A stretch of 64,000 bases of DNA from an uncultured Bacteroidales bacterium (GTDB lineage Bacteria > Bacteroidota > Bacteroidia > Bacteroidales > UBA932): positions 6,741 through 70,740 of the forward strand of contig CANPZS010000005.1 in the NCBI GenBank assembly GCA_947588835.1. The letters are read 5' to 3'. A model generated the notes under the pieces. That model did not search any database. It was not told the origin of the DNA and saw only the letters and a list, made by a program, of their open reading frames with translations. A program made the translations under genes and the position numbers. Of the stretch, positions 1 to 64,000 are shown piece after piece. Within the stretch, counting starts at the first letter, position 1. Every line of letters starts with the position of its first letter.

Positions 1-593
1 TGGCATCTATACTGTTTTAAATAATTAATATGTTCTGCTGTAATCAGTGTTGCATTTGTGGTGAAATCTGCTATAAGCTCAATATCTTTTTCTGCGCAGA
101 ACTCCCTGGCATAATCAAGCAACTGTTTGATCCCGTCAAAACAAAGAAAAGGTTCCCCTCCAAAGAATCCTAACTTTAGTGTTGAAAAAGGAGTATTTAT
201 ATAATGCAGAAATATATTTCTTTTAATTGCGTCAACAACTCTCTGTTCCAGTCTGCTTCCTACAATTTTATTTTCATAGCAATACCAACAATTTAGATTA
301 CAATCAAGAGACGTATTTACAACAACATTGTAAAGATCGGTACCCTCTACCATTTTTTCTTTTTGGACAAGTACATATTGATACTCATCAAAGTCATCTG
401 CAATAAGAAATTTACCTAATGTTAATTTACTGAATAACTCTTTATTTAGTGTCTCTAATTTTTCTATCTCACATTGGGAATACAAATCATGACATCTTTC
501 ATCAAGCAATAGAAAAGTATTACTTAATGCATTATAATGAAGATAATAACCTTGCGCTATTTCTTCACAAAATTGATATCTTGAAATCTTCAT
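1..593 (-). CDS. Radical SAM peptide maturase (SPASM/twitch type likely); 5' part only, runs off the window start; not in the ORF track
   Basis: Manual translation from ATG at 593: MKISRYQFCEEIAQGYYLHYNALSNTFLLLD...VVNTSLDCNLNCWYCYE...LGFFGGEPFL...DFTTNATLI. Contains the CxxxCxxC motif (nt 279-302), GGEP and TTNG-like motifs. Frame is open to base 1. Confidence 0.92.
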   Translation of the reverse strand, partial: MKISRYQFCEEIAQGYYLHYNALSNTFLLLDERCHDLYSQCEIEKLETLNKELFSKLTLGKFLIADDFDEYQYVLVQKEKMVEGTDLYNVVVNTSLDCNLNCWYCYENKIVGSRLEQRVVDAIKRNIFLHYINTPFSTLKLGFFGGEPFLCFDGIKQLLDYAREFCAEKDIELIADFTTNATLITAEHINYLKQYRC

Positions 594-607
594 AATAAAC
601 TTTAAAG

Positions 608-637
608 GAGCGTTGCTCCTAATATTGAGCAACGCTC
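608..637 (-). other. Perfect 11-bp stem hairpin between precursor and rSAM gene (attenuating terminator or mRNA stabiliser)
   Basis: GAGCGTTGCTC (608-618) and GAGCAACGCTC (627-637), 8-nt loop; followed on the minus strand by CTTT. Confidence 0.6.
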
Positions 638-648
638 GAAGATCTGAA

Positions 649-918
649 TTACGGTTGATCAGGTTTACTTACCACGCCCGGATCAATTGCACCGCAATAT
701 CCTGAAGCATTGTTGATCCCATTACAACGGCCTGAACCATTGTTGATCGTACCACAAGACCCACCGCCATTGTTCACACCACTACAAGTGCCATTGCCAT
801 TGTTTGTTGCTTCTTCATCAAGACCTGCGTTGCCTCCAACAACGAGAAGCATCTCGCTCTCCTGCATGACTTCCACAATCTGAAGCGGAAGATCCATCAA
901 CTTAGAAGAGTTTTTCAT
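649..918 (-). CDS. GG-leader RiPP precursor peptide with four 10-aa NNGxGxC repeats
   Basis: Leader ends MQESEMLLVVGG. Core is TNNGNGTCSG/VNNGGGSCGT/INNGSGRCNG/INNASGYCGA-ID. Lies 55 nt upstream of a co-oriented rSAM gene. Confidence 0.88.
   Translation of the reverse strand: MKNSSKLMDLPLQIVEVMQESEMLLVVGGNAGLDEEATNNGNGTCSGVNNGGGSCGTINNGSGRCNGINNASGYCGAIDPGVVSKPDQP
688..807 (-). repeat. Four degenerate 30-bp tandem repeats encoding the precursor core
   Basis: CATTGTT recurs on the + strand at 708, 738, 768 and 798 (30-nt period). Confidence 0.9.
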
Positions 919-1327
919 AAATACATTTAATTAAGTTTTCGCCTCTTATTAACGCAATTCGGCATCTGCGACATCTTTATACTGATATGTTCAGTTATAG
1001 TTTATTACCATATTATATAAATCATTTATAGCAGTATATAGTGCATAATAAGCATCGCCGGCAAAATATGAAAAAATTTTTTATTATAAAAATAAAAACC
1101 CTCTAATTATTTGATTTCATTTCCATTTTTGATATGCCGTCATCCGGAAAAATGGATTGCAGATCCAATGGTTACGAAATATCATTAATTATTAACAACA
1201 ACTTAATTGCAACATTTTTATTCCATAATGGCAGTCATTCAAACTCCGTACAACCTTTTTCAAGAAAAGTATGATTTTTAAAAAATTACACTAAAGTGTA
1301 ATTTGATTAATGTAAAAATTATTTATT

Positions 1328-1358
1328 TTTGTCACTGTGGTTGAGTTAATTATATTTG
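1328..1358 (+). promoter_or_regulatory. Bacteroidetes primary-sigma promoter for the right arm of the RiPP locus
   Basis: TTTG (1328-1331), 19-nt spacer, TATATTTG (1351-1358); matches the TTTG-N19-21-TAnnTTTG consensus. Confidence 0.7.
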
Positions 1359-1384
1359 AAGATATTAGAAAACGGCCGATACAC

Positions 1385-1398
1385 GCATAAATTTATGC
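1385..1398. promoter_or_regulatory. Perfect 14-bp palindrome, candidate operator
   Basis: GCATAAATTTATGC, located between the promoter and the ATG at 1424. Confidence 0.4.
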
Positions 1399-1423
1399 CA
1401 ATATTAATTTAAAAACTAAAACA

Positions 1424-1660
1424 ATGAAAAAGTACTCATTTTTAGCATTTGACATGCTGCGAAAGGAAGAGATTGCTTCCATTAAAGGAGGTAAAGCCAG
1501 TGACGTTAAGAAGTGTGGTTGCACCTGTGTGGGCCCACTTACGCCTATGCAGGTGGGCATTAACGCAGTAGATCGTGAAACCGATTCTTCGGATGAAGAA
1601 TGCAACGATTGTGGAGCTACTAATGCGCATCGCGCAACAAACGGACTTATACAACAATAA
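1424..1660 (+). CDS. GG-Bacteroidales family RiPP precursor (TIGR04149-like)
   Basis: Leader LRKEEIASIKGG, followed by CGCTC (CxCxC) and CNDCGATN; cognate rSAM and pseudo-rSAM genes lie downstream. Confidence 0.85.
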   Translation: MKKYSFLAFDMLRKEEIASIKGGKASDVKKCGCTCVGPLTPMQVGINAVDRETDSSDEECNDCGATNAHRATNGLIQQ

Positions 1661-1672
1661 AGCAAGTTTAAA

Positions 1673-4027
1673 ATGGCTGCCCGTCTGAAAATATTGTGCA
1701 TTGCCGCACTCTTGTCACTGTCCGTGACCGTCAACGCACAGGTGACTGACGGGCAGCTTGACTCAGTCATCAGGAACCTCAACCTGAAGGAAGTCGTCGT
1801 GACGGCAAAGAAAATCAAACAGGCCGGCGACACGATATCCTATTCGGCCGCCACCTACGCGGACAAAAACGACAAGACGCTTGAAGACCTGCTTCGCAAG
1901 ATGCCGGGAATCGAAGTCATGTCCGATGGACAGATCACCTACAACGGCCAGTGGATAAACGAGTTCTATATCGAAGGCCTCGACATGCTCGGCAGCAATT
2001 ACGGCGTGGCCACAAAAAATATAGACGTCCGCGACATAGGCTCCGTCCAGGTGCTCCAGAACCATCAGGACGTGAAGCTGCTCCAAGGAGTGAAAAACGG
2101 CGGCGCCCCGGCCATGAACATCAAACTGAAGAAAAACGCCCTCGGCATCTGGTCGTCCACGCTTCAGGCGGCGTTAGGAAGCCAGCCGCATCCGGCCTGG
2201 GACGCCTCCGCCGCCCTGATGAATTTCCGGCGCACGGCCCAGAACATCTCCGTCTACAAGACCAACAACATCGGCAATCCCCTGCGTCAGGATGTAAACG
2301 CCACGGCCACATTCAGTTCATCGTTCGGCACCGGACTTCTCTTTCCCGATTCCCCGGGCCTTGACGACAGGTACGCATACCGCAACAATTCACACAGCCT
2401 GTCGGTCAATCAGCTTTTCAAACTGGACGAGGACAAGACATTGTCCTTCAATCTGAATTATTTCTTCGACAAAGAAAAACGGGATGCGGCCGAGCAGACC
2501 TCCTACCTTGCCGACAGCCTGTCGCGGTATGTGGTGGATGAATCCGACCGGACCGACATGCGGCAGCATTTCGTGGGGACGCACGCCGTCTACAAGCTGA
2601 ACGGACGGAAACGCTATCTTAAGAACACCTTCGCGGCAAGCGCCTCTTTCCCTAACGGAAGCGGCACGGTCAACGATCTGATACGCCAGCGCTTCTCAGG
2701 GCATTCCATCAATGTCGACGACGTGCTGAAAATAAATTACAAAACGGCGAAGAACGGCATCGGCGAAACGGCCCTCCATGTCAGCTACAATGACAGACAA
2801 GGAACGCTGGACATAGACGGCCGCGGAACGTCGCAGACGGTTGGCAGGCGCAATCTCATCGCCGACGGTTCCGTCCATGTCGCGGCTGCGGCCGTGCCGC
2901 ATTTCATGTTCAACCTCAACTGCGACCTCGACGCCCGGTGGCAGCAGGCCGAGACCGCTTCGGACATGTCAGGAGTCCCCGAATCCGGGAGCCAGAGCAT
3001 CTGGCGCGCAGGTGCGCACATAACCCCGAAATTCCTTCTGCATTTCGGACAACGGTTCCAATGGCTCATTTACATACCCGCCGGCTTCGTATATTATGCT
3101 TCCGCCAACGGATCCTGGGAATACGACAGAACGTTCTTTTCCTTAAGGCCATATACCAATATTACGCTCAAGCCTTCGGACCGCCTGTCCTTCTCGCTGA
3201 CGTCGACCTGCGAGGAATCCATGCCCGACCCGCTTTCGCTCATGGTACAGCGGCGATACACCGACTACCGCACCGCGGTCTCCAATCCCTACCGTCTTGA
3301 AGCCAACATCGACAGGACGGTGAAGACGTCTTTGAACGCAAGCTACACAAACGTGCTGGACATGATCTTCGGAGGCCTGACCCTCACACACGTCTACTCG
3401 CGCAACAGCATCTCCGACGGGTACCGGATAACCGGCGATGTCATCGACTACGTACGGCTGCCCTATGCCACGGGCGTCAATATATGGCAGGGCGACCAGA
3501 CCTTTTCCAAAGGCTTTTTCAAATGGACTGCCAAGATAAGCGAATCGTTCTGCGTCGGTACGAGCCAAAGTGAATTTTACGTCGACGGCGCCATGCACAG
3601 GGGACGGAGCGACTATCTGCGTGCGACGGTCGCCTTCAACGCCGCCTTCGCCAGCTGGATCGCCTTTGACGCTTCAAACCGCTTCTCGCTGTCCAGAACG
3701 TTCACCGACGGAACCTCCAACGGAGGGGCGAAGCACACCTTCTCCAATACGGCCTCTCTCGTGCTTTGGCCTTGCAGGCGGCTCAGCATCAAGCCGTCCG
3801 CGATGTTCTATTACAACGACTATTCAACGAGCTACAGGAGCAACGTCTTCCTCAACTGCGACATGGAATACACCACAGGAAACCTCATTCTGTATCTCCA
3901 ATGCAGCAATCTACTGGACAGCAAAGTCTTCCGCAGCTTCAACGACAACGGAATCATACAACGCTCAAGCCAGTACATGCTCCGCGGACGGACCGTCCTG
4001 TTCGGGGTAAGGTTCAGAATTACATGA
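1673..4027 (+). CDS. Outer-membrane beta-barrel protein with TonB-dependent-receptor-like plug
   Basis: Signal peptide; LKEVVVTA; EDLLRKMPGIEV...FYIEGLD plug-like segment; amphipathic beta C-terminus (VLFGVRFRIT). Confidence 0.75.
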   Translation: MAARLKILCIAALLSLSVTVNAQVTDGQLDSVIRNLNLKEVVVTAKKIKQAGDTISYSAATYADKNDKTLEDLLRKMPGIEVMSDGQITYNGQWINEFYIEGLDMLGSNYGVATKNIDVRDIGSVQVLQNHQDVKLLQGVKNGGAPAMNIKLKKNALGIWSSTLQAALGSQPHPAWDASAALMNFRRTAQNISVYKTNNIGNPLRQDVNATATFSSSFGTGLLFPDSPGLDDRYAYRNNSHSLSVNQLFKLDEDKTLSFNLNYFFDKEKRDAAEQTSYLADSLSRYVVDESDRTDMRQHFVGTHAVYKLNGRKRYLKNTFAASASFPNGSGTVNDLIRQRFSGHSINVDDVLKINYKTAKNGIGETALHVSYNDRQGTLDIDGRGTSQTVGRRNLIADGSVHVAAAAVPHFMFNLNCDLDARWQQAETASDMSGVPESGSQSIWRAGAHITPKFLLHFGQRFQWLIYIPAGFVYYASANGSWEYDRTFFSLRPYTNITLKPSDRLSFSLTSTCEESMPDPLSLMVQRRYTDYRTAVSNPYRLEANIDRTVKTSLNASYTNVLDMIFGGLTLTHVYSRNSISDGYRITGDVIDYVRLPYATGVNIWQGDQTFSKGFFKWTAKISESFCVGTSQSEFYVDGAMHRGRSDYLRATVAFNAAFASWIAFDASNRFSLSRTFTDGTSNGGAKHTFSNTASLVLWPCRRLSIKPSAMFYYNDYSTSYRSNVFLNCDMEYTTGNLILYLQCSNLLDSKVFRSFNDNGIIQRSSQYMLRGRTVLFGVRFRIT

Positions 4028-4060
4028 CATTAAAATATATCAACCAAAAACATCATAGAT

Positions 4061-4936
4061 ATGAAAAAGACTCTTATTGCATTGGCGGCCGCCATGATGC
4101 TCACATGCGCAAACGCATATTCCCAGATCACCGTGTCCTACGCGATGGATACTCCCTCGTTCACTCTTGCCCATGAAGACACCGACAGATATCAGACGCT
4201 CGACACCTGTTATCTCACGATTACCTATCGGTTCAGGTACAAGGCCACAGAAAAAGACGACTCCCTCAGCCGCGAAGACCTTCTGGACCTCCAGCTCGGA
4301 CGAAGGTACAACGCCTTCTTCAGCCGCAATCTCCGTGAACTCGACATCCAGAACACAAAAGACTTCAAGACCACTATGCAGTTTACGCCCGTCCCCAGCG
4401 ATTATGTCGGCTTCGACCTCCTCATCAGCCACGGCGATTCCACGACGGCCGTCACCAACCGTATCCCCTACACTACACAGGTGATCGAATATAAAGAACA
4501 TACTCCCCTCCCGGCGTGGACATACGTTCCCGAAGAAATCGACACGGTGATGGGCTACCCCTGCCATGTCGCAAAATGCGATTACGGGGGCAGGGAATGG
4601 AAAGCCTGTTACACCAACGACATCCCGCTGCCGTACGGACCGTGGAAACTCAACGGAGTCAAGGGTCTGGTCCTCAAAGCCGAGGATGCCGGACATGAGT
4701 TCGTATTCGAAGCCGAAGGCCTCACCCAGAATCCGCAGCCGATAATCCGCTACGACTGGAACAGAAAGACCATGGACAAAGACGAATGGGCACGGTTCGA
4801 GCGCGATATGTACAAAAACGCCGGAGCGTTCGTCCGCAACACCGGCGCCCGCATCCTTATCATGGACAATAGCGAAAAAGGCTTCCATGTCTTGAACGAG
4901 GCCTGGTCGGAATATTATAATCCCTTAGAAAAATAA
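4061..4936 (+). CDS. GLPGLI family protein
   Basis: Signal peptide; YPCHVAKCDYGGREWKACYTNDIPLPYGPWKLNGVKGLVL matches the GLPGLI C-terminal signature. Confidence 0.85.
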   Translation: MKKTLIALAAAMMLTCANAYSQITVSYAMDTPSFTLAHEDTDRYQTLDTCYLTITYRFRYKATEKDDSLSREDLLDLQLGRRYNAFFSRNLRELDIQNTKDFKTTMQFTPVPSDYVGFDLLISHGDSTTAVTNRIPYTTQVIEYKEHTPLPAWTYVPEEIDTVMGYPCHVAKCDYGGREWKACYTNDIPLPYGPWKLNGVKGLVLKAEDAGHEFVFEAEGLTQNPQPIIRYDWNRKTMDKDEWARFERDMYKNAGAFVRNTGARILIMDNSEKGFHVLNEAWSEYYNPLEK

Positions 4937-4937
4937 T

Positions 4938-6344
4938 ATGGAAACAATATCGGCGGCGTCAGGCAATAATTATATATATGAACAAAGGACGGGGTATGTT
5001 TCCCTCGTCCCAAACTCGTATGTGTCCCACGGGAATCATTCTTCATATTATTCAGAAAAAATTAAATATTTAAAGCATTTTGGACTTATTTCGGCAGATT
5101 CGGAACCGGAATACAGACTATTAGAAAAACAAGATATTGAAGACGCCCTGATTAATACACATCAAATAATACTCGAAGTAACGGATAAATGTAACCTTGA
5201 TTGTTATTATTGTGGTTATGGGCACTTCTACGATAATTATAATGCCAGAGAGAATATAGATATGTCATTTGATGTTTTTAAGACATTGTATGATCATCTT
5301 AATAAAATTTGGGAAAGCAATAATAACAAAGGGTGTACGTATCTGCGTATTTCTTTTTATGGAGGAGAACCGTTGTGTAATTTTTCATTTATAAAGGAGG
5401 CTGTCGATTATACGAAACACAATCCTATTAAAAATAAAAGGATTGTTTTCTCAATGACGACAAATGCGGTTCTTTTGGATCGATACATGGAATTTCTTGT
5501 GGCCAACAATTTTGAGATTCTTATTAGTCTTGACGGAAACAAGTTCAACGATTCGTATAGGGTCTTTAAAAATGGTAAAAGTTCTTTTGATACAGTTATC
5601 GCAAATATTGATAAGCTTTATAGCTCTTATCCATCTTTTTTTGCGCGGAACGTGAAATTTAACAGTGTATTACATAATCGTAACTCGGTAAAGGATACAA
5701 ACTCTTTCATCTTTACAAGATATCAAAAATATCCAATGACAAATGAATTAAATGTTTTTGGGATTGCCAAGTCAAAACGTTCTGATTTCTTAAAGATATT
5801 TCACTCTAAAACAAAAGATTTTTCATTAATGACCGAAGATGAAAAAAAAGAGTATGAAAATCAATCTCCATTTATGTATCAATATAAGAGGTGGGCATTT
5901 AATACTCTTATGAAAACCTATTCCACAAATCTTTTAAATGCTCTGTCAGAGGATTATGTAAGTCCAAAAACTTCTATTAATCTCAAATTGCCGACCAAAA
6001 CATGCATACCTTTCTCACGGAAAATTTTTGTTTCTGTTAATGGCGATTTGTTTCCTTGTGAAAGAATTGGCAATGAATTTGATTTTGGGAGAATATATGA
6101 CGGTAAAGTTGAGATACATTTTGACAAGATAATAAGCCAATATAATCAATTGTTTGCAAAGTATACAAATATCTGCAATGGCTGCAAGGCTAAAGATTTT
6201 TGTTCTGTATGCATTGTGTCTGATATTAATGGATATGAGATTTGCAGCCGAACTAAACCTCGGAATATAGCAGAATTTATCTCGTTTTCTGAGATACACC
6301 CCGACATCCTTAAAAAAATCATCAAAACCGTATCAATTATTTAA
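4938..6344 (+). CDS. Radical SAM/SPASM peptide maturase, GG-Bacteroidales family (TIGR04148-like)
   Basis: CNLDCYYCGYG, FYGGEP, MTTNAVL, ISLDG; C-terminal CIPF...PCER...CNGC...CSVC auxiliary-cluster cysteines. Confidence 0.92.
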   Translation: METISAASGNNYIYEQRTGYVSLVPNSYVSHGNHSSYYSEKIKYLKHFGLISADSEPEYRLLEKQDIEDALINTHQIILEVTDKCNLDCYYCGYGHFYDNYNARENIDMSFDVFKTLYDHLNKIWESNNNKGCTYLRISFYGGEPLCNFSFIKEAVDYTKHNPIKNKRIVFSMTTNAVLLDRYMEFLVANNFEILISLDGNKFNDSYRVFKNGKSSFDTVIANIDKLYSSYPSFFARNVKFNSVLHNRNSVKDTNSFIFTRYQKYPMTNELNVFGIAKSKRSDFLKIFHSKTKDFSLMTEDEKKEYENQSPFMYQYKRWAFNTLMKTYSTNLLNALSEDYVSPKTSINLKLPTKTCIPFSRKIFVSVNGDLFPCERIGNEFDFGRIYDGKVEIHFDKIISQYNQLFAKYTNICNGCKAKDFCSVCIVSDINGYEICSRTKPRNIAEFISFSEIHPDILKKIIKTVSII

Positions 6345-6346
6345 TT

Positions 6347-7555
6347 ATGGGAGAATCGCTTTATTTCTACTTAGAACCTTATGTGTATGTAAAGAAGGGT
6401 GAAAAAGAACTGCTTATTGTCAATTTGCTTGATGATAAAGCAATTATATTTAAAGATTCCGCGTCAATTAAAATAGGGAATCTCTTGCTGTCATCACAAT
6501 ATAGAACGATAAAGATTACAGAAAACGACAAAAATATTCCCATAGTAATTAATGCTATAAAAAACTATATGGGGGACATCGTCTCTGCTATGGCACAGCC
6601 ACTGCAGTTTGATTCCGAGATTAATAATCTTTCAGGCATTGAGGCCTACAGAAAGGCTACTGTCTACTCCAAATACAACATCGGGGGATTCATCTCTAAT
6701 TGTACCATGTTTGTGGATATGAAAAACCAAGATAGCTATGACTATATTAAATTCATAACAGGAATTGAATCAACTCCTGAAAATGCTATTTATAATGCTT
6801 CTTTCAAAATGAATGAGGAAGATATAGACTATTACATTCAAGAACTGATTAAAATCAATCCCAACATTATACTAAATATCTGTGGTGTTAATCAGCATCT
6901 TTTTGATTATATTTCAAGTAATTATCCATCCACCATACTTAATCTTGTTATTTCATTACGGACTCTGCAATTATATCCCGACATACTTAATCGTATCAAG
7001 AAGAAAAAATTAAGATATACATTATTATTAGATTTATCTCATGACAATTATAATTGCTACATAAACGATGAACTATGTTCTATTTATGTCAAAGTCACGA
7101 ATGACAAAGATCTTTATAATGCTTATAATCTATCAGAAACAGGTTGTCAGGTTAAATTATGCCCTATCTTAACTTCGAAAAATAAAGATTTTATAAAATC
7201 TTTATTTTCAATATCGTACAAAGAATTGTTAAATATTAAAAATAAATATAGAACAATTAAAATTAACAACTTAATAAACAGTAATTTTTGGGGTAATATA
7301 TATCTTTTTCCGCAAGGAAAGGTTCGCTATTCATTGGGTTGCGGTCAATTAATTGAATTCCATCAACTTTATGAGAAGTACAAAAATGATTTTCTAAATG
7401 GCTCCTTTGAATGGACTTTTATTAGAAATTTCTCGAACTGCAGCACTTGTATATTTCAATATCTTTGTCCTTCGCCAAATTATATTGAAACACATCTAAG
7501 GGAGAAAAACCTAATCAAATGTTTAATATCCAAAGATGCAAAAGTTTCCTCATAA
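6347..7555 (+). CDS. Pseudo-rSAM protein (TIGR04150-like)
   Basis: YFYLEPYVYV N-terminus; no CxxxCxxC; retains C-terminal CSTCIFQYLCPSP; 2 nt after the rSAM gene. Confidence 0.8.
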   Translation: MGESLYFYLEPYVYVKKGEKELLIVNLLDDKAIIFKDSASIKIGNLLLSSQYRTIKITENDKNIPIVINAIKNYMGDIVSAMAQPLQFDSEINNLSGIEAYRKATVYSKYNIGGFISNCTMFVDMKNQDSYDYIKFITGIESTPENAIYNASFKMNEEDIDYYIQELIKINPNIILNICGVNQHLFDYISSNYPSTILNLVISLRTLQLYPDILNRIKKKKLRYTLLLDLSHDNYNCYINDELCSIYVKVTNDKDLYNAYNLSETGCQVKLCPILTSKNKDFIKSLFSISYKELLNIKNKYRTIKINNLINSNFWGNIYLFPQGKVRYSLGCGQLIEFHQLYEKYKNDFLNGSFEWTFIRNFSNCSTCIFQYLCPSPNYIETHLREKNLIKCLISKDAKVSS

Positions 7556-7689
7556 GGAAATTTCATTAATTACGTTTCTGGCCGATACCGGCAAATATGG
7601 CATCATACTCGACCACTAAGCCATCGCTGACATGGAACAATTTTTGTACTTTTACTATCGGACCAATCAATCTTTAACAAGGCAAAATT

Positions 7690-8091
7690 ATGAATAAATA
7701 TTGCTTCAAGGCAGTTCTTCTGCTTATTGGTATTTCTTCGTTAGCGGCATCTTGCACGAAAACAATTGTGGAAGACAATCCGGACTGGTGGACTTTCTCT
7801 ATAGAAAATCTATTGGACGAAAATGTTATCATCAGTGGGAGCGTCAATGAGAATCAGTTTTCCATAACGCTGTCTCCGAAAGAATCTTATTCTTATACTC
7901 AAGATATAAGGAGCGGTTCTATAGAGAATGGGAAAACAGCTATCTTTTTAGCGGCTTCAATAAAATTAACTGGAACAGCTGCAGGAACTGTAGAGTATCA
8001 GACGACAGCGGATTTTAAAAAGAAGTGGACAGAAGAAGATGAACATCAATTGGTATTCAAGATTAACGGTTCTCTTTTCCAAACCGAATGA
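7690..8091 (+). CDS. Lipoprotein of unknown function
   Basis: Lipobox LAASC after a basic/hydrophobic N-terminus; overlaps the next gene by 4 nt. Confidence 0.75.
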   Translation: MNKYCFKAVLLLIGISSLAASCTKTIVEDNPDWWTFSIENLLDENVIISGSVNENQFSITLSPKESYSYTQDIRSGSIENGKTAIFLAASIKLTGTAAGTVEYQTTADFKKKWTEEDEHQLVFKINGSLFQTE

Positions 8092-10217
8092 TTTACAAAA
8101 TTCGTGAAAAATTCGTTGTCCTTATCGTTTTATGTACGGCAAATCAACTGTCCGCACAAAGCGCCGACAGTCTTGATGTCGTTGATACATTGGACAATAG
8201 TATCATGACTCTGGATGAAGTCGTCGTTTCCGCGCCTTTAATCAGCCAGAACAAATACGGGAGCACCTATCTGATTACCGAGAGTCTGAGGGAAAAGGTC
8301 AGTTCTCCCGTTCAGATGTTGAATTACATTGACGGCGTGATATACAATGAGATTGACAATTCCGTCAAAGTCAGGACTGATTCGCGGGTGCTGCTGTCGG
8401 TCGACGGGATTGAGCGGGATCTCAATTACATTATGAGCCTGCCTCCTGCGCGTATAGCGAAAATAGAAATAAAGAACATACCCGAAGCGAAATATATCGC
8501 GGAAGGATATAAATATGTCATCAATTATAAATTGAAGAACGATTGGATCGGGCACTATTTATATGTGCAGAATTATGATATGCTGTCACCCGGCAACAAC
8601 GGGAAAAATGTCGTCGCGAATGAGCAGCCACGGATACAATACATGTTTACCGACAAGAAAATGGATTTTCATATAGGATATGGATTTGCGGACATTCATT
8701 GGAATTATCCCATATCATACGAAAAATCTTATTTCAACAAGATTGATGCCGCCTCCATCGAGGCCGGGCCAAAGAATCCTAACGACAATAACACAAATAT
8801 CGCACACAATCTTGCCGCCGGGATAGATTATCATATTTCACCCGGTCATACGATAGTGTGGAAAGCGAACTGGTTAAATTCCGATGCCGATCATATTGCA
8901 TCATATAATCGGCATGATGAACTTTCAGGCGGAACGTCATACGGCGAAACACAGCAGGACAAGTCCGATGATGAGGATTTCAGCACATCGCTCATATATA
9001 GAGGAATTATAAACGATAAGTGGACTTTATATTCGGCCGTCGGCTATAATTACATAGGACAGAGCACATTGAACAAATATGAGCAACTCGGCGGAGATAG
9101 CGGATATATTAGTGTGAGCAGATATGACAATCGGAAGAATTATGTACGGGGCGAAGCCGACGCGACATACAATGTCAATGACCGGCTGAGCTTCAATGCC
9201 GGCTACATAGGGACATGGAACGAATATCTCTCAAGACCGCTGAATTCTGATGGCGGGACATCACGGATCAATGAGAATCGGCAGCATGCGTATGCATATC
9301 TTGATTATTCTCCTGCTCCAAATGCGTTGCTTCACATGGGCGTGGGAGCCGAACGCATCAACAATGTCAGTAAATCATGGTATTGGCTTCCGCAAATGAC
9401 GTTCAGCTATGTCTTTTCGGAGAGCTCCCAATTGACGGTGGATTATTCGTCAAAGATAATATATCCAAAGATGTATCAGATTATTAAAACATCTTACGAT
9501 ATAGATGAGCATGTCGTTTTTAACGGGAATCCGGAATTGTCTCCTTCACGGGTCCATTCATTGTCCGTTCAAGGAACAGTCAAAGACAACCTTCTGGTGG
9601 GGGCGTCATACAACTATACCGACAATTATATAGCGGACTTATATACGGCCGACTCCGATAAAATAATAAAAAAATTTACAAATGCCGACAATCATTATTT
9701 CACAGGCTATATGGCCTATGATTGGAACATCACGGACAACATCTCATGGAGCAACATTGCGCAGGTCAGCTTTGAAGCCATATCCAATAATACATACAGG
9801 AAACAGTTCTACAACTTCTCGTTCAACAGCCAATTCAATTATTGGATAGACCCGATAAAGATGCAGACCTCCGTATCCTGGCAGCGCAATATGATAAAGG
9901 AACCTCTTCTTCAAGGCTGGAACAACATAGGACAGGATTATTGGATGCTGTCGCTGCAAAAAGGGTTTTGGAAGGACCGTATATATGCATCAATATCGTA
10001 TCTTCCTCCGATACATTTGGGAGTAAGGCCATTTCAATACAATGTCGTGGAAACCGACTTTTACAGACAGACCGTCAAACAAAACCTGAGGACGTATGAC
10101 AATATGGTCATGATCAGAATTCATTTCCGTTTATCTTCCGGCAGACAAAGGTCGTCAGACAGAGTTCCGGATTTCGAATTTGAAAATGAAGGGAAGAAAG
10201 ATAAAGGATTGCTTTAA
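8088..10217 (+). CDS. Outer-membrane beta-barrel family protein (plug + barrel)
   Basis: Signal peptide; LDEVVVSAP; LLSVDGIER...IAKIEI...VINYKLK plug-like region; FNGNPELSPS; beta-rich C-terminus. Confidence 0.75.
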   Translation: MIYKIREKFVVLIVLCTANQLSAQSADSLDVVDTLDNSIMTLDEVVVSAPLISQNKYGSTYLITESLREKVSSPVQMLNYIDGVIYNEIDNSVKVRTDSRVLLSVDGIERDLNYIMSLPPARIAKIEIKNIPEAKYIAEGYKYVINYKLKNDWIGHYLYVQNYDMLSPGNNGKNVVANEQPRIQYMFTDKKMDFHIGYGFADIHWNYPISYEKSYFNKIDAASIEAGPKNPNDNNTNIAHNLAAGIDYHISPGHTIVWKANWLNSDADHIASYNRHDELSGGTSYGETQQDKSDDEDFSTSLIYRGIINDKWTLYSAVGYNYIGQSTLNKYEQLGGDSGYISVSRYDNRKNYVRGEADATYNVNDRLSFNAGYIGTWNEYLSRPLNSDGGTSRINENRQHAYAYLDYSPAPNALLHMGVGAERINNVSKSWYWLPQMTFSYVFSESSQLTVDYSSKIIYPKMYQIIKTSYDIDEHVVFNGNPELSPSRVHSLSVQGTVKDNLLVGASYNYTDNYIADLYTADSDKIIKKFTNADNHYFTGYMAYDWNITDNISWSNIAQVSFEAISNNTYRKQFYNFSFNSQFNYWIDPIKMQTSVSWQRNMIKEPLLQGWNNIGQDYWMLSLQKGFWKDRIYASISYLPPIHLGVRPFQYNVVETDFYRQTVKQNLRTYDNMVMIRIHFRLSSGRQRSSDRVPDFEFENEGKKDKGLL

Positions 10218-10251
10218 TCCAAATTGTTTAACCATTTAATATTTTAGCAAC

Positions 10252-10434
10252 ATGTCAACAAAGACTAATGAAAGACTTGATTTTCTCTCAGAAGCAGAGC
10301 AAGTCAAAGTAATGGGTGGCACTTCAGAGACATCATCTCTAGAGAGCGAAATTTTTATCTATATTGTAAAAAATTGCGGGTGGAAAGATTGTAAGAAAAT
10401 TTGTACAATCAATCCTATACCGTTTGATCGTTAA
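10252..10434 (+). CDS. Third GG-leader peptide (Ser/Thr-rich linker, 3-Cys core)
   Basis: Leader LSEAEQVKVMGG fits the double-Gly consensus; core TSETSSLESEIFIYIVKNCGWKDCKKICTINPIPFDR; AT-rich 5' leader. Confidence 0.7.
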   Translation: MSTKTNERLDFLSEAEQVKVMGGTSETSSLESEIFIYIVKNCGWKDCKKICTINPIPFDR

Positions 10435-10480
10435 ATCAAACATTGGGCACGCATTGTGTAACTCATAGTAATTAACGATG

Positions 10481-10541
10481 AGGGATGCTTACTATAGAGA
10501 TGTATTGACAATTGCTCTCTTTTAAGCATTCCTTTTATTTT
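10481..10541 (+). terminator. Probable intrinsic terminator between convergent units
   Basis: AGGGATGCTTA (10481-10491) pairs with TAAGCATTCCT (10523-10533), followed by TTTATTTT. Confidence 0.5.
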
Positions 10542-10563
10542 GATAGAGGAGATAAAATAAATT

Positions 10564-11058
10564 CTAATGCCGTCCGCCAAACATTTTTCGCAAGATATTG
10601 CTTGATGATTGGACTATCAGAAAGTCCATGCTTTGATGTTCCGCCGTTTTCAGTTCATCAGTATTGAAACGGCATAGCGCTTCCTGTTGCCCTAAAGTAT
10701 CCCTGATGGAAGACAAGTGCAGCAGTGTTCCATCTATTGTACCACCGGCGGACTGCAGTCTGATCGTCAGGCCCTCGGCATCGTCTGGCCGTTTGTTTTC
10801 GAATTTGAGCAGGATTGTAGTTTCCGTGCTGTCCGACATATTGTCCGATCGTACGGCATGGATGATCGCTGTCCCCGGACATACTTGTTTGTACGGCAAA
10901 AAATAAGCTACGACGAATAGACAGGCCAGTACTGCCCCTATGACGGTTATTCCGTAACGGACAAGCGAAGAAGGGATCTGTCCCACTATACTGCGCACCT
11001 TTTCGCTGCGTAGTTCGAAAGTATGATCATTTTTATTCGTCATGTTTTCTTTCCCCAT
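10564..11058 (-). CDS. Short HlyD/membrane-fusion-protein-like accessory protein (about 164 aa)
   Basis: FELRSEKVRSIVGQIPSSLVRYGITVI plus a TM helix, typical of the Bacteroidetes HlyD N-terminus; no long coiled coil; ATG 1 nt after the ABC transporter stop. Confidence 0.7.
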   Translation of the reverse strand: MGKENMTNKNDHTFELRSEKVRSIVGQIPSSLVRYGITVIGAVLACLFVVAYFLPYKQVCPGTAIIHAVRSDNMSDSTETTILLKFENKRPDDAEGLTIRLQSAGGTIDGTLLHLSSIRDTLGQQEALCRFNTDELKTAEHQSMDFLIVQSSSNILRKMFGGRH

Positions 11059-11059
11059 A

Positions 11060-13273
11060 TCAATTTCCAAGTTCAAGCTGATTCCTTACCAATGCATAAT
11101 ATTTTCCTTTCTTCGCCGTCAGTTCTTCGTGCGTGCCTGTTTCAACGATTTTTCCTTTATCCAAAACCACAATCTGATCGGCATTTCGGACGGTCGAAAG
11201 ACGATGCGCAACTATGACAACGGTTTTTCCTATATAGAAATCAGACAGGTTTTCGGTGATGATCCGTTCATTGCCGGCGTCAAGAGCATTGGTGGCCTCG
11301 TCCAGAAATACGAACATCGGGTTCTTGTACACCACGCGGGCTATCAGTATTCGCTGCCTCTGCCCCTGACTTATGCCCTGTCCATCCTGACCTATTATAG
11401 TATTGTAACCTAACGGAAGATCTTCTATATAATCGGCAATATTCGCAATGCGTGCGGCATAACGTATTCGTTCGATGTCGGGTTCATCATCGGACACGGC
11501 GATATTGCGGGCGATAGTGTCGGAGAAGAGATATCCTTCCTGCATAACGGCTCCGCATTGATTTCTCCACCAACTTAGATTGTATTCGTTCAGATTGCCG
11601 TCTCCGACCCGTATGCAGCCGCACGATGGTTCATAGAATCCCAGAAGCAATTTGACAAGGGTGGTCTTTCCGCTCCCGCTTGCACCTACGATTGCAGTTA
11701 CTTTCCCGTTGGGGATATATAGGTTGATGTCGGAAAGTACATCCTGCGGGCTATAGAGATCGTATTTGAAGCAAAGTCCTCCGATATTGATCGAGTGTCC
11801 CTTGGACGTATCCTCGGTATAACTATTGCGTGTCCTGCCGTCGTTTTCCTCGTCGGTTTCAGTATGTATCTCGTTCATGCGGTCAAGGCTGATGCTTACA
11901 TCTTGCCAAGAGTAAATGAACCGGATCAGCTGCTCCACGGGGCCGTTGAGTTGTCCGATAATGTATTGCACCGCCAGCATCATGCCCAATGTCATGTCGC
12001 CGTGTATCACAGCCGTAGCCGCAAGGACGGTAATAAGAATGTTTTTAACTTCATTGATGGTGATGCTGCCCGCCTGTTGTATCTGCTGCAGGTTGAGAGA
12101 CTGGAGATTGACTTTGAAGAGGTCAGCCTGCACATCCTCCCATTCCCAGCGTTTCCGCTGTTCGCAGCCTTGCAGTTTGATTTCCTGCATGCCATCAATA
12201 AGATGATAGGTCACATTGCGGTTCTTTCCGGCCTGTTCGAAATATTTATAGTCGAGCTGACGGCGTTTCTTGAGGAACAGAACGATCCAGCACGCATATA
12301 GCGATGTACCGATAAGGAAAATAAGGAATATAAGCGGATTGTAGACAGCCAGAACGACGCCGAACACAATAAATGTGAAAAATGAAAATAGTACGGTCAA
12401 GCTGCCTGATGTTAGGAACTGCTCCACTCGTCGGTGGTCTTCTATACGCTGCAGTAGGTCACCCATCAACTTTGTATCAAAGAATTTCATCGGCAGTTTC
12501 ATCAACTTGATGAAGAAATCGCTGATAAGTGAAATATTGATACGCGCAGATATATGAAGGAGTATTTTGGATCGGATAAACTCAATGGCGGTGCGGCTGA
12601 ATAAAAGCATCATTTCCGCCAGCAGTACCAGCCAGATAAAACTTACGTCTTTTCCGCCGATGCCCGTATCCACGATGGCCTGAGTCAGGAAAGGAAAAAC
12701 GAGCTGCAGAAGCGAGCCAAGTAAAAGACCCAATATCAGCTGAATGAAGAAACGGCTGTATTTTTTGAGATAACTCCATAAAAAACTTAGGCGGTTTTTT
12801 CCCGAATGCTGTTTATTGTCCATTTGCGAATGAAACGGTTCGGCAGGTTCAAGCAGCAGAACGATGCCTTTCTCTTCGCCGTCCGTTTGAGTGCTTGCCC
12901 AATGCTCGCAGAATTCCTCCTTGTCGTATGTCATCATTCCCTTTCCAGGGTCCGCGACATACACCGTATATCCGCCGTTACGATGTTTCCGGATTTTATG
13001 GACAACGACAAAATGATTTTGGTTCCAATGAACGATGCATGGCAATGGAGCATCGGACGTGAGTGTGACAAATGTAATTTTTCCGCCAAGGCTTTTCATT
13101 CCCATTGCCTCCGCCGCCTTGCCTATGCCTAAAAGAGAAACACCGTCTTTTCCAAGAGAACATAATTTTCTAATCTGGTTCATATCAGGCCGTTTCCCAA
13201 AAAAAGAGACGATCATTGCCAGACATGCGGCTCCACAGTCCATGGAATCAAATTGTTTTATCAGCCGTATCAT
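11060..13273 (-). CDS. Peptidase C39-containing ABC transporter (GG-leader processing and export)
   Basis: QFDSMDCGAACL (Cys), HWNQNHFVV (His), VADPG (Asp); TM domain; GASGSGKT, SQGQRQR, LDEATNALD. Start moved to ATG 13273. Confidence 0.95.
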   Translation of the reverse strand: MIRLIKQFDSMDCGAACLAMIVSFFGKRPDMNQIRKLCSLGKDGVSLLGIGKAAEAMGMKSLGGKITFVTLTSDAPLPCIVHWNQNHFVVVHKIRKHRNGGYTVYVADPGKGMMTYDKEEFCEHWASTQTDGEEKGIVLLLEPAEPFHSQMDNKQHSGKNRLSFLWSYLKKYSRFFIQLILGLLLGSLLQLVFPFLTQAIVDTGIGGKDVSFIWLVLLAEMMLLFSRTAIEFIRSKILLHISARINISLISDFFIKLMKLPMKFFDTKLMGDLLQRIEDHRRVEQFLTSGSLTVLFSFFTFIVFGVVLAVYNPLIFLIFLIGTSLYACWIVLFLKKRRQLDYKYFEQAGKNRNVTYHLIDGMQEIKLQGCEQRKRWEWEDVQADLFKVNLQSLNLQQIQQAGSITINEVKNILITVLAATAVIHGDMTLGMMLAVQYIIGQLNGPVEQLIRFIYSWQDVSISLDRMNEIHTETDEENDGRTRNSYTEDTSKGHSINIGGLCFKYDLYSPQDVLSDINLYIPNGKVTAIVGASGSGKTTLVKLLLGFYEPSCGCIRVGDGNLNEYNLSWWRNQCGAVMQEGYLFSDTIARNIAVSDDEPDIERIRYAARIANIADYIEDLPLGYNTIIGQDGQGISQGQRQRILIARVVYKNPMFVFLDEATNALDAGNERIITENLSDFYIGKTVVIVAHRLSTVRNADQIVVLDKGKIVETGTHEELTAKKGKYYALVRNQLELGN

Positions 13274-13484
13274 TCTGTAAGGTATTCTAACGTTTTTCTT
13301 CAGAACTCCGGCGGGAAAGCCATAAAAGTTCGTGGGCGGAACAAATGCAAGTGTTTTAGGCAAAATAAGATGAATTTTTTATTTTTCCAAATGTTTTAAG
13401 AAGTATTCAACAGCCATATAAAGAATTAAATTTGCTCCTGTTTCCAAAAGCCCTTATCTTAGCAGGTCATGAAAAAAGTTGTTT

Positions 13485-16019
13485 ATGAATGACCTGATAA
13501 AGACAGCATCTTTGTCGTTGCTGCTGGCGGCGGCATTGTGCGCAGAAGCGTCCGCGCAGTCCGCGGCAAGAGAGAATTTCAATGCGGAATGGAAATTCAT
13601 AAAGGCGGATTGCGAAGAATTCGCCGAAGCCGGATATGACGATTCCGCATGGCGTACGCTTGACCTGCCTCACGACTGGGGCGTGGAAGGTCCTTTCGAA
13701 CAGATATATCCCGGGGAGACCGGCAAACTCGCATGGTGGGGCCGAGCATGGTACCGCAAACATTTCCGAAGCGAGGGGAACGGGGAATGCGTATTCCTCG
13801 ACATAGACGGCGCGATGTCGTTTTCCGAAGTGTGGTGCAACGGCGAGAAGGCCGGGGGAAGGCCGTACGGATACGCCTCCTACCGCGTCGATCTGAGCCC
13901 GTTCGTCAAAGAAGGCGACAATGTCATAGCCATACGGCTCGACAACCCCGAAAATTCCAGCCGGTGGTATCCCGGCGGCGGCATATACCGCAACGTGTGG
14001 CTTCTCCGCACGGGGAAAACGGGCATAGCGCATTGGGGGACTTTCGTCACCACCCCGGAAGTGTCGTCCGACAAGGCTCTCGTGCATATGCGTACGGAAC
14101 TGCGCAGCTGTTCAGAGGACAAGCCGTCAGGAACTCTCAGAACAAGCATATACAGGGTGGATCCGGTCAGCGGAAAGCCGTTCGGGGAAGCGGTGACCGG
14201 CATGGACACCGACATAAAGGAGATAACCGACGGCATGGAAATCATCCAGACCGCCTGCATATCCGGGCCGGCGCTGTGGACGACGGAGAAGCCGGAGCTC
14301 TACGCCGCGGTAAGCACACTTGAGACCTCCGGTTCGACGGCGGATGAATATACCACCGTATTCGGCATACGCACGGCGCGGTTCATGCCCGACGGGTTCT
14401 ACCTCAACGGGGAAAAGACTTTCATAAAAGGAGTCTGCCTGCATCATGACTGCGGCGCCCTCGGGGCCGTATGGAACGAATCCGCATGGGTGCGCAGGCT
14501 CAACATGCTGAAACAAATGGGATGCAACGGCATCCGTACCGCCCACAATCCTCCGGCGCCGGAGCTTCTGGACCTGTGCGACAGGATGGGATTCGTGGTG
14601 ATGGACGAGCTGACCGACACATGGACGGTGCCGAAGAAGCCCAACGGATACGCCCTTATTTTCGACGAATGGCACGAACGGGACCTCGAGGACCTTATCA
14701 GGCGCGACCGCAACCATCCTTCCGTCGTTCTCTGGAGCATAGGCAACGAAGTGGGAGAACAGGGATATGCGGACAAATGGCACATAGCCTACGAACTTAC
14801 GGAAGCGGCCCACAGGGCTGATCCTTCCAGGCAGACCGGATGCGGCAACGACAATCTTTGGGCGGCGGGGCAGGACTACAGGTTCACCGCCGACGTATAC
14901 GGATTCAACTACAAGCCGCACGCCTACGGGGAATTCCGCCTGAACAATCCTTTCACCCCGTTCATCGGCTCCGAGACATCGTCCTGCGTAAGTACGAGAG
15001 GCTGCTACATATTCCCGGTAGAGGACGACAAAAGCCGCGGCTGGGCCGACTTTCAGGTCAGCTCCTATGACTTGTACGCCCCCGGATGGGCTTCCTGCCC
15101 GGATTACGAATGGAGATACGAAGATCTCGTTCCCGAGGTCGGAGGAGAATTCGTGTGGACGGGTTTCGACTACTTAGGGGAGCCTACGCCTTACAACAAC
15201 GACTGGTCCATCCTTACGAATTTTCACGACCCGGAGGCCAAGGCCAAGGCGGAAGCCGAGCTGAAGGCCATGAAGGAGACACCCGCTCCGTCGCGCAGCT
15301 CGTATTTCGGCATAATCGACCTCGCAGGATTCCCGAAGGACAGGTATTATCTGTATCAGGCCAGATGGCGGCCCGAACTGCCCATGGCGCATATTCTCCC
15401 GCATTGGACATGGCCCGGACGCGAGGGGCGGACAACGCCGGTACACGTCTACACGTCGGGCGACAGCGCGGAACTGTTCATAAACGGCAAATCGCAGGGC
15501 GTCAGGACCAAGGGGCCGGGCGAATACCGCCTGCGCTGGGACGATGCCGTCTACGAGCCCGGGACGGTGAAGGCCGTGGCGTACAAGGACGGGAAAGTGT
15601 GGGCCGAAGACGAGGTCCATACCGTCGGCAAGCCACACAGGGTGGAGGCCGCCGCGGAGCGCGGCTCGGGGCCCGTCAGCGGTTTCGGAGGAGATAAAAA
15701 CCAGCCCGTCCCCCGCATAACGGACGACGGGCTGATCTTCATTGACGTCCGCGTCGCCGACAAGCAGGGAGACATAGTCCCCGATGCGGACAACCTGCTG
15801 GAGTTCAAGGTGTCCGGACCGGCTGAAATAGTGGCCTCGGACGCAGGGGACCCTACAAGCCATTCCGCGTTCGGCAGCCATGAGATAAAGGCCTTCCACG
15901 GTCTCGCCACCGTGATTCTGCGCCCCAAGGAGGACGAGACGGGGACCGTAGTCCTCTCGGTAAAGAGCCGAGGCCTCAAAGGCTGCAAAATAACCTTACC
16001 TATCGAAAACGAACAATAA
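13485..16019 (+). CDS. Glycoside hydrolase family 2 (beta-galactosidase-like)
   Basis: Signal peptide; LPHDW; GVCLHHD; WSIGNE (acid/base); GSET (nucleophile); GFDYLGEP. Confidence 0.92.
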   Translation: MNDLIKTASLSLLLAAALCAEASAQSAARENFNAEWKFIKADCEEFAEAGYDDSAWRTLDLPHDWGVEGPFEQIYPGETGKLAWWGRAWYRKHFRSEGNGECVFLDIDGAMSFSEVWCNGEKAGGRPYGYASYRVDLSPFVKEGDNVIAIRLDNPENSSRWYPGGGIYRNVWLLRTGKTGIAHWGTFVTTPEVSSDKALVHMRTELRSCSEDKPSGTLRTSIYRVDPVSGKPFGEAVTGMDTDIKEITDGMEIIQTACISGPALWTTEKPELYAAVSTLETSGSTADEYTTVFGIRTARFMPDGFYLNGEKTFIKGVCLHHDCGALGAVWNESAWVRRLNMLKQMGCNGIRTAHNPPAPELLDLCDRMGFVVMDELTDTWTVPKKPNGYALIFDEWHERDLEDLIRRDRNHPSVVLWSIGNEVGEQGYADKWHIAYELTEAAHRADPSRQTGCGNDNLWAAGQDYRFTADVYGFNYKPHAYGEFRLNNPFTPFIGSETSSCVSTRGCYIFPVEDDKSRGWADFQVSSYDLYAPGWASCPDYEWRYEDLVPEVGGEFVWTGFDYLGEPTPYNNDWSILTNFHDPEAKAKAEAELKAMKETPAPSRSSYFGIIDLAGFPKDRYYLYQARWRPELPMAHILPHWTWPGREGRTTPVHVYTSGDSAELFINGKSQGVRTKGPGEYRLRWDDAVYEPGTVKAVAYKDGKVWAEDEVHTVGKPHRVEAAAERGSGPVSGFGGDKNQPVPRITDDGLIFIDVRVADKQGDIVPDADNLLEFKVSGPAEIVASDAGDPTSHSAFGSHEIKAFHGLATVILRPKEDETGTVVLSVKSRGLKGCKITLPIENEQ

Positions 16020-18514
16020 TGCATTTGCCCATTATGAAAAAATTTCTTGTCTTATCGATGGCCGTCGTCCTGTGCGCCGGCGCGGCAGGACAGCCGGACC
16101 ACAGGCATGCCGCGGACGAAAGCAAATATGTCCGCAAGGCCAATTATGAACTGGCCGACAGGTTCTCCGCCAAAAAAGTCAGCCGCATGGTCTATTCCAC
16201 GCGCATTTACCCCAACTGGTTCCGCGACTCGGACAAATTCTGGTACAGCTGGCAGGACTCCGGCGGCACTTCCTATTACATAGTGGATCCGGCCGACGGA
16301 AGCAAAAAGGAGATATTCGATCTCGACAGGCTCGCCATGCAGCTCACGGAAATCGTCAAAGACCCTTTCGACGCGCAGCACATCCCGTTTGAGAAGCTCC
16401 GTCTCGAAAACGACAGGACTTTTACATTCGACATTACGGGCAGCCGCGACAAGTCGGAGGAGGCCGACAGCACTGCCGGGAAAAAACACGGCGGAAAGTC
16501 CAAAAAGGAGGTCTTTCATTTCGAATACGACATCGCCGGCAGGACGCTTAAGGACGTGACCGCACAAAAGGAAGACGAGGAAGACCGCTATCCTCGCTGG
16601 GCCAACGTGTCCCCCGACGGAGCGCTCGGGATCTTCGTCAAGAACTGCAACCTCTACGTGATGGATTCCGTCAATCTGCGCAAGGCCGCCAAAGACGAGA
16701 AGGACAGCACCATCGTGGAACGGCGCCTTACCGACGACGGCACGAAGGATTTTTCATGGGGAGGAGGAAATTATTCCGGAGACACTGAGCAGGACACTAC
16801 GAAAAGGTCGTTCGCCGGCATATCGTGGTCTCCGGACTCCAGGCATTTCGCCGTCGACAGATGGGACATGTCCGGAATAAAGGAGCTTTGGGTAATCAAC
16901 TCCCTCAGCCAGCCGAGGCCCAAGCTTGAGACATACCACTATCAGATGCCCGGAGAGCCCGGTCCCAAAGGCTATCTCTATATTTTCGACGCCGTCGAGG
17001 GAAGCCGCAGGCAGATAAGGATAGACGCGTTCAAAGACCAGGATTTCAGCATTCAGGATGCACCCCGGACCGCCGCCGACAATTACAGGGACTACTTCGG
17101 CACCAGATGGCTCGGCGACGAAAAAGGCTTCTATGCCACGAGGATGTCCCGCGACATCCACAGAGTGGACATCTGCTATATAGGCGTGGACAGCGATTCC
17201 GCCAAGGTGGTGATTCCTGAAAGGATGAACACTTATGTCGAGACGCGGCCGCTCTGGCTCATAAAGGGCGGCAGGCAGCTCATCCATTGGTCCGAACGCA
17301 ACGGATGGGCCAATCTGTACCTCTACAATGCCGACGGCACTCTTGTCCGCAACCTTACCGAAGGCGCGTTCCATGTGGAAGACATATTGGCGGTCAACGA
17401 GGCCGCCGGATACATCCTGCTTAGCGCATGCGGGGTGAACAAAGATGAAAACCCCTACCAGCTGCACACTTTCAAAGTGAGCCTGAACGGAGGCCCTCTC
17501 CAGCAGCTCGACATGGACGACATGGACGTGCTGTCATACTCCAGCGACGACGGGAAATATTTCGTGGCGAATTATTCGAGAGTGGACGCCAAGCCGGCCG
17601 TGGCTCTCTTCGACGCCAGGACGGGGCGCAAGGTGCGCGAACTCGAGGAAGCCGACTTCTCGAGGCTGTTCGCCGCAGGATATAAATTCCCCGAAAGGTT
17701 CAAGGTCAAGGCGGCAGACGGCGTCACCGACCTGTACGGGGCCATGTACAAACCGTTCGACTTCGACTCCACCAAGGTGTATCCCATATGCGACTACGTA
17801 TACCCCGGCCCCCAGGTGGAAGCCAACAACATATCATGGAGTTCGGGCATGACCCGCGTGGACCGTCTGGCCCAGATAGGGTTCATAGTCATCACCGTCG
17901 GCAACCGCGGCGGCCATCCCAACCGCTCCAAATGGTACCACAACTACGGCTACGGCAATCTGCGCGACTATGGTCTCGAAGACCAGAAATATGCCATCCA
18001 GCAGCTTGCGGCCCGTTATCCCTTCATTGACATAGACAGGGTGGGCATACATGGGCATTCCGGCGGAGGCTTCATGTCCACCGCGGCCATATTGAAATAT
18101 CCCGATTTCTTCAAGGTGGCGGTTTCCTGCGCAGGCAACCACGACAATAGCATCTACAACCGCTGGTGGAGCGAGCAGCATCACGGCATTCTCGAAAAAG
18201 TAAGCCAGGCCGACACGAGTTTCGTGTATCACATCGACACCAATCAGGAGCTGGCCGGGAACCTGAAGGGACATCTTCTCCTCGTGCACGGGGACATAGA
18301 CAACAATGTGCATCCGGCAAATACCATACGCGTCGTCAACGCCCTCATCCGCGCCGGCAAGAGGTTCGACTTCCTGTACCTGCCCGGACAGAGGCACGGC
18401 TTCGGGGACATGAACGAGTATTTCTTCTGGAAGATGGCCGACTACTACAGCGAATGGCTTCTCGGAGACAGCCAACGGCCGCTCGTGGACATTTATCAAC
18501 TGCATAACGATTGA
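16019..18514 (+). CDS. S9 family dipeptidyl-peptidase IV-like serine peptidase
   Basis: DPP-IV N-terminal propeller; GHSGGG nucleophile; DNNVH; QRHGF catalytic His. Confidence 0.92.
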   Translation: MHLPIMKKFLVLSMAVVLCAGAAGQPDHRHAADESKYVRKANYELADRFSAKKVSRMVYSTRIYPNWFRDSDKFWYSWQDSGGTSYYIVDPADGSKKEIFDLDRLAMQLTEIVKDPFDAQHIPFEKLRLENDRTFTFDITGSRDKSEEADSTAGKKHGGKSKKEVFHFEYDIAGRTLKDVTAQKEDEEDRYPRWANVSPDGALGIFVKNCNLYVMDSVNLRKAAKDEKDSTIVERRLTDDGTKDFSWGGGNYSGDTEQDTTKRSFAGISWSPDSRHFAVDRWDMSGIKELWVINSLSQPRPKLETYHYQMPGEPGPKGYLYIFDAVEGSRRQIRIDAFKDQDFSIQDAPRTAADNYRDYFGTRWLGDEKGFYATRMSRDIHRVDICYIGVDSDSAKVVIPERMNTYVETRPLWLIKGGRQLIHWSERNGWANLYLYNADGTLVRNLTEGAFHVEDILAVNEAAGYILLSACGVNKDENPYQLHTFKVSLNGGPLQQLDMDDMDVLSYSSDDGKYFVANYSRVDAKPAVALFDARTGRKVRELEEADFSRLFAAGYKFPERFKVKAADGVTDLYGAMYKPFDFDSTKVYPICDYVYPGPQVEANNISWSSGMTRVDRLAQIGFIVITVGNRGGHPNRSKWYHNYGYGNLRDYGLEDQKYAIQQLAARYPFIDIDRVGIHGHSGGGFMSTAAILKYPDFFKVAVSCAGNHDNSIYNRWWSEQHHGILEKVSQADTSFVYHIDTNQELAGNLKGHLLLVHGDIDNNVHPANTIRVVNALIRAGKRFDFLYLPGQRHGFGDMNEYFFWKMADYYSEWLLGDSQRPLVDIYQLHND

Positions 18515-18515
18515 A

Positions 18516-19298
18516 ATGATGAAAAATACGACCATCATGGCGGCGCTCGCCGCGGCCGTCCTCCTTTTGTCGGCATGCGCAGGCAAGGAAATGGTGACGG
18601 TCACATTCGATGACGCCCGCATGGTAGGACTTGCGTGGGACAGTCCGGATTCGATGGATATCCGCATCTCGGTGGAATATCCCGTAAAGGGCCTGAAAAA
18701 GAATACGCTCGAAATGATCCGCAGGCAGATCGTCAACGCGGCGTTCCATCCCGCGGAACCGTCCGGCGACATAGCGGCGGCCGCCGCCGTGTACATCGAC
18801 AGTCTCGCCAAAGAATACCGCGAAACCAACGAGGAACTGTGGGAAGACGTCATCAAAGACAACGAACAGGGCAAGAATGGCGGCACGTGGCTTTCCTGGA
18901 CCGACAATGTCACCGGATATTTCTCCGGCGGCCATGAGGGCTTGATCTCCTATGTCGTAGAGCACGACTCCTATACGGGCGGAGCGCACGGCTTAGGACA
19001 ACTGGATGCCATAGTCCTTGACCTGCGCGACGGAAGCGCAGTGAATGAAAGCGACCTTTTCGCCGACGGATATGAGGAGGGCCTCTCGGAACGGCTCAGC
19101 ACGCATCTGCCGGAAGCGTTTGACGACGAAGAATCGTACGAAGGGCTTTTCGTAAGGCAAATCGCGCCGAACGGCAACTTCATGGTTTCGGAAGACGGAG
19201 TGACATATATCTACCAGCCCTACGAGATCGGTCCGTACTCGCTCGGAACGATTTCCGTGACCGTGCCCTGGACGGAATTGGAAGATCTGCTGAAATAA
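18516..19298 (+). CDS. DUF3298/RsiV-family lipoprotein
   Basis: Lipobox LSAC; YTGGAHG and YQPYEIGPYSLG motifs. Confidence 0.8.
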   Translation: MMKNTTIMAALAAAVLLLSACAGKEMVTVTFDDARMVGLAWDSPDSMDIRISVEYPVKGLKKNTLEMIRRQIVNAAFHPAEPSGDIAAAAAVYIDSLAKEYRETNEELWEDVIKDNEQGKNGGTWLSWTDNVTGYFSGGHEGLISYVVEHDSYTGGAHGLGQLDAIVLDLRDGSAVNESDLFADGYEEGLSERLSTHLPEAFDDEESYEGLFVRQIAPNGNFMVSEDGVTYIYQPYEIGPYSLGTISVTVPWTELEDLLK

Positions 19299-19321
19299 AA
19301 CGGACAAAATCCCCAAAAATG

Positions 19322-19356
19322 AGGATTGTCCCGTCCTGACGAAAGCACTATTTTTG
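19322..19356 (+). promoter_or_regulatory. Promoter of feoAB
   Basis: AGGATTG (19322-19328), N20, TATTTTTG (19349-19356). Confidence 0.55.
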
Positions 19357-19377
19357 TCGTGCTAAATTTCCGCCGAC

Positions 19378-21738
19378 ATGTTACTTTCCGAATTGCAGAC
19401 AGGCGAAAAGGCCGTAATAGTCCGTGTGAACGGGCATGGCAGCTTTCGCAAAAGACTTATAGAGATGGGTTTCATAAGGGGCAAGAAGGTGAGCGTCATC
19501 CTGAACGCCCCCCTCAAAGACCCCATAGAATATGAAATCATAGGCTATAAATTGTCTCTGCGCAGGGAGGAAGCCGAGAAAATAGAGGTCATAAGCGAAA
19601 GCGAGGCCCAGAAGGTCCTTCGTATGCGGGAGGGGCCGGACGCCGCCGTTCCGGGAGATCCGGACGATGATGAAAATATAGAAAAGATAATGTCGGAAAT
19701 GGCCGACGACAGGCGGCGCGACATACGCGTGGCCCTTGTCGGCAACCCGAACTGCGGCAAGACGTCCCTTTTCAACATAGCTTCCGGCCGCCACGAACAC
19801 ACCGGCAATTACAGCGGGGTGACGGTCGACGCAAAAGAGGGCAGGTTTGAATACAAGGGCTATAAGATCACCCTCATAGACCTGCCGGGCACATATTCCC
19901 TTTCGGCCTACAGTCCCGAGGAACTGTACGTCAGAAACGCCCTCACCGACTCCGTGCCGGACGTCGTCATAAACGTGGTGGACGCCTCCAATATAGAAAG
20001 GAACCTCTACCTCACCGCCCAGCTGATAGACATGAACCTGAGGGTGGTGATGGCCCTGAACATGTACGACGAGCTCGAAGCCAAGGGCGACAAGATAGAC
20101 GTCGGCCAGCTCGGCCACCTTCTGGGCGTACCGGTCCGACCTACCGTAAGCCGCGACGGACAGGGAATCGACGCGCTGTTCGACACGGTGATAGACATCT
20201 ACGAACGCAACGACGCCAGCCTCGCCCGCCACATCCACATCAACCACGGGGCGGAACTTGAGGCGAGCATAGAGCGCCTCAAGGGGATGATCGCCCGCAA
20301 CGAAGGCATAAAGTCCAAATATTCCACCCGGTATCTGGCCATCAAATACCTTGAAAACGATCCGGACATATCGTCATTGCTGTCCGGCCTGCCGAACCGG
20401 CAGGAACTGGAAAAGGCCAGGAAAGAAGAAAACGCGCGCATAACGTCGCTGCTCGGCACCGATGCGGAGTCGGCCATAGTGGACGCCAAATACGCATTCA
20501 TCCAGGGCGCGCTTGCCGAGACCTACGTACAGTTCCGCAGCGAAAAGCCCAGGCGCTCGGTCACGGACAAGATAGATGCCGTAGTCACCCATAAGTGGCT
20601 TGCGTTCCCCATATTCATAGGCCTGCTGTATATCGTGTTCAAGGCCACCTTTTCATTGGGACAGTATCCGATGGACTGGATAGACGCCGCGGTGGGGATC
20701 ATCGGCGATTTCACGGGGAAATTCATGAAGGACGGCTGGATAAAGGACCTTGTCGTGGACGGGGTCATAGCCGGAGTGGGCTCCGTCCTCGTTTTCCTGC
20801 CCAACATAATGATTCTCTATCTGTTCATATCGCTGATGGAAGACAGCGGATATATGGCGAGGGCGGCGTTTATCGTGGACAGGCTCATGCACCGCATCGG
20901 CCTGCACGGCAAATCTTTCATTCCCATGGTGATGGGATTCGGATGCAATGTCCCCGCCATCATGGCGACGCGCACCATTGAGAGCCGGAAAAGCCGTTTC
21001 ATCACTCTCGCCATCATTCCCTTTATGGCCTGCGCCGGACGGCTCCCGGTCTTCGTGCTTTTCGCGGGAGTGTTCTTTCCGCACAATTCGGCGCTCGTCC
21101 TGCTCGGCATATATCTTTTGGGCGTGGTGATGGCCGTGCTGTCGGCCCTCGTGCTGAAACGTTTCATCAAAGATGACGACCTCCCCTTCGTCATGGAGCT
21201 TCCCCCTTACCGGATACCTACGGCCAAGGCTATTTGGAGGCACACGTGGGGAAAAGGCAGGCAGTATCTTGAAAAGATGTCGAGCACCATACTCATCTGT
21301 TCGATAATCATCTGGTGCCTCGGCTATTTCCCGAGACACGAAGGCATGGACGCGGAGTACAGACAGGAACATTCGTTCATCGGCATGCTCGGCAAAAGCG
21401 TCGAGCCGGCGCTTGAGCCTCTCGGCTTCAACTGGAAAATGGACGTGGGCCTCCTTGCCGGGGTAGGGGCCAAAGAATTGGTCGTGAGCACTCTCGGAGT
21501 AATGTACGCCTCGGATGACGACCATCTCCCGGCGGCCCTGCAGCACAGCGTCACGCCCGCGGCCGCCCTGTCCTTCATGGTGTTCGTGCTGCTATATTTC
21601 CCGTGCATCGCCACTTTCATCGCCATCAAGAACGAAACCGGAAGCTGGAAATGGGCCTGCATAAGCGCCGTATATACCCTGCTTGTCGCCTGGATCATGG
21701 CCTTCATAACTTACCGAATAGGCATTCTGCTGCTTTGA
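19378..21738 (+). CDS. feoB: Ferrous iron transporter, FeoA-FeoB fusion
   Basis: N-terminal FeoA domain (RKRLIEMGF...APLKDPIEY); GNPNCGKT, DLPGTYSL, NMYD G-motifs; membrane domain. Confidence 0.95.
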   Translation: MLLSELQTGEKAVIVRVNGHGSFRKRLIEMGFIRGKKVSVILNAPLKDPIEYEIIGYKLSLRREEAEKIEVISESEAQKVLRMREGPDAAVPGDPDDDENIEKIMSEMADDRRRDIRVALVGNPNCGKTSLFNIASGRHEHTGNYSGVTVDAKEGRFEYKGYKITLIDLPGTYSLSAYSPEELYVRNALTDSVPDVVINVVDASNIERNLYLTAQLIDMNLRVVMALNMYDELEAKGDKIDVGQLGHLLGVPVRPTVSRDGQGIDALFDTVIDIYERNDASLARHIHINHGAELEASIERLKGMIARNEGIKSKYSTRYLAIKYLENDPDISSLLSGLPNRQELEKARKEENARITSLLGTDAESAIVDAKYAFIQGALAETYVQFRSEKPRRSVTDKIDAVVTHKWLAFPIFIGLLYIVFKATFSLGQYPMDWIDAAVGIIGDFTGKFMKDGWIKDLVVDGVIAGVGSVLVFLPNIMILYLFISLMEDSGYMARAAFIVDRLMHRIGLHGKSFIPMVMGFGCNVPAIMATRTIESRKSRFITLAIIPFMACAGRLPVFVLFAGVFFPHNSALVLLGIYLLGVVMAVLSALVLKRFIKDDDLPFVMELPPYRIPTAKAIWRHTWGKGRQYLEKMSSTILICSIIIWCLGYFPRHEGMDAEYRQEHSFIGMLGKSVEPALEPLGFNWKMDVGLLAGVGAKELVVSTLGVMYASDDDHLPAALQHSVTPAAALSFMVFVLLYFPCIATFIAIKNETGSWKWACISAVYTLLVAWIMAFITYRIGILLL

Positions 21739-21783
21739 GTACTGATTTTTTAGGATTGGCTTCCGCCCTTTTCATCACATTTT

Positions 21784-21818
21784 AGGATTGCCGCAGGAAA
21801 GGGGAAACCATATTTTTG
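21784..21818 (+). promoter_or_regulatory. Promoter of the porin-like gene
   Basis: AGGATTG (21784-21790), N20, TATTTTTG (21811-21818); same architecture as the feoAB promoter. Confidence 0.55.
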
Positions 21819-21842
21819 CCGCATAATTCAAAATTTACGATT

Positions 21843-23024
21843 ATGCGAAAAATAATACCTATAACGGCGGCGATAACTTTTCTGTTCAGCGGCGCGGCGG
21901 ACGCCCAGATACGCAGCGGAGGACTCACCGCAGGCGGATTCGGCGAAATAGCCCTTTCCCGCAATTTCTTCAGCGACAACGTTTATCGCTATCCCAACGC
22001 CCCAGCCCACGAAAAAGAAGGGCTCGGACGTCTTGAAATCCCTCACGTAGGCTTTTCCATCGGCTATGACTTCGGGAAAGGCTGGAGCATGCAAAGCGAA
22101 TTGGAAATAGCGGACGCCGGAGCCGGAGAAGCGGCTCTCGAACAGTTCTGGATCCAGAAAAGTTTCTTCCCGTCGCTCAATATAAAGGCCGGGCATTTCA
22201 TCGTTCCGGTCGGAGGCCTCAACAATGCGAACGACCCGATGAATTATTTCACCGTATACAGTCCCGAAGGGGAATTTACCATACTGCCCTCCATCTGGCA
22301 CGACACGGGAGTGACGATCTGGGGCGAAGCGGGAAAATGGCGCTATGAAGTGCAATTGATCGCAGGACCGGACGCCTTCCTTTTCAGCAGTGACAATTTC
22401 GTGAAAAAAGGAGCCGGCGCCCCGTTCGAATTCAAGGCCGCCGACCAATGCGGCATCGCGGCGCGCATCGACAACAGTCCGATAAAAAGCCTCAATATAG
22501 GACTGAGCGGATACTACGGCAAATCCATGCACAACGCCTATCCCGACGATCCCGGTACGGAACGCCATGCCGGCGTGAAAGGCGCCGCAACCATAGGGGC
22601 ATTCGATTTCCTTTATGAGGACAGCCGGATCATAATGCGCGGGAGCGTGGATTACGGACACATAAAACACAACCGTACGGCCGCAGACGCGTCCTATGAC
22701 AAATCCCCGGCAGGACGCGGCACCGTGGCCTGCGGCATGGAATTAGGCTATGACCTCTTTTCGCTTTTCGAGAAGCTGCGCACATCCGGAAACAGGCTTT
22801 TCGTCTTCGGCCGCAGCGAATATTACAATCCGTACATAAGGAACGAAAGACAGGAAATAGCGGAATTCGCCAAGAAGACGCGCGTGGCCGCCGGACTGAA
22901 CTGGTTTCCGATACCCGAGATAGCGGTGAAATGCGAATATTCGTACCGTTTTCTGGCGGCTCCGTACAACAATGAGCCATCCATATCGCTCGGCGTGGCC
23001 TTCCAAGGGTTTTTCACAAAATAA
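21843..23024 (+). CDS. Putative outer-membrane porin-like beta-barrel protein
   Basis: Signal peptide; IPHVGFSIGYDFGKGWS, EQFWI, LPSIWHDTG; aromatic-rich beta C-terminus (FQGFFTK). Start moved to ATG 21843. Confidence 0.65.
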   Translation: MRKIIPITAAITFLFSGAADAQIRSGGLTAGGFGEIALSRNFFSDNVYRYPNAPAHEKEGLGRLEIPHVGFSIGYDFGKGWSMQSELEIADAGAGEAALEQFWIQKSFFPSLNIKAGHFIVPVGGLNNANDPMNYFTVYSPEGEFTILPSIWHDTGVTIWGEAGKWRYEVQLIAGPDAFLFSSDNFVKKGAGAPFEFKAADQCGIAARIDNSPIKSLNIGLSGYYGKSMHNAYPDDPGTERHAGVKGAATIGAFDFLYEDSRIIMRGSVDYGHIKHNRTAADASYDKSPAGRGTVACGMELGYDLFSLFEKLRTSGNRLFVFGRSEYYNPYIRNERQEIAEFAKKTRVAAGLNWFPIPEIAVKCEYSYRFLAAPYNNEPSISLGVAFQGFFTK

Positions 23025-23058
23025 TCATAGAAATGAAGACAAATTTTAAACTGTACGG

Positions 23059-23388
23059 CTACGCCTGAATACCTGTTTCGCGGCGTCTGGCGGCATAATA
23101 GTCCGCATGGGCCGGGTTCTCGGGGAACCATCCCCTGAGAACCCTTTTTTCTTGATGGAAAAGTTCCAGTATGCCCCAAAGGAATGAAAAGCCCGTGACC
23201 GCGGAAATGGTGGAAAAGACCAACGACTTCACAAACAATGACAGGACGGCGAAAAACAGGCCTATGGCGAGAAACCAAACCCAGCATTTCTTTGTGAATC
23301 TGTATTCGGCCTTGATCACTATGGGATGGCATATGCCTATTATGAGGAAAGTCGCGGCACCGACTATGATTCCCTGCAGGTTTTCCAT
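23059..23388 (-). CDS. DUF4491 family membrane protein
   Basis: FLIIGICHPIVIKAEY...GFSFLWGILELFHQEKRVLRGWFPENP. Confidence 0.8.
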   Translation of the reverse strand: MENLQGIIVGAATFLIIGICHPIVIKAEYRFTKKCWVWFLAIGLFFAVLSLFVKSLVFSTISAVTGFSFLWGILELFHQEKRVLRGWFPENPAHADYYAARRRETGIQA

Positions 23389-23393
23389 TGCGG

Positions 23394-23999
23394 CTATTCT
23401 ATTGAATTGATATCTATAAGATTGTTCAGCAGGGCATATACCGTAAGTCCGGCCACGGTCTTTATCCCCGTTTTCTTTACTATGTTCTTGCGGTGGGTGA
23501 TCACCGTATACACGGAAATATTGTATTTGTCGGCGATTTCCTTGTTGAGCAGGCCGGTGGCCACGCCGACGAGAATCTCTTTTTCTCGTGTCGACAACTC
23601 GCTCCCTTCGTCCTTGGACTCGTCCTGTCCGGAAGCCGCGGCTCCGCGCAGTTTTTTTATCATGGCCGAGGGAGAGTCGTACATATTGATGACGGCATCA
23701 TATTGGCGCAGCGAATCTTCATCCATGACGGCGCTCTCTATGGCGGCCACCGGGACGTCGGCGTATTCTGCGAGGACGGCGCGGGCGTTGGCGCGGGAGC
23801 CTGCGTCGAATACGGACGGATCCACCACGATGATGTCGGCGTCGGTGTTTTTAAGGCGGTTCACATTGGCCGGGGACAGGTCCGAAATCATGCCGGACAC
23901 CCTGAATTCGCCCGCTTCAGCCAATATGCTTTCAATCCCGCGCGCCACTATCATCGAAGGAATTACAAGCAGCGTTTTTTTTCTGTTACTTCTGGCCAT
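23394..23999 (-). CDS. LuxR-family transcriptional regulator with atypical receiver-like N-domain
   Basis: C-terminal LSTREKEILVGVATGLLNKEIADKYNISVYTVITHRKNI helix-turn-helix. Confidence 0.88.
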   Translation of the reverse strand: MARSNRKKTLLVIPSMIVARGIESILAEAGEFRVSGMISDLSPANVNRLKNTDADIIVVDPSVFDAGSRANARAVLAEYADVPVAAIESAVMDEDSLRQYDAVINMYDSPSAMIKKLRGAAASGQDESKDEGSELSTREKEILVGVATGLLNKEIADKYNISVYTVITHRKNIVKKTGIKTVAGLTVYALLNNLIDINSIE

Positions 24000-24678
24000 T
24001 TTCAAGTCTGTCGATAAGCGGCATGAGGATGCTGTCCTCTATGGCCGTATGTTTGGCAAGATCGGATTCCAGATAATACACGTAGAAAAGCACTTTCTGC
24101 ACGTCGGCGCCGTCGCAGACCGCGGGAATATATTTCATCACTATGTTTTTCAGATCGCCGATTTTCTCGCCTATGCTGTGATGTCCCTCTTCCAAGTTCG
24201 CCACCCCGCCCTTGCCGGAGACGGTTCCGGACAGCAGGGCGTCCACATAAGGGAACACGTGAAGTTCTTCGAATTCGAAATGCCTTTCCAATTCGTCCTT
24301 GTAGTCGCTGAAGAATTTCCATATAATTTTCCTGTAGCTTTCGCCGCAGGGAACGAGCATCTTTTCTATGGCGGCGGCCAGGGCAACAAGGGCGCTGTCG
24401 GTATAATAGCTGTGCGAAAGGCGGAGATACCGCACTATGTCGGCGGCGTTCACGGAGTCAAGGGCTTCTTTTAGCGGGACATAACCGTCCGGAGAATCGT
24501 AGACATCGCATATCAGCATGAACGTGTCCGCATCCACACCGTGCCTGCGGCACAGCTCGAGCACGGACGCTTCGCCGAAGCCGAGAGACATCCCCATTCT
24601 GGACATTACACCTATGAGATGGAAATTCCGGTCTATGAGGTCGGAGGCCTTCATCTTTTTCATTGCGTTCTTAGTCAT
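23986..24678 (-). CDS. Hemerythrin-like (RIC/YtfE-like di-iron) domain protein
   Basis: N-terminal ScdA-like LGFGEASVLELCRRHGVD; HSYY, HFEFEE, HH and HTAIED metal-ligand motifs. Start moved to ATG 24678 because TTG 24702 lies in the promoter. Confidence 0.8.
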   Translation of the reverse strand: MTKNAMKKMKASDLIDRNFHLIGVMSRMGMSLGFGEASVLELCRRHGVDADTFMLICDVYDSPDGYVPLKEALDSVNAADIVRYLRLSHSYYTDSALVALAAAIEKMLVPCGESYRKIIWKFFSDYKDELERHFEFEELHVFPYVDALLSGTVSGKGGVANLEEGHHSIGEKIGDLKNIVMKYIPAVCDGADVQKVLFYVYYLESDLAKHTAIEDSILMPLIDRLENGQK

Positions 24679-24699
24679 AAAGACATCGTTTGGATCGTT

Positions 24700-24731
24700 C
24701 AAAGGTAGGAAAAAACGTTTTTCCGCGCAAT
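24700..24731 (-). promoter_or_regulatory. Proximal promoter of the hemerythrin-LuxR operon
   Basis: Minus strand ATTG, N20, TACCTTTG (24707-24700). Confidence 0.55.
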
Positions 24732-24739
24732 TTATCCTT

Positions 24740-24776
24740 AAAGAGCCCTCCCGCGGCTCCCGCCGGAAGAGGACTC
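24740..24776 (-). terminator. GC-rich hairpin with GGGA tetraloop and short U tail
   Basis: Minus strand GAGTCCTC...CGGC-GGGA-GCCG...GAGGGCTC-TTT. Confidence 0.5.
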
Positions 24777-24829
24777 TGACAATTAAAAGGATCTAAATTT
24801 AACCGTATGGCTTCAAATCTCAAATTTGA
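24740..24829 (-). ncRNA. Candidate ~90-nt small RNA
   Basis: Upstream promoter match (24836-24870), 5' hairpin TCAAAT-TTGAG-ATTTGA, AU-rich middle, 3' terminator-like hairpin. Confidence 0.25.
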
Positions 24830-24835
24830 CATGGA

Positions 24836-24870
24836 CAAAGGTAGCGCATCCTGCGGCGCACGGCAATCCC
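24836..24870 (-). promoter_or_regulatory. Distal promoter-like element
   Basis: Minus strand GGGATTG, N20, TACCTTTG (24843-24836). Confidence 0.45.
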
Positions 24871-24901
24871 AAATTGTTGGTATCCGCGCTCCGGTCCATA
24901 G

Positions 24902-26260
24902 TCATAATTGTGTACCGCCGGCCGCCGCGCCGCCGCATACATTCTGCCGCGGGAAACGGAAAATTATGGACATCACGGCGACTATGCATAGGGCCATGGG
25001 GTAATACAGACAGCCGATTATGGACATGGTCGAGACGTCCGCCAGTTCGGACGCCATCAGCATCTGCGCGCCATAGGGGATTATGCCCTGCACGAAACAG
25101 GAAAAAGTGTCGAGGATGCTGGCGACCCTGTGCGGAGCCAGGCCGAAGCGGCCGCCTATGTCCTTGGCTATGGGGCCGGCCGTTATGATGGCCACGGTGT
25201 TGTTGGCCGTGCAGAAATTGGCGAGGCCGACGAGAGCCGCGATGCAGAACTCGGCTCCGCGCTTGCCGGAAACACGGCGCGTAAGCCTGTCTATTATGAA
25301 ATCGAGCCCGCCGTTATGCCGTATCATCTCCAGCATTCCCCCGGCAAGCATGGTAATGACGATCAATTCGCTCATGCCGCTGATGCCTTCGCCTATCGAC
25401 GACATCCAGTCTATCAGTCCGCCGCCGGTGCACAAGCCTATCACGCCGTTGACTATGATGCCGGTGCCGAGCACGTTCACCACGTTCACGCCCGCCACGG
25501 CAAGCCCTATTACGAGGATGTACGGCAGCAGCTTGATGAACTGCACGTCGGAAGCCGCCGGGATGAAGTCGACCGAAGCCCCTTTGAAAACATATACGGC
25601 AGCCACCGCCAGCGCGGCCGGGGCGGCGATGAAGATGTTCGCACGGAACTTGTCCCTCATGGAACAGCCCTGCGTCCTGGTAGCCGCAATGGTGGTGTCG
25701 GATATGAACGACAGGTTGTCGCCGAAAAAGGACCCTCCCACTATTATGGCGGTGATGAACGGCAGCGAAGTGCCCGTCTGCTCAGCAATGCCGGCGGCTA
25801 TGGGCACCAGGGCCACAATCGTGCCTACGCTCGTGCCTATCGCCATCGAAATGAAGCATGCGGCCAGGAAAAGCCCCGCATAAAGCAGTTTCCCCGGCAG
25901 AATCTTCAGAGTGAACGCCACCGTCGCGTCGATGGCGCCTATGTTCTTGGCAGTGGCCGCGAAAGCCCCCGCAAGCACGAAAACCCACACCATCAGCAGC
26001 ACGGTACTGTTGCCGGCGCCTTTGGAAAAGATGCCCAGCATCCCCTCCATGCCTTTTGCTCCCCTCGTGATGACCATGGCGTACGCCGAGGCGATGACGA
26101 AGGCCGCGGCGATCGGAACCCTGTAAAAGTCCTTGGCCACGATGGAAGAAACGAGGTAGATGCCGAGGAAGACGAACAGCGGGCTCAGGGCCAGCCATCC
26201 GTTCATCTTCGTGTCCGGAATCGCCTTGTCGCGCGAATGAATATATTTGTGAAAAGCCAT
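24902..26260 (-). CDS. Na+/H+ antiporter NhaC-family transporter
   Basis: Polytopic; ISMAIGTSVGTI, GGSFFGDNLSFISDTTIAAT, ASILDTFSC motifs; start could be 26206. Confidence 0.88.
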   Translation of the reverse strand: MAFHKYIHSRDKAIPDTKMNGWLALSPLFVFLGIYLVSSIVAKDFYRVPIAAAFVIASAYAMVITRGAKGMEGMLGIFSKGAGNSTVLLMVWVFVLAGAFAATAKNIGAIDATVAFTLKILPGKLLYAGLFLAACFISMAIGTSVGTIVALVPIAAGIAEQTGTSLPFITAIIVGGSFFGDNLSFISDTTIAATRTQGCSMRDKFRANIFIAAPAALAVAAVYVFKGASVDFIPAASDVQFIKLLPYILVIGLAVAGVNVVNVLGTGIIVNGVIGLCTGGGLIDWMSSIGEGISGMSELIVITMLAGGMLEMIRHNGGLDFIIDRLTRRVSGKRGAEFCIAALVGLANFCTANNTVAIITAGPIAKDIGGRFGLAPHRVASILDTFSCFVQGIIPYGAQMLMASELADVSTMSIIGCLYYPMALCIVAVMSIIFRFPRQNVCGGAAAGGTQL

Positions 26261-26268
26261 GCCGGGTA

Positions 26269-28767
26269 TTATTCAATTCCGAGTCCCACGGCTTCCCCGA
26301 CCGGGACGAATTCGTATCCTTTCTTTTTCAGACGGCGGATGATGTCGGGCAGACGGTCGTAGAATTTGTCCTTGCGTGAATCTTCGGTGCCGAAATGTAT
26401 CAGGATGAAATGGCCGTTGAGCCCCTTTTCGCTCTCGTAATCGAACAGTTTCCTGAGAAGTTCGTCGCTGCTGCGATAATTCTTCATGTCCGGAGTGGTG
26501 TAGTCGGCGTTGCTGCCCGTGCCGGGAGTATAGTTGATCACCTGAAGGCCAAGCTGTTTCGCCCATGAAGACACGGTAGAATTGTAGTGCTCGTACGGAG
26601 GTATGAAATACGGCGCCTCCGATTTGGAAATGCCGGCCTCAGCCATCAGGCGATAGCTCCTGAACATGTCTTCATTGAATTCCTCGTGGCTTACGAGCAG
26701 GCTGTCGTGATTTTCCCACGGCATGTACAGCAGGTGCCCGTAGCTGTGGCTGCCCACATAATGGCCGTCGGCGCGGAGACGCTGAATTACATCGGGAAAT
26801 TTCTCATAGAACTCTCCGGTAAAGAAAAATCCTCCCTTGATGCCGTAACGCCTGAGCACGGATATTATCCTGTCCGCGCCGTCCGCCTTGTCGGCCGCCG
26901 TGAAAACGAGCGTAACCCTCTTGCGGGAAGGGTCGGTGCGGTTGATGCCGCCGTCGACATAGACGTTCCTGTCGGCCTGGCGCCTCCCTTCCATCTGATA
27001 GAAGGACAACGGGAAAGTGAGCGAGGCCGTTCCGTCCATCGTAGGCTCGTTGGTGGAATAGTCGTGCACGCTGTCATGGTAAACCACCCTTCCGGGCTGG
27101 AACTCCATGTAGTTGTTGCCGCCCTCCATGTTCACGCCGCTGAGGCCGTTGAATATGGTCGAATAGACAGGTCCGTCCACAAGGCCGCCGGTCGTGTTGC
27201 CGATTCCGAGGCTATGGACGTATGAATGCGGCTGGAAAGGATACGTGCCTCCGCGGGGGAGTTCGACTATCATGCTGACGCCCCACGGATTGCATCCGAA
27301 CAGCCAGTCCCGCAGCGAGCCTTCCATCTCGACATAGCGGGTGTCCCCGGTCAGCTCCCTGTACAGGATGCACTGGGTGATCATGGCCGTAACGAGATTG
27401 TTGGAGCACCAGATGCCCGGAATGCCGTACAGGAACGGCGTCCCCTCGGCCTTTTCGAATGTCCGTTCTATGCCGCTGCGCAGATTGCGTACAAATTCAT
27501 CGCGCACGCTGCCGCCTTCGGAGGCAAGTAGATAATGCCCCATGTTCATGAACGGATACCACTGATAATGGCGGGCGCTGTCGGCCCCCATCCACGGGGT
27601 CACGGGCTCCCTGCGTCCGTATTCGACTGCTTTGGACAGATACGAGGCGTCCCCCGTCTTGCGGAACATCTCCATGGCCGCAAGTTCCATGTCGTCGGTC
27701 CAGTTGTCTTCCTCATATATGTAGGGGGACACCACCGACGCGGTCTGGCAGGCTCCGGGATCGGCTTCGGCGACCGTGAACGCGTCAAGAGCCTTTTCCC
27801 CTATCCTGTCGGCGAAATCCGGATAATACGGCCGCAGCACCTCGGATCCGAAAGCGAAGTCGGATGCGAATTTGCCCACGGTGCTCGACACTCCCGTGGT
27901 CTCGTTCATGCGCCCCGTCTTGCGGCCGCGCATCTGGGGCTTTCCGGAACAGAAATACACGGGACGGCCGTTGCCGGGGCCCCAGCCATAATCGGCATGG
28001 TCCTTGGAAGGCAGCCTCATGCCCACATGGTCGCGGTCGTCGGCCAGCTGGTTGTAAAATTCTCCCGGTTCGGGATTCATCTTGTCCAGCCACTCCATGC
28101 CCCAGTAGATTTCATCCACGATGTCGGGAATGCCGTTGGCTCCCGGCAGGCCGTCGGCCCCGTACACGTCGGCAAACGCCTCCGGATTGGTGCGGAAAGC
28201 GAACATCATCTGATATATGGCATTGGCGGTGGTGGTGGTATATTGCAGGCAGTCTGACGCATCGTGCCAGCCTCCCGTCACGTCTATCCTCTTTCCGTTC
28301 TTCGCCGGATCGGTATGGTACGTGATGTATCCGTCCTTCGTATGGCAGCTGTCGCGCAGCATGGGGTTCCATCCGCATCGTTGCTGGCGCATGTAATTGA
28401 GGACGAAATCGGCCGTGCCGTTATATACGGCCACGTTCACTGGGAATACGGGAGACTTGCAGCCCGCAGCCTCTATATAATATGTTCCTTGACGCACAAG
28501 TCCGCTGAAGTCAAGGCGGAAAGTGGATTTCATGGCTCCGAGGGGGCCCGTCGCCCGTACACGGCCGAAAGTCTGCACGGTCTCGCCGGTGAAGGCGTCG
28601 ACGATGGAGAAAGACCGCACGTCAATCTCCGATTCGCTCATGAGCACGGCGACTTTCGATGCTTCGGGAAGATACCCGAGCTGGTTTATCCTTATCCATT
28701 CATCGGCACGCAGGCCGGCATGCGACATTGCTAACAGCGCCGCGGCGAAAATCGCGAAACGTTTCAT
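26269..28767 (-). CDS. GH9 glycoside hydrolase fused to a C-terminal polysaccharide deacetylase (CE4/NodB) domain
   Basis: Signal peptide; INQLGY; TGGWHDASD; NEPTMDG; then GSHSYGHL and FIPPYEHYN (NodB-like). Confidence 0.88.
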   Translation of the reverse strand: MKRFAIFAAALLAMSHAGLRADEWIRINQLGYLPEASKVAVLMSESEIDVRSFSIVDAFTGETVQTFGRVRATGPLGAMKSTFRLDFSGLVRQGTYYIEAAGCKSPVFPVNVAVYNGTADFVLNYMRQQRCGWNPMLRDSCHTKDGYITYHTDPAKNGKRIDVTGGWHDASDCLQYTTTTANAIYQMMFAFRTNPEAFADVYGADGLPGANGIPDIVDEIYWGMEWLDKMNPEPGEFYNQLADDRDHVGMRLPSKDHADYGWGPGNGRPVYFCSGKPQMRGRKTGRMNETTGVSSTVGKFASDFAFGSEVLRPYYPDFADRIGEKALDAFTVAEADPGACQTASVVSPYIYEEDNWTDDMELAAMEMFRKTGDASYLSKAVEYGRREPVTPWMGADSARHYQWYPFMNMGHYLLASEGGSVRDEFVRNLRSGIERTFEKAEGTPFLYGIPGIWCSNNLVTAMITQCILYRELTGDTRYVEMEGSLRDWLFGCNPWGVSMIVELPRGGTYPFQPHSYVHSLGIGNTTGGLVDGPVYSTIFNGLSGVNMEGGNNYMEFQPGRVVYHDSVHDYSTNEPTMDGTASLTFPLSFYQMEGRRQADRNVYVDGGINRTDPSRKRVTLVFTAADKADGADRIISVLRRYGIKGGFFFTGEFYEKFPDVIQRLRADGHYVGSHSYGHLLYMPWENHDSLLVSHEEFNEDMFRSYRLMAEAGISKSEAPYFIPPYEHYNSTVSSWAKQLGLQVINYTPGTGSNADYTTPDMKNYRSSDELLRKLFDYESEKGLNGHFILIHFGTEDSRKDKFYDRLPDIIRRLKKKGYEFVPVGEAVGLGIE

Positions 28768-28889
28768 AAATCTTAACTATGAATGATCAAGGCACAAAGA
28801 TAAATCATATCTCCGGAAAAATCCCGGTCAGCAAGTCAAAAGACGCACGATTGTTCCGAATATTTTCTTTTTTGTTGTAATTTCGCGGC

Positions 28890-29489
28890 ATGGAACAGCC
28901 GGTGAAACATCCTCCCGTCGTGGAGGCTCCTTCGGGCGAGACACGCATTCTGCTGCATGCCTGCTGCGCCCCGTGTTCCTCGGCCATAATAGAATGTCTT
29001 TTGTACAACGGGATAACTCCCGTCATCTATTATTCCAATTCCAACATTTTTCCTTTGGAAGAATATCTCATCCGCAAGAATGAATGCACAAGGCACGCCC
29101 GATCCCTCGGACTTGAAATCGTAGACGACGACTATGACCACGAGAACTGGCGCCGCATAGCGGAACATCTTGAAAAAGAACCGGAAAGGGGACGCCGCTG
29201 CCTTGAATGTTTCAAATACAGGCTCACGAGGGCCGCCGGATATGCGTGCAGGCACGGATTACATGTGCTGGCGACTACGCTCGCTTCCTCGCGGTGGAAA
29301 GATCTTTCGCAGATCGACGCGGCGGGGGAATTTGCATGCAGCCTGTTCCCCGGCGTGTCGTGGTGGTCCATGAACTGGCGAAAGGGAGGTCTTCAAGAAA
29401 GGAGAAACCAGCTTATAAAACAGTATTCATTCTATAACCAGCCCTATTGCGGCTGCGAATTTTCCTTTAAAAACAAACAAGAAAAATGA
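28890..29489 (+). CDS. queH: Epoxyqueuosine reductase QueH
   Basis: LLHACCAPCS, RCLECF, YNQPYCGCEFS. Confidence 0.92.
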   Translation: MEQPVKHPPVVEAPSGETRILLHACCAPCSSAIIECLLYNGITPVIYYSNSNIFPLEEYLIRKNECTRHARSLGLEIVDDDYDHENWRRIAEHLEKEPERGRRCLECFKYRLTRAAGYACRHGLHVLATTLASSRWKDLSQIDAAGEFACSLFPGVSWWSMNWRKGGLQERRNQLIKQYSFYNQPYCGCEFSFKNKQEK

Positions 29490-29854
29490 AAGGACTGTTC
29501 ACGGTACTTCTTCTCGTAGTGTCAAACATTTTCATGACTTTCGCATGGTACGGCCACCTCAAGCTGCAGGAAATGAAAATCTCCACAGGATGGCCGGTTT
29601 TCGCCGTCATTCTGTTCTCCTGGGGGCTGGCGTTTTTCGAATATTGCGCGCAGGTGCCCGCCAACCGCATAGGCTTTGCCGAAAACGGTGGACCTTTCAA
29701 CCTCATGCAGCTGAAAGTGATTCAGGAGGTCGTGTCCCTGACCGTGTTCACTCTGATAGTGTCCTTGGTGTTCAAGGGACAGGCGCTCCAGTGGAATCAC
29801 TTCGCCGCATTCGTGTGCCTAATAATGGCAGTGTTTTTCGTATTTCTGAAATAG
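29486..29854 (+). CDS. DMT-superfamily small membrane protein (DUF486)
   Basis: SNIFMTFAWYGHLK, EYCAQVPANRIG, QLKVIQEVVSL. Confidence 0.85.
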   Translation: MKGLFTVLLLVVSNIFMTFAWYGHLKLQEMKISTGWPVFAVILFSWGLAFFEYCAQVPANRIGFAENGGPFNLMQLKVIQEVVSLTVFTLIVSLVFKGQALQWNHFAAFVCLIMAVFFVFLK

Positions 29855-29858
29855 GCGC

Positions 29859-31949
29859 TCAGTCTCCGGACGCTTCGCCGCAGAAAGTGGAGGCCGGAAG
29901 GTCTTCGCCATTTACCAGATTGGCATGAGTGAACGGCTGCCATCCGTAACGGACGTAGCGGGGGTTCTTCACCTGTCCGCTCCACACGCGCAGACGGCCG
30001 TCTTCAGTGACCTCCGCCTCGGCGGGATAATAAAGTCCGTCGTATTCGGCCACTTCGAAAGTCCTCAGCGGCCCGCCGTCGGCGCCGTGAAGGCCTTCTC
30101 CGTAATCGAAGCTGACATATATGCTGCCGTCGCGGGCCTCGGCCCCGCTGAAAAGCGGACCGGACGGTACTACGTCATGGCCGTAGGTCTTGTTCAGGGC
30201 CCATCGCGCAAGACGCTCTCCGACGGCCGCCTTGTGCTTCGGATGTACGTTCAATGAGTCGCCGAGGTCGCTGCAGACGGCCATGCCCGTACCGGGCAGC
30301 CGGCTCATGAGCCGGCGCTGGCTGTCGCGGAAGCGCGGCCAGCTTGGCCTGTCCATGCCCGACAGCTGGACATAGTACACGGGGAAATCGTCTCCCCACA
30401 CCTCTCTCCAGCTCTTCACGAGCATCCGGAAAAGCTTTTCGTGCGCCTCTATGTTGTGGGCGTTGGACTCGCCCTGATACCAGACGGCGCCCTTGAAGCT
30501 GAAATCCAGAAAAGGACCCATCCCCGCCTCGAAAAGATAGCAGGGCTCATACGGATGCCTCTGCAGGGGATTGTCGGTATAGGCCACGTTGAACACCGCC
30601 CTGTTCCGCACCCAGTCCTGCACCAAATCATTGTGCATCCAGTCATGGAGCATGTCCGGGAATTCGAACTCCATGGTCCTGCGGTCTATCCACGCCTCGG
30701 TGGGCGAGCCTCCGACGGCATTGCAGACCAGGCCTACGGGTACGCCGAGGCTGTCCGCAAGCGTGCGGCCGAACGCCATGCCGACGGCCGAAAAACGGGC
30801 CGCGGTCTCCGGCGTACAATGCGTCCACGACGTCCCGCGGTAATATTGCAGCCGGTCAAGCGAATCAAGGACTTCCGTACTCCAGTGCTCTTCGTAGGTC
30901 TCCCAGTTGACCTTCATGTCGAAAAGCCTTATCGCAGGATTGCGGGAAGCATATTCCTTGCCCGCAGCCACTTCTTCGCCCGCGCTCTCCTCCAGGCGGA
31001 AAGCCATGTTGGACTGGCCGGAGCACAGCCATACGTCCCCGACCAGAACGTCATGAAAGACTATCCTGCGCTTCGCCGTCTCCACCTCCATCGTCAGAGG
31101 CTCCGCGGAACAGGCGAGAGGCTCAAGAACGACCTTCCAGCGGCCGTCCCCTCCGGTCACGGCGCTTGCCTTCCGGCCCTGCACGCTGACGGTGACGGTC
31201 TCCCCCGCATCGGCTATGCCGGATATGCCGAGCGGAACGTCCCTCTGCAGCACCATGCCGTCCCCGTAGACGGGGGAAAGCCTGAGACCGCCATAGTCCC
31301 CGGTGATGGCGGAATAGACGGTACGGGCAAGTATCCCTGCGCCCTCGGCATCGGGATGCAGCGCATCCGGAAAGAGATCCGGACGGTCATACAGCGCCCC
31401 GTGCAGATCGATGAGGGGCAGTCCCGCGATTTCCGCAACTGTTTCAATGGCCTTCTGCTCCTGCCAGAACCAGTCGCGTGTGCCGGAAACGAATCTCGGA
31501 TGGTCGTGGAAAATGGGCGTCATCCGGCATACCCATATCCGGCAGGACGGGTTGGCCTGCCTGAACGCATCTATAAGCGACAGATAGTCCCTGACGAACT
31601 CGTCGCCGTAATTGGGCCAGTTCCGGGGATCCGTGTCGTTCAGGCCGAGATGGATGACCACCAGGTCGGCCTTGAATTCCAGCGCGGCTTCATATTCGGG
31701 CACACCCACATAAGGGCGGTGTCCGCGCCGCAGCAGCGTAGTGCCGCTGTGTCCGAAATTGGCCACTTCGAAACCGTCTCCGAGCATGGCCTGAAGCTGC
31801 GCCGGATAGCAGTTTACCTCCCTGTTCTCTATTTTGTAGCCATAGGTGACGCTGTTGCCGACGCAGGCCACCTTGACGCGTCCGGCGGACAGCCCCGAAG
31901 CGAAGGCCGTGCAAAGGACGAATATAAAGAGCAATCTTTTCATGTTCAT
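29859..31949 (-). CDS. Sialate O-acetylesterase (GDSL + SASA domains)
   Basis: GNSVT, LGLND and DALHP in the SGNH domain; GQSNM, WYQGESNA and VHP in the SASA domain; located in the nan operon. Confidence 0.88.
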   Translation of the reverse strand: MNMKRLLFIFVLCTAFASGLSAGRVKVACVGNSVTYGYKIENREVNCYPAQLQAMLGDGFEVANFGHSGTTLLRRGHRPYVGVPEYEAALEFKADLVVIHLGLNDTDPRNWPNYGDEFVRDYLSLIDAFRQANPSCRIWVCRMTPIFHDHPRFVSGTRDWFWQEQKAIETVAEIAGLPLIDLHGALYDRPDLFPDALHPDAEGAGILARTVYSAITGDYGGLRLSPVYGDGMVLQRDVPLGISGIADAGETVTVSVQGRKASAVTGGDGRWKVVLEPLACSAEPLTMEVETAKRRIVFHDVLVGDVWLCSGQSNMAFRLEESAGEEVAAGKEYASRNPAIRLFDMKVNWETYEEHWSTEVLDSLDRLQYYRGTSWTHCTPETAARFSAVGMAFGRTLADSLGVPVGLVCNAVGGSPTEAWIDRRTMEFEFPDMLHDWMHNDLVQDWVRNRAVFNVAYTDNPLQRHPYEPCYLFEAGMGPFLDFSFKGAVWYQGESNAHNIEAHEKLFRMLVKSWREVWGDDFPVYYVQLSGMDRPSWPRFRDSQRRLMSRLPGTGMAVCSDLGDSLNVHPKHKAAVGERLARWALNKTYGHDVVPSGPLFSGAEARDGSIYVSFDYGEGLHGADGGPLRTFEVAEYDGLYYPAEAEVTEDGRLRVWSGQVKNPRYVRYGWQPFTHANLVNGEDLPASTFCGEASGD

Positions 31950-32626
31950 TCGTTTACATAAGGTTCCACGATCTTTTTCCACAGCAGGTAGCCGGGGCCG
32001 AGAAGATGCAGGCCGTCGTTGGTGTAATCGGGATTCAGCTTGTCCGTGCCCTCCGTTGTGAAGCTGCCGTAAAGGTCGATATAGACCGCGCCCTTGTCCG
32101 CGGCCAGAGCACGCAGCCTATCATTGAGCGGGGCTATGTCGGCGCGCCTTGCCGTATGGCCCTGGAACATGCCCTTGTCTTCGTTCACTGGCAGTATGCT
32201 CTGCAGATAGAACCGGGTGCCGGGAGAGTCCGCATGCACCTTGTCGATGATCTTGCCGATGTTGGCCACTATGGTATCCTCCGGAACACCGCGCGAAAGG
32301 TCATTGACTCCTATCATGAGGAAAATCTTTGCGGGACGGCCGCTGACGACGGCATCGAGGCGGTCGTATACACCCTGTGAAATGTCGCCGCTGATCCCGC
32401 GGTTCTTGAACCGGCAGCCGCCGAACAGTTCGCACCATTCGCCTCCGTCGGTGATGCTGTCGCCGAGAAAGACGATGTCGCCGGCCGAGACGGGCTGCGC
32501 TTCAAAAAGCGTGGCGCGCTGATGCCAATAGGTAGGATACTGGGCCCGCGCCATTCCTGAAAAGGCAGCGAGGCCGATCGTGATGAGTATGATTCTTATG
32601 GTTCTCATCGGATATATGGTTTTCAT
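31946..32626 (-). CDS. GDSL/SGNH esterase
   Basis: FLGDSIT, NRGISGD, IGVNDL, DGLH. Confidence 0.9.
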   Translation of the reverse strand: MKTIYPMRTIRIILITIGLAAFSGMARAQYPTYWHQRATLFEAQPVSAGDIVFLGDSITDGGEWCELFGGCRFKNRGISGDISQGVYDRLDAVVSGRPAKIFLMIGVNDLSRGVPEDTIVANIGKIIDKVHADSPGTRFYLQSILPVNEDKGMFQGHTARRADIAPLNDRLRALAADKGAVYIDLYGSFTTEGTDKLNPDYTNDGLHLLGPGYLLWKKIVEPYVNE

Positions 32627-32650
32627 TGGATAAATCGTTCCGGAGAAACA

Positions 32651-33892
32651 TTACTCCATGTTGTCCGTAGTCGGCTTGAGCACGGTAAGCTGCAGGACGA
32701 GGGCCAGCACCAGCACTCCGGCCATAAGCGCGAAGCCCATGCCGAGATTGTCGCCTGCGGCCCATTTGCCGAGCACGTTGGTGATGATGGCGCCCGCGAA
32801 CACGCCGGTCATATTCATGACGCCGTATGCGGTGGCGCGGTGCCGGGCCGACACGAACTGGCAGAGGATGGGCATGTTGTTGGTGTCGAACATGCCGTAG
32901 CCGATGCCGAAGCAAAGGCCGGCGGCCACGGCCGCGAACATTCCCTTGCCGACGCCGAGCAGGACGAGGGCGGGAATCATCATCGCCAGGCCGATCGCGC
33001 TCGTGTAGATGCGGCCGCGCAGATTGCGTCTTACCCAGCGGTCGGACACGGGGCCGCCCAGCATGACGCCGATGAAGGACGATGCGGCTATGGTAATGGT
33101 GGAGATGGGGCCCGCCTGCGACATGGGAATGTCAAGGCTGCCTGCGAACAGGGTGGGCAGCCAGTTCTTGGTGGCCCAGCCCGGCAGCGACGAAGACGCG
33201 AAGAAGAACAGGATCGTCCAGAACGCGATGTTGGAAAAGACTATCGAGAAACTGCGGAATATGGGTTCTTTCTTCTTTTCGACGGCCTTCTCGGCGACGT
33301 ACGGGATCTCGGATCTCTTGTCGTGCAGCAGCAGGATGAGCACCACGGCATAGGAAATGCCTATGATGCCGAACCAATGGAAGGTGCTCTGCCATGAATG
33401 GGCCGCCGCCACCGTGGCGCCGAACCCGCCTATGGCCTGGCCGATGTAAAGTCCCGTCATGTGTATGCCTATGGCGAAGCTGCGGGCGGAGCCCGTGAAC
33501 CAGTCCGCTATGAGCGACAGGGCCGCAGGGATGTACAGCGCCTCGCTGATGCCCATCAGGGCGCGCAGCCAATAGAGCTGCCGGAACGAGGAGCAATAGC
33601 CCATCAGAAGGGTAACCGCGGACCATACGCCGAGGGAGGCCACTATAAGCCACTTTTTGCTGATGCGGTCGGCTACGGCGCCGGCGAAAGGACTGACGAG
33701 GCCGTATATCCAAAGGAAGATGGCCATGAGGCGGCCGAAATTGACCGGATCGATCAGTTCGGCTATGTCTTTCTGCATTTCCGGCTGCATGGTGGACAAC
33801 ATCTGCCTGTCCATATAGTTGAGCAGGGCCACGAGCCACAGCATGGCCACTACGAGCCATGGATAAACTTTGCTTTGCTGCAATCTGTTCAT
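32651..33892 (-). CDS. nanT: MFS sialic acid transporter (NanT-like)
   Basis: LNYMDRQ, GAVADR MFS motifs; nan operon context. Confidence 0.8.
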   Translation of the reverse strand: MNRLQQSKVYPWLVVAMLWLVALLNYMDRQMLSTMQPEMQKDIAELIDPVNFGRLMAIFLWIYGLVSPFAGAVADRISKKWLIVASLGVWSAVTLLMGYCSSFRQLYWLRALMGISEALYIPAALSLIADWFTGSARSFAIGIHMTGLYIGQAIGGFGATVAAAHSWQSTFHWFGIIGISYAVVLILLLHDKRSEIPYVAEKAVEKKKEPIFRSFSIVFSNIAFWTILFFFASSSLPGWATKNWLPTLFAGSLDIPMSQAGPISTITIAASSFIGVMLGGPVSDRWVRRNLRGRIYTSAIGLAMMIPALVLLGVGKGMFAAVAAGLCFGIGYGMFDTNNMPILCQFVSARHRATAYGVMNMTGVFAGAIITNVLGKWAAGDNLGMGFALMAGVLVLALVLQLTVLKPTTDNME

Positions 33893-33916
33893 ATTCACGG
33901 ATTTTTCAGAACTGTG

Positions 33917-35011
33917 TCATTTGCGGGACACAAGCGTACCGCAATAATTGTCAGGAGTGCGTATGCCGGGTTTCAGCTCGCCTCCGAGAAGGAATATGCC
34001 GTCTCCGCAAGTGACGAGGGCGGCGCCGGCGCGGGCCGCACCGGTGAACTCGCCGAGGTCTTCCCATTCGCCGGAAGACGGATCGAAGAGCCGTACCGCA
34101 TTCTGGAAACGGTACCATTCCACGGGATGAAGCTGGTATTCACGGATCTTGTCGGAGGGGAGACGCACGGCGGCTTCGAATATTTCCCTGTCCACGCCGC
34201 CGGTGACGGCTATGCGGCCGTCCGGGAGGGCCGTCGCGCTTGCGCCGACGAAGGTGCCTCCGTCGGGATGCCCCTTAACGGGCGTCCATGTGTCCGAAGA
34301 AGGATCGTAGCGGTAGCCGTTTCCGGACGCGGCGCCGGTGGACGAATCGAATCCGCCCCACAGCCACAGGCAGCCGCCGGAAGCGGCCATAACCGGCTGC
34401 ACGACCTTTTCCGGGAGGGACGCGGCCCGTTCCCAGCAAGGCTCCGGGGCATTCGTGTCGAGGCTCCACAGCTCATCGGAGGGAGCGCCGTCCGAAATGC
34501 CGCCGCAAATATATATCCGTCGGCCGAGGGCTGCGCCTGCCGCCTGCTCCACGGCATGCGGCAGGGACGGAAGCTCCGTCACGACGGCCTTGCCGTCGCG
34601 CAGCCCCACGCGCCATACGCTCCGCAGCGCTCCTGAGGCATTGGACCCGCCGGCAAAGACCACGCTCTCCCCGAGACCGCAGGAAACACCGTATGCGGCC
34701 TCCGCAGGCAGCCGTCCGCCCACCGTCCAGCCGTCCTCTCCATAGCGGTATATCGTGTCATAAAAAGCCTTGCGGCCGCCCTCCGTCACAGGCAGGTCGG
34801 GGAAATTGGCCCCGCCGGCCATCAAAAGAACTCCGTCCGCGGTGCCGGCGAAAGGCGCCGACACACCTTTTGCATATCCCCCTTCCTCCGGGGCCACGGA
34901 CGCCACGGGGCGCCATAAAATCCGGGAGCCGTCTCCCTCGCCGCATCCGCCGCATAGCGAGGCGGCCGCCAGCACGACTGTCATTTTCATACGATAAAAT
35001 TTCATTTTCAT
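33917..35011 (-). CDS. nanM: Kelch-repeat, cyclically permuted sialic acid mutarotase-like lipoprotein
   Basis: AGGANFP, repeated GG Kelch motifs, GGELKPGIRT. Confidence 0.75.
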   Translation of the reverse strand: MKMKFYRMKMTVVLAAASLCGGCGEGDGSRILWRPVASVAPEEGGYAKGVSAPFAGTADGVLLMAGGANFPDLPVTEGGRKAFYDTIYRYGEDGWTVGGRLPAEAAYGVSCGLGESVVFAGGSNASGALRSVWRVGLRDGKAVVTELPSLPHAVEQAAGAALGRRIYICGGISDGAPSDELWSLDTNAPEPCWERAASLPEKVVQPVMAASGGCLWLWGGFDSSTGAASGNGYRYDPSSDTWTPVKGHPDGGTFVGASATALPDGRIAVTGGVDREIFEAAVRLPSDKIREYQLHPVEWYRFQNAVRLFDPSSGEWEDLGEFTGAARAGAALVTCGDGIFLLGGELKPGIRTPDNYCGTLVSRK

Positions 35012-35012
35012 C

Positions 35013-36224
35013 TCATTCTCCGGCCCCATCCGCAGGAGCCGCTTCCTTCTCAAGAATCTCCCCGCAGAGCCGGGAAGCCTCGATCATCATTCTCGGTATG
35101 TGGAACGGGCCCTTGAAGATGTTCCCCTTCGCTGGCTGCGCCACCGTACCGTCCCTGTGCAGATAGCCGTACCATTCCCCGTACTCCTTGTCCGGCAGAT
35201 GCGAATACGCCCACTCGTGCGCCTTGCGGTGCATTTCGAGGTAGCGTCCGTCGCCCGAGGCGAGGTAGGCGTACAGCCCGGCTATGATGGTCTCGCATTG
35301 CGGCCACCAGAACTTCATGTCCTGCGAATAATCCTGGGAGGGGAAATTGCGGCAGTCCTTGAAATTGATCAGTCCGCCGAACTCCTCGTCCCAGCCCCAG
35401 TTCCAGGCCCAGTCTATGATGGTGAGGCCCATTTCCACAAGGCTCCGATCCCAGCCGCGCGAGCGGGCGAGATCGAGCAGGAACCACCCCGTCTCCATGC
35501 AATGTCCAGGATTGACGGTGCGGCCGGCGATGGTGTCGATGAATTCACCCTCGGGGCCCACAGTCTCCAGGACGGTGCCGAACTCCGGATGCATGAAGCA
35601 GCGGCGCAACAAGTCCACCGACTCGTCAATCCGGGCGTCCAGCGCCGGATCGTCCGCCACCTGCTTTATGGTCTTGGCCACGTTGATCAATATCATGGTG
35701 ATGGAATGCCCGATCGAAGGCACCGAGGTCTTGGGCGGCAGGAATCCCGGCGTGGACAGCATCCTCAATATATTGCGGAACTCCCCGGCGGCCTTTTCCG
35801 CATAGGAGCCGTCACCGCAGGCGGCCGCATATTCGGCCATCGCCACGGCCGCGAAACATTCGGAGAAGACATAGCGCCTCTTCTGCACGGGCTCTCCCGT
35901 CTCCGTGACCGTAAAGAACATGTGTCCGTCCGTGTCGCGGCAATGCGCATCTATGAAATCCAATGCGCTTTTCGACGCCTCAAGCCATTGCGGCTCCTTT
36001 TTTATGTTTTTGTAAGCCGAAGCGCAGACATAGGCGAAACGCCCTTGGAACCAAACGGACTTCGTCCTGTCCATAAGGGTGCCGTCCCTGTCGAGGCAGG
36101 TATAGACGCCTCCGTTCACGCGATCCAGTCCGTGTCCGAGCCAAAACGGCATTATGTCGCCGGTCAGATCCTCGATGTAGGTCTTCCGGCAGGCTTCGAG
36201 AAACTTTCGTTGTTCTTCATTCAT
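35013..36224 (-). CDS. nanE: N-acylglucosamine 2-epimerase (AGE family)
   Basis: KSVWFQGR, NPGHCME, KFWWPQCE, KGPFHIPR. Confidence 0.92.
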   Translation of the reverse strand: MNEEQRKFLEACRKTYIEDLTGDIMPFWLGHGLDRVNGGVYTCLDRDGTLMDRTKSVWFQGRFAYVCASAYKNIKKEPQWLEASKSALDFIDAHCRDTDGHMFFTVTETGEPVQKRRYVFSECFAAVAMAEYAAACGDGSYAEKAAGEFRNILRMLSTPGFLPPKTSVPSIGHSITMILINVAKTIKQVADDPALDARIDESVDLLRRCFMHPEFGTVLETVGPEGEFIDTIAGRTVNPGHCMETGWFLLDLARSRGWDRSLVEMGLTIIDWAWNWGWDEEFGGLINFKDCRNFPSQDYSQDMKFWWPQCETIIAGLYAYLASGDGRYLEMHRKAHEWAYSHLPDKEYGEWYGYLHRDGTVAQPAKGNIFKGPFHIPRMMIEASRLCGEILEKEAAPADGAGE

Positions 36225-36239
36225 GACTACGACCGGTTA

Positions 36240-37154
36240 TCAGAAGATATTGCAGCGGCCGAAGAATCCGATGGCCTCGAGTTCGGCCTTCATGGACTTC
36301 TCCTCCTCGTCGGTCATGTTGCGGAAAGGCACCCGGTTCGGACCGAGATCGAGCCCTATGAGCTTCATTATGCGCTTGCCTCCCACGATGTTGCCGCGGT
36401 AGTTGCAGATGACGTTGATGACGGCCTGGGAGAAATTCTGCTTTTCCCTTGCCGTTTCGATGTCTCCGCGCTCCCATGCTTCGATGATGCCGGTAAGTTC
36501 GCGGCCATTGTAATTGGTGGTGCCGCCTATTCCCCCTTGCGCGCCGCCCTGGGCGAGGCTCGCAAGAATAGTTTCATCCTGTCCGTGCAGCATGTCGAAC
36601 TTGCCGTCTCCGTACAGCCTGCACTGATTGTATTCATACAGGCTCTCGAAGGTGTATTTGATGCCCGCGAAGTTGGGGATGCGTCCGTCCACGCGCTTCA
36701 GAAGATCTATCATCGGAAGATAGGCTCCGTTGAACGCAGGGATGTGGTAGAAATAGAACGGAAGCGACGGCGCGGCGACGGCAATGGCTTCGCAATACAG
36801 GGCCAGCTCCTCGACACGGCCGATCTTGGGGAAAGGAGGTGCCATGGCGCCTATGCCCCATGCGCCTATTTCCGCGGCATGTGCGGCGAGCCTGACGCTT
36901 TCGCGCAGGCAGCAACTTCCCACATGTACGATTACCTTGAATCCTGCCGGAGCGGCCGATATCCATTTCTCGGCAAGCAGCATTCGTTCATCGGGGGTGA
37001 GCATATATCCCTCGCCCGAGGATCCGTTGATGAATACGCCCTTGAGCCCGTTCTTGGCCAGCATGGCCGCATATGCGGGAATGGGTTCGGGATTGACGTC
37101 TCCGTTGGCCAGCATGGGCGTGAAGGGAGCGTCGATAAGACCTTTGATTTCCAT
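36240..37154 (-). CDS. nanL: N-acetylneuraminate lyase
   Basis: FINGSSGEG, YFYHIP, GIKYT (Schiff-base Lys). Start moved to ATG 37154. Confidence 0.92.
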   Translation of the reverse strand: MEIKGLIDAPFTPMLANGDVNPEPIPAYAAMLAKNGLKGVFINGSSGEGYMLTPDERMLLAEKWISAAPAGFKVIVHVGSCCLRESVRLAAHAAEIGAWGIGAMAPPFPKIGRVEELALYCEAIAVAAPSLPFYFYHIPAFNGAYLPMIDLLKRVDGRIPNFAGIKYTFESLYEYNQCRLYGDGKFDMLHGQDETILASLAQGGAQGGIGGTTNYNGRELTGIIEAWERGDIETAREKQNFSQAVINVICNYRGNIVGGKRIMKLIGLDLGPNRVPFRNMTDEEEKSMKAELEAIGFFGRCNIF

Positions 37155-37178
37155 AATCCGGATATTGCAGTTTTGTTT

Positions 37179-37210
37179 CAAATTTAAGTTTTTCCGCGGA
37201 AAAAATCAAA
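37179..37210 (-). promoter_or_regulatory. nan operon promoter with a 16-bp palindrome in its spacer
   Basis: Minus strand TTTG (37210-37207), N20, TAAATTTG (37186-37179); TTTTTCCGCGGAAAAA at 37189-37204. Confidence 0.65.
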
Positions 37211-37215
37211 AATTT

Positions 37216-37680
37216 TCAATCCTGCCGCCCTTCGAGAATCTGCGCGGCGGCGTTTTTGACGTCCACCTTTTCTATGACGCGCTCGAGTATGCCGTCTTCG
37301 CTGAAAACGAACGTGCGGCGAAGCGTGCCCATGACAGTCTTGCCGTACATCTTCTTTTCGCCCCACACTCCAAAATCCTGAAGCATTTTCGCGGACGGAT
37401 CGGAAAGCAGCGTGAAAGGAAGGCCGTGTCTGGAACGGAATCCGGAATGCGACTTCGCGCCGTCCTTGCTCACTCCGACGACATTGTAGCCCGCTTCCGT
37501 CAGATCGTCATAACCGTCCCGTATCGAACAGGCCTCCGCGGTGCAGCCCGGCGTATTGTCCTTCGGGTAGAAATAAATCACCGTCTTCCGGCCCTTCCCG
37601 ATGAAATCCTCCGACTTCACCGTATTGCCTTCATGATCCGACACTTCGAACGAAGGCATCCTGTCTCCTGGTTTAAGCAT
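37216..37680 (-). CDS. bcp: Peroxiredoxin BCP
   Basis: YFYPKDNTPGCTAEAC; start moved to ATG 37680. Confidence 0.92.
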   Translation of the reverse strand: MLKPGDRMPSFEVSDHEGNTVKSEDFIGKGRKTVIYFYPKDNTPGCTAEACSIRDGYDDLTEAGYNVVGVSKDGAKSHSGFRSRHGLPFTLLSDPSAKMLQDFGVWGEKKMYGKTVMGTLRRTFVFSEDGILERVIEKVDVKNAAAQILEGRQD

Positions 37681-37690
37681 ATAAAAACTG

Positions 37691-37966
37691 TTATTTGAAC
37701 AAATCAGAATGAATGCCTGTGTAAAGAAACAGAAGCCGAAGTTCCATATCATTCTGTTCCCAGACAAGCAGCCAGTCAGGCTTAATATGACATTCCCACT
37801 GACCAATGCGGTCACCGCCAAGTTTATGCGGCCTATAGGAGGCAGGGAGCCTGCCGTTTTGCTGAAGAAGGACAATGGCCTCACGAACGAGATTTATATC
37901 CAAGCCCCGTTTTTGACATCGCTGCAAATCATTCTTAAAGCGATTAGTATAGTCAATGGAATACAT
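37691..37966 (-). CDS. yafQ: YafQ-family mRNA interferase toxin
   Basis: YRPHKL, ECHIKPDWLL, GIHSDLF; the catalytic His/Asp/Trp positions are present. Confidence 0.88.
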   Translation of the reverse strand: MYSIDYTNRFKNDLQRCQKRGLDINLVREAIVLLQQNGRLPASYRPHKLGGDRIGQWECHIKPDWLLVWEQNDMELRLLFLYTGIHSDLFK

Positions 37967-38175
37967 CAGCCGAGAATTTGGGTGAACATATCCTCAACAC
38001 TTTCGGCATGGTAAACGCGACCGGCTTCAACATCTTCCATCGCTTCACGATAGGCATCGCAATCAGTTGCATCAAAAGTATTGTCGGAATACACCCATCC
38101 CATTTTCCGCGACAGCTTCCGAAAGAAAGGCATATCACTCTTGGGAATGCGGACATTAATGCTGTTCATAGTCAT
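37966..38175 (-). CDS. Cognate antitoxin (69 aa; RelB/DinJ-like acidic C-terminus)
   Basis: MTMNSINVRIPKSDMPFFRKLSRKMGW...YREAMEDVEAGRVYHAESVEDMF; 1-nt overlap with the toxin start; TATCTTTG promoter box at 38199-38192. Confidence 0.75.
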   Translation of the reverse strand: MTMNSINVRIPKSDMPFFRKLSRKMGWVYSDNTFDATDCDAYREAMEDVEAGRVYHAESVEDMFTQILG

Positions 38176-38249
38176 AAGACCCCTGTTTTTGCAAAGATAG
38201 CGAAAGTTTTGCATCTGAGCTCTGTTTGTCAAAAAGAAGCTGCGTTTTA

Positions 38250-38283
38250 AAATCAAAGCGCCCCGCAACATTGCAGGGCGTTT
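38250..38283 (-). terminator. Terminator downstream of tRNA-Gly
   Basis: Stem AAAGCGCCCCGCA/TGCAGGGCGTTT with one mismatch; TTTGATTTT follows on the minus strand. Confidence 0.55.
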
Positions 38284-38295
38284 CGATTGATGTTT

Positions 38296-38371
<76 letters not shown>

Positions 38372-38380
38372 ATGGGACTA

Positions 38381-38411
38381 CAAAGTTACGAATAAAATCC
38401 GTGTTTGCAAA
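38381..38411 (-). promoter_or_regulatory. tRNA-Gly promoter
   Basis: Minus strand TTTG, N19, TAACTTTG. Confidence 0.7.
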
Positions 38412-38451
38412 TTTTTTGAGTTTTTTTCTGCTTTTTTCGCACGAAAATACG

Positions 38452-39486
38452 TCAAACTTCGACGGCGGTGCTGAATTCGTGCAGAAAACGCATGTCGTTC
38501 TCGAAGTAATGGCGCAGGTCGTTCACCTGCCATTTGAGCATGGCTATGCGCTCAACTCCCATTCCGAAAGCGAATCCGCTATATTCCCGGCTGTCTATGC
38601 CGCTGGCTTCAAGCACGTTGGGGTCGACCATGCCGCATCCTAAGATTTCCAACCAGCCCGTGCCCTTGCAGACGTTGCAGCCTTTGCCCTTGCAAATGTT
38701 GCAGCTGACGTCCACTTCGGAAGATGGTTCGGTAAAAGGAAAATAAGACGGCCTCATGCGTATCCTCGTATCGGGGCCGAACATTTCCCTGGCAAACAGG
38801 AGGATGGCCTGCTTCAGATCGGCAAAGGTGACGTTCCTGTCTATATAAAGGCCTTCCACCTGATGGAAAATGCAGTGCGCCCGCGCCGAAACGGCTTCGT
38901 TCCTGAACACCCGGCCGGGGCATACGACCCTGATCGGAGGGCGGGCATTCTCCATAGTGCGCACCTGTACCGATGACGTGTGAGTGCGGAGCAAGAGGGG
39001 ATTCGGATGGCCGACGGACACGAAGAACGTATCCTGCATGTCCCTCGCAGGATGGTCGGGAGGGAAGTTGAGCGCCTCGAACACATGACGGTCATCCTCT
39101 ATTTCCGGACCTTCCGCCACGTCATAGCCGAATTTGCGGAAGATGTCCACTATTTCCTGGCGGACTATCGACACCGGATGCCTCGAGCCCAATTCGAAAG
39201 CGTCGCCCGGCATGGTCATGTCGCGCTTCGGCGCGGCCGTGTCCTCCTGCACGGAAACCGTCTCCCTCAGTTCGTCTATCTTGGCGGCGGCCAGCTGCTT
39301 CAGCTCATTCAATTTCCGGCCGAACTCCTTTTTCATTTCGGGAGCGACGGTGCGGAACTCGTCGAAAAGCTTGGTTATTTCTCCCTTCTTGCCGAGATAA
39401 TGCACGCGCATGTCCTCGACTTCCCTGAGAGTCTTGCACCTTACGCCCTCCAGTTCGGAGAGCAGCCGTTCTATGGTTTCTTTCAT
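38452..39486 (-). CDS. pheS: Phenylalanyl-tRNA synthetase alpha subunit
   Basis: HPARDMQDTF, LRTHTSSVQ, FHQVEGL, YFPFTEPS, GFAFGMGVER. Confidence 0.97.
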   Translation of the reverse strand: MKETIERLLSELEGVRCKTLREVEDMRVHYLGKKGEITKLFDEFRTVAPEMKKEFGRKLNELKQLAAAKIDELRETVSVQEDTAAPKRDMTMPGDAFELGSRHPVSIVRQEIVDIFRKFGYDVAEGPEIEDDRHVFEALNFPPDHPARDMQDTFFVSVGHPNPLLLRTHTSSVQVRTMENARPPIRVVCPGRVFRNEAVSARAHCIFHQVEGLYIDRNVTFADLKQAILLFAREMFGPDTRIRMRPSYFPFTEPSSEVDVSCNICKGKGCNVCKGTGWLEILGCGMVDPNVLEASGIDSREYSGFAFGMGVERIAMLKWQVNDLRHYFENDMRFLHEFSTAVEV

Positions 39487-39515
39487 ATTCAATTCAAAAT
39501 AACGGACAAATATAA

Positions 39516-39947
39516 CTAATTTCCCGTACTTTCCCGCTTGGCCCGCCTCTTGTCACGGTTTTTCTTTTCGCGCGCGGCGCCGGATTTCAGATACCGGCTC
39601 CACTGGTCTTCGTTGAAAATGCCCTGATAGGAAAGGTATATCTTTTCAAACCATTTGTCGTAGACATCCTGGAATATGTCCGTATTGGACACCTTGGAGT
39701 CCACGAGAGGCTTTATTTCATCCTGAAGCGCACGCAGGTCGTGATTGAGAGTCGAATCCACATAGAATTCCTGCCAATATTCAAGATCCAGGAGCGCCGA
39801 CAGACGGGCGACTTCCTTGTCTATGCTTTCAAGAAATTCCTGCTCCGCCTTTTCCGGATCCTTTGTTTCCTGACGGTCCTGCGCCGAAAGGGCGAAAGAA
39901 GACAACATCGTCACTACGGACAATGAAAAGATGCCCAATTGTTTCAT
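39516..39947 (-). CDS. Hypothetical secreted protein
   Basis: Signal peptide (MKQLGIF...ALSAQ); helical, charged; own TAATTTTG box at 39992-39985. Confidence 0.7.
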   Translation of the reverse strand: MKQLGIFSLSVVTMLSSFALSAQDRQETKDPEKAEQEFLESIDKEVARLSALLDLEYWQEFYVDSTLNHDLRALQDEIKPLVDSKVSNTDIFQDVYDKWFEKIYLSYQGIFNEDQWSRYLKSGAAREKKNRDKRRAKRESTGN

Positions 39948-40006
39948 GCGACAAAAAAAATTCATAGCTTTGCATTCCTTACGGCAAAATTAAGCAATTA
40001 ATCATA

Positions 40007-41821
40007 ATGTGCAAAATGAGGCGAACATCAATATTTTCCGGCATTGCCGCCTGCATCGCGGCGCTGTCGTTTCCTGACGGCGGCAAGGCCTGTACGAACA
40101 TAATCGTCACCAAGGGCGCAAGCACGGACGGTTCCAACATGGTATCCTACGCCGCCGATTCCCACCAGCTGTACGGCGAACTCTATTTCAGGCCGGCCGC
40201 ATACTGGCAGCCCGGCAGCATGATGAAGATATACGAATGGGACACGGGGCGGTTCCTCGGCGAAATTCCTCAGGCCGCACATACCTACAAGACCGTGGGC
40301 AACATGAACGAAAAACAGGTGATCATAGCCGAAACCACCTGGGGCGGACGCTACGAACTCGCCGACGTCAAAGGAAAGCTGGACTACGGCTCCCTGATAT
40401 ACATAGCCCTGCAGAGGGCGGCCACGGCGCGCGAAGCCATCGACGTGATAGTGGATCTGGCCGGCACCTACGGATACTGCTCCGAAGGGGAGACATTCTC
40501 CATTGCGGACAAGGACGAAGTCTGGATAATGGACCTCATAGGCAAAGGCACCAACCTGAAGAACGGGAAGAACATCGACAGAGGCATCGTATGGGTGGCC
40601 CGCAGGGTGCCTGACGGATACATCTGCGCCCATGCCAACCAGGCCCGCATAGGGAAGTTCCCGCTCGACGATCCCGACAATTGCCTGTATGCCCCCGACG
40701 TGATATCATTCGCCAAGGAAAAAGGCTATTTCGAAGGCGAGGACGAAGACTTCAGCTTCAAGGACGCCTACTGCCCCGCCGACTTCGGCACCGTGAGGGG
40801 CTGCGACGCGAGGGTGTGGAGCGCATTCAACATCCTGTGCAACGGATGGTTCACCTTCAGGGACGAGAACGGGGACCTCATCACCAAGGACGCCTATTCA
40901 TATATAGACTATGCCATGGGATACGACCTCGGCAACCCGCTTCCGCTCTTCGTGAAGCCGGTGCGCAAGATAAGCGTAAAAGACGTAGCCGACGTGATGC
41001 GCGACCATTTCGAAGGCACGCCCATGGACATGACGCAGGACATCGGTGCCGGCGGCAACGGCCTGCCCTACAGGTGGAGGCCGCTCACCTTCGAATACGA
41101 CGACAAGACCTATGTCAATGAAAGGGCCATAGCCACGCAGCAGACCGGATTCTGGTTCGTGGGACAGGCGAGGCCCTATCTGCCCGACGTCATAGGCGGA
41201 CTGCTGTGGTTCGGCACCGACGATGCCGCGACTTCTTATCTCACCCCCATCTACACCAACGTGAACAAGGTTCCCGAGTGCTTCCGCGAAGGCAACGGGG
41301 ATATGATCACCTATTCCGGGACATCCTCGTTCTGGATCAACAACCGCGTCGCCAACGCCTGCTACAAGATGTACGACCAGATGGCGCCCACGGTGCGTGA
41401 GAAAATAGACGAGTTCGAGAACGGACAGATGTTCCATGACACGAGAATCGTGGACAGCACGGCCCTCGTAATGTACAATGAAATAGCCGTGGACCTCAAC
41501 AAGAGGGCGGCGAAGAACCCCAACGACAGGAGGCTCCTCGCCAAGCTCGAAGATCCTTTCTCGCAGATACGGCATTATCTTACCAAATATTCCGTCACCA
41601 CGGCCAACAACATTTTCAACGAATGGGTTGCCCTCGAAGAAATGCTGCTCGTCAAATACATTGACGGCAACGTCAAGCTGCAGAACATGGACGGCAGCTT
41701 CAGGCACACGGAACATTCGCTGCGCATCCCCGAACTGATTCAGCCGGGCTATTCGGACAAATGGAAAGAAGCCGTGGCCAAGGACCACGGCGAAACGCTT
41801 CTGATACCGGAAGAAGATTAA
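40007..41821 (+). CDS. Peptidase family C69 dipeptidase (Ntn hydrolase)
   Basis: Signal peptide followed by the N-terminal nucleophile [15 protein letters not shown]; GNMNEKQV; HANQARI. Confidence 0.9.
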
Positions 41822-43989
41822 CCGTTCCTGAGCACAGTACGCCCTCCTGCGACGTCCACCACGACGGTTCCTTCCTTGCGCACGGTGCCGTCAAGTACGG
41901 CCTTGGCCAGCAGATTGACCAGTTCCCGCTGCAGAAGCCTCTTGACGGGACGCGCCCCGTATGACGGATCGTAGCCGCTTTCCGTGATGAAGTCTTCGAA
42001 TGCTTCCGTGAAAGTGATATTGACGCCGTTCCCGGCCATCCTGTCCTGCAATTCCTTCATGTTTATATGAAAGATTTCGCGGATGTCGGCCTTGGTCAAA
42101 GGATCGAACATTATGATCTCGTCTATCCTGTTGAGGAATTCCGGGCGGACGCTCTGCTTCAGCACTTCCATCACCTGGTCGCGGCACTGCTCCAGCAGGT
42201 TCCGGCGCCCGGCGATGGCACGCATCTGGGCGGACGGATCGTCCTTCCCGTCCGTTTCGGGCAGCCGTTCCATATAGGAGCCGATTATGTCCGAGCCGGC
42301 GTTCGAGGTCATTATCAATATAGTATTCTTGAAATCCACCGTCCTGCCTTTGTTGTCGGTAAGGCGGCCGTCGTCAAGCACCTGCAGAAGCACGTTGAAC
42401 ACGTCCGGGTGAGCCTTTTCTATCTCGTCGAGAAGGACCACCGAATAAGGTTTGCGGCGCACCGCCTCGGTAAGCTGTCCGCCTTCGTCGTATCCTACGT
42501 ATCCCGGAGGCGCCCCGACAAGACGGGAAACCGTATGCCGCTCCTGATATTCGCTCATGTCGATGCGGGTCATCATATTCTCGTCGTTGAACAGGAATTC
42601 CGCCAGGGCCTTGGCGAGCTCCGTCTTGCCCACGCCGGTGGTGCCCATGAACAGGAACGACCCTATCGGCCGCTTTTCGTTGGACAGTCCTGCGCGGTTG
42701 CGGCGCACGGCGTCCGACACGGCCTTTATGGCCGCGTCCTGGCCGACTACCCGCCTGTGCAGTTCCTCTTCCATGCGAAGCAGTTTTTCCTTTTCGCTTT
42801 CAAGCATTTTCTTGACGGGGATGCCGGTCCATTTGGCCACTATTTCAGCGATATCCTCCGGAGTGACGGCCTCCGTGATGATGGGGCTTTCGATGGCCGC
42901 TTCCTTGGCGGTCAGCTCGTCTATGGTCTTCTGCAGCTGTGTCATCCTGCCGTAACGGATTTCGGCCACGCGGCCGTAGTCCCCGGCCCTTTCGGCGGAC
43001 TGCGCCTCTATCCGGCAGTCTTCCATCTGCTGACGGGCCGTCTGCAGGGACGTCAATATCCCTTTTTCCTCGTTCCAGCGCTTCATAAGGGCGTCCCTTT
43101 CCGTCCCGAGCTCCGATAGTTCCGCATCTATCTTTTCCATCTTCAGGGACACGCCCTCCCGCTTGATGGCCTCCTTCTCTATCTCCAGCTGGCGGATGCG
43201 GCTGTTCAGGTTGTCTATGGGCTCAGGCACCGAATTCATTTCAAGGCGCAGGCGTGAAGCCGCCTCGTCGACCAGATCGATGGCCTTGTCGGGCAGGAAC
43301 CTGTTCGTTATATATCTGTGCGAAAGATTGACGGCCGCTATGAGCGCATCGTCCTCTATGCGCACCTTGTGATGGTTCTCATATTTTTCCTTGAGTCCGC
43401 GAAGAATGGATATGGATTCGGCGGGCGAAGGCTCGTCGACCGTCACCATCTGGAAACGGCGCTCGAGCGCCTTGTCGGTCTCGAAATATTTCTGATACTC
43501 ATCGAGAGTGGTGGAGCCAATGGTCCTGAGCTCGCCCCTGGCGAGGGCCGGCTTCAGTATGTTCGATGCGTCCATGGCCCCCGATGTGCGGCCCGCGCCC
43601 ACGAGAGTGTGGATCTCGTCTATGAACAATATTATCTCGCCGTCGCTGTCCACGACCTCCTTAACTACGCCCTTGAGGCGCTCTTCGAATTCGCCCTGAT
43701 ATTTGGCGCCCGCTATGAGGGCACCCATGTCGAGCGAATATACGGTTTTGCTCTTAAGGTTCTCCGGCACGTTGCCGTCAACTATCTTCTGGGCTATTCC
43801 CTCGGATATGGCCGTCTTTCCGACGCCCGGCTCTCCGACAAGAATAGGATTGTTCTTGGTACGACGGCTCAGTATCTGCAGCACCCTGCGGATTTCCTCG
43901 TCCCTGCCTATCACGGGGTCGAGCTTTCCTTTTGCCGCCAAATCATTGAGATTCAGCGAAAATCTGTTTAAAAAAGTGTTTTCTGCCAT
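41818..43989 (-). CDS. clpB: ClpB disaggregase lacking the N-terminal Clp repeat domain
   Basis: [21 protein letters not shown], coiled-coil M-domain, [15 protein letters not shown]; 723 aa. Confidence 0.92.
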
Positions 43990-44091
43990 AATTTTCTTTT
44001 CCTTTCGCGTCTTCCGGCGGCCATACGGCGAAACAGCCGTCCGTCCCGAAAGACAAACGGCTGTCCGTCAAATTATATTCCGAAAGGCTGT

Positions 44092-44110
44092 TTCTGACAA
44101 ATTGTCAGAA
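44092..44110. promoter_or_regulatory. Perfect 19-bp inverted repeat upstream of clpB, candidate operator
   Basis: TTCTGACAA-A-TTGTCAGAA. Confidence 0.5.
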
Positions 44111-44117
44111 CGGCGGA

Positions 44118-44483
44118 TTATTCCCCTGCGGTATCGGCTTCCTGCGAAGGATTCTCCTGCGGCACGGCGGCCGGGAAAGCGGGGGCTTCCCCCTCGGTGC
44201 CCTGGTTGAGTATCTCTTCGGTGAGAGTGTCGGCCGTACCGCCCTCGGAATTGCTCTTCAGGCTAAAGCTCGTAACGATGGAAAATACGAGGATGAACGT
44301 CACAAGCCCCCAGGTCACTTTTTCGAGGATGTTGGCGGTCTGCCTTACGCCGAGCGCCTGGTTTCCTGCCGCAAAGTTCGTGGCGAGTCCGTCTCCCTTG
44401 CCGTTCTGCAGCAAAACGACTATCGTTAGCAGAATGCTGGCTATGACGATCAATACTGTCAGAATCGTAAAAAATGCGTTCAT
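44118..44483 (-). CDS. secG: Preprotein translocase subunit SecG
   Basis: LTIVVLLQNGKGDGL...LEKVTW. Confidence 0.9.
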   Translation of the reverse strand: MNAFFTILTVLIVIASILLTIVVLLQNGKGDGLATNFAAGNQALGVRQTANILEKVTWGLVTFILVFSIVTSFSLKSNSEGGTADTLTEEILNQGTEGEAPAFPAAVPQENPSQEADTAGE

Positions 44484-44508
44484 ATGTTTTTTCTTTTAAT
44501 ATTCTATA

Positions 44509-45102
44509 TCAATGGCTTGTCGCCTGGTCCAATTTTTCGATAAGTTCTGCAAAGTAAGCACTTTTTTCCGGATATGCCAAAATTAGTTTGGAATAAATGC
44601 GCTTGGCGTCCTCAAAATATCCTTGTTCAACGTATATCTGAGCCATTGTCTCTGTGCAGAACCAGTCTTCCCCGATCTTTTCCGGCGGCCTCGACGACGT
44701 CACCGACGAGCCCGAACGCGCGGCGAACGATGCGAATACGTCTTCCCCGCCGCGGCGCACGCTGTCGTATTCGGCCTGGGTGAAATAGTCGCCCCCGACT
44801 ACCCTGACGACGGGAGCCGGAGCGGCGTTCTCCTCCCCGGCGGGCTCAAGGCAGGCTTTCAGCAGCTTTTCCGCATCCTTGTCCGAATAATCCGCATCCT
44901 TTTTCCGGAGCAGGTCGGCGATCATGCGCCTGTCGCCCACGTACAACGCGGCCTCGGCCGCCCTCTCCACGTCCCCTGACATTCCCGACAGCCTGCGGCA
45001 CAGCTCCTTGCGCGCCGAGCCGAACCACGGATAAAGCGCTATGACTCCGGTCAGCGCGTCCAGGGAAAGTTTTTTCAAATCTATGTTTTCTCCTTCACCC
45101 AT
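44509..45102 (-). CDS. Conserved hypothetical protein with C-terminal TPR-like motif
   Basis: TETMAQIYVEQGYFEDAKRIYSKLILAYPEKSAYF; lptE-hyp-secG synteny. Confidence 0.75.
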   Translation of the reverse strand: MGEGENIDLKKLSLDALTGVIALYPWFGSARKELCRRLSGMSGDVERAAEAALYVGDRRMIADLLRKKDADYSDKDAEKLLKACLEPAGEENAAPAPVVRVVGGDYFTQAEYDSVRRGGEDVFASFAARSGSSVTSSRPPEKIGEDWFCTETMAQIYVEQGYFEDAKRIYSKLILAYPEKSAYFAELIEKLDQATSH

Positions 45103-45106
45103 ATAT

Positions 45107-45607
45107 CTACCATTGCGCAACCGAGGCATTGAAAATGTCCTCGCATAGCTTGTCTATTATTTCTTCGCAAATGGAACTTTCCACGGCGTCGAGAGACTGC
45201 ATCGAATCATAGTCCGCATAGGCGGAAAAAGATTTGTCGAAATCGTCCTCGGGATATTTGCGGTTGGTGAATTTCACCTTCATGGTCACCGTAAGCCTGT
45301 TCTGCGCGGCCACTTCGCCGGAAGTGACTGCGGTGGCCTGGACATCATAGCCGGTGACTACGCACTCCAGCTCGAGGTCCCCGTCGACGTCGACGGCCTC
45401 CAGGCTCGTCAGCTTGCGGAATTTGTCCTGCAGGGCCTCCGTAAGGTCGTTGCTGAGAGACGGATTCACCCTCAGGGCCTTGTATTCCACATAGTTGATG
45501 GTTATGGTCTTTACGTCCGGCTGAATCGAAGTTCCGGAGAACGAATATATCCCGCAGGCTGACAGCAGCGGAATCATCAGCAGGAGAATTGCGGCCGGCT
45601 TTTTCAT
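45107..45607 (-). CDS. lptE: LptE family lipoprotein
   Basis: Lipobox LSAC; YSFSGTSI; NRLTVTMKVKFTN; start moved to ATG 45607. Confidence 0.85.
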   Translation of the reverse strand: MKKPAAILLLMIPLLSACGIYSFSGTSIQPDVKTITINYVEYKALRVNPSLSNDLTEALQDKFRKLTSLEAVDVDGDLELECVVTGYDVQATAVTSGEVAAQNRLTVTMKVKFTNRKYPEDDFDKSFSAYADYDSMQSLDAVESSICEEIIDKLCEDIFNASVAQW

Positions 45608-46824
45608 GAGTTTTTCTTCTTTTTCTTGTATTCTTCGGGCAGTTTCCGGTACAGGGAGCGTTCGGACATGCCGAGTTCCTTGGCCGCCTTGTTGCGGTTG
45701 CCCTGATATTTGTCGAGCGCCCGACGGATGAGCTCCTCCTCGGCCATCTTCACGGACAACGGGCCCGACTCGGTCTCCCGGACTTCGGAATCCTGCCATT
45801 CGGCCTCCATGCCGTCCTCCCGCACGGGCGGAAGCGGCTTCGCCACGTAGGTGTATTCGCCCTTGAGACGCACCACTTCGGCTTCAAGCGCCGTCAGTTT
45901 CTTGTTGAGCTCAACGAGAGCCTTGTAGATGGCCTGTTTTTCCGAAGCGTTCATCCGGTCTCCGGAAGGGGCCCCCTCCGCGTCGGCCACGACGGGCAGC
46001 GTCTCGCCATCCTCCCGAGGCATGTACTGCGACAGAGTCAGGGCGTCTATCTCTATGCGTTCCGAGGACGGCGTCAGCTTCTGCGACTCCAGCGCGGTGA
46101 CGGCCCTCGTCACATTCTGCAGCTGGCGGATGTTGCCCGGCCACCGGTAACTGCGCAGCATCTCTATGGCGTCATGCGTCAGGGATATCTTGCACATGCC
46201 GAATTTCTCGGAGAAATCCGAAGTGAACTTCCTGAACAGCAGATATATGTCATCCTTGCGGTCCCTTAGCGAAGGCATCCTGACGCGGGCCGCGTCGAGG
46301 CGGTAGAACAGGTCCTTCCTGAATTTGCCGTGGCTGACCGCATACGAAAGATCCACGTTGGTGGCGGCCACCACGCGCACGTCGGTATGCTCCACCTTGG
46401 TAGAGCCCACCTTCATATATTCCCCCGACTGGAGCACCCTCAGCAGAAGGGCCTGGGACGGCAGGGGGAGTTCGGCCACCTCGTCGAGGAAGAGCGTACC
46501 CCCGTCAGCCTCCTCGAAATAGCCGGCGCGTGTCTCGGTGGCCCCGGTGAACGCTCCTTTCACATGTCCGAAAAGCTCCGAATTGATCGTTCCCTCCGGA
46601 ATGGCCCCGCAGTTCACCACGAAAAATTTGCCGTTGCGCCGGGGGCTGTATTGATGGATTATCCTGGATACGTTCTCCTTGCCCACTCCGCTTTCCCCGG
46701 TGATGAGCACCGTCAAGTCGGTCGGCGCGAACTTCACCGCAGTCTCGAGGGCGCGGTTCAGGGAGGCGTCGTTCCCTATGATGTCGTATTTGTTTTTTAG
46801 CTTCTGTAATTCCTGTGAATCCAT
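45604..46824 (-). CDS. Sigma-54 interaction-domain (Fis-type) transcriptional regulator, no receiver domain
   Basis: GESGVGKE, GAFTGA, LFLDEV, WPGNIRQL; C-terminal HTH. Confidence 0.92.
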   Translation of the reverse strand: MDSQELQKLKNKYDIIGNDASLNRALETAVKFAPTDLTVLITGESGVGKENVSRIIHQYSPRRNGKFFVVNCGAIPEGTINSELFGHVKGAFTGATETRAGYFEEADGGTLFLDEVAELPLPSQALLLRVLQSGEYMKVGSTKVEHTDVRVVAATNVDLSYAVSHGKFRKDLFYRLDAARVRMPSLRDRKDDIYLLFRKFTSDFSEKFGMCKISLTHDAIEMLRSYRWPGNIRQLQNVTRAVTALESQKLTPSSERIEIDALTLSQYMPREDGETLPVVADAEGAPSGDRMNASEKQAIYKALVELNKKLTALEAEVVRLKGEYTYVAKPLPPVREDGMEAEWQDSEVRETESGPLSVKMAEEELIRRALDKYQGNRNKAAKELGMSERSLYRKLPEEYKKKKKNS

Positions 46825-46847
46825 ATCCCCGCAAAGTTAAAAACTGT

Positions 46848-46880
46848 TTTGAAATAATCTTCGGATTTTTTCTATATTTG
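46848..46880 (+). promoter_or_regulatory. Promoter of the OmpA/TPR lipoprotein gene
   Basis: TTTG (46848-46851), N21, TATATTTG (46873-46880). Confidence 0.65.
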
Positions 46881-46942
46881 CAAAAGCGCACGTACCGCAC
46901 CTGCGCGTAAAATGAATTGTTTCAACAACTCAATTTCATATT

Positions 46943-48592
46943 ATGATGAAAAGTTTCAAAATCGTCGCAGCTTCCCTGATGGGGCTTGCTGCGGTCGCTT
47001 GCGGCTCCGCCGAGAAAATGGCGGAACTTGCCGACAAAGTGACAGTAAAATGCAATCCGGAAGTCCTCGAAGTCGTCGCAGGCAAAGTGGACGCGACCGT
47101 TACCGTCACCTATCCTGACGGATACTTCCTTCCCAAGGCCGTACTCGAAGTCACTCCGGTGATAGTGTATGAAGGCGGCGAAGTGGCTCTCACGCCTTTC
47201 GTATATCAGGGCGAAAAGGTAAAGGACAACTACAAGACCATTTCATCCGACGGACAGACCGTTACCGAACGCATACATTTCGACTATGTGAAAGGCATGG
47301 AGAAATCCTATCTGGAACTCCGCGGAACGGCTACGCTCAAAAACAAATCGGTGGCCCTTCCTTCGCGCAAGGTGGCCGACGGGTGCAACACCACGTACAT
47401 GCTCGTGAAGGCCGCCGGACTCGTTCCCTACAAGGCCGACAACTATCAGGAAGTCATTTCCTATTCGCAGGAAGGACAGATCCTCTACCGCATCAACAGC
47501 TCCGACGTGGCCGGCAGCCAGCTCCGCGGACAGTCCATCAAAGACTTCCAGCAGGCTCTTGACGACATACAGGCCAACGAAAGGACGACACTCACCGGCA
47601 CCGAGATAGTCGCCTACGCCTCTCCGGACGGCGCCGAGGAACTCAACGACAACCTTGCCGACAAGCGTTCCGCATCGGCCGGCAAAGCCTGGAAGACCAT
47701 CGTGAAAGGCCATGAGGCCACCGATCCGTCAGTACGCGGCGCAGGCGAAGACTGGGAAGGGTTCCAGAAGCTCGTCTCCGAATCCGACATCCAGGACAAG
47801 GAACTCATCCTCAGGGTACTTTCCATGTACAGCGATCCCGCGGTACGCGAGAATGAGATCAAAAACATGTCGCAGGTCTACACTTCGCTCCGCGAGACCG
47901 TCCTTCCGGCCCTCCGCCGCGCAAGGTTCATCGCCAACGTGGAATACGCCAACTACACCAGCGAAGAGCTTCTCAAACAGATCGAGGACAACATCGACGT
48001 TCTTGACGAAGAAGCCCTTCTCCGTGCCGCCACCCTCGTTTCCGACCTCGATCAGAAAGAGTCCATCTATAAAAAGGCCGTCGACAAATACGACAGCGAC
48101 CGCGCAAGGTTCAACCTCGGCGTAGTAGCCCTCAACAAGAACGAGGTCGGCAAAGCCGAATCGGCGTTCAAGAAAGTATCCGTCAAGGATGCCGACGTCG
48201 CCAACGCACTCGGCGTAGTAGCCCTCCGCAAAGGCGACTATTCGGAGGCCACCAAGAAGTTCACCGAAGCCGGCACCGCTGAAGCGGTCGCCAACCAGGG
48301 CGTCGTGGACATTCTCACCGGCAACTACGAAAAGGCCGTCCGCGAGCTTGCCGACGCCAAAGGCTGCTGCCACAACACGGCTTTGGCCTACATACTTACC
48401 AGCCAGCTCTCCAAAGCCTCCGAGGCCATCAAGTGCGACTGCCCCAAGTGCGCATATCTCAAGGCCATAATAGCCGCGCGCCAGGGCAACGCCCAGGGCG
48501 TCAAGAGCAACCTCGAAAGCGCGGTTTCACGCAGCGAGGAGCTGAAGGAAAGGTCAGTGAAAGACATTGAGTTCGCCGACTTCAAGCTCTAA
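46943..48592 (+). CDS. Lipoprotein with OmpA-like and TPR domains
   Basis: Lipobox AVAC; AYASPDGAEELNDNLADKRS (OmpA-like); TPR-like C-terminus. Confidence 0.8.
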   Translation: MMKSFKIVAASLMGLAAVACGSAEKMAELADKVTVKCNPEVLEVVAGKVDATVTVTYPDGYFLPKAVLEVTPVIVYEGGEVALTPFVYQGEKVKDNYKTISSDGQTVTERIHFDYVKGMEKSYLELRGTATLKNKSVALPSRKVADGCNTTYMLVKAAGLVPYKADNYQEVISYSQEGQILYRINSSDVAGSQLRGQSIKDFQQALDDIQANERTTLTGTEIVAYASPDGAEELNDNLADKRSASAGKAWKTIVKGHEATDPSVRGAGEDWEGFQKLVSESDIQDKELILRVLSMYSDPAVRENEIKNMSQVYTSLRETVLPALRRARFIANVEYANYTSEELLKQIEDNIDVLDEEALLRAATLVSDLDQKESIYKKAVDKYDSDRARFNLGVVALNKNEVGKAESAFKKVSVKDADVANALGVVALRKGDYSEATKKFTEAGTAEAVANQGVVDILTGNYEKAVRELADAKGCCHNTALAYILTSQLSKASEAIKCDCPKCAYLKAIIAARQGNAQGVKSNLESAVSRSEELKERSVKDIEFADFKL

Positions 48593-48606
48593 AAATAAAA
48601 TTCCAT

Positions 48607-48642
48607 GGCGGCCGGACGGTATTTCCATTCGGCCGCCTTTTT
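48607..48642 (+). terminator. Intrinsic terminator
   Basis: GGCGGCCGGA / TTCGGCCGCC stem followed by TTTTT. Confidence 0.8.
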
Positions 48643-48679
48643 CTTTCGGCGCAGCCGTCTAATTATTAAACCAAACATT

Positions 48680-49477
48680 ATGAAAACAATGCACATTCTG
48701 GAGCTTGCGATAGCCGCGGCAGGCCTGTTGGCCGCAATGTCCTTCACCAATGTCAAAAAAGACAAAAAGACCGTCACGCAACCTTTCGAAACAGGTGAAT
48801 TCCAAGCGATTTCCGTCTCCGGATGCCTGTCGGTGGAATACGGCCAGCAACCCGGCAAGACATCGGTGACGGTGACTGCGCCCGAGAAATTCATGAAACA
48901 TGTCGAAATAAGCGAAAAAGAGGGAACCCTCTTCATCTCCACGAAAAACATAAAGAAAGAGTACCCGCACATAAAGGTCAGCGTATGTTCTCCCGAACTC
49001 TACGAAGTGAAGCTGTCCGGAGGCTGCAATTTCAGTACGGCTTCCGTCAAATCGGCCGGGAAGTTCAACATAACCGCCAGCGGAGCCTCCGACTTCAATG
49101 CCGGAAGCGTGGAATGCGAAGATTTCTTCGTTTCCGTATCGGGTGCCGGAGACTTTGAAATAGACGGCGGACTGAAGGCAAAGAATAACGCCGCATTCGA
49201 GGTCAGCGGAGCGGGCGACATGAGCATCGGCCATACCGAATGCACGGACGCCGTGATGACCGTGTCCGGCGCGGGAGACCTGTCGCTCGAAAAAATAGAC
49301 TGCCACACCCTTTCAGCGACAGTCAACGGCAGCGGAAACGCCCTTCTTCAGGGCTCGGCCAAAAAATTGGACTACACGGTTTCGGGCGCCGGCAACATCA
49401 ACGCGGTCAACCTGAATGCGAAAGAAGTCAACGGATCGGTCTCCGGAGCCGGAAAAATCCGCCTGAAGAAACACTGA
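48680..49477 (+). CDS. Head-GIN domain (DUF2807) protein
   Basis: Repeated VSGAGD beta-helix units; start moved to ATG 48680. Confidence 0.85.
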
Positions 49478-49605
49478 CGTCCAGGAAGCTGCGTGCGGAC
49501 GACGATGCAGGGAGCGATGACGCCGGCCTGCAATTATTTCCCGGACCGTTACAAAATTCCACTTTTTTGCATATATTTGCACCCTGTTATCCGTCCGTAA
49601 AGGAA

Positions 49606-50577
49606 ATGAAGATTGGAAGCATAGGAGTACTCACGTCCGGAGGCGACGCTCCGGGAATGAACGCCTGCATAAGGGCGGTCACGAGGGCCGCCATTTTCGA
49701 GGGATGGAAGGTATTCGGCATCTACCGCGGTTGGGAAGGCCTGATAACGGGCAACATAAAAGAACTCACCACCGAAAGCGTCAGCAATACCATCCAGCGC
49801 GGAGGCACCATTCTCAAGACTGCGCGCAGTGACGAATTCCGTACCCCGGAGGGCAGGAGCAAAGCCTATGACAACATCGTCAGATTCGGCATCGACGCCC
49901 TCGTGGTGATAGGAGGCAACGGTTCGCTCGCAGGAGCGCAGGCCCTCGCCTCGGAACACGACGTTACGGTGATAGGGCTTCCGGGCACCATCGACAACGA
50001 CCTTTACGGCACCGACTCCACCATAGGCTACGACACGGCTCTCAATACCATCATGGAGTGCGTCGACAAAATAAGGGACACGGCCACGAGCCACGACCGT
50101 ATTTTCCTGGTGGAGGTGATGGGGCGCGACGCAGGTTTTCTGGCCCAGAACAGCGCGATTGCGGCAGGGGCCGAAGCCGCCATCATACCGGAGGACAACA
50201 CAGACATAGACCAGCTCGCTTCCTTCATCGGGAGAGGCATACGCAAGAGCAAAAACAGCAGCATCGTGCTCGTGGCCGAAAAGGACGGAGGAGCGATGCA
50301 CTACGCTGAAAGGGTGCGCAAGGAATATCCGGAATACGACGTCAGGGTGTCGATTCTCGGCCACCTGCAGAGGGGCGGGACGCCTACGGCATACGACAGG
50401 ATACTCGCCAGCCGTCTCGGCGTCGCTTCCATAAACGCGCTGAAGGAAGGGCAGCGCAACGTGATGATAGGCATAAAGAACGATCAGATAGTCTATGTTC
50501 CCATATCAAGGGCCATAAAGATAGACAAGCCCATTGACAAGGAACTCATAGACGTGTTGAATATCCTGTCGATTTAG
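49606..50577 (+). CDS. pfkA: ATP-dependent 6-phosphofructokinase
   Basis: [29 protein letters not shown]; TATATTTG box at 49572-49579. Confidence 0.96.
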
Positions 50578-50587
50578 ACGGGGAAAA

Positions 50588-50660
50588 GGGGTATTAGCTC
50601 AGTTGGTAGAGCGCCAGGTTCGCAATCTGGAGGTCAGGGGTTCGACCCCCCTATGCTCCA
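50588..50660 (+). tRNA. tRNA-Ala(CGC), CCA not encoded
   Basis: GGGGTATTAGCTCAGTTGGTAGAGCGCCAGGTTCGCAATCTGGAGGTCAGGGGTTCGACCCCCCTATGCTCCA; G3:U70 pair; anticodon at 50621-50623. Confidence 0.95.
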
Positions 50661-50694
50661 CAGACAAAGCAGCGCATGATTTCGGAGACGGACA

Positions 50695-51828
50695 TCAAAT
50701 CCATCCGTGGCGCTGCAGTATCTCGTCCATTTTCTCGACCGTGCCCTCACGGTCCCAATCCGGCTGATTGGCAAAAATAAGATAGAAGACATCCTGCCCG
50801 GGGAAGCGGCCTTCAAAAATGAGGAATCCGCCGTTGTCTCCGGTATGGTATATCTTCTGCGGCCGGTCAGGACGATGCTCTATGAACCAGCCGTAACCGT
50901 AATCCGTATAGGGCATATCCGTCGCGATGTGTCCGGTATGCGCTTCGCGGCGCATCTCCGCGCTTACAAGTCGGTCGCCGTAAAGGGCTTTGTCCCACTC
51001 AACGAACTGCAGGGCCGAAGTATAGATGCCGCCGTCGGCCTTGGTGCCGAAAAACTTCGCCTCCCCGTAATCGTCCTCCCGCCAGGCTCCGTCCCCGTCA
51101 CGTCCGTAGCCGTGGGCCATATTCGGAATGAACCTGTCCGGTTCGAAATAGCATGTGCCCGTCATGCCCGCCGGGACGAATACATTGTCGCGCATCCAGT
51201 CGTCGAATTTCTCGCCCGTCACCTGCTCCACTATCATCAGGACCAGCTGAAACGTAGGATTCTGATATTCATACGCTGTTCCCGGCTCGAACGCCAGGGA
51301 ATCCAAAGTCTCCAGATAGCGGCAGGATTCCTCCTCCTCACAAAAAAGATCGAAATCCAGCACCGATGAAAATCCGGTAGGATGTACGGCCGTATAGGCC
51401 TTCCACTCATCTTCCGTACGCGGACGCAGATCCGGAATGCCCGAAGTGTGGGAAAGCAGATGGCGCAGCGTAATCCTTTTGAAAAAATCCGCGCGGAACT
51501 GCGGAAAATATTTGCCGACGCTGTCGTCGAGCGACAAAAGGCCGCGTTCCTCCAGAATGAAAAGGGCCATGGCCGAGAACTGCTTGGAAACGGAGCATAT
51601 GTTGAACATGGTGGTATCCGTTATCGGAGCACCCGTATCGAGCCTCGCCAATCCGAAGCCCCTGTCATACACCGTCTCCCCGTGCCTTGTCACAAGCACC
51701 TGCGCCCCCGGTCCCCCTTCAGGGAACAGCTCCCCGAAAAGCGCGTCCAGCTCGCCCTGCACCGTATTTTCAGAACATCCCGCCATTATAGCCGCCGTCA
51801 TAAGAATAAAAAATTTTGCATTTTTCAT
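50695..51828 (-). CDS. Serine hydrolase, beta-lactamase/DD-peptidase fold lipoprotein
   Basis: Lipobox MAGC; SVSK (SxxK), YQN (YxN), HTG; start moved to ATG 51828. Confidence 0.85.
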   Translation of the reverse strand: MKNAKFFILMTAAIMAGCSENTVQGELDALFGELFPEGGPGAQVLVTRHGETVYDRGFGLARLDTGAPITDTTMFNICSVSKQFSAMALFILEERGLLSLDDSVGKYFPQFRADFFKRITLRHLLSHTSGIPDLRPRTEDEWKAYTAVHPTGFSSVLDFDLFCEEEESCRYLETLDSLAFEPGTAYEYQNPTFQLVLMIVEQVTGEKFDDWMRDNVFVPAGMTGTCYFEPDRFIPNMAHGYGRDGDGAWREDDYGEAKFFGTKADGGIYTSALQFVEWDKALYGDRLVSAEMRREAHTGHIATDMPYTDYGYGWFIEHRPDRPQKIYHTGDNGGFLIFEGRFPGQDVFYLIFANQPDWDREGTVEKMDEILQRHGWI

Positions 51829-51999
51829 ATCCGTCTTTTTTCTCCGCACGCCATGCGTGGATCCGGCGACAAACTTACGCAAAATCATTAAGATTTTCAT
51901 TGCCCCGCCGAAAAAATTCATTACATTTGCATTAATCGCCAAAGCATTGAAATTAAGACGATCAATGAATTGCTGGAAAACCTTTAAACTATTATAGCC

Positions 52000-52452
52000 A
52001 TGAAAATGAAAACAAATCGGTTTTGCACAGCATTAGCTTCGCCAATATATAACATCCTGCCATTGCTGATTGCCGGATTGGTTTCCCTTCATTCATGTGA
52101 CAGCTTTGATTGGGATCCCATAGAATGGGAAACAACTCCGCCAGGATTAGAAAAGAAAGACAATATTCAAGTACCTCCTGACGGAGGTACCTATGTGCTT
52201 GCATCTCAAAACTATCCTGGTTTCATGTATATTAACATTTGGTGGGATGACGAACACCATACATCTTTGAGTATGAATAAGAACGACGTGTCCGCCTTTT
52301 TAGTTAAAGACTGGTTCTCCGTCAGACTTGATCATAACATCATAACCGTAGCCATATACGGCAACGACTCCCCTTTAAACAGAAAACTGGACATAGGAAT
52401 CTGTGCGGGAGACATCTTCGATGGTTTCACGTTCATACAAAACGGTAAATAA
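52000..52452 (+). CDS. AT-rich lipoprotein, possible BACON-like Ig domain
   Basis: Lipobox LHSC with acidic residues after the Cys; VPPDGGTY and ITVAIYGN...RKLDIGI beta pattern. Confidence 0.6.
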   Translation: MKMKTNRFCTALASPIYNILPLLIAGLVSLHSCDSFDWDPIEWETTPPGLEKKDNIQVPPDGGTYVLASQNYPGFMYINIWWDDEHHTSLSMNKNDVSAFLVKDWFSVRLDHNIITVAIYGNDSPLNRKLDIGICAGDIFDGFTFIQNGK

Positions 52453-52534
52453 AGCCTATGCCCATGTCAAAATATTGAGCTTGATTGCAAATAAGCATCT
52501 ATGAGATCGTTAAAGTTCAATCATGTCTGAATAC

Positions 52535-52575
52535 AACGGCCGTTTTCTTTTATTTTCAAGAAGATGGCCGTTTTT
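52535..52575 (+). terminator. Intrinsic terminator
   Basis: AACGGCCGTTTTCTT / AAGAAGATGGCCGTT 15-bp stem with G-U pairs, then a T run. Confidence 0.7.
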
Positions 52576-52616
52576 CGACAAGGAACCGAGGACCTCGTCG
52601 CACTCCGTGTCCGATT

Positions 52617-52649
52617 TTTGTCCGTTTTGACGAATTCTTGCTATATTTG
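52617..52649 (+). promoter_or_regulatory. pyrH operon promoter
   Basis: TTTG, N21, TATATTTG. Confidence 0.65.
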
Positions 52650-52679
52650 TAAGTCTGCGGATTATATCAGACAAAATCA

Positions 52680-53390
52680 ATGACCATGTACAAGAGAGTA
52701 TTGCTTAAACTGAGCGGAGAAAGTCTCGGAGGCCCGGCCGGAAAGGGGCTGGACGAAAGCAGCATAGAATCCATCGCGGCGGAAGTGGCCGAAGCGGCCA
52801 AAGAAGGACTGCAGATCGCTGTCGTAAACGGCGGAGGAAACATTTTTCGCGGACTGCAGGGCACGGAACGTGGTTTCGACCGTGTGGACGGAGACAAAAT
52901 GGGGATGCTCGCCACGGTCATCAATTCGATGGCTCTGTCGCTGTTCATCAAAGCCCACGGCGTCGACGCCCAGGTGTACACGGCTACGCCCATGGAGCCG
53001 ATCGCCAAGTATTATATGAGGGATGACGCGGTCAGGACTCTCGAAGCCGGAGGCGTGGCGCTGATAGCCGGAGGCACCGGCAACCCTTTCTTTACCACCG
53101 ATTCGGGAGCGGCGCTGAGGGCCCTCGAAATAGGTGCCGACGCCCTGCTGAAAGGCACCAAAGTGGACGGAGTGTATACGGCGGACCCCAAAAAAGATTC
53201 CGGGGCCGTGAAATACGAAGAACTTACATTCGGCGAAGCCATTGCAAAGCACCTCGGAGTGATGGACCAGACGGCCTTCGCCCTGTGCGGCGACGGGAAC
53301 ATGCCCGTAATCGTTTTCAACATGGAGGAAAAAGGCAATCTCACACGCCTCCTGAGAGGGGAGAACATAGGCACGACAGTGCACAAATAG
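52680..53390 (+). CDS. pyrH: UMP kinase
   Basis: RVLLKLSGE, GGGNIFRG, GNPFFTTDSGAALRA. Confidence 0.97.
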   Translation: MTMYKRVLLKLSGESLGGPAGKGLDESSIESIAAEVAEAAKEGLQIAVVNGGGNIFRGLQGTERGFDRVDGDKMGMLATVINSMALSLFIKAHGVDAQVYTATPMEPIAKYYMRDDAVRTLEAGGVALIAGGTGNPFFTTDSGAALRALEIGADALLKGTKVDGVYTADPKKDSGAVKYEELTFGEAIAKHLGVMDQTAFALCGDGNMPVIVFNMEEKGNLTRLLRGENIGTTVHK

Positions 53391-53416
53391 ACGAAAACAC
53401 CTAAAAACAACATACC

Positions 53417-53983
53417 ATGCTACCTAAAGCGAAAGAAATAGTGGATGCCGCCGATGCAAAAATGCAGGAGACAGTGGCATTTCTCGAGGAAGACCTCAGG
53501 AATTACCGCGTAGGAAAGGCCAATCCTTCCGTTTTCAACGGAGTTACGGTTGATTATTACGGATCGCCGACTCCCCTGAACCAGGTGGCTTCGGTGAGCG
53601 CCCCCGATGCGAAGACCCTCACCATACAGCCATGGGAAAGGACGATGATATCCAAGATAGAGAAAGCCATCCTGGACGCCAATCTCGGGCTGACGCCTTC
53701 CAACAACGGTGAAGTGATACGCTGCACCGTGCCCGCGCTGACCGAGGAACGCCGCAAGGAACTCATCAAAAAGGCAAGGGCCGCAGGAGAGAGCGCCAAG
53801 GTGGCCGTGCGCAACGCCCGGAGGGACGGCATTGATCTGCTTAAGAAGGCCCAGAAGAACGAGGGACTGTCGGAAGACGGCGAAAAGGAGGGCGAGGAAG
53901 AACTCCAGAAAGTCACCGACAAAAACGTCAAAGCCATCGACGCCTTGATCGACAACAAGGAAAAGGAAATAATGACCGTCTGA
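53417..53983 (+). CDS. frr: Ribosome recycling factor
   Basis: RVGKANP, LTIQPWE, NLGLTPSNNG, LTEERRKEL. Confidence 0.97.
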   Translation: MLPKAKEIVDAADAKMQETVAFLEEDLRNYRVGKANPSVFNGVTVDYYGSPTPLNQVASVSAPDAKTLTIQPWERTMISKIEKAILDANLGLTPSNNGEVIRCTVPALTEERRKELIKKARAAGESAKVAVRNARRDGIDLLKKAQKNEGLSEDGEKEGEEELQKVTDKNVKAIDALIDNKEKEIMTV

Positions 53984-53985
53984 AA

Positions 53986-54825
53986 ATGAGCGGAAAGCGT
54001 GTAGCCATCCAGGGCTATTCGGGGTGTTTTCACGAGCAGGCGGCGAGAAATTTCTATGGCGGTCTCTTTGGAGAGGTGCCGGAAATCGTTGAATGCGATA
54101 CGTTTGAAGACCTGTACAAGGCCCTCGGCAACGGCTGTGCCGACGCCGCCGTAATGGCTATAGAGAACACGGTTTCCGGAGGGCTGCTCCGCAATTTCGA
54201 ACTGCTGCGCAAACATGGACGCAAGATAAAGGGGGAGGTATATCTCCGCATCCAGCAGAATCTGCTTGCCCTGCCCGGGCAGAGGCTCGAAGACATCCGC
54301 GAGGTGCGCACGCACTATATGGCCATCAACCAGACGCGTGACTTTTTCGAAACGCGCTGCCCGTGGATAAAGGTGGCGGAGTCCGAGGACACTGCCAAAT
54401 CCGCCGCGGACATCGCAAGGGAAAAGCTTTACGGCATAGGGGCCGTAGCCTCGCTGCTGGCGGCGGAGCTGTACGGTCTCGAGGTGCTGCAAGAAAGCAT
54501 AGAGGCCCACAAGGAAAATTTCACGCGCTTCCTCGTGATGGACGACGCCTATGCCGTGCCCCAAGACAAGATAAACAAGGCCTCGCTCTGCTTTACGCTT
54601 CCGCACAAGCCGGGCTCGCTGGCCCATATCCTCACGATTCTGTCGTTCTACGACATGAATCTCACGCGAATACAGTCGCTGCCGATACCCGGGAGACAGT
54701 GGCAGTATTTCTTTTATGCTGATATAAAGTTCGATGATTATGCGCGTTACGGACAGGCGTTGTCGGCCGTCCGCCCGCTCATCGAAGATCTCGATATTTT
54801 GGGTGAATACAATTCGGCGCTATGA
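53986..54825 (+). CDS. pheA: Prephenate dehydratase
   Basis: AIENTVSG, NFTRFL; C-terminal ACT domain (NLTRIQSLP). Confidence 0.93.
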   Translation: MSGKRVAIQGYSGCFHEQAARNFYGGLFGEVPEIVECDTFEDLYKALGNGCADAAVMAIENTVSGGLLRNFELLRKHGRKIKGEVYLRIQQNLLALPGQRLEDIREVRTHYMAINQTRDFFETRCPWIKVAESEDTAKSAADIAREKLYGIGAVASLLAAELYGLEVLQESIEAHKENFTRFLVMDDAYAVPQDKINKASLCFTLPHKPGSLAHILTILSFYDMNLTRIQSLPIPGRQWQYFFYADIKFDDYARYGQALSAVRPLIEDLDILGEYNSAL

Positions 54826-56045
54826 TAATCAGACCGGCACAGAGGACCCGCAATGTCCGGGAATATTATTTTTCACGAAAGAACAAGGAAATAGCCGACC
54901 TCGACAAGGCGCGGGCGGGGCGGGGCGATGCCGGGATTATAAATCTCGGCATCGGCTCGCCGGACGGGATGCCGCCGGAGGCGGCGATCCGCGTCCTGGC
55001 CGCTTCGGCGGCCCGCCCCGGCAACCATTCCTACCAGAGCTATACCGGCATTCCGGCCCTCCGGGAGGCATTCGCACGCTGGTACAAAACATATTACCAT
55101 GTGGACCTCGACCCCGCCTCGGAAATTCAGCCCCTCGTAGGCTCCAAGGAAGGGATACTGCTCACCTCCCTCGCCTTTCTCGACAAGGGGGACAAAGTGC
55201 TGGTCCCCGATCCGGGATATCCCGCCTACACCTCCGCCTCTCGGCTCGTCGAAGCCGAAACGGTCACCTACGACCTGACGGAGAAAAACGGCTGGCTTCC
55301 GGACTTCGGCCGTCTCGGGCGGATGGACCTGACCGGCGTGAAAATCATGTGGCTCAACTATCCCAACATGCCCACCGGAGCATGCGCCACGCCGGAGCTG
55401 TACAGGCAAGCCGTAGACTTCGCCCGGAAGCACGGCATATTGGTGATAAACGACAATCCGTACAGTTTCATCCTGACGGACCGTCCGCTCTCCATCCTCG
55501 GCGTGCCGGGAGCCAAGGATTGCTGTCTGGAGCTCAATTCGCTCAGCAAGGCCCACAACATGGCCGGCTGGCGCATCGGCATGATAGCAGGCGCATCCGA
55601 CATGATAGCCGAAGTGCTCAAGGTAAAGAGCCAGATGGACTCCGGCATGTTCAAGCCCCTGCAGCTCGCCGCCATAGAAGCCCTGGGCCAGGGGCCGGAA
55701 TGGTTCCGCAAGCTGAATGCCGAATACGGACGACGCCGAGAAGCGGCGGGCCGCATACTGGACACGATAGGGGCAAAATACGACAAGGACGGAGGAGGGC
55801 TTTTCCTGTGGGGACGGATATCCGAAGACAATCCGCTTTTGGAAGGGACGGATCCGCACATCAGCTTCGGGGAACGGGTTTCCGACCGTCTACTCTACGG
55901 CTGCGGCGTGTTCATCACTCCGGGATTCATATTCGGCAGGAACGGCGAATGCTATGTGCGCATATCCATCTGTTCTCCGGCAGAAACGCTCAACGAAGCC
56001 GACGGACGGATAAAAGCTTTTTGCGCAGGACTGAAACGGGGATGA
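54822..56045 (+). CDS. Class I/II PLP-dependent aminotransferase (aromatic pathway context)
   Basis: NLGIGSPD, NYPNMPTG, DNPY, SLSKAHNMAGWRIG. Confidence 0.9.
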   Translation: MIIRPAQRTRNVREYYFSRKNKEIADLDKARAGRGDAGIINLGIGSPDGMPPEAAIRVLAASAARPGNHSYQSYTGIPALREAFARWYKTYYHVDLDPASEIQPLVGSKEGILLTSLAFLDKGDKVLVPDPGYPAYTSASRLVEAETVTYDLTEKNGWLPDFGRLGRMDLTGVKIMWLNYPNMPTGACATPELYRQAVDFARKHGILVINDNPYSFILTDRPLSILGVPGAKDCCLELNSLSKAHNMAGWRIGMIAGASDMIAEVLKVKSQMDSGMFKPLQLAAIEALGQGPEWFRKLNAEYGRRREAAGRILDTIGAKYDKDGGGLFLWGRISEDNPLLEGTDPHISFGERVSDRLLYGCGVFITPGFIFGRNGECYVRISICSPAETLNEADGRIKAFCAGLKRG

Positions 56046-56061
56046 AATTGTTTGAAGAGAC

Positions 56062-56916
56062 ATGACAGTAGGAATAATAGGACTCGGTCTCATAGGCGGC
56101 TCTATGGCCGTGGATCTCAAGCGCAGGGGCTTCGCCGGCACGGTTCTCGGCGTGGAAGCCGATCCGGTCAATGCGGAGGCCGCCGCCAAGATGAAACTCG
56201 CCGACGAGATTGTCGGCTATGAAGAATGCGTAGACCGCAGCGACATAATAGTCGTGGCCGTCCCGGTGGGAACCGCCGTCAGGATGGTATGCGACATCCT
56301 CGACCGTTTCCGCGACACGGAGGCCAAGGACAAAACAGTGATTGACGTATGCTCCACCAAGGAGCAGATCATCACGGCGACGCACTACCATCCATGCAGA
56401 GGCCAGTTCGTATCCACGCATCCTATGGCCGGCACTGAATATTCGGGCCCCTGGGCGGCCATGCCCAACCTTTTCGACGGGCGCGCCTGCATCTTCGCCA
56501 ACGTCGAGGAATCCTCCCCGAAGGCCCGCAAAACCATAGAAGACATGTACGATGTCCTCAACATGAGGCCCATCTACATGAACGCGTCCAGCCACGACCT
56601 GCACACGGCCTACGTGTCGCACATTTCGCACGTCACTTCCTTCGCCCTCGCCCTGACCGTGCTCGACAAGGAAAAAGACGAAAAGCACATATTCGATCTC
56701 GCTTCCGGAGGCTTTTCCTCCACCGTCCGCCTGGCCAAGAGCAATGCGGACATGTGGGTGCCCATCCTGATGCAGAACCACGACAACGTGCTGCATGTGA
56801 TAGACACTTACATAGAGAAAATGAAACTGTTCCGCGACGCGATAGCGGACTTCGACGAAGACAGGGTGCGCGGACTGATAAACGATGCCAACCGCATCAA
56901 AAAAATCATACGCTGA
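56062..56916 (+). CDS. tyrA: Prephenate dehydrogenase
   Basis: GLGLIGGS, HPMAGTE, HDLHTAYVSHISH, RLAKS. Confidence 0.93.
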   Translation: MTVGIIGLGLIGGSMAVDLKRRGFAGTVLGVEADPVNAEAAAKMKLADEIVGYEECVDRSDIIVVAVPVGTAVRMVCDILDRFRDTEAKDKTVIDVCSTKEQIITATHYHPCRGQFVSTHPMAGTEYSGPWAAMPNLFDGRACIFANVEESSPKARKTIEDMYDVLNMRPIYMNASSHDLHTAYVSHISHVTSFALALTVLDKEKDEKHIFDLASGGFSSTVRLAKSNADMWVPILMQNHDNVLHVIDTYIEKMKLFRDAIADFDEDRVRGLINDANRIKKIIR

Positions 56917-56969
56917 CACCGCGTCGATCGCGGAGCGCAAACGATACAGAATATATAAAACGGACTGAT

Positions 56970-58097
56970 ATGACTAATGCATTGGATTTGGTTCCGGTGA
57001 CGGAATGGGGGTTTTTCACTTTGCCCCGCCCCATGATAATAGCCGGACCGTGCAGTGCCGAGAGCGAAGAACAGCTGCTGCAAACGGCCAAAGGCCTGGA
57101 CAGTTTAGGAATACACGTGCTGCGCGCAGGAATATGGAAGCCGCGTACGCATCCGAATTGTTTCGAAGGTGTCGGCGTCGGCGGTCTCAAATGGCTCCAG
57201 ACCGTCAAAAGGGAAGTCGGCATGAAGGTAAGCACGGAAGTGGCGAGCGCGAAGCATGTCTATGAATGCCTCAAATACGGCATCGACATGGTCTGGATAG
57301 GGGCCCGCACCACCGCCAATCCTTTTCTCGTGCAGGAAATCGCCGACGCCCTGCGCGACACCGACATTCCCGTCCTCGTCAAGAATCCGGTAAACCCCGA
57401 CCTCGACCTGTGGATAGGGGCTCTCGAGCGTCTGAACCAGGCCGGCGTACGAAAACTCGGGGTAATCCACAGGGGCTTTTCTTCTTCGCAGAAAATCAGC
57501 TACCGCAACGATCCGGGCTGGAGAATCGCCATCGAACTGCGCACCCGGTATCCGATGCTGCCTTTCTTCGCCGATCCGAGCCACATGGGCGGAGACAGGA
57601 AATTCCTTCTGGAAATCTCCCAGAGGGCGCTTGATCTCGGGCTCGACGGGCTCATGATAGAGTCGCATTGCGATCCGTCCAATGCGCTGAGCGACGCCAA
57701 ACAGCAGCTGAAGCCCGAAGATCTGGGCCTGATGCTCAAGAAAATAATCGTCAGGGACAACGACAACGACAGCCCTGCATACAAGGAAAGCATAGCCCAG
57801 CTGAGGGCGCAGATCGACGTCATCGACGACAATCTTCTGTCCGCGCTCGCGTCACGCATGAACATAAGCGCCAGAATCGGTTCCTACAAAAAGGAACACA
57901 ACATAGCCATCCTGCAGACGGGACGGTGGGACAGGCTGCTGGAAGAAATGGTGCGGAAAGGCAAAGGCTTCGGCCTGTCGGAGGAATTCATAACCACCGT
58001 CTTCAACGCCATACACGAAGAATCGGTAAAAATACAGAACGACGTCATTTCAGAGCAGAACGACGTCATTTCAGACGGGAAAGGACAGCCGTCCTGA
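56970..58097 (+). CDS. Bifunctional DAHP synthase (Ib) / chorismate mutase type II
   Basis: IAGPCSAES, WKPRT, IGART, DPSH, GLMIESH; C-terminal LRAQIDVIDD chorismate mutase domain; start ATG 56970. Confidence 0.92.
   Translation: MTNALDLVPVTEWGFFTLPRPMIIAGPCSAESEEQLLQTAKGLDSLGIHVLRAGIWKPRTHPNCFEGVGVGGLKWLQTVKREVGMKVSTEVASAKHVYECLKYGIDMVWIGARTTANPFLVQEIADALRDTDIPVLVKNPVNPDLDLWIGALERLNQAGVRKLGVIHRGFSSSQKISYRNDPGWRIAIELRTRYPMLPFFADPSHMGGDRKFLLEISQRALDLGLDGLMIESHCDPSNALSDAKQQLKPEDLGLMLKKIIVRDNDNDSPAYKESIAQLRAQIDVIDDNLLSALASRMNISARIGSYKKEHNIAILQTGRWDRLLEEMVRKGKGFGLSEEFITTVFNAIHEESVKIQNDVISEQNDVISDGKGQPS
58035..58076 (+). repeat. 21-bp tandem duplication (QNDVISE/QNDVISD)
   Basis: CAGAACGACGTCATTTCAGAG followed by CAGAACGACGTCATTTCAGAC. 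Confidence 0.9.
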
Positions 58098-59196
58098 ACG
58101 CTTCTTCTTCGCAGGACGACAGGAAAGAGACTTTCACCGGGATATAAAACAGCCTCTCACGGAGAAAATCCGGCACTTTCTTCACGTCCGCTATCCTCCG
58201 GGCGTCCTTTTCAGTAGTGGCCACCACGGCCGTGGGCCATTCTCTGGCCGCACGGTTCAGGGCCGCGACGTCGGACGTGGAGTAACGGTGGTGATCCGGG
58301 AAATTGAAATGGCTCACTATCTTGTAATTGTCTGAAAGATAATTTATGAGGGGCTTGTCATTCGCTATGCCGGTGAACAGGATCAGCCTTTGGGAATAGA
58401 CATATCTCATGTCGCCCTCCGGAAATACGGGACGCATGGCTTCGTGCTCCATGCCGGAAAACAGAAGCATCTGCTCCTTTCCGCGTCCGTCGCGGCCCGT
58501 GCAGGACCTGGCGTCATATCCGGACAGTCCGAGCCGCCGCGCCCAGTTTTCCTTTTCCCAGTCATCCATGAACGCGGGACATTTCGTCACTATGATGATG
58601 TCCGCATCGCATTTCCTTTCCGGCAGATCGCGCAGCCTCCCGAAAGGAATGAGCCTGTCCTTGAAAAATGGCCGGCTGCAGTCCGTGAGAAGGATATTGA
58701 CCGTCGCCTTCAGCTTCCTGTATTGGAATGCGTCGTCCAGCACTATGGCATCGGCTTTTTCAATGTTCTTGTCAATACATCTGCGGGCCTTGCGCGAACT
58801 TTCGAGCTTTTCGGGATGGCACAGGAAATCGCAGCCTTCGATACGGTTGCGGTCCACGGCCACGGTCACGGACGGGAATTTCCCGGCCATCTGCACGGGC
58901 TCGTCTCCGAACAGGCGGGCCGAACCTCCGGGCACGACTTTCTGGAACCCTTTGCTGCTGCGCCTGTATCCCCTTGAAAGCACGGCCGTTTTCTTGCCCT
59001 TCCATTCCTCGCTGCCTGCAAGCATCCTCAACAGCATTTCCGTATGAGGGGTCTTGCCCGTTCCTCCGGCCGTTATGTTGCCTATGCATACGGTGGGGAC
59101 TTCCGCCGTCCGGCCTTTCAAAATACCGCTCCGGTACATGAAGTTCTTTGCCGCCAAAAACAGCGAATATGGAAAAAGAATAATCCTGTCAATCAT
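58066..59196 (-). CDS. lpxK: Tetraacyldisaccharide 4'-kinase
   Basis: IGNITAGGTGKTP, LSRGY, GDEP, LDDAFQ, FPDHH, TTEKD. Confidence 0.95.
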   Translation of the reverse strand: MIDRIILFPYSLFLAAKNFMYRSGILKGRTAEVPTVCIGNITAGGTGKTPHTEMLLRMLAGSEEWKGKKTAVLSRGYRRSSKGFQKVVPGGSARLFGDEPVQMAGKFPSVTVAVDRNRIEGCDFLCHPEKLESSRKARRCIDKNIEKADAIVLDDAFQYRKLKATVNILLTDCSRPFFKDRLIPFGRLRDLPERKCDADIIIVTKCPAFMDDWEKENWARRLGLSGYDARSCTGRDGRGKEQMLLFSGMEHEAMRPVFPEGDMRYVYSQRLILFTGIANDKPLINYLSDNYKIVSHFNFPDHHRYSTSDVAALNRAAREWPTAVVATTEKDARRIADVKKVPDFLRERLFYIPVKVSFLSSCEEEAFRTAVLSRLK

Positions 59197-59234
59197 CGGG
59201 CATAAAAATATCGTGTGAAGATAGCAATTTTACT

Positions 59235-60269
59235 TCATAGTCCGTACACCGAAGACGATGTTCCGGGCGAAACGTCTCCCCATCTTTCCCCTATTCCGTC
59301 CAAAACGGCATTCAGCTCATCCGGATCGTCCGTCGTCACCAACTTTATCCTCGTGTCCTTGAAATCCGGCAGGCCCTTGAAGTAGCACGACAGGTGGCGG
59401 CGCATCTCGTAGACGCCGCGCGGCAGGCCTTTCATGCGTACGGAAAGCGCAAGATGCCTCTTGGCGAGCTCCACCCTTTCCAAAGTGCCGGGCGGCTCCG
59501 GACAGCGGCCGGTCGCGAGATATTGTTTGATCTCCCTGAAAATCCATGGACGGCCGAAAGAGGCGCGGCCGACCATTATCCCGTCCACTCCGTAACGGCT
59601 GAACGCTTCGGCGGCCCTGGCTGCGGAATTTATGTCTCCGTTGCCTATGACCGGGATGCGCATCCGGGGATTTTTCATGACTTCCCCTATCAATGTCCAG
59701 TCGGCCTCCCCCTTGTACATCTGGCAGCGCGTGCGGCCGTGTATCGTGATGGCCTGGGCCCCCGCGTCCTGCAGCCTTTCCGCCAGCCCGACTATTATCT
59801 TGGAGTTCTCGTCCCAGCCGAGCCTGGTCTTGACCGTCACGGGCTTCGAGACGGCCTTCGCGACCATTTCGGTTATCATCACCATCTTGTCGGGCTCCCG
59901 CATCATGCCCGAGCCGGCTCCGCGTCCCGCGATTTTCGATACGGGACAGCCGAAATTTATGTCTATGACGTCGGCTCCGTGGCCTCCGGCTATTTCCGCG
60001 GCCCTTTCGGCCATCCGGGCGGCTTCGGTCATGGCGTCCGGAAAGCTCCCGTAAATCTGTATGCCGACAGGCGCTTCCTCATCCCACGTATGCATCTTTT
60101 CAATAGCCTTTCCGGCATCGCGGACGAGGCCGTCGGAAGAGATGAATTCCGTATAGACCATGTCCGCGCCGAATTCTTTGCAGATGAGCCTGAACGACGC
60201 ATCCGTCACATCCTCCATCGGCGCCAGCAATACGGGTTTTTCTCCGAGGTCTACATTGCCTATCTTCAT
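59235..60269 (-). CDS. dusB: tRNA-dihydrouridine synthase B
   Basis: LAPMEDVTD, DINFGCP, TIHGRT, NGDI, MVGR. Confidence 0.93.
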   Translation of the reverse strand: MKIGNVDLGEKPVLLAPMEDVTDASFRLICKEFGADMVYTEFISSDGLVRDAGKAIEKMHTWDEEAPVGIQIYGSFPDAMTEAARMAERAAEIAGGHGADVIDINFGCPVSKIAGRGAGSGMMREPDKMVMITEMVAKAVSKPVTVKTRLGWDENSKIIVGLAERLQDAGAQAITIHGRTRCQMYKGEADWTLIGEVMKNPRMRIPVIGNGDINSAARAAEAFSRYGVDGIMVGRASFGRPWIFREIKQYLATGRCPEPPGTLERVELAKRHLALSVRMKGLPRGVYEMRRHLSCYFKGLPDFKDTRIKLVTTDDPDELNAVLDGIGERWGDVSPGTSSSVYGL

Positions 60270-60315
60270 AGCGGTACGATAATCCGAAGGCAAAAATACA
60301 AAAAATCGGGCATCC

Positions 60316-62562
60316 TCAGCCGTCCTGCTGAAATTCCCGGCCGGCCCTCAAAAGGTGCCGCAGCACCGACACTATCTCGAAAGTCTCCTGAAGAATGTTC
60401 AGATAGATCAGGGAAACGTTGAGATTTCCGCTCTCGCGCTGAGTCCGAGCCATCTGCTCCGACTGCAGGGCGTTCAGCCGCCCTTTCATGTCCTCGCTTT
60501 CCGCCATTACCCGCTCCATGCCGCCGTAGTCTCCGGTGCATATAATCTTTTCGGTTTCCAAAAGAAGCCCCGACACTTTTTGGCGCACGGGCAGGAATTC
60601 CTGCATGTATCCGGCCGGCAGGGGAGTGAAATTGTTGTCCACGTATTCGCCGCACAGGTCGCTCATCCGCTTCAGCACATAGTGCAGCTGAAAGCAGCTG
60701 TTGATGCACAGATGGAAATGCATGTTCTTTTCCATGGCCAGACTGCGGTCTATCTTCCGCATGCCCGTCAGTCCGCGGCGCCGCAGACGGCGAAGAATCA
60801 TTTTTCTTTCTTCAATCCGCTTCGAAGCCGAGTGAAGGACATTGCGGTCTTCACCGGCGAATCCGTCGGTCAAGGCGACATAAGTGTCCGACGTATATGA
60901 CAGCATCTCCGTCACTTGATCGCGGACATAATGGCGCAGCAAGTCCCAGGCGCGGTTCGTGTCGCGTTCGGCGAGAATGCGTCGGAACGGTTCGTCCGAC
61001 TCCGCCTCGGCGTGCATGCGGCGGCTGTAACGGATGTTGCTCCGCACCAGCAGCACTATCGCCAGGGCTATGAGCAAAAGCATTGCGGCGATGCCGCCGA
61101 AATACATGGCGATCGCCACGAAGAAACAAAGCGTGAAGGCGGCCCCCGCCGTGATGAACCATCCTCCGATGACGGACAGGACTCCCGTGACGCGGAATAC
61201 GGCGCTCTCGCGTCCCCATGCACGGTCGGCCAGCGACGTTCCCATCGCCACCATGAACGTAACATAGGTAGTCGACAAGGGCAGTTTCAACGATGTTCCC
61301 AATGCAATCAATAGGCTGGCCATCAGGAGATTGACCGAAGCGCGCACCAAGTCGAACGCTGCACCGTCCGTCCTGTCCGCGCATTCGTCGGAAAATCTGG
61401 AATTTATCCATGCCTTTGCTTTCGGCGGAACGATGCGGGAGAAAAACGTCGCCGCAGACATTCCGATCCTCACTATGCTGCGCGCGGCGGCTGACGAGCC
61501 GAACATTTCCTCCCCTTCGTCCTTGCGCGACAGGTCCACGGAGGTGCGGATTACTCGTCCGGCCTTTTTAGAAAAGAAAAGGGAAAGTATCATCACCAGA
61601 CCGGCGGCGGCAAGATAGACCAAAGGAGTGCGGGCAGGCGCGTTCAGCGAATCCATAAGATAATTGTCCGCGCCGCCTCCGTTGGCCGCATAGTCGCTCA
61701 GGGACTCCAGGCCGGCGAGCGGAACGCCTATGAAATTGACCAGGTCATTGCCGGCGAAAGCCATCGCAAGGGCAAAGGTTCCGAGCAGCACCACCACTTT
61801 CAACACGTTCACGCGACACCAGTGGAGCACCTGCATGACGACGGTCAAGACCGCAAAAATACAGGCCGTCAGGAGCCACGGGTGCGCCTCCGTCCATACG
61901 TCCAAGCCTGCCGCCGCCATGAAAGGGGCATTTTTTAGTCCTTTTATAATCATGAAATACACGATGGCCGTTGACGCCGCGCCTCCGAACAGGCCTGCGC
62001 TCCATTTCATGTGGCGGCGATAGTCGAAAGTGAACATCAGCCTCGTGAGCCATTGCACCGCCGCACCGAACACGAATGCAATTGCCACCGAAAGGAAAAT
62101 GCCCATTATGACCGACAGGGCCTTGTCGGTGTTGAGATATTCTCCGAAATGAAGGCCTTCCGTGCCAAAAATCTTGACAAGGGTCAAGGCGAAGGCACCT
62201 CCAAGCAGTTCGAACACCATGGATACGGTCGTAGACGTCGGAAGCCCCAGCGTGTTGAAAACATCCAGAATGATGATGTCGCTCACCATGACGGCGAGGA
62301 AGACGCACATAAGTTCCCGGAAATAAAACCGTTCCGGCCTGAAAATGCCATGGCGGGCTATGTCCATCATGCCGTTGGATACAAATGCGCCGCAGATTAT
62401 CCCTGCGGCGGCGATTATTATTATGGTGCGCAGAGGCGCCACCTTGGAACCCACGGCAGACGAAAGGAAATTCACCGCGTCATTGCCCACTCCTACCATC
62501 AAATCCACGACGGCGAGCAGCAGCATCATAAAGACGATGACTTCAAAATAAAAGATTTCCAT
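60316..62562 (-). CDS. Inorganic phosphate transporter (PiT family) with C-terminal PhoU-like helical domain
   Basis: GVGNDAVN, GLPTSTT, FAGNDLVN, LPLSTT PiT repeats; soluble helical C-terminus. Confidence 0.9.
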   Translation of the reverse strand: MEIFYFEVIVFMMLLLAVVDLMVGVGNDAVNFLSSAVGSKVAPLRTIIIIAAAGIICGAFVSNGMMDIARHGIFRPERFYFRELMCVFLAVMVSDIIILDVFNTLGLPTSTTVSMVFELLGGAFALTLVKIFGTEGLHFGEYLNTDKALSVIMGIFLSVAIAFVFGAAVQWLTRLMFTFDYRRHMKWSAGLFGGAASTAIVYFMIIKGLKNAPFMAAAGLDVWTEAHPWLLTACIFAVLTVVMQVLHWCRVNVLKVVVLLGTFALAMAFAGNDLVNFIGVPLAGLESLSDYAANGGGADNYLMDSLNAPARTPLVYLAAAGLVMILSLFFSKKAGRVIRTSVDLSRKDEGEEMFGSSAAARSIVRIGMSAATFFSRIVPPKAKAWINSRFSDECADRTDGAAFDLVRASVNLLMASLLIALGTSLKLPLSTTYVTFMVAMGTSLADRAWGRESAVFRVTGVLSVIGGWFITAGAAFTLCFFVAIAMYFGGIAAMLLLIALAIVLLVRSNIRYSRRMHAEAESDEPFRRILAERDTNRAWDLLRHYVRDQVTEMLSYTSDTYVALTDGFAGEDRNVLHSASKRIEERKMILRRLRRRGLTGMRKIDRSLAMEKNMHFHLCINSCFQLHYVLKRMSDLCGEYVDNNFTPLPAGYMQEFLPVRQKVSGLLLETEKIICTGDYGGMERVMAESEDMKGRLNALQSEQMARTQRESGNLNVSLIYLNILQETFEIVSVLRHLLRAGREFQQDG

Positions 62563-62583
62563 ACTTTTTCCGTTTATACGGCA

Positions 62584-62640
62584 CAAAAGTACGGACGGGA
62601 TGTTTCGGGAATATTACCTTAATGTGACAATACCGTTACA
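62584..62640 (-). promoter_or_regulatory. PiT promoter with Pho-box-like 11-bp-period direct repeats
   Basis: Minus strand TGTAAC-N5-TGTCAC-N5-GGTAAT (62640-62613) upstream of TACTTTTG (62591-62584). Confidence 0.5.
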
Positions 62641-64000
62641 GACCGCCGCGCCTGTCCAAGGAGAAGCGGAATTCCAGTCCGCCCTCCGCGCGGTTGCGCA
62701 CCGAAACGGAGCCGCCGTGAGCCATGACTGCATGTTTCACAATCGAAAGGCCGAGGCCCGTCCCTCCCATCTTTCTGGAACGGCCCTTGTCGATGCGGTA
62801 AAAGCGCTCGAACAGATGAGGAAGATGTTCTTCGCCCACTCCGGTCCCGTTATCCGCGAACACTATCGTATAGCATTCCGGCGTATTCTCCGCCAGACTG
62901 ATGAATATGTCGGTACCGCCGGAATATGCCGAAGCGTTTTCCGCAAGATTGTGGAAAATGGAGCCGAGCAGAGCCGGATTGCCTTCCATTTCCATGCCGG
63001 CCGGAAAATCGCAATGGATTTCAAGCCTTCTTTCGGGCGGGCGCAAAGCCATTTCCTCTGTGATTTCTTCGATGAAATTGTTGAGGACTACCTTCTCCTT
63101 GCGGATCATCCGCGCCCCTTCATCCATCCTGATTACGGATGAGACGTCCTCTAAAAGCCGGCGCAGACGCTCTCCGTGGCGAAGGCATTTTTCAAGAAAG
63201 GCCCGCCGCTGTTCCGCGTCCATTTCCGGATGCTCCAGCAGTGTTTCAATATATCCCAAAATCGCGGCCACCGGGGTTTTCAATTCATGGCTTATATTGT
63301 TGGTGAGCTGCCTTTTTATGCGGATTTTCTCCTGCTCCTCATGCAGGGCTGCCATGTGCTCCCTGTCCCTGTCGGCCATGGTCTTCTGCAGGCGGGCGTA
63401 TAGCCGGACTATATGGTTCGATATGTCTCCGAGTTCGTCATGCGGGAAAGTGGCCTCGTCCTCTATGTTTTCGGCGTGCTCCGCCCTCTCGGCAAAACGG
63501 TTCAGTCGCGTTATGTTGTGTCCCAGCCGGCGTGTGGCGAAATAGCCCGATATGCTTATAAGCAGCATGACGCACAGCATAAACCACAGGAAATGCCTGT
63601 CGGCCGCCAGCACCTCCCGGAGCGTCACAGAATAGGGGATGGCCGTCCTTACGACCCAGCCGCCGTCTGCGGTGGCCGAATAGAAATAATCGCGCTGCGT
63701 GGTATGGGAGTGGCGGCGGATAGTATATCCGTGTCCTTCGGCGAGGGCCTGAACTATTTCCGGCCTGTCCAAATGATTCTCCGTCAGAGTGTCGGCAGAA
63801 GTATCGAATGCTATTCGCCCGGTCCCGTCTATCACCGTCAGCCGCATATCGGGGATGCAGTACGCTCCGGCGTCTATCCATTCAGGATCTTCGCCCCGCT
63901 TCAATGCCTGAAGGATCTGCATGTTGCAAAGCTGCAGACGTGCGTCGAGCTTTTCCGCCTTGAAAAGACGTTCCCTGCGGTACTGGAACGTCACGAAGCA
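62636..64000 (-). CDS. PhoR-like sensor histidine kinase (5' end beyond the window)
   Basis: HAMP-like region, SHELKTP, NLAENA, DNGTG, FERFYRIDKGRSR, GTGLGL; frame open to base 64000. Confidence 0.9.
   Translation of the reverse strand, partial: CFVTFQYRRERLFKAEKLDARLQLCNMQILQALKRGEDPEWIDAGAYCIPDMRLTVIDGTGRIAFDTSADTLTENHLDRPEIVQALAEGHGYTIRRHSHTTQRDYFYSATADGGWVVRTAIPYSVTLREVLAADRHFLWFMLCVMLLISISGYFATRRLGHNITRLNRFAERAEHAENIEDEATFPHDELGDISNHIVRLYARLQKTMADRDREHMAALHEEQEKIRIKRQLTNNISHELKTPVAAILGYIETLLEHPEMDAEQRRAFLEKCLRHGERLRRLLEDVSSVIRMDEGARMIRKEKVVLNNFIEEITEEMALRPPERRLEIHCDFPAGMEMEGNPALLGSIFHNLAENASAYSGGTDIFISLAENTPECYTIVFADNGTGVGEEHLPHLFERFYRIDKGRSRKMGGTGLGLSIVKHAVMAHGGSVSVRNRAEGGLEFRFSLDRRGGL

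Follow-up and report, generated by a model that had tools for sequence, protein, structure and literature searches.

A candidate peptide cassette of Bacteroidales that pairs an Asn/Cys-repeat precursor with a radical SAM/SPASM maturase and a predicted TonB-dependent transporter

The stretch of DNA analysed here, referred to as the window, comprises 64,000 nucleotides of a contig from an uncultured Bacteroidales bacterium (GCA_947588835.1, CANPZS010000005.1; G000:C5:6741-70740), and its left edge falls within a cassette of three co-oriented genes encoding a precursor peptide, a radical SAM/SPASM maturase and a predicted TonB-dependent transporter (TBDT). The precursor gene occupies positions 649..918 of the minus strand (89 aa, stop codon 649-651) and is separated from the maturase ATG at 593 by a spacer of 55 nt (594-648). 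Only the 5' 593 nt of the maturase gene, its first 197 codons, lie in the window (1..593, minus strand), where the frame is open through 3-593 and reads MKISRYQF...CNLNCWYC...FFGGEP...TTNATL. The contig extends left beyond the window edge, which the gene straddles, and with the further 699 nt found there the whole gene is C5:6041-7333 (minus strand, 431 aa). An earlier note, made from the window alone, had described a GG-leader peptide with a Cys-repeat core followed after 55 nt by a minus-strand radical SAM reading frame, and had proposed completing that frame to the left and looking for SPASM cysteines. This layout was borne out, and the completed enzyme carries the cysteines. The note's view of the system as precursor plus enzyme is right about the pair but too narrow in extent, since the co-transcribed TBDT gene left of the window, which overlaps the enzyme gene by 17 nt, also belongs to it.

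The precursor is built, according to the translated reading frame, from a 29-aa double-glycine leader (...MQESEMLLVVGG), a 9-aa linker, four 10-residue NNxxGxC repeats (NNGNGTC, NNGGGSC, NNGSGRC and NNASGYC) and a Pro-containing tail. Double-glycine leaders of the C39/PCAT type are recognised by hydrophobic residues at -4, -7 and -12, an acidic residue at -8, glycines at -2 and -1, and a C39 ABC transporter in the locus. The leader here reads M(-12)QESE(-8)M(-7)LLV(-4)VGG, the same pattern is seen across all homologous peptides, and a PCAT is present in the island and lies directly 3' of the cassette in relatives. Four peptides are homologous to the window precursor at 60-99% identity. The precursor itself has no NCBIfam or Pfam match at E <= 0.01; seven homologous peptides were searched as well, and four homologous precursors gave nothing significant, with one chance match at E 0.06. 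Tandem Repeats Finder detected no DNA-level repeat in 600-950, so that conservation of the repeat is confined to the protein sequence. No perfect Bacteroides-type promoter (TAnnTTTG) was found for this gene; the perfect sites at 1324 and 1351 serve the divergent TIGR04148 precursor.

The spacer between precursor and enzyme contains a stem-loop (608..637, minus strand) with a GC-rich stem of 11 bp, GAGCGUUGCUC/GAGCAACGCUC. The 76 nt from 585 to 660 have a folding energy of -23.9 kcal/mol (z = -5.3), which none of 200 shuffles reached, and of 34 related loci, with spacers unrelated in sequence, 32 have a spacer whose fold exceeds that of its shuffles in stability (z <= -2.4). Searching Rfam with positions 1-1500 gave only a sub-threshold chance match. 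We infer that the hairpin is probably an attenuator or an mRNA-stabilising element that keeps the precursor in high excess over the enzyme.

The maturase consists of an RRE-like domain (residues 1-85), a radical SAM core (C98-x3-C102-x2-C105) and a SPASM domain. The CX3CX2C motif of the radical SAM superfamily is invariant in 95 homologues, and the protein scores 55 bits against PF04055 (cut-off 29.5), with a match to Fer4_12 as well. SPASM domains, which hold two auxiliary 4Fe-4S clusters, follow the pattern CX9-15GX4C ... CX2CX5CX3C ... C. Here this pattern reads C317-x13-G-x4-C336, C377-x2-C380-x5-C386-x3-C390 and C403, with its positions invariant or 99% conserved; all seven cysteines are invariant in the 95 homologues, and an eighth position, C315, is Cys in only 49%. 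A SPASM domain with seven cysteines has been described for CteB, Tte1186 and QhpD (PMC10352776). The Pfam SPASM model PF13186 gives no score on the maturase and is annotated on 3 of 120 among the homologues listed. In the AF2 model of the maturase (RRE, radical SAM and SPASM; pLDDT 95.3), three strands (residues 7-13, 16-21 and 26-31) and three helices (32-40, 43-49 and 51-59) are predicted at pLDDT >90. This is the arrangement expected of an RRE, an N-terminal winged-helix-like domain that binds the leader; the N-terminal extension of about 85 aa that the earlier note had assigned to leader binding is real, and its predicted fold is of the proposed kind. The model matches radical SAM folds, best of all CteB (TM 0.70), in an alignment that is full-length and includes the N-terminal domain of CteB, which is also the best PDB match by sequence (5wgg/5why, E 2e-18). 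The anaerobic sulfatase maturase anSME also ranks with the closest structures. Identity to solved relatives is only 14-19% and scores are far below every curated family cut-off, so the chemistry of the maturase cannot be transferred by homology.

The highest curated score is to NCBIfam TIGR04463, at 129.2 bits against a cut-off of 525, with lower scores to NF038107 CefB (125.7 against 600), the PapB family NF047865 (87.5 against 340, so that the maturase is not a PapB-family member), the SCIFF maturase family TIGR03974 (67.9 against 425), the anaerobic sulfatase maturase family TIGR03942 (65.7 against 349) and TIGR04148 (55.6 against 300). All 10 representatives of the wider clade are likewise below the TIGR04463 and NF038107 cut-offs. 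The enzyme thus lies outside the recognised families and apart from the TIGR04148/04149/04150 GG-Bacteroidales module 500 bp away, as had been proposed. In each of these two Bacteroidales systems a GG-leader peptide is combined with a radical SAM/SPASM enzyme, a TonB-type barrel follows in the island, and the C39 exporter is probably shared; however, the cassette has no pseudo-rSAM partner and the precursors are unrelated. Members of TIGR04148 score at least 300 bits and are partnered by a TIGR04150 pseudo-rSAM and a TIGR04149 precursor. Membership was excluded on the score, on the lack of an NCBIfam match for the precursor and on the absence of a pseudo-rSAM from any cassette; between the maturase and the TIGR04148 enzyme of the window, identity is only about 25% over 157 aa.

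A total of 547 homologues of the maturase were found. In all 36 related loci where the enzyme is intact and the DNA upstream of it can be read, the enzyme is preceded by a GG-leader peptide bearing Asn/Cys repeats, which answers the earlier proposal that homologues be examined for adjacent NNGxGxC-type peptides. With these homologues and with peptide and enzyme paired in every informative related locus, the precursor and maturase at the window edge are confirmed as a real gene pair, far beyond chance. Three N-terminally truncated loci (L012, L034 and L038) have no upstream peptide within 1.5 kb and look like decayed copies. A TBDT of about 760 aa lies 3' of the enzyme in 46 of approximately 50 loci, this one included, and the order peptide-enzyme-TBDT is conserved across Prevotellaceae, Bacteroidaceae, Tannerellaceae and Muribaculaceae, with hosts that include Segatella copri, Bacteroides, Parabacteroides, Muribaculaceae and some strains of Porphyromonas gingivalis. 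The cassette is single-copy and patchy, occurring in 16 of 401 genomes of the order (this one included), and its enzyme was found in none of three genomes of the same genus. The enzyme tree splits by the repeat class of the precursor (class 1 clade 100/99) and not by host taxon. Cassettes of this family, in which peptide, enzyme and transporter co-evolve, are mobile and are carried by abundant Bacteroidales of the gut and mouth. Recent transfer of the enzyme alone, considered as the source of a GC3 split, was rejected; when both enzyme and transporter were compared with their closest relatives, four-fold sites were saturated (0.32-0.38 identical).

One P. gingivalis homologue has been deposited as an 'anaerobic sulfatase-maturating enzyme', and the maturase could accordingly be a housekeeping radical SAM protein, acting on a sulfatase or in cofactor maturation, beside a small ORF that is a chance neighbour or no gene at all. 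We regard this as highly improbable given the conserved gene order in four families, the predicted RRE domain and the patchy single-copy distribution. Members of TIGR03942 score at least 349 bits, have a sulfatase as substrate and possess fully ligated auxiliary clusters (8 Cys). The anaerobic sulfatase maturase, which the earlier note had named as the alternative that would undo its reading, was excluded by the score far below that cut-off, by seven rather than eight SPASM cysteines, by the conserved peptide-centred gene context and by the absence of a sulfatase nearby.

The repeats themselves suggest what the maturase may act on. In the related peptides, class-1 cysteines are preceded by Asn at -6 in 59/60 cases, by Asn at -5 in 58/60 and by Gly at -2 in all 60, and the number of Asn pairs equals the number of cysteines in 16 of 17 class-1 peptides; for class-2 cysteines, an Asn lies five residues upstream in 64/69. 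Precursors of related loci contain between 2 and 8 tandem units with a periodicity of 9-10 and an obligatory Asn. The conserved positions include no aromatic, Lys or Arg residue, and the known C-C and cyclophane chemistries would thus have no substrates. Ranthipeptides and sactipeptides are defined by a Cys sulfur bonded to a non-alpha or an alpha carbon, respectively, and the co-conservation of Asn and Cys, together with the CteB-like seven-cysteine SPASM domain, points to a product that most likely resembles one of these kinds. The favoured arrangement is a ring within each repeat, in which the thiol is joined to an Asn carbon upstream (Asn-x4-Cys).

The topology is nevertheless ambiguous at the level of the sequences, as the spacing Cys-x3-Asn, in the direction used by PapB, is also frequent: an Asn at +4 follows 41/60 class-1 and 54/69 class-2 cysteines. 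The same kind of peptide could therefore carry rings of the opposite sense, from Cys to an Asn or Asp four residues downstream, giving three or four freyrasin-like rings that bridge adjacent repeats (CSGVN, CGTIN, CNGIN and CGAID). PapB provides a precedent (PMC9413430), the last Cys of the window precursor has an Asp at +4, and Asp is found at +4 in two of the three closest homologues and at +5 in the third. However, the first repeat always begins with Asn-Asn that no Cys precedes, and position +4 from the last Cys is usually occupied by neither Asn nor Asp (L018 ends ...GYCK), yet CxxI is retained there, as it is in class-2 tails in which the Asn is replaced. Insertions are divided between the two arrangements. 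Class-1 peptides with 11-residue spacing (L015-L017) keep NNxxGxC and break Cys-x3-Asn, the insertion falling between Cys and the next Asn, which favours Asn-x4-Cys; wider-spaced class-2 peptides (L035 and L036) keep CxxIN and lengthen the side from Asn to the next Cys, which favours Cys-x3-Asn. On balance we consider the downstream rings unlikely, though by no means negligible.

Several characterised systems resemble parts of the cassette. The streptococcal NxxC subfamily (NxxcA/NxxcB) also relies on a radical SAM/SPASM enzyme, and NxxcB forms an Asn beta-thioether in NxxC motifs, with the Asn-then-Cys orientation proposed here and with thiol activation proposed on an auxiliary cluster (PMC9389541). 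NxxcA, however, has a single N-x-x-C motif in a quorum-regulated Gram-positive operon, whereas the present family has 2-8 tandem units in which four residues separate Asn from Cys, uses a GG leader, occurs in Gram-negative hosts and comes with a dedicated TBDT. PapA/PapB of Paenibacillus polymyxa, which yields the ranthipeptide freyrasin, shares the enzyme type and the string of small rings, but PapB forms six Cys-X3-Asp/Glu thioethers (PMC9413430), its acceptor is Asp/Glu with the Cys N-terminal to it, and it has no TBDT partner. CteA/CteB (thermocellin, of the SCIFF ranthipeptides) offers the closest match in structure and in PDB sequence, with an architecture of predicted RRE, radical SAM and seven-cysteine SPASM domains in common; unlike the maturase, which is 17% identical to it, CteB makes a Cys-Thr gamma-thioether, and SCIFF precursors (TIGR03973) are unrelated to the repeat peptide. 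TIGR04463 (very short Cys-rich peptide maturase) and NF038107 CefB (Cys-every-fifth maturase) are likewise full-length RRE/radical SAM/SPASM proteins, defined bioinformatically beside Cys-rich peptides, although the CefB peptides have a Cys at every fifth residue where the periodicity here is 9-10 with its Asn. To our knowledge, neither of these two families has a known product.

TonB-dependent transporters have an N-terminal TonB box, a plug domain and a 22-strand barrel. The gene after the maturase is such a transporter by its predicted features, with TonB dependence itself a prediction: Pfam finds CarboxypepD_reg and OMP_b-brl_3 (and a weak Plug match in one homologue), a TonB-box-like LDEVxVxA is conserved before the plug, and the AF2 model (pLDDT 84.8) matches PirA, Cir, OprC, PhuR, BtuB and others at E 1e-18 to 1e-15. 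Dedicated TBDTs are a usual feature of metallophore uptake, and two metal transporters, OprC (copper) and ZnuD (zinc), are among the fold matches. Such observations would agree with radical chemistry other than thioether formation, in which Cys or Asn is oxidised at C-H (anSME-like, to formylglycine or a dehydro residue), epimerised or joined through a new Asn-derived link, leaving the cysteines free or in disulfides, perhaps to bind metal, with the TBDT importing the loaded metallophore. The distance of the maturase from all characterised families and the presence of anSME among its structural matches are compatible with this too. However, the TBDT matches do not discriminate between substrates, a seven-cysteine SPASM domain on a CteB-like fold suits thioether synthases, and Asn and Cys co-vary one to one, so that we hold such chemistry to be rather unlikely.

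Export can tentatively be assigned to a C39-peptidase ABC transporter (PCAT; 11060..13273, minus strand), whose translation contains QFDSMDCGAAC and an ABC ATPase and which is the only PCAT found in the genome near the maturase cassette. In many relatives a PCAT gene lies 3' of the TBDT gene, and the island PCAT is 56-81% identical to those directly after the transporter gene in six loci (L008, L015, L029, L030, L039 and L042). It is probably the leader peptidase and exporter for the cassette peptide and for the other GG-leader peptides of the island. Its identity to the PCAT of L072, the closest cassette, is only 56%, and its main partner may be the adjacent TIGR04148 module. Downstream of it is a small HlyD-like membrane protein of about 170 aa (10564..11076, minus strand, from the translation). 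In L053 a PCAT and HlyD-like pair precedes the cassette, and a 157-aa protein there has the motif ELRSEKVR..IGQ.P..LVR..T in common with the window protein, whose role in the cassette is putative. The wider context in relatives thus adds a C39 ABC exporter, a mini-HlyD protein and, upstream in many of them, a membrane-anchored TPR-TM-HTH regulator (BT3442-like) with its DUF3244 partner.

Taking these results together, we propose, as a moderately probable reading, that the cassette makes a RiPP with one Asn-Cys thioether ring per NNxxGxC repeat, cleaved and exported by the PCAT and transported by the TBDT. The precursor would be made in excess, the hairpin 3' of its stop codon limiting read-through or stabilising a short transcript, and its double-glycine leader would dock on the RRE-like domain of the enzyme. 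The radical SAM cluster would cleave SAM to give a 5'-deoxyadenosyl radical, which would abstract a hydrogen from one Asn per repeat. The carbon radical so formed would be captured by the thiol of that repeat's Cys, bound to the open iron of auxiliary cluster I in the manner of CteB and NxxcB. The outcome would be a thioether ring for each unit, four in the window peptide (-8 Da), arranged as 'beads on a string'. The C39 ABC transporter of the island would then cut after GG and export the core, and the co-transcribed TBDT would carry the peptide either out across the outer membrane or back into the periplasm.

No paper on this family was found in the open full-text literature, and neither the enzyme family nor NNxxGxC peptides are described in PMC10352776, PMC9389541, PMC13289728, PMC2954219, PMC9413430 or PMC10434189. 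The description of the system as undescribed stands with respect to curated families and that literature, but the cassette family is not rare: it is widespread and experimentally untouched.

The radical-SAM thioether peptides characterised so far come almost entirely from Firmicutes, and standard mining rules key on SCIFF precursors. One survey reports ranthipeptides to be 'largely absent' from Bacteroidota (PMC13289728). The NNxxGxC motif gives a sharp and cheaply testable prediction, a loss of 2 Da per unit, and confirmation would establish a new ring type, Asn-x4-Cys, and a modular scaffold for multi-ring peptides. A more speculative and quite doubtful possibility is that the cassette forms a self-contained circuit to secrete, re-import and sense its product, with export by the PCAT, re-uptake by the TBDT and reading of the peptide by the periplasmic TPR domain of the regulator, the window copy having lost the regulator pair to the inserted TIGR04148 module; if true, gut Bacteroidales would have a new kind of Gram-negative quorum sensing by peptides, resting on the new Asn-x4-Cys ring chemistry. 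If the proposed cassette is confirmed, its product would be the first RiPP in the phylum tied to a dedicated TonB-dependent transporter, and it would raise the question of how and why Bacteroidales move modified peptides across the outer membrane.

The precursor peptide and radical SAM enzyme that an earlier note had read at the left edge of the window were both correct on translation, in their coordinates as well as their motifs. The minus-strand frame is open to base 3, and the part of the enzyme within the window is its N-terminal 197 residues, which carry the motifs CNLNCWYC, FFGGEP and TTNATL. We retrieved 6.7 kb left of the window to finish the gene, and the reading frame that had been noted as running past the edge proved to be an intact gene for a radical SAM/SPASM enzyme of 431 amino acids (contig CANPZS010000005.1, here C5, 6041-7333, minus strand). 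The precursor (89 amino acids, window 649-918) lies upstream on the same strand, with a spacer of 55 nt before the enzyme ATG, and reads MKNSSKLMDLPLQIVEVMQESEMLLVVGG / NAGLDEEAT-NNGNGTC-SGV-NNGGGSC-GTI-NNGSGRC-NGI-NNASGYC-GAIDPGVVSKPDQP, where the slash marks the end of the first segment.

A word-index search found 547 homologous cluster representatives of the enzyme, annotated only as "radical SAM/SPASM domain-containing protein" and once as a sulfatase maturase. A scan of species-representative genomes provided 69 related loci, and the pairing count took in those with an intact enzyme, at least 38% identity and readable upstream DNA (n = 36). All 36 have a co-oriented GG-leader peptide with an Asn/Cys-repeat core directly upstream of the enzyme, so that the question raised in the earlier note, whether homologues adjoin NNGxGxC-type peptides, has a positive answer. 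In three loci with an N-terminally truncated enzyme match no upstream peptide was found, and distant enzymes (27-32% identity) adjoin other Cys-rich GG peptides. The precursor's own homologues (60-99% identity) retain the leader and the repeats. Of 1.84 billion representatives searched with a profile, 1,304 proteins matched at E <= 1e-30, their scores falling off smoothly; none of 10 sampled from close to distant fits an NCBIfam family, and the whole enzyme clade is uncurated.

Every cysteine of 30 precursor cores was aligned. Class 1, to which the window's precursor belongs, has a period of 10, with Asn at -6 in 59/60, Asn at -5 in 58/60 and Gly at -2 in 60/60. The period is 9 in class 2, found mostly in Prevotella and Muribaculaceae, with [IV] at -6 and Asn at -5 in 64/69, and the third class is [VI]N[NES]GxGCxC. 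What all classes share is an Asn at position -5 relative to each Cys; the Cys-x3-Asn spacing of a PapB-like reading, with Asn at +4, is less constant (41/60 in class 1, 54/69 in class 2). The first repeat unit has an Asn pair without a preceding Cys, and the last Cys is usually without an Asn after it, with class-2 tails still keeping a CxxI spacer; these array ends favour Asn-Cys pairing within the unit. Class-1 insertions fall in the C-to-N segment and class-2 insertions in the N-to-C segment, so that on ring topology they point both ways. The 30 cores have no conserved aromatic or basic residues in their repeats, and the known C-C cross-linking chemistries are therefore without a substrate. 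No DNA-level tandem repeat was found at the precursor, and selection at the protein level maintains the periodicity.

In a maximum-likelihood tree of 36 enzymes, the enzymes group by precursor class; the class-1 clade has support of 100/99, and precursor class needs only three label changes, the minimum. The tree mixes hosts from Segatella, Bacteroides, Parabacteroides and Muribaculaceae. Enzyme matches at E <= 1e-60 occur in 16/401 genomes of an even sample of the window's order, and in 0/3 same-genus and 0/4 same-family genomes. Two cassettes come from bins labelled Firmicutes (L021, Oribacterium sp.; L028, Clostridia bacterium) and are nearly identical or closely related to the Prevotella/Segatella copies L020, L022 and L030; mis-binned Bacteroidales contigs are more likely here than cross-phylum transfer. 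In a Parabacteroides locus (L014:3035-4001) about 740 nt with ORFs resembling transposase fragments (…YKKRWLVELFFK) lie between precursor and enzyme, and this operon may be disrupted.

Pfam matched Radical_SAM and Fer4_12 in the enzyme. NCBIfam models of many radical SAM/SPASM peptide maturases align with it over the whole length, all scoring far under their cut-offs: TIGR04463 (129 versus 525), CefB (126 versus 600), PapB (87.5 versus 340), SCIFF maturase (68 versus 425), anSME (66 versus 349) and the neighbouring family TIGR04148 (56 versus 300). The SPASM cysteines that the earlier note proposed looking for in the completed gene are present as a full C-terminal motif (C317-x13-G-x4-C336, C377xxC380x5C386x3C390, C403). 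Among 95 homologues these seven are invariant or 99% conserved, and a candidate eighth, C315, is Cys in only 49%. A seven-Cys state has been noted for CteB, Tte1186 and QhpD (PMC10352776), and is compatible with auxiliary cluster I having an open iron site. AlphaFold, run on the 95-sequence alignment, gave a very confident model (pLDDT 95.3, pTM 0.92), with an RRE-type, predicted leader-binding N-terminal domain of three strands and three helices (residues 7-59) followed by the radical SAM barrel and the SPASM domain. The best PDB match, both by sequence and by fold (TM 0.70, full length), is CteB, which matures the SCIFF peptide thermocellin by forming a thioether; TigE, anSME and SuiB are the next fold matches.

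Because of the CteB-like architecture, the seven-Cys SPASM domain and the one-to-one Asn/Cys conservation, the most likely mechanism, judged from sequence and model, is one in which the leader would dock on the RRE and one radical-mediated Asn-Cys thioether would be formed per repeat. A C39-peptidase ABC transporter (PCAT), which we infer to be the exporter for the Asn-Cys peptide, would then cleave and export it. The proposed chemistry has two precedents: NxxcB forms an Asn beta-thioether (PMC9389541), and PapB installs six Cys-X3-Asp/Glu thioethers (PMC9413430).

The spacer between precursor and enzyme contains an 11-bp GC-rich stem (window 608-637, minus strand), and the 76-nt stretch holding it folds at -23.9 kcal/mol (z = -5.3). 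Equivalent spacers fold more stably than shuffles (z <= -2.4) in 32/34 related loci, mostly as one strong hairpin, with unrelated sequences and with U-runs after several. The usual operon logic of RiPPs is much precursor and little enzyme, and the hairpin would fit such an output.

The start of the gene for a 762-aa TonB-dependent transporter (TBDT) overlaps the enzyme stop by 17 nt, and 46 of about 50 loci have a member of this family after the enzyme. Its Pfam domains are CarboxypepD_reg and OMP_b-brl_3, with Plug matched weakly in a homologue; LDEVxVxA is conserved before the plug, and the AlphaFold model (pLDDT 84.8) matches the plug-and-barrel proteins PirA, Cir, OprC, PhuR, ChuA, BtuB and ZnuD. 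Identity of the TBDT to relatives (75, 70, 59 and 41%) tracks that of the enzyme (80, 79, 70 and 61%), and the two are inherited together. The peptide could return through the TBDT, as a signal or metallophore, or leave by it across the outer membrane; TBDT-dependent secretion has a precedent in Myxococcus Oar. The genes rpsL, rpsG, fusA and rpsJ come after the TBDT. GC3 is split within the operon (C5:3766-7333 and window 1-918), at 0.29 in the enzyme, 0.41 in the precursor and 0.67 in the overlapping TBDT, the last resembling the genome (rpsL 0.66, fusA 0.71; genome GC 52.6%). Other hosts show a split in the same direction (L003, 0.24 versus 0.53; L006, 0.50 versus 0.81; L075, 0.35 versus 0.46), and the nearby TIGR04148 module (window 1424-7555) has 0.30 in its rSAM and 0.29 in its pseudo-rSAM gene versus 0.74 in the barrel and 0.69 in the GLPGLI gene. 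A recent swap of the enzyme alone was rejected as the cause, because four-fold sites are saturated in both enzyme and TBDT against their closest relatives.

In many relatives a PCAT follows the TBDT. The PCAT (11060-13273) and mini-HlyD (10564-11076) of the window lie on the minus strand with the cassette (1-918), separated from it by a 9-kb plus-strand block (1424-10434). Besides the TIGR04148/04150 module, this block carries a GLPGLI protein, two further barrels, a lipoprotein and a third GG peptide. It occupies the place of the TPR regulator and DUF3244 genes in relatives, and the arrangement resembles an Asn-Cys cassette locus that has received the block as an insert. Every GG peptide of the island has its own TonB-type barrel. 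In the related locus L053 one strand carries, in this order, PCAT, mini-HlyD, TPR, DUF3244, precursor, enzyme and TBDT. Upstream of the cassette in 15 loci (L010:1454-3674, L053:1383-3531, L072:3257-5619 and 12 others) is a protein of 520-620 aa that combines a lipoprotein signal with TPR repeats, a TM segment and an HTH-like tail, and is BT3442-like at 116 bits, under the cut-off. Most of the 15 have an ORF of about 115-135 aa between this regulator and the precursor, and the three tested are DUF3244 proteins (two over the Pfam cut-off), weakly BT3441-like. The BT3442/BT3441 pair also stands first in the B. thetaiotaomicron MACPF toxin-like cluster BT_3433-3442 (PMC2954219), which suggests that Bacteroidales use such a pair generally as a regulatory module for secreted factors of antagonism or signalling. 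Neither gene was found near the window's cassette; the sole match to the TPR regulator in this genome is weak and lies on a different contig, C69, and for DUF3244 there is none. Identity of the island PCAT is 81% to the one beside a cassette of Prevotella disiens (L042), 77% to the L030 PCAT and only 56% to the PCAT of L072, the closest relative of the cassette, so that exporter and cassette differ in history. Before the divergent TIGR04148-type precursor there are two perfect Bacteroides-type -7 boxes (TAnnTTTG; window 1324-1358, plus strand), both with TTTG about 20 nt upstream, and no perfect TAnnTTTG box precedes the Asn-Cys precursor.

No curated NCBIfam family, PDB entry or paper in the searchable literature was found to cover this enzyme-peptide family. 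As a kind of system, GG-leader RiPPs made by radical SAM/SPASM enzymes are well known. Ranthipeptide rules of the antiSMASH type key on SCIFF precursors (PMC13289728), and the Asn-Cys family would escape them.

Follow-up and report, generated by a model that had tools for sequence, protein, structure and literature searches.

The analysed DNA, a 64,000-nucleotide window from an uncultured gut or rumen Bacteroidales bacterium, carries most of a RiPP island of about 16.5 kb, a radical-SAM mosaic that lies as an insertion between rpsL and galB. The reading favoured here, with a probability of roughly 0.7, is that pieces of three cassette types were joined around one exporter pair, from which the three peptides would leave the cell by the route proposed below. 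Module A comprises pepA, rSAM_A and the barrel OMP0; module B comprises pepB, OMP1, a GLPGLI protein, rSAM_C and a pseudo-rSAM; module C comprises a lipoprotein, OMP2 and pepC. The features in the window are:

1-593, (-) strand: rSAM_A, radical-SAM/SPASM maturase, cut by the window edge; 431 aa from ATG, 444 aa from an upstream TTG at 632
649-918, (-) strand: pepA, GG-leader precursor, 89 aa (82 aa from the second ATG); leader ...VMQESEMLLVVGG
919-1423, no strand: divergent pepA/pepB intergenic region with two Bacteroidetes-type -7 boxes
1424-1660, (+) strand: pepB, GG-leader precursor of the TIGR04149 (GG-Bacteroidales) type, 78 aa; leader ...MLRKEEIASIKGG
1673-4027, (+) strand: OMP1, TonB-dependent-transporter-like outer-membrane barrel, 784 aa
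4061-4936, (+) strand: GLPGLI family protein, 291 aa with signal peptide; TIGR01200, 100 bits (cut-off 50)
4938-6344, (+) strand: rSAM_C, radical-SAM/SPASM maturase of the GG-Bacteroidales family, 468 aa
6347-7555, (+) strand: pseudo-rSAM partner lacking the CxxxCxxC motif, 402 aa
7690-8091, (+) strand: small lipoprotein, 133 aa, LAASC lipobox; 4-nt overlap with the OMP2 start
8088-10217, (+) strand: OMP2, outer-membrane barrel and pepC partner, 709 aa; PF14905, E 4.5e-16
10252-10434, (+) strand: pepC, GG-leader peptide, 60 aa; leader ...FLSEAEQVKVMGG; core ...NCGWKDCKKIC...
10564-11043, (-) strand: p170, mini-adaptor, 159 aa from ATG at 11043, 170 aa from TTG at 11076
11060-13273, (-) strand: C39 peptidase-ABC exporter (PCAT), 737 aa; Pfam C39, ABC_membrane and ABC_tran
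13274-13478, no strand: right border of the island; galB starts at 13479/13485

The island and its setting

The island begins about 3 kb to the left of the window and ends at position 13478. The left flank, where the sequence-only reading had allowed for a second exporter or an integrase, holds neither: only the rest of rSAM_A (about 700 bases), the third outer-membrane barrel OMP0 (762 aa, with a CarboxypepD_reg N-domain) and then rpsL-rpsG-fusA were found. When 30 congeners were compared with the island contig, the match stopped at rpsL in all 30, and in one of them (G175) rpsL and galB are adjacent, with no island between them; the block is therefore an insertion. Neither direct nor inverted repeats of at least 9 bp were found at its two borders and, as had been said of the sequence, the island contains no regulator, no known immunity gene and no mobility gene.

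The host genome is a metagenome-assembled genome (MAG) in 104 contigs, 97.8% complete, and is nearest to rumen MAGs and Ca. Cryptobacteroides by EF-G comparison. Such fragmentation, together with GC3 values that switch between 0.30 and 0.74 at gene borders, could be taken to mean that cassettes of two strains were fused during assembly, giving a chimera with a false compound layout or GC mosaic. However, six independent metagenome contigs, from different samples and assemblers, carry the island with identical gene order and junctions at 99.2-100% identity, and blocks so unlike in composition have no long k-mers in common at which an assembler could switch. A chimera is thus very improbable, and the conservation of order and sequence in the six contigs establishes that the island is real and stable. 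Its envelope genes are GC-rich (GC3 of 0.74 in OMP1) and its maturase and precursor genes AT-rich (0.30 in rSAM_A), a split for which a simple docking history gives no explanation.

Three modules and their relatives

Module B is a canonical GG-Bacteroidales TIGR04148/49/50 system. rSAM_C scores 386.5 bits against TIGR04148 (cut-off 300) and has the CNLDCYYC motif and SPASM cysteines; a comparison with 150 same-family genomes gave nearest relatives at about 40% identity, and none of 8 congeners yielded a copy. TIGR04150 is the sole match of the pseudo-rSAM, over its full length (88.5 bits, cut-off 250), and in each of the 11 related loci with such a gene, it comes after the rSAM. The pepB leader is followed by a CGCTC motif and then by an extended acidic tail that contains a second pair of Cys; its score against TIGR04149 is 15 bits (E 0.016, cut-off 25), and its leader and CxCxC core are common to 16 of the 17 peptides gathered beside TIGR04148 homologs. 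On this ground pepC was rejected as the substrate of the TIGR04148/04150 pair. It is inferred that rSAM_C and the pseudo-rSAM cross-link pepB at cysteines.

The cluster type is already known from in silico genome surveys (PMC4573289, PMC10352776), the 2023 survey having described Bacteroidales clusters with PCAT and OMP in which no MFP was detected; none of the family's products has been characterised. Module B resembles these systems in its above-cut-off rSAM, neighbouring pseudo-rSAM, GG-leader precursor with CxCxC, and PCAT. It differs in that its precursor and pseudo-rSAM score below their cut-offs, in the acidic tail and second Cys pair, in the barrel and GLPGLI genes lying between precursor and maturase, and in an exporter common to two further modules. 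OMP1 has a plug-like N-terminus and an EVVVTA motif (Plug, 23.8 bits; cut-off 23.9). A barrel in L239 that adjoins a GLPGLI gene without RiPP genes shares 70% identity with it, and the OMP1-GLPGLI block (1753-4935) is 72% identical to that locus in DNA. The GLPGLI protein is predicted to form a LolA/PNGase-F-II-N-like half barrel (model pLDDT 90.9); Foldseek matched the model to 4r4z (E 1.8e-9) and then to LolA, LolB and RseB (E 2e-3 to 2e-2). Peptide and GLPGLI genes are paired near 1:1 in relatives.

In module A, the pepA core consists of four 10-residue NNGxGxCxxx repeats with Asn or Asp at +4 from every Cys; homologs at 60-68% identity have three to four repeats, and one in Proteiniphilum acetatigenes (L124) has two. 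rSAM_A carries CNLNCWYC and SPASM cysteines, reached no NCBIfam family at its cut-off (best TIGR04463, 129 bits, and CefB, 126 bits), and is 80% identical to the rSAM of a pepA-type module in L229, with which the module A block (998 to -2970) shares 73% DNA identity. Its 3' end overlaps OMP0 by 17 nt, and rpsL comes next. Like the ranthipeptide maturases PapB (freyrasin, CX3D repeats; PMC9413430) and CefB (Cys-every-fifth), rSAM_A is an rSAM/SPASM protein with an N-terminal extension, and pepA offers one Cys-X3-Asn/Asp motif per repeat; rSAM_A would probably install four Cys-to-Asn/Asp thioethers of the PapB kind. The differences are that rSAM_A scores far below the family cut-offs (87 against 340 and 126 against 600), the Cys spacing is 10 rather than 5, and the acceptor is mostly Asn. 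Sister strains differ most in the pepA/pepB intergenic region (24-26 differences per kb), whose two TAnnTTTG -7 boxes, at 1324 and 1351, lie towards pepB.

Module C is the least complete. Homologs of pepC (74-81% identity, L216-220) always occur as rSAM(429)-barrel-pepC, and the OMP2-pepC block (8105-10491) is 77.6% identical in DNA to one such locus (L216). Homology to the intact module begins exactly at the barrel gene, at 8105; where the 429-aa rSAM should stand there is the small lipoprotein, which has no homolog in L216 or L220. As this rSAM was found nowhere in the host genome, pepC is an orphan peptide, either unmodified (with at most one disulfide) or, conceivably, served by rSAM_A. 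The missing maturase, the Gln at position -7 of the pepC leader and frameshifts in OMP2 in two sister strains (L235 and L237) suggest that the module may be decaying. It is possible, though rather unlikely, that this has gone to completion: OMP2-pepC would then be a remnant heading for loss after recombination took its rSAM, and the island would have two working peptide systems, not three. The constant place of the 429-aa rSAM just upstream of the barrel in intact modules, its replacement here and absence from the genome, and the OMP2 frameshifts, with the highest difference density (11-13 per kb) also in OMP2, all fit a remnant. However, neither pepC nor OMP2 is broken in the window or in the contigs identical to it at 100%, pepC varies at only 0-1 positions among strains, and its leader is among the best in the genome (below). 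Even without modification, a disulfide peptide could leave the cell, as the bacteroidetocins do.

Each module type occurs alone beside a homologous exporter in other genomes: pepA-rSAM-barrel-PCAT in L229-232, barrel-GLPGLI-rSAM-pseudo-rSAM-PCAT-p160 in Hoylesella timonensis (L073), and rSAM-barrel-pepC-PCAT-p160 in L216-219. Two maturases beside one PCAT were also seen at other loci (L068, L116, L126, L129 and G041/L031). The proposal, made from the letters of the window, that several modules docked onto one export hub is largely supported by these loci. Its inventory of three GG-leader peptides, two rSAMs and one C39 exporter is correct as a count, but hides the pairing of pepB with the TIGR04148/04150 proteins, leaves the pseudo-rSAM uncounted and omits three TonB-type barrels (one per peptide), the GLPGLI protein and the mini-adaptor, all of which are built-in cassette parts. 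The earlier interpretation as a whole is therefore partly supported.

The exporter, its partner and the leaders

The exporter matches PCAT1 (4ry2) over its full length (E 6e-101). Alignment with PCAT1 matches Gln7, Cys13, the His of HFVVV and the Asp of VADPGKG, the Cys falling in the column mutated to Ala in entry 7n87, so that the catalytic triad is intact, as first read. Proteins of Prevotella, Hoylesella and Porphyromonas are 80-83% identical to the exporter, which is the only PCAT in the 97.8%-complete genome. One other C39 domain was found, in a stand-alone protein of about 170 aa (contig C60) with Cys-to-Ser and His-to-Tyr replacements. As the island exporter is the only leader-cleaving exporter in the genome, it is likely shared by all three peptides.

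A position matrix trained on 28 leaders adjoining homologous exporters in other genomes ranked pepA 1st, pepC 13th and pepB 60th among the 16,546 GG sites of the six-frame genome, bearing out the claim that the three GG leaders have a common recognition pattern. All three are hydrophobic at -12 and -4, with Glu at -8 and GG at the end; position -7 is hydrophobic in pepA and pepB and Gln in pepC. The 12-residue pattern first proposed occurs 12 times genome-wide (13.3 expected); a mechanical short-ORF filter was passed by 5 of these, and only three, all inside the island, resemble genuine Cys-core precursors. In LahT150, the recognised positions are -4, -7 and -12, in the final 13 residues of the leader, and the enzyme accepts many different substrates for cleavage (PMC6363468).

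The island exporter thus shares with PCAT/AMS exporters (PCAT1 4ry2, LahT 6mpz and ComA) the full-length C39-TMD-NBD layout, the aligned Gln/Cys/His/Asp and leaders with GG and hydrophobic -4/-7/-12 (pepC excepted at -7). As with LahT and Prochlorococcus ProcA (PMC6363468), a single transporter is predicted to handle several unrelated cores. Unlike them, it has a Gram-negative host, a locus without a TolC-type gene, and as its partner a protein of about 160 aa with a TM helix and beta-barrel, not a 400-450-aa HlyD/CvaA adaptor.

This partner, p170, combines a cytoplasmic motif at its N-terminus (ELRSEKVR..G..P) with a single TM helix and a small beta-barrel in the periplasm; its model (pLDDT 82.5) shows the TM helix and six strands, without an alpha-hairpin. 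A p170 homolog of about 160 aa lies downstream of the exporter in 78 of 80 loci of the subfamily, the present one included. Its match to 440-aa HlyD_3 proteins is confined to the first 60 or so residues; it has no Pfam match and no significant fold match, the weak ones including adaptor barrels. Position, N-terminal match and weak fold matches identify p170 as a putative exporter adaptor.

The proposed export route

In the proposed route, each precursor would be cross-linked at cysteines by its cognate rSAM/SPASM enzyme, and the C39 domain of the single PCAT, whose catalytic residues are intact, is predicted to cut all three leaders after GG. PCAT and the hairpin-less p170 would carry the core peptides over the inner membrane to the periplasm, where each would be handled by its own TonB-type barrel for the outer-membrane step, the LolA-like GLPGLI protein perhaps acting as a peptide-specific carrier for pepB. 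Colicin V and class II microcin export (CvaB-CvaA-TolC) likewise joins a GG-leader peptide to a PCAT in a Gram-negative cell; p170 differs in lacking hairpin and lipoyl parts, and a dedicated barrel per peptide takes the place of the common TolC.

TonB-dependent transporters normally import, and the barrels, with the GLPGLI protein or lipoprotein, might instead be receptors for re-uptake or sensing of the mature peptides, on the model of MbnT for methanobactin or of a trans-envelope signalling system; in that case the peptides would serve as signals or metal carriers, not toxins. The plug-like N-termini and EVVVTA motif, the Cys-rich cores and the lack of an immunity gene are consistent with receptors. 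Moreover, close OMP1-GLPGLI homologs (59-77% identity) have BlaI and an M56 protease carrying a C-terminal TonB domain as neighbours, and no RiPP genes, a setting that sensing or uptake fits at least as well as export. Against this, in single modules the barrel gene sits between the maturase and exporter genes and is translationally coupled to them (17-nt overlap, 4-nt gap). Elsewhere in the genome, Sec-signal small peptide genes precede GLPGLI genes, and such peptides arise inside the cell and reach the periplasm from within. The modelled mini-adaptor, moreover, has no hairpin for reaching a TolC-type duct, so that some other exit is required. Receptor function is an alternative with somewhat less than even odds, and outward transfer by two-step secretion is slightly preferred over re-uptake or sensing. 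A precedent for secretion through a TonB-dependent transporter is Oar-PopC of Myxococcus xanthus (PMC6434023), in which the cargo is likewise in the periplasm first and the partner is a TBDT-like barrel; OMP0 resembles it in its CarboxypepD_reg N-domain. The island cargo is small peptides rather than a protease, and its outward transport is a prediction.

Borders and gene content of the island

The island lies in genome G000 (2.15 Mb in 104 contigs, 52.6% GC, 97.8% completeness), of which the window is C5:6741-70740, and comprises three modules, A, B and C, each named after its GG-leader precursor gene (pepA, pepB and pepC), together with one C39 peptidase-ABC exporter (PCAT). The left flank is shared with 30 of 30 congeners only as far as the region upstream of rpsL, and in the congener G175 rpsL and galB are neighbours, ~25 bp apart; the insert was therefore delimited as C5:3745-20218 (~16.5 kb). 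No border repeats of >=9 bp, and no att-like repeats, were found at the island ends. A sequence-only reading had seen no mobility gene in the window and had proposed that the left flank be inspected for a second exporter or an integrase. Neither is present there, and the island and its flanks contain no integrase or transfer genes, so that the island does not classify as an integrative or conjugative element. An assembly chimera was ruled out because six independent contigs, from different samples, carry the identical gene order at 99.2-100% identity.

Gene content of the island and its flanks (window coordinates; strand where recorded)
Left end of the contig, 5' of the island (contig read to its left end): rpsJ, fusA, rpsG, rpsL
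Left of the window: OMP0, TonB-type barrel of module A, 762 aa, CarboxypepD_reg and OMP_b-brl_3 domains
Between OMP0 and pepA: rSAM_A, radical-SAM/SPASM maturase, 431-444 aa, no curated family reached
649-918 (-): pepA, GG-leader peptide
Between pepA and pepB: divergent intergenic region, 505 bp
1424-1660 (+): pepB, GG-leader peptide
1673-4027: OMP1, barrel of module B
4061-4936: GLPGLI protein, TIGR01200
4938-6344: rSAM_C, maturase of module B, TIGR04148 member
6347-7555: pseudo-rSAM, sole match TIGR04150, under its cut-off
7690-8091: lipoprotein, 133 aa
8088-10217: OMP2, barrel of module C
10252-10434: pepC, GG-leader peptide
10564-11043/11076 (-): p170, small putative adaptor, convergent with the module genes
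11060-13273 (-): C39-ABC exporter (PCAT), convergent with the module genes
From 13479: galB, right of the island

The island is genuine and intact, and belongs to a cluster type found widely in Bacteroidales. In the gut and oral members of the order it is very common to find a radical-SAM-modified peptide clustered with a leader-cleaving exporter and a TonB-type barrel. We know of no such cluster with a demonstrated product, target or export route, nor of any experimental characterisation of the type. It is listed in two surveys (PMC4573289, PMC10352776).

Precursor peptides and their maturases

The three leaders had been read as sharing a hydrophobic residue at -12, Glu at -8 and a hydrophobic residue at -4, and a GG-anchored alignment agrees with this. 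In the six-frame translation of the genome this precise pattern shows no enrichment, with 12 occurrences against an expectation of 13.3. Five of these 12 sites passed a mechanical short-ORF filter; three look like genuine Cys-core precursors, and all three (3/3) lie inside the island. A hidden Markov model built from the TIGR04149 leaders of relatives was too short and too specific, and missed the peptides of the window itself; it was replaced by the pattern count and by a position matrix trained solely on leaders from other genomes, 28 in all, whose genes lie next to homologous exporters. Among 16,546 GG sites, this matrix ranked pepA 1st, pepC 13th and pepB 60th.

Homologs called as genes elsewhere were found for pepA (60-68% identity, three to four repeats, with a two-repeat form in Proteiniphilum) and for pepC (74-81% identity). 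The third precursor, pepB, scored 15.1 bits against TIGR04149 (E 0.016, cut-off 25). Of 17 peptides gathered from the neighbourhood of homologous maturases, 16 align with it in the leader and the CxCxC core; by this alignment it would belong with the TIGR04149-like CxCxC peptides. A TIGR04149 search of its own genome returned a chance match on contig C12 alone.

In module B, rSAM_C matches TIGR04148 over its full length at 386.5 bits (cut-off 300) and is a member of that family. A search for related loci from rSAM_C alone found none, because its nearest relatives are too distant. The adjacent pseudo-rSAM gave a single match, to TIGR04150, over its full length at 88.5 bits (cut-off 250); its sequence contains no CxxxCxxC motif, and it occupies the equivalent position in 11 related loci. 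Pairs of an rSAM_C-type protein and a pseudo-rSAM are accompanied by CxCxC GG-peptides in 12 related loci; most of these peptides have a GLPGLI gene to themselves directly 3', and an OMP1-like barrel is often present as well. Gene neighbourhood thus places pepB, putatively, as the partner of rSAM_C and the pseudo-rSAM.

The maturase of module A falls outside the families of two known systems. Compared with PapB-type ranthipeptides, rSAM_A falls outside the PapB family (NF047865, 87 bits against a cut-off of 340), and pepA has four repeats in which Cys is followed at +4 by Asn, Asn, Asn and Asp, so that the acceptor, as read from the sequence, would mostly be Asn. Compared with the Cys-every-fifth system (CefA/CefB), rSAM_A scores 126 bits against a CefB cut-off of 600, and the Cys spacing in pepA is 10. 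Cross-linking would be the probable chemistry of the island peptides.

The exporter and its small partner p170

The catalytic Gln, Cys, His and Asp of the exporter align with those of PCAT1 and LahT150, as expected from the intact catalytic site reported earlier, and the Cys column is the one mutated C->A in PCAT1 entry 7n87. The protein matches Pfam ABC_membrane and ABC_tran, contains GASGSGKTT, ISQGQ, FLDEAT and AHRL (Walker A/B, signature and H-loop) and aligns to 4ry2 over its full length. Its C39 domain would be expected to cleave the precursors after GG. The view that there is a single C39 exporter also holds for the genome, in which the other C39 domain is a stand-alone protein of ~170 aa outside the window (C60:7931-8485, minus strand) with its catalytic Cys and His replaced by Ser and Tyr. 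The gene for this protein lies 3' of a LuxR-type C-terminal HTH gene and 5' of four or five CarboxypepD_reg/OMP barrels; its surroundings yielded no GG peptide.

The exporter is 80-83% identical to proteins of Prevotella, Hoylesella and Porphyromonas, which exceeds the 71-75% identity of EF-G from the same genome (L002:635-2749) to Prevotellaceae and Alistipes. The difference suggests that the exporter, paired with p170, may have spread horizontally across Bacteroidales families, with the reservation that the two proteins cannot be compared directly in how conserved they are.

Of 80 loci, 78 have a p170 homolog of ~160 aa after PCAT, which marks p170 as a conserved partner of the exporter; the possibility that it is a truncated HlyD gene was rejected on the same count. 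What it has in common with 440-aa HlyD_3 proteins is the N-terminal cytoplasmic motif and transmembrane helix only (residues 12-72). It has no Pfam match at E<=1 and so does not classify as an HlyD-type membrane fusion protein (MFP); one homolog matches HlyD_3 at E 0.0014, short of the cut-off. Searches of PDB sequences with p170 alone and with a 41-homolog profile returned nothing meaningful. The predicted model (pLDDT 82.5) consists of a transmembrane helix and a six-strand barrel without an alpha-hairpin, and gave no Foldseek match in the PDB below E 0.02. A 2023 survey of Bacteroidales RiPP clusters describes clusters with PCAT and an outer-membrane protein in which the MFP was not identified (PMC10352776); p170 is a candidate for this missing component.

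Upstream of PCAT, two module types occur across the 80 loci: the rSAM_A type, in which a barrel may be present or absent, and the less frequent TIGR04148 type. Two maturases are present in at least five of the 80, and in G041 both maturase types lie beside one PCAT. Compound islands therefore recur yet form a minority.

Module histories and the outer-membrane barrels

Each block of the island has counterparts elsewhere. The pepA-rSAM-barrel block is 73% identical in DNA to loci L229-232 (68%, 80% and 75% for the respective proteins), in which PCAT lies directly 3' of the barrel. The OMP1-GLPGLI pair (1753-4935) is 72% identical in DNA to L239, where it resides on an element that carries an integrase and lacks RiPP genes. 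The OMP2-pepC block (8105-10491) is 78% identical in DNA to L216 and L220, whose gene order is rSAM (429 aa)-barrel-pepC-PCAT-p160, p160 being the ~160-aa p170 homolog. The 429-aa pepC-type rSAM is missing from the window and has no equivalent elsewhere in the genome; pepC is therefore an orphan. By these sequence comparisons, the island is a mosaic of blocks that are found singly elsewhere. What sets it apart is the combination of three modules with the sole PCAT of the genome, a third peptide left as an orphan, and a GC content that splits by gene class.

The island amounts to a compact natural experiment, in which three unrelated cores have one leader grammar, one exporter that they must use and three peptide-specific barrels, and in which one peptide has lost its maturase. 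It makes testable C39 recognition, the role of the barrels and GLPGLI, and the assembly of clusters from exchangeable blocks.

Two neighbourhoods of the related loci were also recorded. In L229-232 (positions 2684-6477), PRTRC genes (PRTRC_E, Prok_Ub, Prok-E2_D, ThiF) and a topoisomerase gene lie upstream of the pepA-type module; this combination is a typical cargo context of Bacteroidales conjugative elements. In L216-L219 (positions 3017-6099), intact pepC-type modules adjoin a 557-aa MACPF-domain protein and a protein of 468 aa that has no annotation, a hint that a BSAP-like pore-forming toxin gene moves together with the pepC-type cassette.

Base composition separates the island genes by class. 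GC at four-fold sites is host-like in OMP0, OMP1, GLPGLI and OMP2 (0.64-0.78), drops to 0.30-0.42 in the two rSAMs and the three peptides, and is 0.54 in PCAT. Over window 1-10434 and ~3 kb to its left, GC3 is 0.50-0.74 in the barrels and GLPGLI and 0.28-0.41 in the rSAMs, pseudo-rSAM (0.29) and peptides. The switches coincide with gene junctions; the homologous modules of other loci each have an even composition. When strains of 99.2% identity are compared, there are 5-13 differences per kb in the barrels and GLPGLI and 0.7-1.7 per kb in the rSAM_C pair; a look-up of OMP0 for the background divergence of sister strains returned the identical contig alone. The GC split and this contrast in divergence suggest that the history of the envelope genes differs from that of the chemistry genes. 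A recent duplication within the host lineage as the origin of OMP1 was rejected because the paralogs in congeners are just 24-38% identical.

Each island peptide gene adjoins a barrel gene. OMP0, which carries CarboxypepD_reg, and OMP2 match PF14905 (E 7e-21 and 4.5e-16), OMP1 scores 23.8 bits against Plug (cut-off 23.9), and a search of PDB sequences with OMP0 gave no match. The GLPGLI protein is a member of TIGR01200 (100.4 bits, cut-off 50); to our knowledge, this large family has no known function. It had no match among PDB sequences, and its model (pLDDT 90.9) resembles the PNGase F-II N-domain (E 1.8e-9) and, more weakly, LolA, LolB and RseB; the predicted fold is a half-barrel carrier fold. 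Elsewhere in G000, GLPGLI-barrel arrays without rSAM or PCAT end in a TonB-type barrel. Three small ORFs outside the window (C10:21054-21275(+), C10:22244-22465(+) and C62:3255-3428(+)) encode 57-73 aa with Sec-type signal peptides, two Cys and a common S-C-G-[ED]-T-x-Y motif, and each sits just 5' of a GLPGLI gene.

The carrier fold of GLPGLI, these arrays of Sec peptides and GLPGLI genes, and the hairpin-less adaptor together suggest a route in which the peptide would reach the periplasm, GLPGLI would carry it and the barrel would pass it across the outer membrane, the barrels presumably serving as the exit. Secretion via a TonB-dependent transporter has a precedent in Oar-PopC (PMC6434023). 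The barrels and GLPGLI could equally well form a receptor or sensor, a role that fits the linkage of OMP1-GLPGLI homologs to BlaI and an M56 protease with a TonB_C domain, which precede the pair in a Lepagella-like genome. The secretion reading, put in general form and given roughly one chance in four, is that each small Cys peptide that enters the periplasm of Bacteroidota, by PCAT with a hairpin-less mini-adaptor or by Sec, would be passed to a dedicated LolA-like GLPGLI carrier and a dedicated TonB-type barrel. This would be a modular two-step route for peptide secretion across the outer membrane, distinct from TolC. In it, the envelope half (barrels with GLPGLI) and the chemistry half (precursor with maturase) would each be an evolutionary unit that can be exchanged without the other. 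If true, such exchange would account for the host-like GC of the island's envelope genes and the AT-rich maturases and precursors.

Sister strains L235-L237 have insertions of 1 nt and 6 nt (TATATA) near the 5' end of OMP2 (window 8105-8135). The protein is shortened to 583 aa in L235 and L237, and a 1-nt deletion was mapped at 9698 in L235.

Follow-up and report, generated by a model that had tools for sequence, protein, structure and literature searches.

Tandem NNxxGxC precursor peptides of gut and rumen Bacteroidales are encoded beside a radical-SAM/SPASM enzyme and a predicted TonB-dependent-transporter-like barrel

The 64,000-nucleotide stretch of DNA analysed here (the window, G000:C5:6741-70740) encodes a double-glycine-leader peptide with four decapeptide repeats, a member of an unstudied precursor family from gut and rumen Bacteroidales that no curated model covers. 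Judged from the aligned family, its self-contained conserved unit is [T/V/P]-N-N-x-x-G-x-C, and the Cys-x3-Asn/Asp register proposed in an initial annotation, D79 included, appears to be a by-product of the tandem ten-residue spacing. The product is very probably a genuine radical-SAM (rSAM)-modified ribosomal peptide (RiPP) with a Cys-centred modification. Our leading proposal for the whole system, an enzyme-modified ribosomal peptide with one thioether ring per unit that links Cys to an upstream residue, likely Asn, is plausible but stops short of being probable.

Translation of 649-918 on the minus strand gives the leader MKNSSKLMDLPLQIVEVMQESEMLLVVGG followed by NAGLDEEATNNGNGTCSGVNNGGGSCGTINNGSGRCNGINNASGYCGAIDPGVVSKPDQP, with Cys at 45, 55, 65 and 75 and N49, N59, N69 and D79 each at +4, in agreement with the initial annotation. 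The exact 30-bp DNA period claimed alongside holds for the Cys codons, which lie exactly 30 nt apart (786-784, 756-754, 726-724 and 696-694), but not for the repeats as a whole: the 30-nt copies have diverged, the three compared being 63-73% identical, and Tandem Repeats Finder called no repeat in 600-1000. The gene and peptide comprise the following features.

649-918, minus strand: precursor peptide gene, 89 aa plus stop (649-651), defined by the open reading frame, 101 homologues and 156 cluster representatives
832-918, minus strand: leader, residues 1-29, with the double-glycine motif LLVVGG at its end; GG28-29 is invariant and the L10/P11/E22 pattern is kept in alignments A1 and A2
652-831, minus strand: core, residues 30-89, made up of a 9-residue linker, four decapeptide units and a 14-residue tail
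784-804, minus strand: unit 1, N39-N40-G-N-G-T-C45, placed by the NN that 83 of 91 cores have at -6/-5 of their first Cys
754-774, minus strand: unit 2, N49-N50-G-G-G-S-C55, placed by the position profile of cores
724-744, minus strand: unit 3, N59-N60-G-S-G-R-C65, placed by the same profile
694-714, minus strand: unit 4, N69-N70-A-S-G-Y-C75; the tail after it, G-A-I-D79..., is not conserved

Because this repeat architecture recurs in the 101 profile-found homologues and the 156 cluster representatives, it is not a product of chance. An alignment of 64 sequences shows no variation at C45, C65, N40, N59 and GG28-29. An open reading frame on the plus strand (710-883) lies opposite the gene, and conservation of the minus-strand product rules out that the precursor is an artefact of it. 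The exact Bacteroidetes -7 motif TAnnTTTG was not found on the minus strand upstream of the precursor.

The homologues were collected with a profile built from ten precursors, which returned the 101 sequences, and with a 64-sequence profile, which returned the 156 cluster representatives among 1.84 billion (95 at E <= 1e-10). All 156 are unnamed or annotated 'hypothetical'. Neither NCBIfam nor Pfam holds a model for the precursor; the TIGR04149 leader-type model matches 5 of 64 family members weakly and the window precursor not at all. No description of the NNxxGxC family was found in the open literature searched, nor in the accessible text of a Bacteroidales RiPP-mining paper, which associates C39-peptidase ABC transporters (PCATs) with GG motifs (PMC10352776).

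To define the unit, we used a first set of 91 distinct cores containing 330 Cys and an enlarged set of 118 distinct cores of the window precursor's type. For internal units -6 and +4 denote the same Asn and are inseparable; discrimination comes from the two ends of the array, from insertions and deletions and from single-unit relatives. NN precedes 302 of the 330 Cys at -6/-5 (92%), and Gly occupies -2 in about 92%. N at +4 accompanies 68% of all Cys in the 91-core set and 93% of internal Cys. At the last Cys, N or D at +4 occurs in 10 of 118 cores, which equals background (N+D in tails, 11%; 10/91 in the first set). Fewer than four residues follow the last Cys in 45 of 118 cores, many of which end ...C-G, and NN lies beyond it in a single core of the 118. 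In 92 of 118 cores there are as many Cys as NNxxGxC units. Spacing is similarly asymmetric: four residues separate NN from Cys in 214 of 225 cases, the other 11 having three and all belonging to cores with a 9-residue period, while the distance from Cys to the following NN varies (3 in 200 cases, 4 in 18, also 2, 6 and 7 residues) and insertions are confined to this linker. Cores hold 2 to 6 units, bearing out the expectation that repeat number varies among homologues, and G(+2)-T(+3) is conserved between units.

Related core types extend the comparison. One has a 9-residue period, [I/V]-N-N-x-x-x-C, as at locus L008 (rSAM 39% identical); another, N-N-G-x-G-C-x-C, includes single-unit peptides that end right after Cys and have no downstream Asn. 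Across core types A, B and C, Asn occurs at -5 in 95%, 87% and 100% and at +4 in 64%, 80% and 5%, respectively, which leaves -5 as the sole Asn offset common to all three. When 400 Bacteroidales species were searched in six frames for the single-unit NNGxGCxC type, only the genome studied here and one weak match were returned. A few sequences of the family (P0004, P0111) lack NN upstream of the first Cys and keep N at +4.

Since 45 of 118 cores end before +4, indels fall in the linker and single-unit relatives lack a downstream Asn, the Cys-x3-Asn/Asp register is best read as a consequence of spacing. It had been taken to define the rings, and conservation of the +4 Asx among homologues had been named as its own test; at the terminal position that conservation is lost. 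The homologues were gathered with a family-built profile, which favours the motif, but such bias does not create an asymmetry between the two ends. More generally, the spacing of a tandem repeat can by itself create an apparent +4 pairing, and terminal units together with homologue indels reveal the true unit.

Downstream of the precursor on the minus strand lie a stem-loop, a radical-SAM gene, an outer-membrane protein gene and the rpsL-rpsG-fusA operon; the 6.7 kb upstream of the window was examined as well (L002). The initial assignment of the peptide as a real RiPP precursor is upheld, and its own radical-SAM/SPASM maturase is encoded next to it. The features around it, with a transporter discussed below, are these.

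608-637, minus strand: stem-loop with a perfect 11-bp stem, located after the precursor stop and before the rSAM start (dG -23.9 kcal/mol, z -5.3, 0 of 200 shuffles folding as well)
1-593, minus strand: N-terminal part of the predicted RRE-rSAM-SPASM maturase, likely start ATG at 593 (MKISRY), continuing past the window to G000:C5:6038
C5:3766-6054 (contig numbering), minus strand: 762-aa outer-membrane protein gene, overlapping the rSAM gene by 17 nt
11060-13363, minus strand: PCAT, matching Pfam Peptidase_C39 (3e-30), ABC_membrane and ABC_tran

The order precursor, strong hairpin, rSAM and ~760-aa barrel is kept in six other Bacteroidales loci (L003-L008), from Muribaculaceae, Parabacteroides, Bacteroides, Proteiniphilum acetatigenes (L007) and an unclassified Bacteroidales, in which the rSAM is 39-58% and the barrel 30-40% identical to its window counterpart. 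None of these six cassettes contains a peptidase or an ABC transporter. Their strong hairpins occupy the position of the 608-637 stem-loop, which was found by folding; a terminator scan detected no canonical intrinsic terminator there, the T-tract rule not being satisfied. The stem-loop is probably an attenuator or stabiliser that sets the ratio of precursor to enzyme. More distant rSAM homologues (~30% identity) adjoin other Cys/Asn-rich GG-leader peptides together with a barrel or a PCAT. At none of the loci examined is the precursor separated from the rSAM, and as the rSAM diverges, with identity falling from 58% through 39% to 30%, the core type changes too.

Counted from the ATG at 593, the rSAM is 431 aa long and matches Pfam Radical_SAM and Fer4_12. 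Its SAM cluster motif CX3CX2C (CNLNCWYC) and seven SPASM Cys (C317, C336, C377, C380, C386, C390 and C403) are invariant in 15 homologues, and it carries the general rSAM/SPASM maturase pattern (CX3CX2C plus CX9-15GX4C ... CX2CX5CX3C ... C). The AlphaFold2 model (pLDDT 90.8) has an N-terminal beta3-alpha3 domain, with strands 7-13, 16-21 and 26-31 and helices 32-40, 43-49 and 51-59 at pLDDT > 90; this domain has the winged-helix pattern and is predicted to be an RRE-like peptide-docking domain, and the model aligns with full-length CteB. CteB is also the best PDB match overall (6e-16 by sequence, TM 0.65-0.68 by fold), followed by fold by TigE and anSME. Against NCBIfam no family reached its cut-off: the best score was for TIGR04463 (128.9 of 525 bits), then CefB (NF038107; 125.8 of 600), PapB (NF047865; 87.3 of 340), the SCIFF maturase TIGR03974 (67.7 of 425) and TIGR04148 (55.6 of 300). 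As these scores lie far below every curated cut-off, a function cannot be transferred to the enzyme, which by sequence is a radical-SAM/SPASM peptide maturase of no described family. The best 25 matches listed include QhpD, PapB, the SCIFF maturase and RumMC, all of which we take to be thioether formers.

The outer-membrane protein matches OMP_b-brl_3 (7e-21) and CarboxypepD_reg in Pfam, with Plug below threshold at 16.6 of 23.9 bits; the plug-like region is the most conserved stretch of the protein. Its AlphaFold2 model (pLDDT 77.6) comprises a signal peptide, a beta-sandwich, an alpha/beta domain at 120-220 and a large barrel, and resembles the TonB-dependent transporters Cir, PirA, BtuB, ZnuD and OprC at TM 0.45-0.6; a PDB sequence search with the barrel profile gave no match. 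Based on the model, the cassette partner appears to be TonB-dependent-transporter-like. TonB-dependent transporters import ligands, and the candidate roles of this barrel are outer-membrane exit, re-uptake of the product and sensing. To our knowledge no characterised rSAM-RiPP system is strictly paired with a TonB-type barrel, and none was found in the literature searched.

The assembly, which is 97.8% complete, yielded a single full-length PCAT, the one at 11060-13363, about 10 kb from the precursor. The island of this PCAT also holds two further GG-leader peptides, a TIGR04148 rSAM and a TIGR04150 pseudo-rSAM; next to the cassette, a complete copy of the GG-Bacteroidales system lies at 1424-7555. 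With GG28-29 invariant and a C39 PCAT in the genome, the leader is predicted to be suited to PCAT export, and the transporter is a candidate leader peptidase and exporter acting in trans on the precursor and the two other GG-leader peptides.

EF-G is 90% identical to that of rumen Bacteroidales MAGs and 85% to that of Candidatus Cryptobacteroides, supporting the gut-type Bacteroidales host suggested earlier as a gut/rumen member of the order. Over 400 sampled Bacteroidales species the precursor profile detected one further genome, weakly and with a different core, and it had no match in three congeners. In these three and in one confamilial genome the region upstream of rpsL has no genes in common with the island; because the relatives carry unrelated, mutually different genes there, no insertion boundary can be defined. 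The rSAM gene has a GC content of 32.7%, the overlapping barrel gene 53.3% and the housekeeping flank 50-59%; at each of the loci examined, no cassette gene is richer in AT than the rSAM.

Several known systems share parts of this arrangement. NxxcB forms a beta-thioether from Cys to the Asn three residues upstream and tolerates other acceptors (PMC9389541). NxxcA/NxxcB resembles the present pair in its rSAM/SPASM enzyme and in an acceptor Asn upstream of Cys, the orientation favoured here by the comparative data. However, NxxC has a single motif with Asn at -3, whereas this family strings together 2-6 units, marked by Gly at -2 and Asn at -5/-6; Asn at exactly -3 occurs in 9% of type A cores compared with 94-95% at -6/-5, and no NxxcB-type model is among the best 25 NCBIfam matches listed for the rSAM. 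The NxxC host is a Firmicute (streptococcal rSAM-RiPP network, PMC9389541), with another leader type and no outer-membrane partner. [quoted passage not shown] PapA/PapB (freyrasin) is a ranthipeptide system, the class in which an rSAM joins the Cys sulfur to a non-alpha carbon; it shares tandem short Cys motifs and a single RRE-rSAM-SPASM enzyme, which in PapA closes every motif into a small thioether ring. In contrast, its acceptor is a downstream Asp/Glu (CX3D), its host is Gram-positive and it has no barrel. A precursor of that type has Cys-x3-Asx at every Cys; in the window family downstream Asx is not conserved at the terminal unit, and the rSAM falls well under the PapB cut-off.

CteB and the SCIFF maturases share the RRE, rSAM and seven-Cys SPASM architecture, and CteB is the closest solved structure, but it is 17% identical to the window rSAM, and the SCIFF core with its Cys-Thr gamma-thioether motif is absent here. 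The GG-Bacteroidales system (TIGR04148 rSAM, TIGR04149 precursor, TIGR04150 pseudo-rSAM) resembles the cassette in phylum and double-glycine leader logic, yet the window cassette has no TIGR04149 precursor match and no pseudo-rSAM, and its rSAM scores far below the TIGR04148 cut-off. CefB (Cys-every-fifth) and TIGR04463 maturases are the best-scoring curated models and act on Cys-periodic or Cys-rich substrates; the window rSAM does not belong to either, and the precursor has no NCBIfam match.

We propose that the leader would dock on the RRE of the rSAM, which would then make one cross-link per unit with each Cys thiol as donor, the thiol probably being held, as in CteB and NxxcB, by an auxiliary Fe-S cluster. 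The thiol would join a carbon radical generated further upstream in its own unit, most likely on one of the two Asn of the NN pair, and the outcome would be a row of four thioether rings, each of six or seven residues (-8 Da). The PCAT would cut the leader after GG29 and export the peptide, and the barrel may handle outer-membrane passage or re-uptake of the product. The parts of this scheme differ in strength. That the Cys link is a thioether is somewhat favoured, and that the ring closes within the unit, upstream of Cys, is a reasonable possibility that falls a little below an even bet. Asn is the most likely acceptor, -5 being the only Asn offset that all three core types have in common, but its being specifically the acceptor is tentative and, taken by itself, doubtful: the NN pair could serve in recognition or in forming a turn, and Gly at -2, which is equally conserved (93%), could be a sactionine acceptor.

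Ring formation in the opposite direction, by PapB-like beta-thioethers from each Cys to the +4 Asx (C45-N49, C55-N59, C65-N69 and C75-D79), draws on the 93% N at +4 of internal Cys and 80% in the 9-residue-period type, on the Cys-Asp joining and ring-size tolerance of PapB in six CX3D motifs (PMC9413430), and on P0004 and P0111. We nevertheless regard this orientation as improbable: the last Cys has N or D at +4 at background frequency, with 45 of 118 cores ending earlier, the first NN would be left an orphan in 83 of 91 cores, it is the Cys-to-NN linker that takes up insertions, no Asn follows the Cys of single-unit NNGxGCxC peptides, and the PapB model scores 87 of 340 bits. Thioethers with another acceptor or topology are unlikely, though less so; one option is a sactionine, whose link goes to an alpha-carbon such as that of Gly at -2 or to some other backbone position, and another is a set of rings that span units in a nested or hairpin fashion. 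Conservation of Gly at -2 reaches 93%, Cys-Gly sactionines are made by sequence-divergent rSAMs such as StsB-type enzymes (PMC10288494), and RumMC- and CcpM-type models are among the HMM matches listed. On the other hand, a Cys-to-Gly(-2) ring would be very small and a Gly acceptor leaves the NN conservation unexplained, while nested rings sit poorly with a unit number that ranges freely from 2 to 6 and with the existence of single units, which favour self-contained units.

Chemistry other than a thioether has a modest chance, somewhat greater than that of these alternative rings. It could consist of conversion of Cys to a thiooxazole-type heterocycle or formylglycine, epimerisation or C-C links elsewhere, or the thiols could stay free in metal-binding Cys/Asn/Gly units that the barrel re-imports in the manner of a metallophore. 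The conserved partner, a plugged TonB-dependent-transporter-like barrel of importer type with a model like Cir, BtuB, ZnuD and OprC and its most conserved residues in the plug region, speaks for re-import; anSME and geopeptide-type models also match the rSAM, and the reference list of PMC9413430 includes a radical-SAM role in thio(seleno)oxazole formation. Against this, no metal-related genes were seen in the cassette, and the closest solved enzyme, CteB, forms thioethers. The seven-Cys SPASM domain of the rSAM, moreover, resembles that of CteB rather than the fully ligated eight-Cys arrangement of anSME. We consider it quite improbable that the decapeptide units are excised from a multi-core precursor and released as separate small (cyclic) peptides; the range of 2 to 6 units and the inter-unit G(+2)-T(+3), conserved as in some multi-core RiPPs, would fit, but apart from the PCAT in trans no protease lies in or adjoining the cassette at seven loci, and many cores end ...C-G with no flanking recognition sequence. 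An unmodified peptide, such as a plain double-glycine bacteriocin or pheromone with disulfides, the rSAM acting elsewhere, is scarcely credible given that precursor and rSAM adjoin each other in every locus examined and that core type changes together with rSAM divergence.

Taken at its fullest, the upstream-acceptor proposal describes a RiPP class of gut and rumen Bacteroidales that is itself undescribed, with 2-6 self-contained Asn-x4-Cys rings, a ring size unlike that of NxxC or freyrasin peptides and TonB-type re-uptake of the product or its cargo; we advance this as a speculative and, as a whole, rather unlikely reading. We know of almost no radical-SAM thioether peptides characterised from Bacteroidota; peptides of this kind yield both new enzyme chemistry and peptide-stapling tools. 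With a motif as short and clean as N-N-x-x-G-x-C, the substrate rule lends itself to testing and, should the links be Cys-Asn thioethers, to easy use in making in-line multi-ring peptides. For the organisms themselves, the pairing with a barrel poses a testable question, namely whether these peptides leave the cell, come back or both. If the re-uptake reading is true, the peptide would be a signal or scavenging molecule and not a bacteriocin.

Radical-SAM (rSAM) and barrel genes, a stem-loop and two further GG-leader peptides surround the precursor (window coordinates unless a contig is given):

608-637, minus strand: stem-loop in the gap from precursor stop to rSAM start
919-1423: divergent, AT-rich intergenic region, 505 bp
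1424-7555: second RiPP module, divergent from the studied precursor
1673-4027 and 8088-10217: barrels adjoining the other two GG-leader peptides
10252-10434: third GG-leader peptide, 60 aa
G000:C5:3766-6054, outside the window and just upstream of its start: TonB-dependent-transporter-like barrel, the conserved third cassette gene

In the window's cassette and in the six other Bacteroidales loci sharing it (L003-L008), this third gene encodes a TonB-dependent-transporter-like barrel that carries a CarboxypepD_reg domain at its N terminus. A comparable barrel adjoins each of the window's GG-leader peptides (3/3). The second RiPP module encodes a 78-aa GG-leader peptide together with a barrel and a GLPGLI protein; its rSAM matches TIGR04148 at 386 bits, and its TIGR04150-like pseudo-rSAM falls short of the model cut-off. 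Within the intergenic region, two exact Bacteroidetes -7 motifs (TAnnTTTG) at 1324 and 1351 point toward the plus-strand cluster, and no exact copy of this motif is directed toward the studied precursor.

In each cassette (the window and L003-L008), a strong stem-loop separates the end of the precursor ORF from the start of the rSAM gene. The window's copy has a perfect 11-bp stem (z -5.3) and lacks a canonical T-tract. The element suggests attenuation or transcript stabilisation, which would yield more precursor than enzyme. The rSAM gene (G000:C5:6038-7372) is 32.7% GC, whereas the barrel gene is 53.3%; the two overlap by 17 nt, and the abrupt step in composition is intra-operonic. Regardless of host GC, the rSAM gene was always the most AT-rich in L003-L008 (29-38% GC).

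Two further features lie outside this contig:

L005:3309-3671: secreted DUF3244 protein, ~120 aa (Pfam 1.5e-16)
G000:C60:8081-8437: second C39 peptidase domain of the genome

The DUF3244 ORF lies just upstream of the L005 precursor; similar ORFs occupy this position in the related loci L008, L014, L024, L026, L027 and L029, and the gene is missing from the window's own cassette. The second C39 domain sits in a reading frame just 185 aa long and may represent a truncated peptidase or one that stands alone.

The precursor profile also weakly matched four longer, unrelated proteins (P0162, P0163, P0168 and P0188) that contain tandem repeats, for example AAEGRCGYI; these appear to be low-complexity matches, not members of the family. 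One relative was found with a different core:

L114, G042:C112:535-711: same leader, homologous rSAM, start of the barrel gene present, core differing (...YNGVCFGTCNIYCPKTPTK)

Retention of leader, rSAM and barrel alongside this altered core indicates that a leader/enzyme/barrel chassis carries varied Cys cores.
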